IMG/VR virus record: IMGVR_UViG_3300043172_000799
Span: 156,944 to 168,384 of that record
Strand: one strand, 5' to 3'
Length of the DNA stretch: 11,441 nt
Source of the DNA: a virus
Lineage: Duplodnaviria > Heunggongvirae > Uroviricota > Caudoviricetes
The notes beneath the pieces are model-generated. The model did no database searches. It saw only the letters and a list, made by a program, of their open reading frames with translations, and was not told the DNA's origin. Within the stretch, counting starts at the first letter, position 1. The number at the start of each line of letters is the position of its first letter. The position numbers and the translations under genes were made by a program. Of this stretch, positions 1-11,441 are shown one piece after another.

Positions 1-1
1 A

Positions 2-679
2 ATTTTCTAAACATACTTGGATGATTGGTTCCATCTCATCATAGGAATATCCTAATTCTTCTTCATCAGTTTGCCCATTCCATAAGCCAGCAGAAGGAAT
101 TCTATCAATCATATCTTCATTAAGCATTCCAATTTCTACGAAATAATCAAGTAGTTGATAAACTTCTGATTTATAAAGTTCTCCAATTGGAAAGAAATCA
201 GCTAACGCATCACCACCTTTTGTATCATATCCTATGAAATCCTCACTGAGATTTCCAGTTCCAAGAACACGTGCTCTTTTTTTAAGGGTCTCTCCAAGCT
301 TACAGTTTAATGTATAAAGATAAATCATTCTCATTCGTGAACGAAGATTGCCTTCATTTATTGTAGATAGAGCTGTTCCAGGTCCAGTCATTTCTTTTTT
401 AACAGCACTTACTGAATTTGTTATAGAAAAAGTTCTATAATTAATTTCTAGTTTTGTGGCTAAGTTTGCTGATCTAAGATTAAATGTTTTAGCATCTAAT
501 TTATTATAAGGCATTCCATAACCATAAACATTTTCTTTTCCAAGTGCTAACACACAAAGACAAGCTACAAGAGTAGAATCAGCTCCTCCTGAGAGTCCTA
601 TTGTGGCTATTTCCATATTAGATTTTATGCTAGATTTGATATCTTCTATTATATTTTCTATTTCAGTTGTTTTTATCAT
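2..679 (-). CDS. nadE: NH3-dependent NAD+ synthetase, 3' end beyond window
   Basis: Not in the ORF track; translated by hand from ATG 679 (SD AGGAGG): MIKTTEIEN...IGLSGGADSTLVA...EGNLRSRMRM...GTGNLSEDFIGYDTKGGD...PIGELYKSEV...PSAGLWNGQTDEEELG. These are the NadE signature motifs. No N-terminal glutaminase domain. No stop before the window edge. Confidence 0.95.
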   Translation of the reverse strand, partial: MIKTTEIENIIEDIKSSIKSNMEIATIGLSGGADSTLVACLCVLALGKENVYGYGMPYNKLDAKTFNLRSANLATKLEINYRTFSITNSVSAVKKEMTGPGTALSTINEGNLRSRMRMIYLYTLNCKLGETLKKRARVLGTGNLSEDFIGYDTKGGDALADFFPIGELYKSEVYQLLDYFVEIGMLNEDMIDRIPSAGLWNGQTDEEELGYSYDEMEPIIQVCLEN

Positions 680-756
680 ATATCCTCCTTCCCCTGTTAA
701 TGTGCTTTCTACCTTTACAGATACTTTTAATCATATCTCCTAAATATCTTCATATA

Positions 757-781
757 GAGACTAGAAATGTACTCTAGTCTC
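757..781. other. Perfect 9-bp inverted repeat between vWA gene and nadE
   Basis: GAGACTAGA-aatgtac-TCTAGTCTC. No U-tract follows on the minus strand, so it is not a classic intrinsic terminator. Confidence 0.6.
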
Positions 782-792
782 CAATCAATTTA

Positions 793-1521
793 CTAGAAGG
801 TTAAGTCAATACTAGTCCCAGATGCCAGACTCTGTGAAGCACTACTAATTGATTTATTTACAAACTGAGCCAACTTTGCTAGATTCTCTGGAGTTGCATC
901 CCCCATTGATAAATAATGATCTAAACCTGCCTCATCTTTAAACTTTTGGAGAGCAGAAGCACATTGAGTATCATTTACCCCAATAAGTATAGTAAAAATT
1001 GTACCAGAAAGTTCTTCATTCTGAGTTACCTCATCCACTTTATTTCTTACAGCAGAGACATTTAATTTTGAATGCCTATCTTCACCATCACTTATTAAGA
1101 AGTTCACACAATTTACATCCATAAAGTGGTCATTTGTAAGAATGTTTGCATAATCAATTGTACTTCCAATTGCTTCATATGCAGCATCAAATAATGCTGT
1201 TCCCCCACCTGCTCTTACAGTGTAGTAGGTATCTACAAGATCAGCTACAGCTCTGAATCCATGCACTTCTTCTAATTCATGGTTAAAATAAACCACTCTA
1301 ACCAGAATGTTTTCAACTCTAGGATTCTTTTTACAACTACCAATTACAGTGGACACAGCTTCTGATAGTTCATTTTCAAAAGGACTTACACTTCCAGATT
1401 TATCCACAATAATATTAACCAGAGTGTATTCGCTGGCTTCCAATTTCTCTGGCTTTACAGCACTATATCCAAATGTACTCCCTGAGATTTTATTCTTAAT
1501 CATTTCTTCTAATTTTGGCAT
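793..1521 (-). CDS. von Willebrand factor A (vWA) domain protein
   Basis: MIDAS DxSxS (IVDKSGSV), GGGTALFDA, and LISDGED; SD GGAGG upstream. Confidence 0.9.
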   Translation of the reverse strand: MPKLEEMIKNKISGSTFGYSAVKPEKLEASEYTLVNIIVDKSGSVSPFENELSEAVSTVIGSCKKNPRVENILVRVVYFNHELEEVHGFRAVADLVDTYYTVRAGGGTALFDAAYEAIGSTIDYANILTNDHFMDVNCVNFLISDGEDRHSKLNVSAVRNKVDEVTQNEELSGTIFTILIGVNDTQCASALQKFKDEAGLDHYLSMGDATPENLAKLAQFVNKSISSASQSLASGTSIDLTF

Positions 1522-1531
1522 TTAATCCTCC

Positions 1532-1978
1532 TTAAAATCCAGTCTGTGAAGTGAAAAAATCAATAGTACCATTTCCAATTACAGAAACTTCTCTACCATG
1601 TACTATTTCATCATCTTCATCAGTGTATGCAAAATCTCGATGAGTGATTATAATATCCCCGTCAAAATCTTCAATTAATGTTGTAGTAAATTTTCTTTCA
1701 GTATGGTTATTAAAATCTGGATTATATTTTAATACTTCATCCAGTAGAAAAATACTGACCAATCCAGCATCAGCACAGAAATTACCAATGGGTTTTCCCG
1801 TTCCTTTTTCAAGTGTAGTACAACTCCAATCCCCATATCCAGTACCTCTTGTTAGATAAGTGGTGATTCCCAATTTTTCCATTTTACTACCATACTCACA
1901 TTTACCCCAATCTTCATCTGAGTCATCTCGGATGATATAACAAGGATCTGTGATAATTATATGCCCTTTAAATTTCAT
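1532..1978 (-). CDS. Hypothetical protein, 148 aa
   Basis: ORF with SD GGAG, packed between pncA and the vWA gene. Motif-like segments IIITDPCY, GYGDWSC, FCADAGLV. No family assigned. Confidence 0.85.
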   Translation of the reverse strand: MKFKGHIIITDPCYIIRDDSDEDWGKCEYGSKMEKLGITTYLTRGTGYGDWSCTTLEKGTGKPIGNFCADAGLVSIFLLDEVLKYNPDFNNHTERKFTTTLIEDFDGDIIITHRDFAYTDEDDEIVHGREVSVIGNGTIDFFTSQTGF

Positions 1979-1987
1979 TCTATACTC

Positions 1988-2779
1988 CTAATCAAAACAA
2001 GTATCTGATGTTACTACATGTCCACCAGCATTTCTCACATACTCAAAGAAATCCGTCTCAGCCTGTTCAAATCCCGTAACTGCATCCATACAGTCACTCA
2101 GGACATAAAACTTAGAGAGATGTTCTTTCCCACAATTCTCAATCAACTGCTCTGTAGAACGTTTGACACAGTGACTACTGGCTTCCCCCACTATGAACAA
2201 TCTATCACAATCTTCCAGAAGAGAAAGGTAGGATGGATCAAACTGTGTACGGGGGTCATCAGAAGTTGGTACTTCAGCACTGAATACACCATAGTTCTCA
2301 GTTTTGAAATTACTTCCTTTAGTAAGTCTGGTAGCAATGGCTTTATTGGAGGTTTCCCACTCTCTTACTGCTTCCAATACAGGAGTGTAAACAGCACCAC
2401 CTTCTGATCCAATGATACAGTGTGGAGGCCATATACAAAGTATGTTCTTACCTGTCTTTTTCAGTTCCTCTGTGTAATACAAGCTCCACTCTTTCAAGGG
2501 GAGGGGTGTCTTCCATACACTGTTTACTACATCAGCATGTGAAATAAGTGTGAATGGATCGGGATGCTCACCTTTCTCATTCGTCCACATAATGGGATGT
2601 GCAATATGCATATCGTAATGGGAATCGAGTGTGATAAAAATATCATCAATCTTTCTACCATTATCTGCAATCAATTTAGCAACACGATCCATTGAGCTTT
2701 CCGCATTGGGAACTGACAATGCTCCTGTGGGAAGTACAAAATCCAACTGTGGATCTACAATTAAAATCTTTATTTTCAT
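1988..2779 (-). CDS. pncA: Nicotinamidase (isochorismatase/cysteine hydrolase family)
   Basis: LIVDPQLDFV (catalytic D), GALSV, metal ligands DSH..H, WPPHCIIGSEG, KG (catalytic K), GEASSHCV (nucleophile C). Lies in the same unit as nadE. Confidence 0.9.
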   Translation of the reverse strand: MKIKILIVDPQLDFVLPTGALSVPNAESSMDRVAKLIADNGRKIDDIFITLDSHYDMHIAHPIMWTNEKGEHPDPFTLISHADVVNSVWKTPLPLKEWSLYYTEELKKTGKNILCIWPPHCIIGSEGGAVYTPVLEAVREWETSNKAIATRLTKGSNFKTENYGVFSAEVPTSDDPRTQFDPSYLSLLEDCDRLFIVGEASSHCVKRSTEQLIENCGKEHLSKFYVLSDCMDAVTGFEQAETDFFEYVRNAGGHVVTSDTCFD

Positions 2780-2802
2780 ATAATTTCTCCTTTTGTTAAT
2801 TT

Positions 2803-2831
2803 AATATAATCTATTTATTTAATTTTGTCAA
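2803..2831 (-). promoter_or_regulatory. sigma70-type promoter of the pncA-nadE unit
   Basis: TTGACA (2831-2826), 17-nt spacer, TATATT (2808-2803), then AAGGAGAAATTATATG. Confidence 0.8.
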
Positions 2832-2834
2832 TGA

Positions 2835-3233
2835 TTATCTGTTTGCTTTATCAAAATTAGGCAGATATTTACAAACTTTTTTGTAAAGACCTTCAACATC
2901 TATCATGGCCTTTCCTGATCTGTCCTGTCGGGAACAGGCATCTTTTAAAATACTTTCAGTGAGGTATCCTAATTGATGAGATCTTAAAACAGCTAACATT
3001 TTGTTTGTCTTCTTATCACAGATATCAGACCAAAGGACGTAGATATCTGTTCCATATATACCTATTGAATCAAGACTTAATATTGCACCGATAGACCCCA
3101 TAAAGTCATCAGGATCTATTTTTCCTTTATCCTCAATAATACTCATCATTGCTCCCACAGCTCCTGGGTTCCCTTCAGCCATTTTCGTAAGCATTGACAT
3201 AATATTGTCTTCTAAAGTAATTCTTTCATGCAT
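2835..3233 (-). CDS. Hypothetical phage protein, 132 aa
   Basis: ORF with its own promoter and SD AAGGAG. Segments MAEGNPGA and GIYGTDIYVLWSDIC. No function assigned. Confidence 0.85.
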   Translation of the reverse strand: MHERITLEDNIMSMLTKMAEGNPGAVGAMMSIIEDKGKIDPDDFMGSIGAILSLDSIGIYGTDIYVLWSDICDKKTNKMLAVLRSHQLGYLTESILKDACSRQDRSGKAMIDVEGLYKKVCKYLPNFDKANR

Positions 3234-3265
3234 ATAATTTCTCCTTATTCTTTAATATAATTAAG

Positions 3266-3294
3266 ACTATAGCACATTATACAGGTAGTGTCAA
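3266..3294 (-). promoter_or_regulatory. sigma70-type promoter
   Basis: TTGACA (3294-3289), 17-nt spacer, TATAGT (3271-3266). Confidence 0.8.
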
Positions 3295-3302
3295 GAGGTT
3301 TA

Positions 3303-4757
3303 TTAAATATCTTCTAGATCCTGTAGATCCTCTTCTGAATATCCTGCTTCACAAATGACTTCATTATAGTTAGGAATATCCTTTTTCCACCTACTATCTA
3401 TAATAGGTCTTCCAATTGTGAAATTCTGGAGAGATACAATCTCTCCAGAATATTCATCATTTCTACCAGATCCTGAGATTCGCATTATACCTCTATCTTT
3501 TTCGGCATCTGTCTGATTTAAACTAAGAAGGAGAGAAGCATGGTGAAATAATTCATATGATTCTGCAATAGTTTGTTCAGATCCACCAATCTTCAAACCT
3601 TGTTTAGAGAACTGGATAGGAGCAAAGACTACCAACCCCATCTCTTCACAAAGTTCCCTTTTTATTCTAACGGCAGTATCTCCATATTGATGTCTCTTCT
3701 CTGTCCCCTTTGCACCGGAGATTAGAGAAAGCTGATCGATCACAATTACATCAAAATCAACACCCTCATATTGGGATTTATTAATAATGGTATTTTTTAT
3801 ACTATCAATACTTGAACCACCAGATGTGGTGTCTAAGAGGTGAAATTCCCCAGGATTACATTGTCTATCAAATAGCTTATAAACTCTTTTTGCTTTGGCA
3901 GGAGTGAGTTGTTGTATCGCATGTTTCTTATGTAGAATATTTCCATTCTTATCAAACTCTGGAATGTACTTCTTATCTCGTATTTTCTTGAATGTCTTTC
4001 CACTAACAAACTGTGCAATTCTTTTTCCAAACAGTTTTTTATTCATTTCCAAAGACCAGTACCCAACAGTCAATCCTGCCTGTACTGCATACATAGCAAT
4101 TTGCATACTATAAAAACTCTTTCCTCTCTTTGAATTTCCACCAATCATGATAAAATCACCCTGTACTATTTCAGGAACTAATTCCCCCAAAGCACCTGGA
4201 ATTTCAAAGAGAGTATCCTCCTGTACAAATAATTCATTCAGTGCCTCCATATCTTTAAAGACATTTACACCCTTAGTATTGTTAACTTCTTTTCTTACAT
4301 AATCTTTCTGCTCTCTTTCTGCTTCCTGAATTTTACCCTGAGAGACAAGTCCCTTAATCCTATCTGCGGATTCATCTAGTGATCTGCCTTTGATATATTG
4401 CTCAACCTGATTGTAAATTAATTCAGCATCAAACTTCTGTTTGTTCTCTAAATACTTTTCATTAATATTTTCCAAAGCCGATTCAATCAGATACACATCC
4501 TCTTCTGATTGGATATTTTTCTGTTCTGCTTTGTATATATCCATAATAGAAGTATTACAAGCAGTCTCATAATCATTATAATACTGGAGACTCCACATAA
4601 TAATAATTCTGAGATATTTACTCTTTAGTAAATCTATATCATCTCCAATGAGAAGATTAAATTTCCGGCAGAATTGTGTAGAGACAATTGTTCCGATGGC
4701 AATATTCAGTTCATCATCTAAGGAAACCTTAGACCTCCGGTACTTCGCCATAAACAT
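3303..4757 (-). CDS. DnaB-like (SF4) replicative helicase
   Basis: Walker A GNSKRGKS, YWSLEM (H1a catalytic E), Walker B VIVIDQL, PIQFSK (H3); SD AAGGAGG. Confidence 0.85.
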   Translation of the reverse strand: MFMAKYRRSKVSLDDELNIAIGTIVSTQFCRKFNLLIGDDIDLLKSKYLRIIIMWSLQYYNDYETACNTSIMDIYKAEQKNIQSEEDVYLIESALENINEKYLENKQKFDAELIYNQVEQYIKGRSLDESADRIKGLVSQGKIQEAEREQKDYVRKEVNNTKGVNVFKDMEALNELFVQEDTLFEIPGALGELVPEIVQGDFIMIGGNSKRGKSFYSMQIAMYAVQAGLTVGYWSLEMNKKLFGKRIAQFVSGKTFKKIRDKKYIPEFDKNGNILHKKHAIQQLTPAKAKRVYKLFDRQCNPGEFHLLDTTSGGSSIDSIKNTIINKSQYEGVDFDVIVIDQLSLISGAKGTEKRHQYGDTAVRIKRELCEEMGLVVFAPIQFSKQGLKIGGSEQTIAESYELFHHASLLLSLNQTDAEKDRGIMRISGSGRNDEYSGEIVSLQNFTIGRPIIDSRWKKDIPNYNEVICEAGYSEEDLQDLEDI

Positions 4758-5286
4758 TTCCCTCCTTAGATCTATATTTCAAGTAAGAAAACTCTTTGAA
4801 GTAATTCCCCTCTGCATCCTTACGAACTCTGACAGCTTCTTCTTTGGTAGAGAATCCACCCAAACAGTGATCTTTCCCATCTACAGTGATTTTTGCAACC
4901 CATTTATCCCACTTCTTATCAAACGTAACTCCTTTACACCCAGAGGTATTGTTGGATCGTAATTTAGTGTTCATGGAATTCTGACTACATGTAGCTGGAC
5001 GTAAATTGTTTTTTCTATTATTTAGACCATTCCCATCTTTATGCTCTACAATGAATCCCTCCTCACATGGTAAGATTATCTGATGTATTTTAGTCTCTCC
5101 AGATGAGCCACGTATCCCAGCACGTGCATAGGCTAGTCCACCTCTATAAGTTTTTTTTCCCCAGCAATAATTACGCACATTTTCATAATCCTCTGTATCA
5201 ATTATTGCATAGCCTTCACTATTAAAAAAGAATATTTTAGTGTAAACCCCACATACTTCAATAGGGTTTGTTTTGTATTTTTCCAT
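4729..5286 (-). CDS. HNH homing endonuclease with C-terminal AP2 domain
   Basis: VEHKDGNGLNNRKNNLR (HNH_3 type), then NNTSGCKGV..W.AKI...LGGFSTKEEA (AP2). Start placed at ATG 5286 (TGATG overlap with upstream stop) rather than TTG 5289. Confidence 0.9.
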   Translation of the reverse strand: MEKYKTNPIEVCGVYTKIFFFNSEGYAIIDTEDYENVRNYCWGKKTYRGGLAYARAGIRGSSGETKIHQIILPCEEGFIVEHKDGNGLNNRKNNLRPATCSQNSMNTKLRSNNTSGCKGVTFDKKWDKWVAKITVDGKDHCLGGFSTKEEAVRVRKDAEGNYFKEFSYLKYRSKEGNVYGEVPEV

Positions 5287-5915
5287 CAAACCCCCTCATT
5301 CTCTATTCTATATTTTGTAGCCCCATTCCTACTAAAATTATGGTGATATATCTTATTAACCCACTCTAGAAACTCTTCTTTGCTCAATGCTCTTTTGGAA
5401 AAGTTGCATTGAGAACAACATGGCACACTGTTCTCAATGGTGTACCCATATGCACTATCTACTCTATCTATACCATTTATCTCCAATATTTCTTCAGACA
5501 TTTTCTTACCTAGCATCCTTTCGTGTCTGTCTTTTATTACTCTTGAATAAGGAGTACCACAATAACTGCAACTTGATTTTGATAGTTCTTTAAATTTTAA
5601 GAGAGATATCACCTCTCCTGTCATATTTTTTGTGTTGTGTCTCCTTTTTAAGTGTGAATACTGGACTCGTAACATAGCATCTTGCCTGTCTGCATATACT
5701 CCAAATTGATTCCCACTTTTATGTAAGAACTCCACCTTTAAACATCCACAACTTTTAGATTTCCCACTGGATAAATTATCGGATGTCACTATTTTTTTAT
5801 TGCCACAATCGCATGAGCATAGCCATAAATGCTTTCCCCTATGATCCTTACCTCTGTGCTCTTTAGCTATGAGTCTTCCGTATCTTTTATTTGTTCGATC
5901 TAAAAACCTAGGCAT
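5286..5915 (-). CDS. HNH endonuclease with N-terminal Cys-rich DNA-binding module
   Basis: YGRL...WLCSCDCG...NLSSGKSKSCGC N-terminal module; CSYCG...GIDRVDSAYGYTIENSVPCCSQCN zinc-bound HNH core. Confidence 0.85.
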   Translation of the reverse strand: MPRFLDRTNKRYGRLIAKEHRGKDHRGKHLWLCSCDCGNKKIVTSDNLSSGKSKSCGCLKVEFLHKSGNQFGVYADRQDAMLRVQYSHLKRRHNTKNMTGEVISLLKFKELSKSSCSYCGTPYSRVIKDRHERMLGKKMSEEILEINGIDRVDSAYGYTIENSVPCCSQCNFSKRALSKEEFLEWVNKIYHHNFSRNGATKYRIENEGV

Positions 5916-7656
5916 CCCTTTTCCTCCTCTCTGCTCTTCTTTTAATTCTGTTAACTAGAGTAGTCAATGTACTTAAAGCATATTCAGCCTCATCTACGTC
6001 TATTCCTTCAATTATCTTATCAAACATTTCCTGCTTTCTATCTATTATTCTAAAGAAGTCTTCGTCAATGGAATCTAGCCCTACAAGAAAGTAAACCAGA
6101 ACTGACCCCAGTTGACCAATTCTTACCAATCTATCTATAGCTTGCCGTAACATCCCAGGATGCCAAGGGAATTCTAGGAAGCACATAGTAGAACAGACCT
6201 CTTGGAGACCATTCACGCCTTCTCCCATGCTCTTCATATTACCAATGATGATTTTAACACTAGGATCGTTCATGAAGGCTTTCTTAGCTTTATCTCTTTC
6301 TTCAGTAGAACAGCTTCCATCTATCTTAACAATAGCCTTACCATATCTCTCCATGACATCAGATACAACTTTCTTATGGTGTGCAAATAACACCACCTTG
6401 TCCACTTTCTCTAGAAGATCATCTATAAATTCAAAACAGCCATCTTTCTTCTGTTGGTAAATTTCTTGACGTAGATCATTAGTTCTTTTGAATGCAATGT
6501 TCTTATCAAAATCTCCCTTCAACTTTCTTATATAGTTCTCATAGTCATCGTAGATCTTATCATATTCTTTTCTATTTTTAAAATCTATAGAGATAACTTG
6601 CCGTACTTCCTCTGGGAGATCCTTAAGAACATCCTTCTTTAAGAATCTAATCATTATATTATTGACTAAAATATCATGAAGTTCAGCAGTGTTTGATGCA
6701 CCATTGAAAGATTGTACTTTTTTCTTCTTTCCATTTTTAGTTTTCTTCCCATTATAGTACTCAGTTCCTAAGCAATATCTGTTATTAAAAGAAAACCTAT
6801 TTTTAAATAGATCTGGTCGATGCATATGGAGTACATTATATATCTCTTTTGGGGAATTCAAGAATGGCGTACCTGATAATGAAAGAAGGTGTTCCACATC
6901 ATCAGCTAAATATGCAACTGCCTTTGCGGTTTTACTTTCTTCCCCACCCAGTTTATGCGCTTCATCTATTATGAGCATGGCAAATCTATTCTTCTTAAAT
7001 TCTTTTAAGCTATCAGATGGAGATTCCACTATTTCTGTTTCAACTTCTGTTTCTATCCAGTTCCTAGGATAAACACCATATGCAGAAACTATAATATCAT
7101 ACTCGTCATGGTAATTAACTAAATCCTTAGAAGATTTAATAATCTTTACTTTATCACCTTTATTAATGAATTTTTTGTATTCATCGAGCCATCCCATCTT
7201 AACAGATACCGGAGCGATGACCAGTACAGGGAACTTCTCTAACCAATCTAATCCTATTAGGGAAACCATCGTCTTCCCCAAACCACAATCTAACGCCAAA
7301 AGAGCATTAAAATTATGATGTTTGAGGAACCTTAGTGTTTCTTTTTGAAAAGGGTAGGCATAATCATATTCACTAGGAATTACTATATCTTTCCAACTAT
7401 CGTCAATTTGGGTATTCTTCCACTTCCTATACAACTCAGAACTCATACTAAAATTGTGCTTGTGCAACATTTCTGCATATTCATCTTTAAATATCAACAT
7501 CCACTCATTCGTGGAGCTAATAAACTTTTTATCATCTTTTGGAATATTTTGCATTACCTTTAGTATTTTTTTAAAGTCAGACCCACCATTGAACTTTACA
7601 ACAATCCAATTGCTGTCATTTAATCTTGCTTTTTTGATAGGAATCTCCTTCCTCAA
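5908..7656 (-). CDS. SNF2-family helicase/ATPase with possible N-terminal HARP-like domain
   Basis: Motif I LDCGLGKT, II IIDEAH, III LSGTP, V GEGVN, VI QAIDRLVRIGQ. Start is TTG with an in-frame TAA two codons upstream, so the exact start is uncertain. Confidence 0.9.
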   Translation of the reverse strand: MRKEIPIKKARLNDSNWIVVKFNGGSDFKKILKVMQNIPKDDKKFISSTNEWMLIFKDEYAEMLHKHNFSMSSELYRKWKNTQIDDSWKDIVIPSEYDYAYPFQKETLRFLKHHNFNALLALDCGLGKTMVSLIGLDWLEKFPVLVIAPVSVKMGWLDEYKKFINKGDKVKIIKSSKDLVNYHDEYDIIVSAYGVYPRNWIETEVETEIVESPSDSLKEFKKNRFAMLIIDEAHKLGGEESKTAKAVAYLADDVEHLLSLSGTPFLNSPKEIYNVLHMHRPDLFKNRFSFNNRYCLGTEYYNGKKTKNGKKKKVQSFNGASNTAELHDILVNNIMIRFLKKDVLKDLPEEVRQVISIDFKNRKEYDKIYDDYENYIRKLKGDFDKNIAFKRTNDLRQEIYQQKKDGCFEFIDDLLEKVDKVVLFAHHKKVVSDVMERYGKAIVKIDGSCSTEERDKAKKAFMNDPSVKIIIGNMKSMGEGVNGLQEVCSTMCFLEFPWHPGMLRQAIDRLVRIGQLGSVLVYFLVGLDSIDEDFFRIIDRKQEMFDKIIEGIDVDEAEYALSTLTTLVNRIKRRAERRKRDA

Positions 7657-7795
7657 ACTTTATTACGTAATTCTTCCCTTCTCCTTTCATGTTTACAAAA
7701 CTATATTTCTTACCACAAATAGGGCAGGGGTTGGCAACTTCACCTATTATCAGTTCTCCATTATTTCCACAGAGGCATTTGATTGTTGTTTCCAT
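7616..7795 (-). CDS. Small zinc-ribbon-like protein, 59 aa
   Basis: Below the ORF track cutoff; read by hand: METTIKCLCGNNGELIIGEVANPCPICGKKYSFVNMKGEGKNYVIKFEEGDSYQKSKIK. SD AAGGA; CxC and CPxCG; fills the gap between neighbours. Confidence 0.7.
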   Translation of the reverse strand: METTIKCLCGNNGELIIGEVANPCPICGKKYSFVNMKGEGKNYVIKFEEGDSYQKSKIK

Positions 7796-7805
7796 TTACA
7801 TATCC

Positions 7806-7997
7806 TTATCTAGTCTTTAGCTTACTATACTCTGTTTCATTCATGTATACTTCAACAGATTTGGTATCCTTATTGCAGAAATTTCCATTTTTATTTTCAT
7901 TCAAATGATTGCACATAATGTATTCAAAATGGCCCCATTGAGAACCAGTTTCAAAACATGATTCTAGACAACCACAAATTTTATCTTTTTCTTCCAT
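7806..7997 (-). CDS. Small Cys-rich hypothetical protein, 63 aa
   Basis: Abuts the upstream stop codon; five Cys plus His. Confidence 0.7.
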   Translation of the reverse strand: MEEKDKICGCLESCFETGSQWGHFEYIMCNHLNENKNGNFCNKDTKSVEVYMNETEYSKLKTR

Positions 7998-8198
7998 TCA
8001 TTTATCCTTCCCAATAATTTCATCTACTATCTTAGCAACATTATTTTTCTTAGCTAAATCCAAAATAACATGAAGAGCTTCCGGTAACATATACTCCTCT
8101 ATCCTTATCTTATCCCCATGCTCTTCTCTATACTTAAAAGTATTTTCCATGGTGTAAATTACGTTACTTACTATTGCTATCGCCTGTAATTCTTTCAT
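7998..8198 (-). CDS. Hypothetical protein, 66 aa
   Basis: Zero-gap packing with both neighbours. Confidence 0.75.
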   Translation of the reverse strand: MKELQAIAIVSNVIYTMENTFKYREEHGDKIRIEEYMLPEALHVILDLAKKNNVAKIVDEIIGKDK

Positions 8199-8759
8199 CT
8201 ATCTGTCCTTCTCAATTAAGTCCCAATTATTTGGTTTGTTCTCCATGATCCTAATTATATCATTTTCTGAATATGGTTTATAGTCATTGAACTCACAATT
8301 AACATTCAGCATTTTTCCTTCTGTATGTTGCTGTAAGTTCTGTATACCATGACCCTTAGCATGGTGATGCCCAAATAACATATATGAATTAAAGTGACTT
8401 TTATTCCAAGTTACCATTGGGTAATGACATAGGGCTATTGTAATACCCTTAACTTTAATATGTTTCAATTCACTTATAGAAGTACAGTAAAATTCCCATT
8501 TTTTGTATTCCTTTAAGTCATGATTCCCTAGTAGCCAATGAAAGGACACTCCTGATGGGAGTTCATCAAAAACACGCTGATATGCAGATTTACTCCAAGA
8601 TAGATCTCCTAAAAAGAAAAATTCATCTCCCTTTTTGAGTGGGGAAAACATATTTTTTAGTATTGTGTCATTCATTTCTTGTACAGATTCAAAAGGTCGA
8701 TCTAAAAACCTTATAACATTACCATGCCCCAAGTGCCAATCCGAACTCCAATATTTCAT
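8199..8759 (-). CDS. Calcineurin-like metallophosphoesterase
   Basis: SDWHLGH, LGDLS, LGNHD, CHYP, FGHHH: the full motif set. Confidence 0.92.
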   Translation of the reverse strand: MKYWSSDWHLGHGNVIRFLDRPFESVQEMNDTILKNMFSPLKKGDEFFFLGDLSWSKSAYQRVFDELPSGVSFHWLLGNHDLKEYKKWEFYCTSISELKHIKVKGITIALCHYPMVTWNKSHFNSYMLFGHHHAKGHGIQNLQQHTEGKMLNVNCEFNDYKPYSENDIIRIMENKPNNWDLIEKDR

Positions 8760-8965
8760 ACCTGTTCCTCCTCATCCAATATCTCTTCTACTAAAATAAA
8801 AGATCCACAATTCTTACATGCCAGTCGGATAAACCCAGAGGTATCTACTCCATCTTCTTCCAGCGTATTACCACAAACCCCACATATCCCTTCACGCCAT
8901 AAAGATCTTTCATATAGTATATATCCTAATACCAAAGCTAACAGTATTCCAGTTGCTGTCCACAT
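8756..8965 (-). CDS. Small membrane-anchored zinc-ribbon protein, 69 aa
   Basis: N-terminal hydrophobic helix, CGVCG and CKNCG; SD AGGAGG; ATGA overlap with the next gene. Confidence 0.75.
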   Translation of the reverse strand: MWTATGILLALVLGYILYERSLWREGICGVCGNTLEEDGVDTSGFIRLACKNCGSFILVEEILDEEEQV

Positions 8966-9002
8966 TAATCACCTCCTGTATTCATGTATATGATTGTTTT
9001 AA

Positions 9003-9083
9003 TTAATTATCCTGTATTGTCTTCAAATATTCACATTCGTGATTACCACATAAAGGCCAGCATGTTCTAGCTATGCTTTTCAT
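9003..9083 (-). CDS. Possible 26-aa Cys-containing peptide
   Basis: MKSIARTCWPLCGNHECEYLKTIQDN; only a weak, distant AAGGA. Confidence 0.25.
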   Translation of the reverse strand: MKSIARTCWPLCGNHECEYLKTIQDN

Positions 9084-9120
9084 ATAGTGTATTTTATCCT
9101 TAGTGTTTTTAAATATTTTT

Positions 9121-9162
9121 AAAAAAAATGTGAGTGGACACTAGCCTGTGCCACACTCACAT
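9121..9162 (-). terminator. Intrinsic terminator closing the RNA-rich unit
   Basis: ATGTGAGTG...CACTCACAT arms (9 bp plus imperfect inner stem), followed on the minus strand by a T run. Confidence 0.8.
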
Positions 9163-9177
9163 ATACCCATTATAAAA

Positions 9178-9380
9178 GAGGGGAAGAATCGTTCTAAAAT
9201 GAAAATAGATAATAGTTAATTGTATAGTAAATTTTATAGTTTTAATTTTTAACATACCTGTGTGGTTCAGCATAATCTAAGGATTGTAAGTTTTTAATCT
9301 TGATTCACCGCACATAGTCAGCTTTGTATCCGTTAGGATAAACATAACTATTATTTCATAATGTACTGAATTCTTCCCTA
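9178..9380 (-). ncRNA. Candidate structured RNA downstream of the DIP1984-family gene
   Basis: Terminal stem GGGAAGAAT (9378-9370) / ATTCTTCCC (9189-9181). Nested hairpin ATAGTTA/TGACTAT enclosing TATCC-TAAC-GGATA. Second arm TGTGCGGT/ACCACACA enclosing AATCAAGATT/AATCCTTAGATT. Then a G-free tract. Confidence 0.6.
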
Positions 9381-9385
9381 TTTAA

Positions 9386-9829
9386 TTAAACTTCAATCTC
9401 CCAGTTAGCTTTCTGGAGTTCTCTATCCAAATCTCTTCTGCCTTTCTCAATATCCTCTAGCATTTCTGTAATACCATGAATATCAAAATTCTTCTCCATT
9501 TCAATAATTGTATCAGAACCGTATCCCAGTGATTGTTTGTTACTAGCAGACATGAGGCGTTGTCTTATTGACGAATGTAGGGCAATATTTGCATCCATTT
9601 CTCTGAGCTTCAGCAGTCTCTCAGAATTAACAACATTTGCCTTATCTATTTTAATGTTAAGAGCTAATAGATTCTTCATAAGAGTTTGGCACTCCTCAAA
9701 CTTTGTCGTTGGATCAAACATTTTTTCTTCATCTTTTTCAGTGACTATGACTGTATGAAGTTCCAACTGTACTCTGGATATTTTCTTTTTAATATCATTT
9801 CTTTCCATAAATGCTTCTTGTAGTTTCAT
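9386..9829 (-). CDS. DIP1984-family (DUF6847) helical protein
   Basis: Matches the family pattern as recalled: MKLxEA..R.D, DP, I.K.N, R.LD..LQ.ANW..EV; 147 aa; SD AAGGAG. Confidence 0.8.
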   Translation of the reverse strand: MKLQEAFMERNDIKKKISRVQLELHTVIVTEKDEEKMFDPTTKFEECQTLMKNLLALNIKIDKANVVNSERLLKLREMDANIALHSSIRQRLMSASNKQSLGYGSDTIIEMEKNFDIHGITEMLEDIEKGRRDLDRELQKANWEIEV

Positions 9830-9863
9830 ATTCTCTCCTTACTTAATCTAAAATTAAAATCTA

Positions 9864-9937
9864 TTGCGGAGGAGGGACTTGAACCCACGACCTTCGGGAT
9901 ATGAGCCCGACGAGCTACCAACTGCTACCACTCCGCT
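9864..9937 (-). tRNA. tRNA-fMet (CAT), initiator type
   Basis: Anticodon arm TCGGG-CTCATAT-CCCGA with three consecutive G-C pairs; A1:A72 mismatch; T-loop TTCAAGT; no encoded CCA. Confidence 0.93.
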
Positions 9938-9943
9938 GTATAT

Positions 9944-10016
9944 CATCCCCAATTCGACTTGAACGAATGCATAATGGATTCAAAATCCACCGTGTTACCA
10001 ACTTCACCATAGGGAC
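9944..10016 (-). tRNA. tRNA-Gln (TTG)
   Basis: Acceptor GTCCCTA/TGGGGAT, G73; anticodon arm GTGGA-TTTTGAA-TCCAT; T-arm ATTCG-TTCAAGT-CGAAT. Confidence 0.9.
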
Positions 10017-10021
10017 ATAAA

Positions 10022-10150
10022 AGTACTTATTAGACGATCTCCAACAGTTAGGATTACAGAACTGTATCTGCATTGTTATATCTGTTTACTAGACAGAAGC
10101 CGTTCTCATCGTCACTTCTGCCATCAGAATATAATGTCTTAGTACTTATT
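10022..10150 (+). repeat. 10-bp direct repeat AGTACTTATT (10022-10031 and 10141-10150)
   Basis: Exact copies 119 nt apart, bracketing the Leu-Gln spacer. Confidence 0.8.
10031..10129 (-). ncRNA. Candidate tRNA-sized structured RNA or degenerate tRNA
   Basis: Closing stem GACGAT/ATCGTC; arm TCTGT-CTAGTAA-ACAGA; hairpin ACAGTT/AACTGT; 5' hairpin TTCTG-ATGG-CAGAA. No canonical D or T arm. Confidence 0.4.
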
Positions 10151-10231
10151 ACCCCAAGAGAGACTTGAACTCTCACACCTTTCGGTACTAGATCCTAAAT
10201 CTAGCGTGTCTACCAATTTCACCATCAGGGC
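10150..10231 (-). tRNA. tRNA-Leu (TAG)
   Basis: Anticodon arm CTAGA-TTTAGGA-TCTAG; long variable arm TACC-GAAA-GGTG; T-arm GAGAG-TTCAAGT-CTCTC; A73. Confidence 0.95.
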
Positions 10232-10249
10232 GTAAAATAACCTTTATTT

Positions 10250-10700
10250 CAATACAGCTATTGCAAGTCACTATACCTACGTAAAGGATGTTAATCAATA
10301 TCAGTCGGGGAGCTAATAGCTTATTAGCTCCTTTACCCTTCATGAGGGAAATCCGGTTGTGTCCTTCGGGTCAACAAATCCCAAAGCCAATCCCCATTAA
10401 CGTTATCCAGAACCGAACAAAATTAACAATTACATATAGGGTTTTCACCTACACCAAGGACTCCACCTCTTTAGTATCAAACCCATAGTCACTTGGGATA
10501 ATCCTTATTACGCCGACTAAACGGTATCTCATGTTATCTCCAGATACTGGTTTGGACTCACACCATACTTCGTGGGCTGATCACTTTTTTGCCGAGACGA
10601 TCCCACATCACGTCGCAAATACTACTGCTATGACCTACAGTACTGCCATCATTCTCCTGTTTAGGCAAAATCTGTATAAATACGCATGGTTTCCCACGAG
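10250..10700 (-). ncRNA. Candidate large structured RNA (~430-450 nt) inside the tRNA array
   Basis: Nested end pairing ATACAG (10677-72)/CTGTAT (10257-52) and TGCCTA (10667-62)/TAGGTA (10279-74). Tandem T-loop-like hairpins 10457-10468 and 10436-10452. Perfect 10-bp hairpin 10309-10331. GAAA hairpin 10685-10698. No long minus-strand ORF. Confidence 0.6.
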
Positions 10701-10709
10701 GAGCGTTTT

Positions 10710-10781
10710 CAGGTCATTAAAGACTTGAACTCTATCTGAGGAATTTGGAATTCCTAGTGCTACCGATTACACCAATGACCT
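10710..10781 (-). tRNA. tRNA-Trp (CCA)
   Basis: Acceptor AGGTCAT/ATGACCT, G73; anticodon arm AGGAA-TTCCAAA-TTCCT; T-loop TTCAAGT. Confidence 0.93.
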
Positions 10782-10789
10782 ATGTTTAT

Positions 10790-10868
10790 TGGAATAGAGG
10801 GGTATCAATCCCTATACTAACAAGTGCCCTTTCGGGATTTCATATTAGTTGAAGCCATTCACTATCCC
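10790..10868 (-). ncRNA. tmRNA tRNA-like-domain-only RNA (mini-tmRNA candidate)
   Basis: Acceptor GGGATAG/CTATTCC with G3.U70 and A73. 14-nt stemless D-loop TGAATGGCTTCAAC. P2-like stem TAATA/TGTTA capped by CCC-GAAA-GGG. Imperfect T-arm AGGG-ATTGATAC-CCCT. Confidence 0.72.
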
Positions 10869-10874
10869 TTTATT

Positions 10875-11099
10875 TTATTCTACTGAATCTACAGACTCAT
10901 ACAAAGCCCAACCAACAACGTAAACAGGTACTGCAAGTGTTTCTACAAAAATGATAGAACATATTACATTTGTAGGTGATATCTGGTACTCCACATCAGG
11001 CATTTTCTGTTCTGGGTTAAGCAACCCATAATAATGCTTATTGGAATCACAACTAAAAAGTACTAAAGCTACAATTAGAATCATAATAATTTTTTTCAT
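10875..11099 (-). CDS. Small predicted lipoprotein with second hydrophobic segment, 74 aa
   Basis: MKK + hydrophobic core + LFS-C lipobox; C-terminal NVICSIIFVETLAVPVYVVGWALYE. Confidence 0.85.
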   Translation of the reverse strand: MKKIIMILIVALVLFSCDSNKHYYGLLNPEQKMPDVEYQISPTNVICSIIFVETLAVPVYVVGWALYESVDSVE

Positions 11100-11272
11100 T
11101 ATTCAAATACCTCATAACAATCATACTTATCATATTGTGGATCAAACCCACAGTCCTCATCATCTATGTGAACCAAAATAGTTTCCTCAGAAGGGAAGAG
11201 ATCCCAACGTATGTGAAATGTAAATGGTTCTTCCATAGCTCTAAATACTTCAATACAAAATAATCTATTCAT
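11099..11272 (-). CDS. Small acidic hypothetical protein, 57 aa
   Basis: Below the ORF track cutoff; read by hand: MNRLFCIEVFRAMEEPFTFHIRWDLFPSEETILVHIDDEDCGFDPQYDKYDCYEVFE. SD AAAGGAG; TAATG coupling to the lipoprotein gene; first gene after a promoter. Confidence 0.8.
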   Translation of the reverse strand: MNRLFCIEVFRAMEEPFTFHIRWDLFPSEETILVHIDDEDCGFDPQYDKYDCYEVFE

Positions 11273-11292
11273 AATTTCTCCTTTCTTATTAC

Positions 11293-11321
11293 ACTATAAC
11301 ACGATTCTCATTATCTGTCAA
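11293..11321 (-). promoter_or_regulatory. sigma70-type promoter of the RNA-rich unit
   Basis: TTGACA (11321-11316), 17-nt spacer, TATAGT (11298-11293). Confidence 0.85.
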
Positions 11322-11440
11322 GTACTTTTATCCAAAGTAATTTTTTCATAGCAATGTGGGCAGATTATAGTTTTTCCAACTACAATCATATCCTGTACTT
11401 CTACGATTAGTCCATCCACACAAATATTGTATTGATCATC
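11318..11440 (-). CDS. 3' end of a gene entering from the right edge
   Basis: Open frame ...DDQYNICVDGLIVEVQDMIVVGKTIICPHCYEKITLDKST-TGA; CPHC motif; the stop overlaps the -35 box. Confidence 0.6.
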   Translation of the reverse strand, partial: DDQYNICVDGLIVEVQDMIVVGKTIICPHCYEKITLDKST

Positions 11441-11441
11441 G

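What the first reader, a model, noticed from the sequence alone, without database searches (positions are those of the whole stretch)
2..2831. Phage-type operon for deamidating (Preiss-Handler) NAD salvage: a possible additional NAD-reconstitution route
Seen: one consensus promoter upstream of pncA, unknown ORF, vWA and NH3-dependent nadE, in a phage-like context. Established: SIR2/TIR-type defences (Thoeris, DSR and similar) cleave NAD+ to ADP-ribose and nicotinamide. The described phage counter-pathways are NARP1 (Adps + Namat) and NARP2 (Nampt + Nmnat), and neither uses PncA or NadE. Inference: this locus rebuilds NAD via Nam -> NA -> NaMN -> NaAD -> NAD. PncA releases the ammonia that a glutaminase-less NadE needs, so the pair is chemically matched. 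PncB and NadD are not in the window and must lie beyond the left edge, elsewhere in the genome, or be host-supplied.
Basis: partly seen in the sequence, partly recalled or inferred. Interest (0 to 1): 0.8.

Follow-up and report, generated by a model that had tools for sequence, protein, structure and literature searches.

The report
Phage nicotinamide-to-NAD salvage operon with kinase cassette
A complete 168-kb tailed phage carries three of the four enzymes that turn nicotinamide back into NAD+ (nicotinamidase, PncB, NadE), a gene set already reported in large phages, but here the nicotinamidase belongs to a widespread four-gene unit with a vWA protein, a phosphatase and a kinase that I found described in no paper.

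Summary
On the minus strand there is an 11/12 sigma-70-like promoter (2803-2831). It is followed by a 263-aa nicotinamidase-like gene, a 148-aa unknown ORF, a MIDAS-bearing vWA gene and a glutaminase-less nadE.

A bona fide pncB lies 46 nt beyond nadE, just left of the window. The record is a real, complete tailed phage. It has no NadD/NadM/NadR-type gene, so that step must be host-supplied.

The 'pncA' misses Pfam's isochorismatase model. Its AlphaFold model (pLDDT 94.5) nevertheless matches only nicotinamidases at the top of the PDB ranking, and the catalytic triad and metal ligands are invariant across the family.

Here nadE-pncB sit inside that cassette.

Phage Preiss-Handler gene clusters are already published from sequence analysis (Microbiome 2024). 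A counter-defence role remains untested. The 'ammonia matching' idea is not conserved, because most relatives appear to use glutamine-dependent NadE.

Earlier agents of this scan noted the same cassette on other DNA, in at least 67 genomes. I reached it independently.

The parts
2803..2831 (-). sigma-70-like promoter, TTGACA-17-TATATT (11/12), in the 55-nt gap before the nicotinamidase gene
   Evidence: L001 4331..4303 = window 2831..2803. The count of such sites in the region is not above shuffles.
1988..2779 (-). 263-aa nicotinamidase-like enzyme (divergent PncA clade): nicotinamide + H2O -> nicotinate + NH3 (inferred)
   Evidence: AF2 pLDDT 94.5. The top Foldseek PDB matches are all nicotinamidases; the best is yeast Pnc1, E 2e-15. 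D9/K154/C204 and D52/H54/H120 (WPPHC) are invariant in 34 sequences. No Pfam hit at E 0.01.
1532..1978 (-). 148-aa conserved hypothetical; a lineage-specific insertion between the nicotinamidase and vWA genes
   Evidence: No Pfam, PHROG, NCBIfam or PADLOC hit. 993 homologous clusters, those aligned at 57-70% identity, all unnamed. Absent from all 166 related loci. C13/C53/C68 and D11/D50/D70 are invariant.
793..1521 (-). 242-aa vWA protein with an intact MIDAS motif and a conserved Ser-rich C-terminal tail; the adaptor of the cassette
   Evidence: It lies next to (mostly directly after) the nicotinamidase gene in 81 of 86 viral and 38 of 80 bacterial loci.
1..679 (-). First 226 codons of the NH3-dependent NAD synthetase NadE (full gene 279 aa, ending 160 nt left of the window). 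Further left, outside the window on the same strand: pncB (genome 155570-156736), ORF131, ORF74, PP2C (153890-154657) and Ser/Thr kinase (152362-153903).
   Evidence: for NadE. for PncB. for PP2C and the kinase.

Best explanation
The phage carries a same-strand block: nicotinamidase-like enzyme, ORF148, vWA, NadE, PncB, ORF131, ORF74, PP2C, Ser/Thr kinase. It supplies three of the four steps of the deamidating (Preiss-Handler) route from nicotinamide to NAD+.

- Nam -> NA: the PncA-like enzyme.
- NA + PRPP (+ATP) -> NaMN: PncB.
- NaMN -> NaAD: host NadD, because the complete phage genome has no such gene.
- NaAD + NH3 + ATP -> NAD+: NadE.

Its expected effect is to raise or restore NAD+ in the infected cell from free nicotinamide.

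The nicotinamidase is not a lone metabolic gene. It belongs to a conserved four-gene unit with a MIDAS vWA protein, a PP2C phosphatase and a kinase that carries an all-beta (propeller-like) C-terminal domain. In this phage nadE-pncB were inserted into that unit.

Shown here: gene identities, active-site conservation, synteny, co-occurrence, and the completeness and viral nature of the genome.

Inferred:
- That the enzymes are active and raise NAD+.
- That the purpose is to counter NAD+-cleaving defences (about 45%) rather than general NAD+ supply (about 35%).
- That the kinase and phosphatase switch the nicotinamidase, directly or through the vWA protein (about 35%).
For: - Nicotinamidase fold and residues.
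- PncB is above both NCBIfam cut-offs, and its closest solved structure is P. aeruginosa PncB2 at E 8e-104.
- NadE is above the TIGR00552 cut-off, and its closest solved structures are NH3-dependent NadEs.
- All genes are on one strand with strong Shine-Dalgarno sequences and gaps of -14 to 245 nt. There is no minus-strand terminator-like site from pncA to the kinase gene.
- Real, complete phage: terminase, portal, tape measure, DNA polymerase and RNR genes; a 133-nt end overlap; CheckV 100%.
- The clade is linked to NAD genes. PncB lies within 7 kb in 17 of 86 viral and 18 of 80 bacterial loci. In several bacterial loci PncB is adjacent with no vWA hit.
- In 50 larger viral records that carry the clade, 27 have a NAPRTase gene and 24 have a NAD synthase gene (11 of 19 for each among records at least 90% complete). 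By contrast, PncB homologues occur in only 14 of 50,697 GenBank phage records.
- A 205-kb phage with direct terminal repeats has the full set in one block: PncA-like, vWA, PP2C, kinase, PncB, Gln-NadE, NadD-like, NUDIX.
- Cassette conservation: vWA in 81, PP2C in 68 and kinase in 71 of 86 viral loci.
Against: - No activity, expression or NAD+ measurement exists for any member.
- The nicotinamidase-like protein fails Pfam PF00857 and the NCBIfam PncA cut-off, so substrate specificity rests on structure and context.
- Without NadD the route depends on the host.
- Most hosts already have PncA, PncB and NadE, so the gain is in flux, not in a new capability.
- The phage has no NAD-dependent ligase, ARH, NUDIX or Prs gene that would point to a particular NAD+ need or to ADP-ribose recycling.
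- PADLOC models for TerY-P do not match the triad.
- The propeller assignment is weak (pLDDT 74, Foldseek E 1e-4, TM about 0.3).
Confidence: 0.7

Rival explanations
1. The enzymes are the same, but the module is a general auxiliary metabolic set. It keeps NAD(P)+ supply high for phage replication in nutrient-poor or stressed hosts and is not a countermeasure against NAD+-depleting immunity.
For: Published surveys treat such genes as AMGs (PMC11662467, PMC12647753). Phage PA5oct induces the host pncA-pncB1-nadE operon during an ordinary infection (PMC7318152). This phage also carries RNR and other nucleotide-metabolism genes. No ADP-ribose-handling gene is present.
Against: Free nicotinamide in bacteria arises mainly from NAD+ cleavage. 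The three published phage NAD+ pathways were all shown to act as counter-defence. A dedicated kinase/phosphatase/vWA unit suggests a triggered response rather than a constitutive function.
Confidence: 0.35
2. The conserved unit (amidase + vWA + PP2C + kinase) is primarily a TerY-P-like signalling or conflict module, for example superinfection exclusion or host takeover. Its amidase acts on something other than nicotinamide, and nadE-pncB are neighbours by accident.
For: The triad architecture resembles TerY-P, which includes stand-alone anti-phage systems (PMC11090510). The amidase misses the Pfam and NCBIfam cut-offs. In most viral loci (69 of 86) no PncB lies within 7 kb.
Against: The nicotinamidase-specific metal site and the WPxHC motif are invariant. 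The top structural matches are all nicotinamidases, ahead of other isochorismatase-fold amidases. PncB, NadE and NadD-like genes recur in or beside the cassette in both phages and bacteria. PADLOC TerY-P models give no hit.
Confidence: 0.12
3. NadE acts as an NMN synthetase (NaMN -> NMN, as in Francisella). The route would then be Nam -> NA -> NaMN -> NMN -> NAD+, with the last step done by a host NMN adenylyltransferase rather than via NaAD.
For: The phage NadE belongs to the short NadE group, whose solved members include Francisella tularensis 3fiu (E 8e-23). The phage lacks NadD.
Against: The closer solved relatives are labelled ordinary NH3-dependent NAD synthetases (P. horikoshii 2e18 at E 6e-31, C. 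jejuni 3p52). Related phages pair NadE with a NadD-like gene. Either route still needs a host adenylyltransferase. That Francisella NadE prefers NaMN is from my own knowledge (Sorci et al. 2009) and was not checked here.
Confidence: 0.12
4. The locus is a bacterial housekeeping NAD operon on a mis-binned or chromosomal contig.
For: The same nicotinamidase clade occurs in 442 bacterial genome assemblies. Several IMG/VR relatives are classed as proviruses.
Against: The 168-kb record has terminase, portal, head morphogenesis, tape measure, minor tail, DNA polymerase and RNR genes, HNH endonucleases and a tRNA cluster. It also has a 133-nt end overlap and a CheckV completeness of 100%.
Confidence: 0.02

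Closest known systems
'NAD-jumbo phage' Preiss-Handler clusters (Li et al., Microbiome 2024, PMC11662467; e.g. Kuafu_71 pncB-nadD-nadE)
   Same: Phage-borne, clustered pncB and nadE for the deamidating NAD+ route. That paper also mentions phage pncA. All of this is from sequence analysis only.
   Different: This phage is 168 kb, not above 200 kb. It lacks nadD. It includes a divergent nicotinamidase that is tied to a vWA/PP2C/kinase cassette. I did not get to check that paper for the cassette, because my term search failed on syntax.
NARP1 (Adps + Namat), NARP2 (Nampt + Nmnat), NARP3 (PnuC + NadR)
   Same: Phage-encoded routes that rebuild NAD+ from its breakdown products or precursors. Like NARP1 and NARP2, this one starts from nicotinamide.
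   Different: The enzymes are different (PncA-like, PncB, NadE). The route goes through nicotinate, NaMN and NaAD, needs host NadD, and uses no ADP-ribose. No experimental evidence of counter-defence exists. Prs-like and HIGH-motif adenylyltransferase genes are absent.
Bacterial pncA-pncB-nadE salvage operons (e.g. P. aeruginosa pncA-pncB1-nadE, induced by phage PA5oct; PMC7318152)
   Same: The same three enzymes in one operon. PncB is most similar to P. aeruginosa PncB2 among solved structures.
   Different: It is carried by a virus. The nicotinamidase belongs to a separate ~265-aa clade. A vWA gene and an unknown ORF are interleaved, and a PP2C and a kinase follow. The genome has no NUDIX gene and therefore no NrtR-type regulator.
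TerY-P triad (TerY-like vWA + PP2C + Ser/Thr kinase; Anantharaman, Iyer and Aravind 2012 and Gao et al. 2020, as summarised in PMC11090510)
   Same: The same three domain types occur in one gene neighbourhood. The vWA structure resembles clusters that carry vWA-TerF-like domains.
   Different: A nicotinamidase is the fourth fixed partner. The kinase C-terminus is all-beta and propeller-like, not a zinc ribbon or OB fold. The PADLOC TerY-P models do not match. The context is NAD+ salvage, not restriction or tellurite resistance.

Membership tests
Nicotinamidase (PncA/Pnc1, EC 3.5.1.19) | Isochorismatase-like alpha/beta fold closest to solved nicotinamidases | tested here: met
   AF2 model pLDDT 94.5. 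The top Foldseek PDB matches are all nicotinamidases, from E 2e-15 to about 1e-8.
Nicotinamidase (PncA/Pnc1, EC 3.5.1.19) | Asp-Lys-Cys catalytic triad | tested here: met
   D9, K154 and C204 are invariant in 34 family members. They align with the corresponding motifs of yeast Pnc1 and M. tuberculosis PncA.
Nicotinamidase (PncA/Pnc1, EC 3.5.1.19) | Metal site (Asp, His, His, including the WPxHC motif) that sets nicotinamidases apart from other isochorismatase-fold amidases | tested here: met
   D52, H54 and H120 are invariant. DSH aligns with DWH of Pnc1, and WPPHC aligns with WPVHC and WPPHC. That this site is nicotinamidase-specific is from my own knowledge.
Nicotinamidase (PncA/Pnc1, EC 3.5.1.19) | Score above the curated family cut-offs (Pfam PF00857; NCBIfam NF008623) | tested here: not met
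   No Pfam hit at E 0.01. NF008623 scores 37 bits against a cut-off of 174. Some clade members do carry a precomputed PF00857 hit.
Nicotinamidase (PncA/Pnc1, EC 3.5.1.19) | Hydrolysis of nicotinamide to nicotinate | not testable with these tools
   This needs an enzyme assay.
Nicotinate phosphoribosyltransferase PncB | Equivalog-level HMM score, with both the N-terminal and the catalytic domains | tested here: met
   TIGR01514 scores 439 bits (cut-off 269.55) and NF003704 scores 525 bits (cut-off 379). PF17767 and PF04095 both hit. PDB 1yir matches at E 8e-104.
NH3-dependent NAD+ synthetase NadE | NAD_synthase domain above cut-off, SGGxDS ATP-pyrophosphatase loop, no glutaminase domain | tested here: met
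   TIGR00552 scores 156 bits against a cut-off of 63.65. It is a single-domain protein of 279 aa. 'GLSGGADS' can be read in the translation.
NARP1 | Prs-like Adps plus a Namat-type transferase | tested here: not met
   The genome has no Pribosyltran_N hit. The only NAPRTase-family gene is a PncB equivalog.
NARP2 / NARP3 | Nampt + Nmnat, or PnuC + NadR (both need a HIGH-motif adenylyltransferase, PF01467) | tested here: not met
   No PF01467 match in the complete genome. PnuC was not searched for.
Complete phage Preiss-Handler cluster (pncB + nadD + nadE) | All three genes carried by the phage | tested here: not met
   pncB and nadE are present. There is no nadD-type gene in the genome. A relative, L175, has all of them.
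TerY-P triad | vWA + PP2C + Ser/Thr kinase encoded together | tested here: met
   All three are present on one strand within 6.1 kb here, interrupted by nadE, pncB and two small ORFs. In relatives such as L006 they are contiguous.
TerY-P triad | Match to TerY-P defence models; kinase C-terminal zinc ribbon or OB fold | tested here: not met
   PADLOC gives no hit for the vWA protein, a generic PP2C hit at E 4e-4, and kinase hits only to mad6 and PD-T4-6. The kinase C-terminus is modelled as all-beta and propeller-like.

The most novel reading that the evidence does not exclude
The nicotinamidase/vWA/PP2C/propeller-kinase unit is a phosphorylation-gated switch on nicotinamide recycling. In phages, together with PncB and NadE (and host or phage NadD), it would form a regulated fourth NAD+-reconstitution pathway. 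It would be turned on when a host NADase defence fires.
Probability: 0.3. Interest if true: 0.8.

Novelty: new variant of a known kind. Interest (0 to 1): 0.55.

Why it matters
NAD+ depletion is a major mode of bacterial anti-phage immunity. Three phage pathways that rebuild NAD+ have been shown experimentally, and none of them uses the deamidating route.

This locus is a compact, testable example of that route in a complete mid-sized phage. Three phage enzymes work with host NadD.

It also ties a TerY-P-like kinase/phosphatase/vWA module to a defined enzyme. No substrate or output is known for that class of module. If the coupling is regulatory, it would be a rare case of protein phosphorylation controlling NAD+ salvage in prokaryotes and their viruses.

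Tried and rejected
- Megablast of the whole window against GenBank phages found no match.
- The PADLOC scan of eight proteins of the block gave no TerY-P or other convincing defence-system hit.
- A profile of the vWA family searched against PDB sequences found nothing meaningful.
- Pfam at E up to 10 found nothing for ORF148, ORF132, ORF131 or ORF74.
- Rfam at gathering threshold found no riboswitch in the window, only four tRNAs.
As a result I could not inspect the close relatives P0002 and P0003 (76-82% identity) or the Desulfonema and Vecturithrix chromosomal contexts of P0025 and P0082 by that route. I used the search for related loci instead.
- Because, I did not check PMC11662467 for vWA, PP2C or kinase terms.
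- I considered ORF148 or ORF131 as a non-orthologous NadD. I rejected this because they are too small, and the translations I read show no HxGH-type motif. Only the PF01467 search was a real test.
- I considered ammonia channelling between PncA and NadE. I rejected it as a conserved principle because most related phages appear to have glutamine-dependent NadE.
Full report
**Where the window lies**

The window is the last 11.4 kb (156944-168384) of a 168,384-bp IMG/VR virus record rated 100% complete by CheckV. Its two ends overlap by 133 nt with one mismatch. The assembly therefore closes on itself, and the absence of a gene is meaningful.

The genome encodes a large terminase, portal, head-morphogenesis protein, tape measure, minor tail protein, DNA polymerase and ribonucleotide reductase. 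The window itself adds a DnaB-like helicase, an SNF2 helicase, two HNH endonucleases, a phosphoesterase and four tRNAs.

**The observation**

All genes of the finding are on the minus strand. Each has an AGGAG/GGAGG ribosome-binding site.

- **Promoter.** An 11/12 promoter-like site, TTGACA-17-TATATT, sits at 2831..2803 in the 55-nt gap before the first gene. A second 11/12 site at 3294..3266 precedes ORF132. The overall number of such sites is no higher than in shuffled sequence.
- **nadE** (2..679, full gene 279 aa) is a single-domain NAD synthase. TIGR00552 scores 156 bits against a cut-off of 63.65. There is no CN_hydrolase domain. Its nearest solved relatives are NH3-dependent enzymes.
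- **vWA** (793..1521) is weak as a single sequence. As a family, 12 of 30 members match PF00092. The MIDAS residues D40, S44, T108 and D145 are invariant, and S42 is the majority residue. Atlas structure matches reach TM 0.72-0.92 to VWA clusters, including vWA-TerF-like ones.

**The 'pncA'**

The 263-aa ORF (1988..2779) gives no Pfam hit at E 0.01. It scores only 37 bits against NCBIfam's PncA model, whose cut-off is 174. The name therefore needed testing.

- phmmer against PDB sequences returns seven weak matches at E up to 1. Six are labelled nicotinamidases (one of these, 3r2j, only in its Foldseek title), and yeast Pnc1 is the best.
- In a 34-sequence alignment of the clade, D9, K154 and C204 (the triad) are invariant. 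So are D52, H54 and H120 (the metal ligands, the last in a WPPHC motif).
- The AlphaFold model is confident (pLDDT 94.5).
- Its top PDB matches are all nicotinamidases from yeast, Acinetobacter, Drosophila, Pyrococcus, Leishmania, M. tuberculosis, S. pneumoniae and B. subtilis. Other isochorismatase-fold amidases come only below them.

I accept it as a nicotinamidase-like enzyme of a separate ~265-aa clade. Its activity is untested.

**Left of the window**

It is there, 46 nt after nadE at genome 155570-156736. It scores above both NCBIfam PncB cut-offs, and P. aeruginosa PncB2 is its nearest solved structure.

The whole genome has no PF01467 (NadD/NadM/NadR), NUDIX, Prs-like, NAD-dependent ligase or ADP-ribosylglycohydrolase match. 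The phage therefore supplies steps 1, 2 and 4 of Nam -> NA -> NaMN -> NaAD -> NAD+, and the host must supply NadD.

After pncB come two small unknown ORFs, then a PP2C phosphatase and a 513-aa Ser/Thr kinase. The whole run from pncA to the kinase gene is on one strand, with gaps of -14 to 245 nt and no minus-strand terminator-like site.

**The conserved cassette**

A tblastn search of the block's proteins against loci that carry a homologue of the nicotinamidase gave the main new result.

- In 86 viral loci (a few duplicated between scans), a vWA homologue is present in 81, usually directly downstream. A PP2C is present in 68 and the kinase in 71.
- In compact examples such as L006 the four genes are contiguous.
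- 179 viral contigs and 442 bacterial genome assemblies encode the clade.
- In 80 bacterial loci, many of them on short contigs, 38 have the vWA gene.
- The kinases are mostly 550-580 aa. The C-terminal 264 residues of this one model as an all-beta, propeller-like domain, at modest confidence and with weak PDB matches.
- ORF148 occurs in none of these loci. It belongs to a large, strongly conserved but unnamed family and looks like an independent insertion.

In this phage, nadE, pncB and two small ORFs lie between the vWA and PP2C genes.

**Link between the cassette and NAD+ genes**

- PncB lies within 7 kb of the nicotinamidase in 17 of 86 viral and 18 of 80 bacterial loci. NadE does so in 8 and 4.
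- Several bacterial loci have the nicotinamidase next to PncB with no vWA hit nearby. This fits an ordinary nicotinamidase role.
- Across 50 larger viral records with the clade, 27 carry a NAPRTase-family gene, 24 a NAD synthase and 29 a cytidylyltransferase-like gene. Among records at least 90% complete the counts are 11, 11 and 12 of 19.
- For scale, homologues of this PncB occur in only 14 of 50,697 GenBank phage records.
- A 205-kb phage with terminal repeats has the full set in one block: nicotinamidase, vWA, PP2C, kinase, PncB, NadE with a CN_hydrolase domain, a NadD-like gene and a NUDIX gene.
- Fourteen of the 24 NadE hits lie in open frames of 570 aa or more.

**Literature**

- The NARP1/2 preprint does not mention PncA, PncB or NadE.
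- NARP3 is PnuC + NadR.
- Li et al. (Microbiome 2024, PMC11662467) already report jumbo phages with complete Preiss-Handler clusters (pncB-nadD-nadE), and they mention phage pncA.
- CPR and DPANN viruses with pncA, pncB and nadE AMGs are reported in PMC12647753.
- Phage PA5oct induces the host pncA-pncB1-nadE operon (PMC7318152).
- No held paper combines vWA, PP2C, kinase and nicotinamidase.
- TerY-P triads are described as putative phospho-switches and as defence systems (PMC11090510). The PADLOC models do not match these proteins.

**Earlier notes of this scan**

After I had found the cassette, a look-up showed that earlier agents noted the same four-gene unit beside NAD+ salvage genes in at least 67 other genomes. 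Those are unchecked AI notes. They agree with my result but are not independent evidence. One recurring element of those notes, an NrtR regulator, is absent here, since the genome has no NUDIX domain.

**Verdict**

That phages carry this route at all is not new. Its role against NAD+-depleting immunity is plausible but untested.

The less expected feature is that the nicotinamidase is locked to a vWA/PP2C/kinase unit, with nadE-pncB nested inside it here. I rate the locus a new variant of a known kind, of moderate interest.

Noticed in passing
window 1532-1978 (-): ORF148 belongs to a large unnamed family: 993 clusters at E<=1e-3, those aligned at 57-70% identity, some in Paenibacillus genomes. 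Invariant motifs are IIITDPCY, YGDWSC and FCADAG (three Cys, three Asp). There is no Pfam model. The Atlas gives only a weak DUF4241 lead. The function is unknown, and the gene is not found beside the cassette elsewhere.
   Followed up: partly
window 9864-10782 (-): A cluster of four tRNA genes (Met-CAT, Gln-TTG, Leu-TAG, Trp-CCA) lies in the ORF-poor, slightly GC-richer end of the window.
   Followed up: partly
window 4729-5915 (-): Two adjacent HNH-type endonuclease genes (186 and 209 aa; the first has an AP2-like domain) are wedged between the DnaB-like and SNF2 helicase genes. They are probably homing endonucleases.
   Followed up: no
L171:943-3639 (+) (genome 45942-48638): The large terminase ORF is 898 aa. 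Its N- and C-terminal terminase matches are split around a stretch that hits endonuclease, helicase-loader and primase PHROGs. This may be an intein or an inserted domain.
   Followed up: no
L171:9840-11183 (+) (genome 54839-56182): A transposase-like gene (phrog_506, E 3e-39) sits inside the phage's structural region, next to an endonuclease VII-like gene and a metallophosphoesterase gene.
   Followed up: no
L003:18132-18527 (-) and L003:17662-17886 (-): Two small ORFs (131 and 74 aa) lie between pncB and the PP2C gene. They have no family hit in any library. The 74-aa one is Cys-rich (CSCEDC). Neither is found in the related loci.
   Followed up: partly
L175:1123-12824 (+): A 205-kb phage with direct terminal repeats carries the fullest version in one block: nicotinamidase, vWA, PP2C, a 705-aa kinase, PncB, glutamine-dependent NadE, a NadD-like gene and a NUDIX gene.
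   Followed up: partly
window 793-1521 (-), C-terminal tail: The vWA family has a nearly invariant Ser-rich C-terminal tail (consensus SKSISSQSQALGTGG). It is a candidate phospho-acceptor for the neighbouring kinase. The nicotinamidase also has an invariant T178 in a lower-confidence loop.
   Followed up: no
window 2835-3233 (-): ORF132 lies upstream of the nicotinamidase gene and has its own 11/12 promoter-like site with an extended -10 TG (3294..3266). It has no hit in any library. Whether it belongs to the operon is unknown.
   Followed up: no
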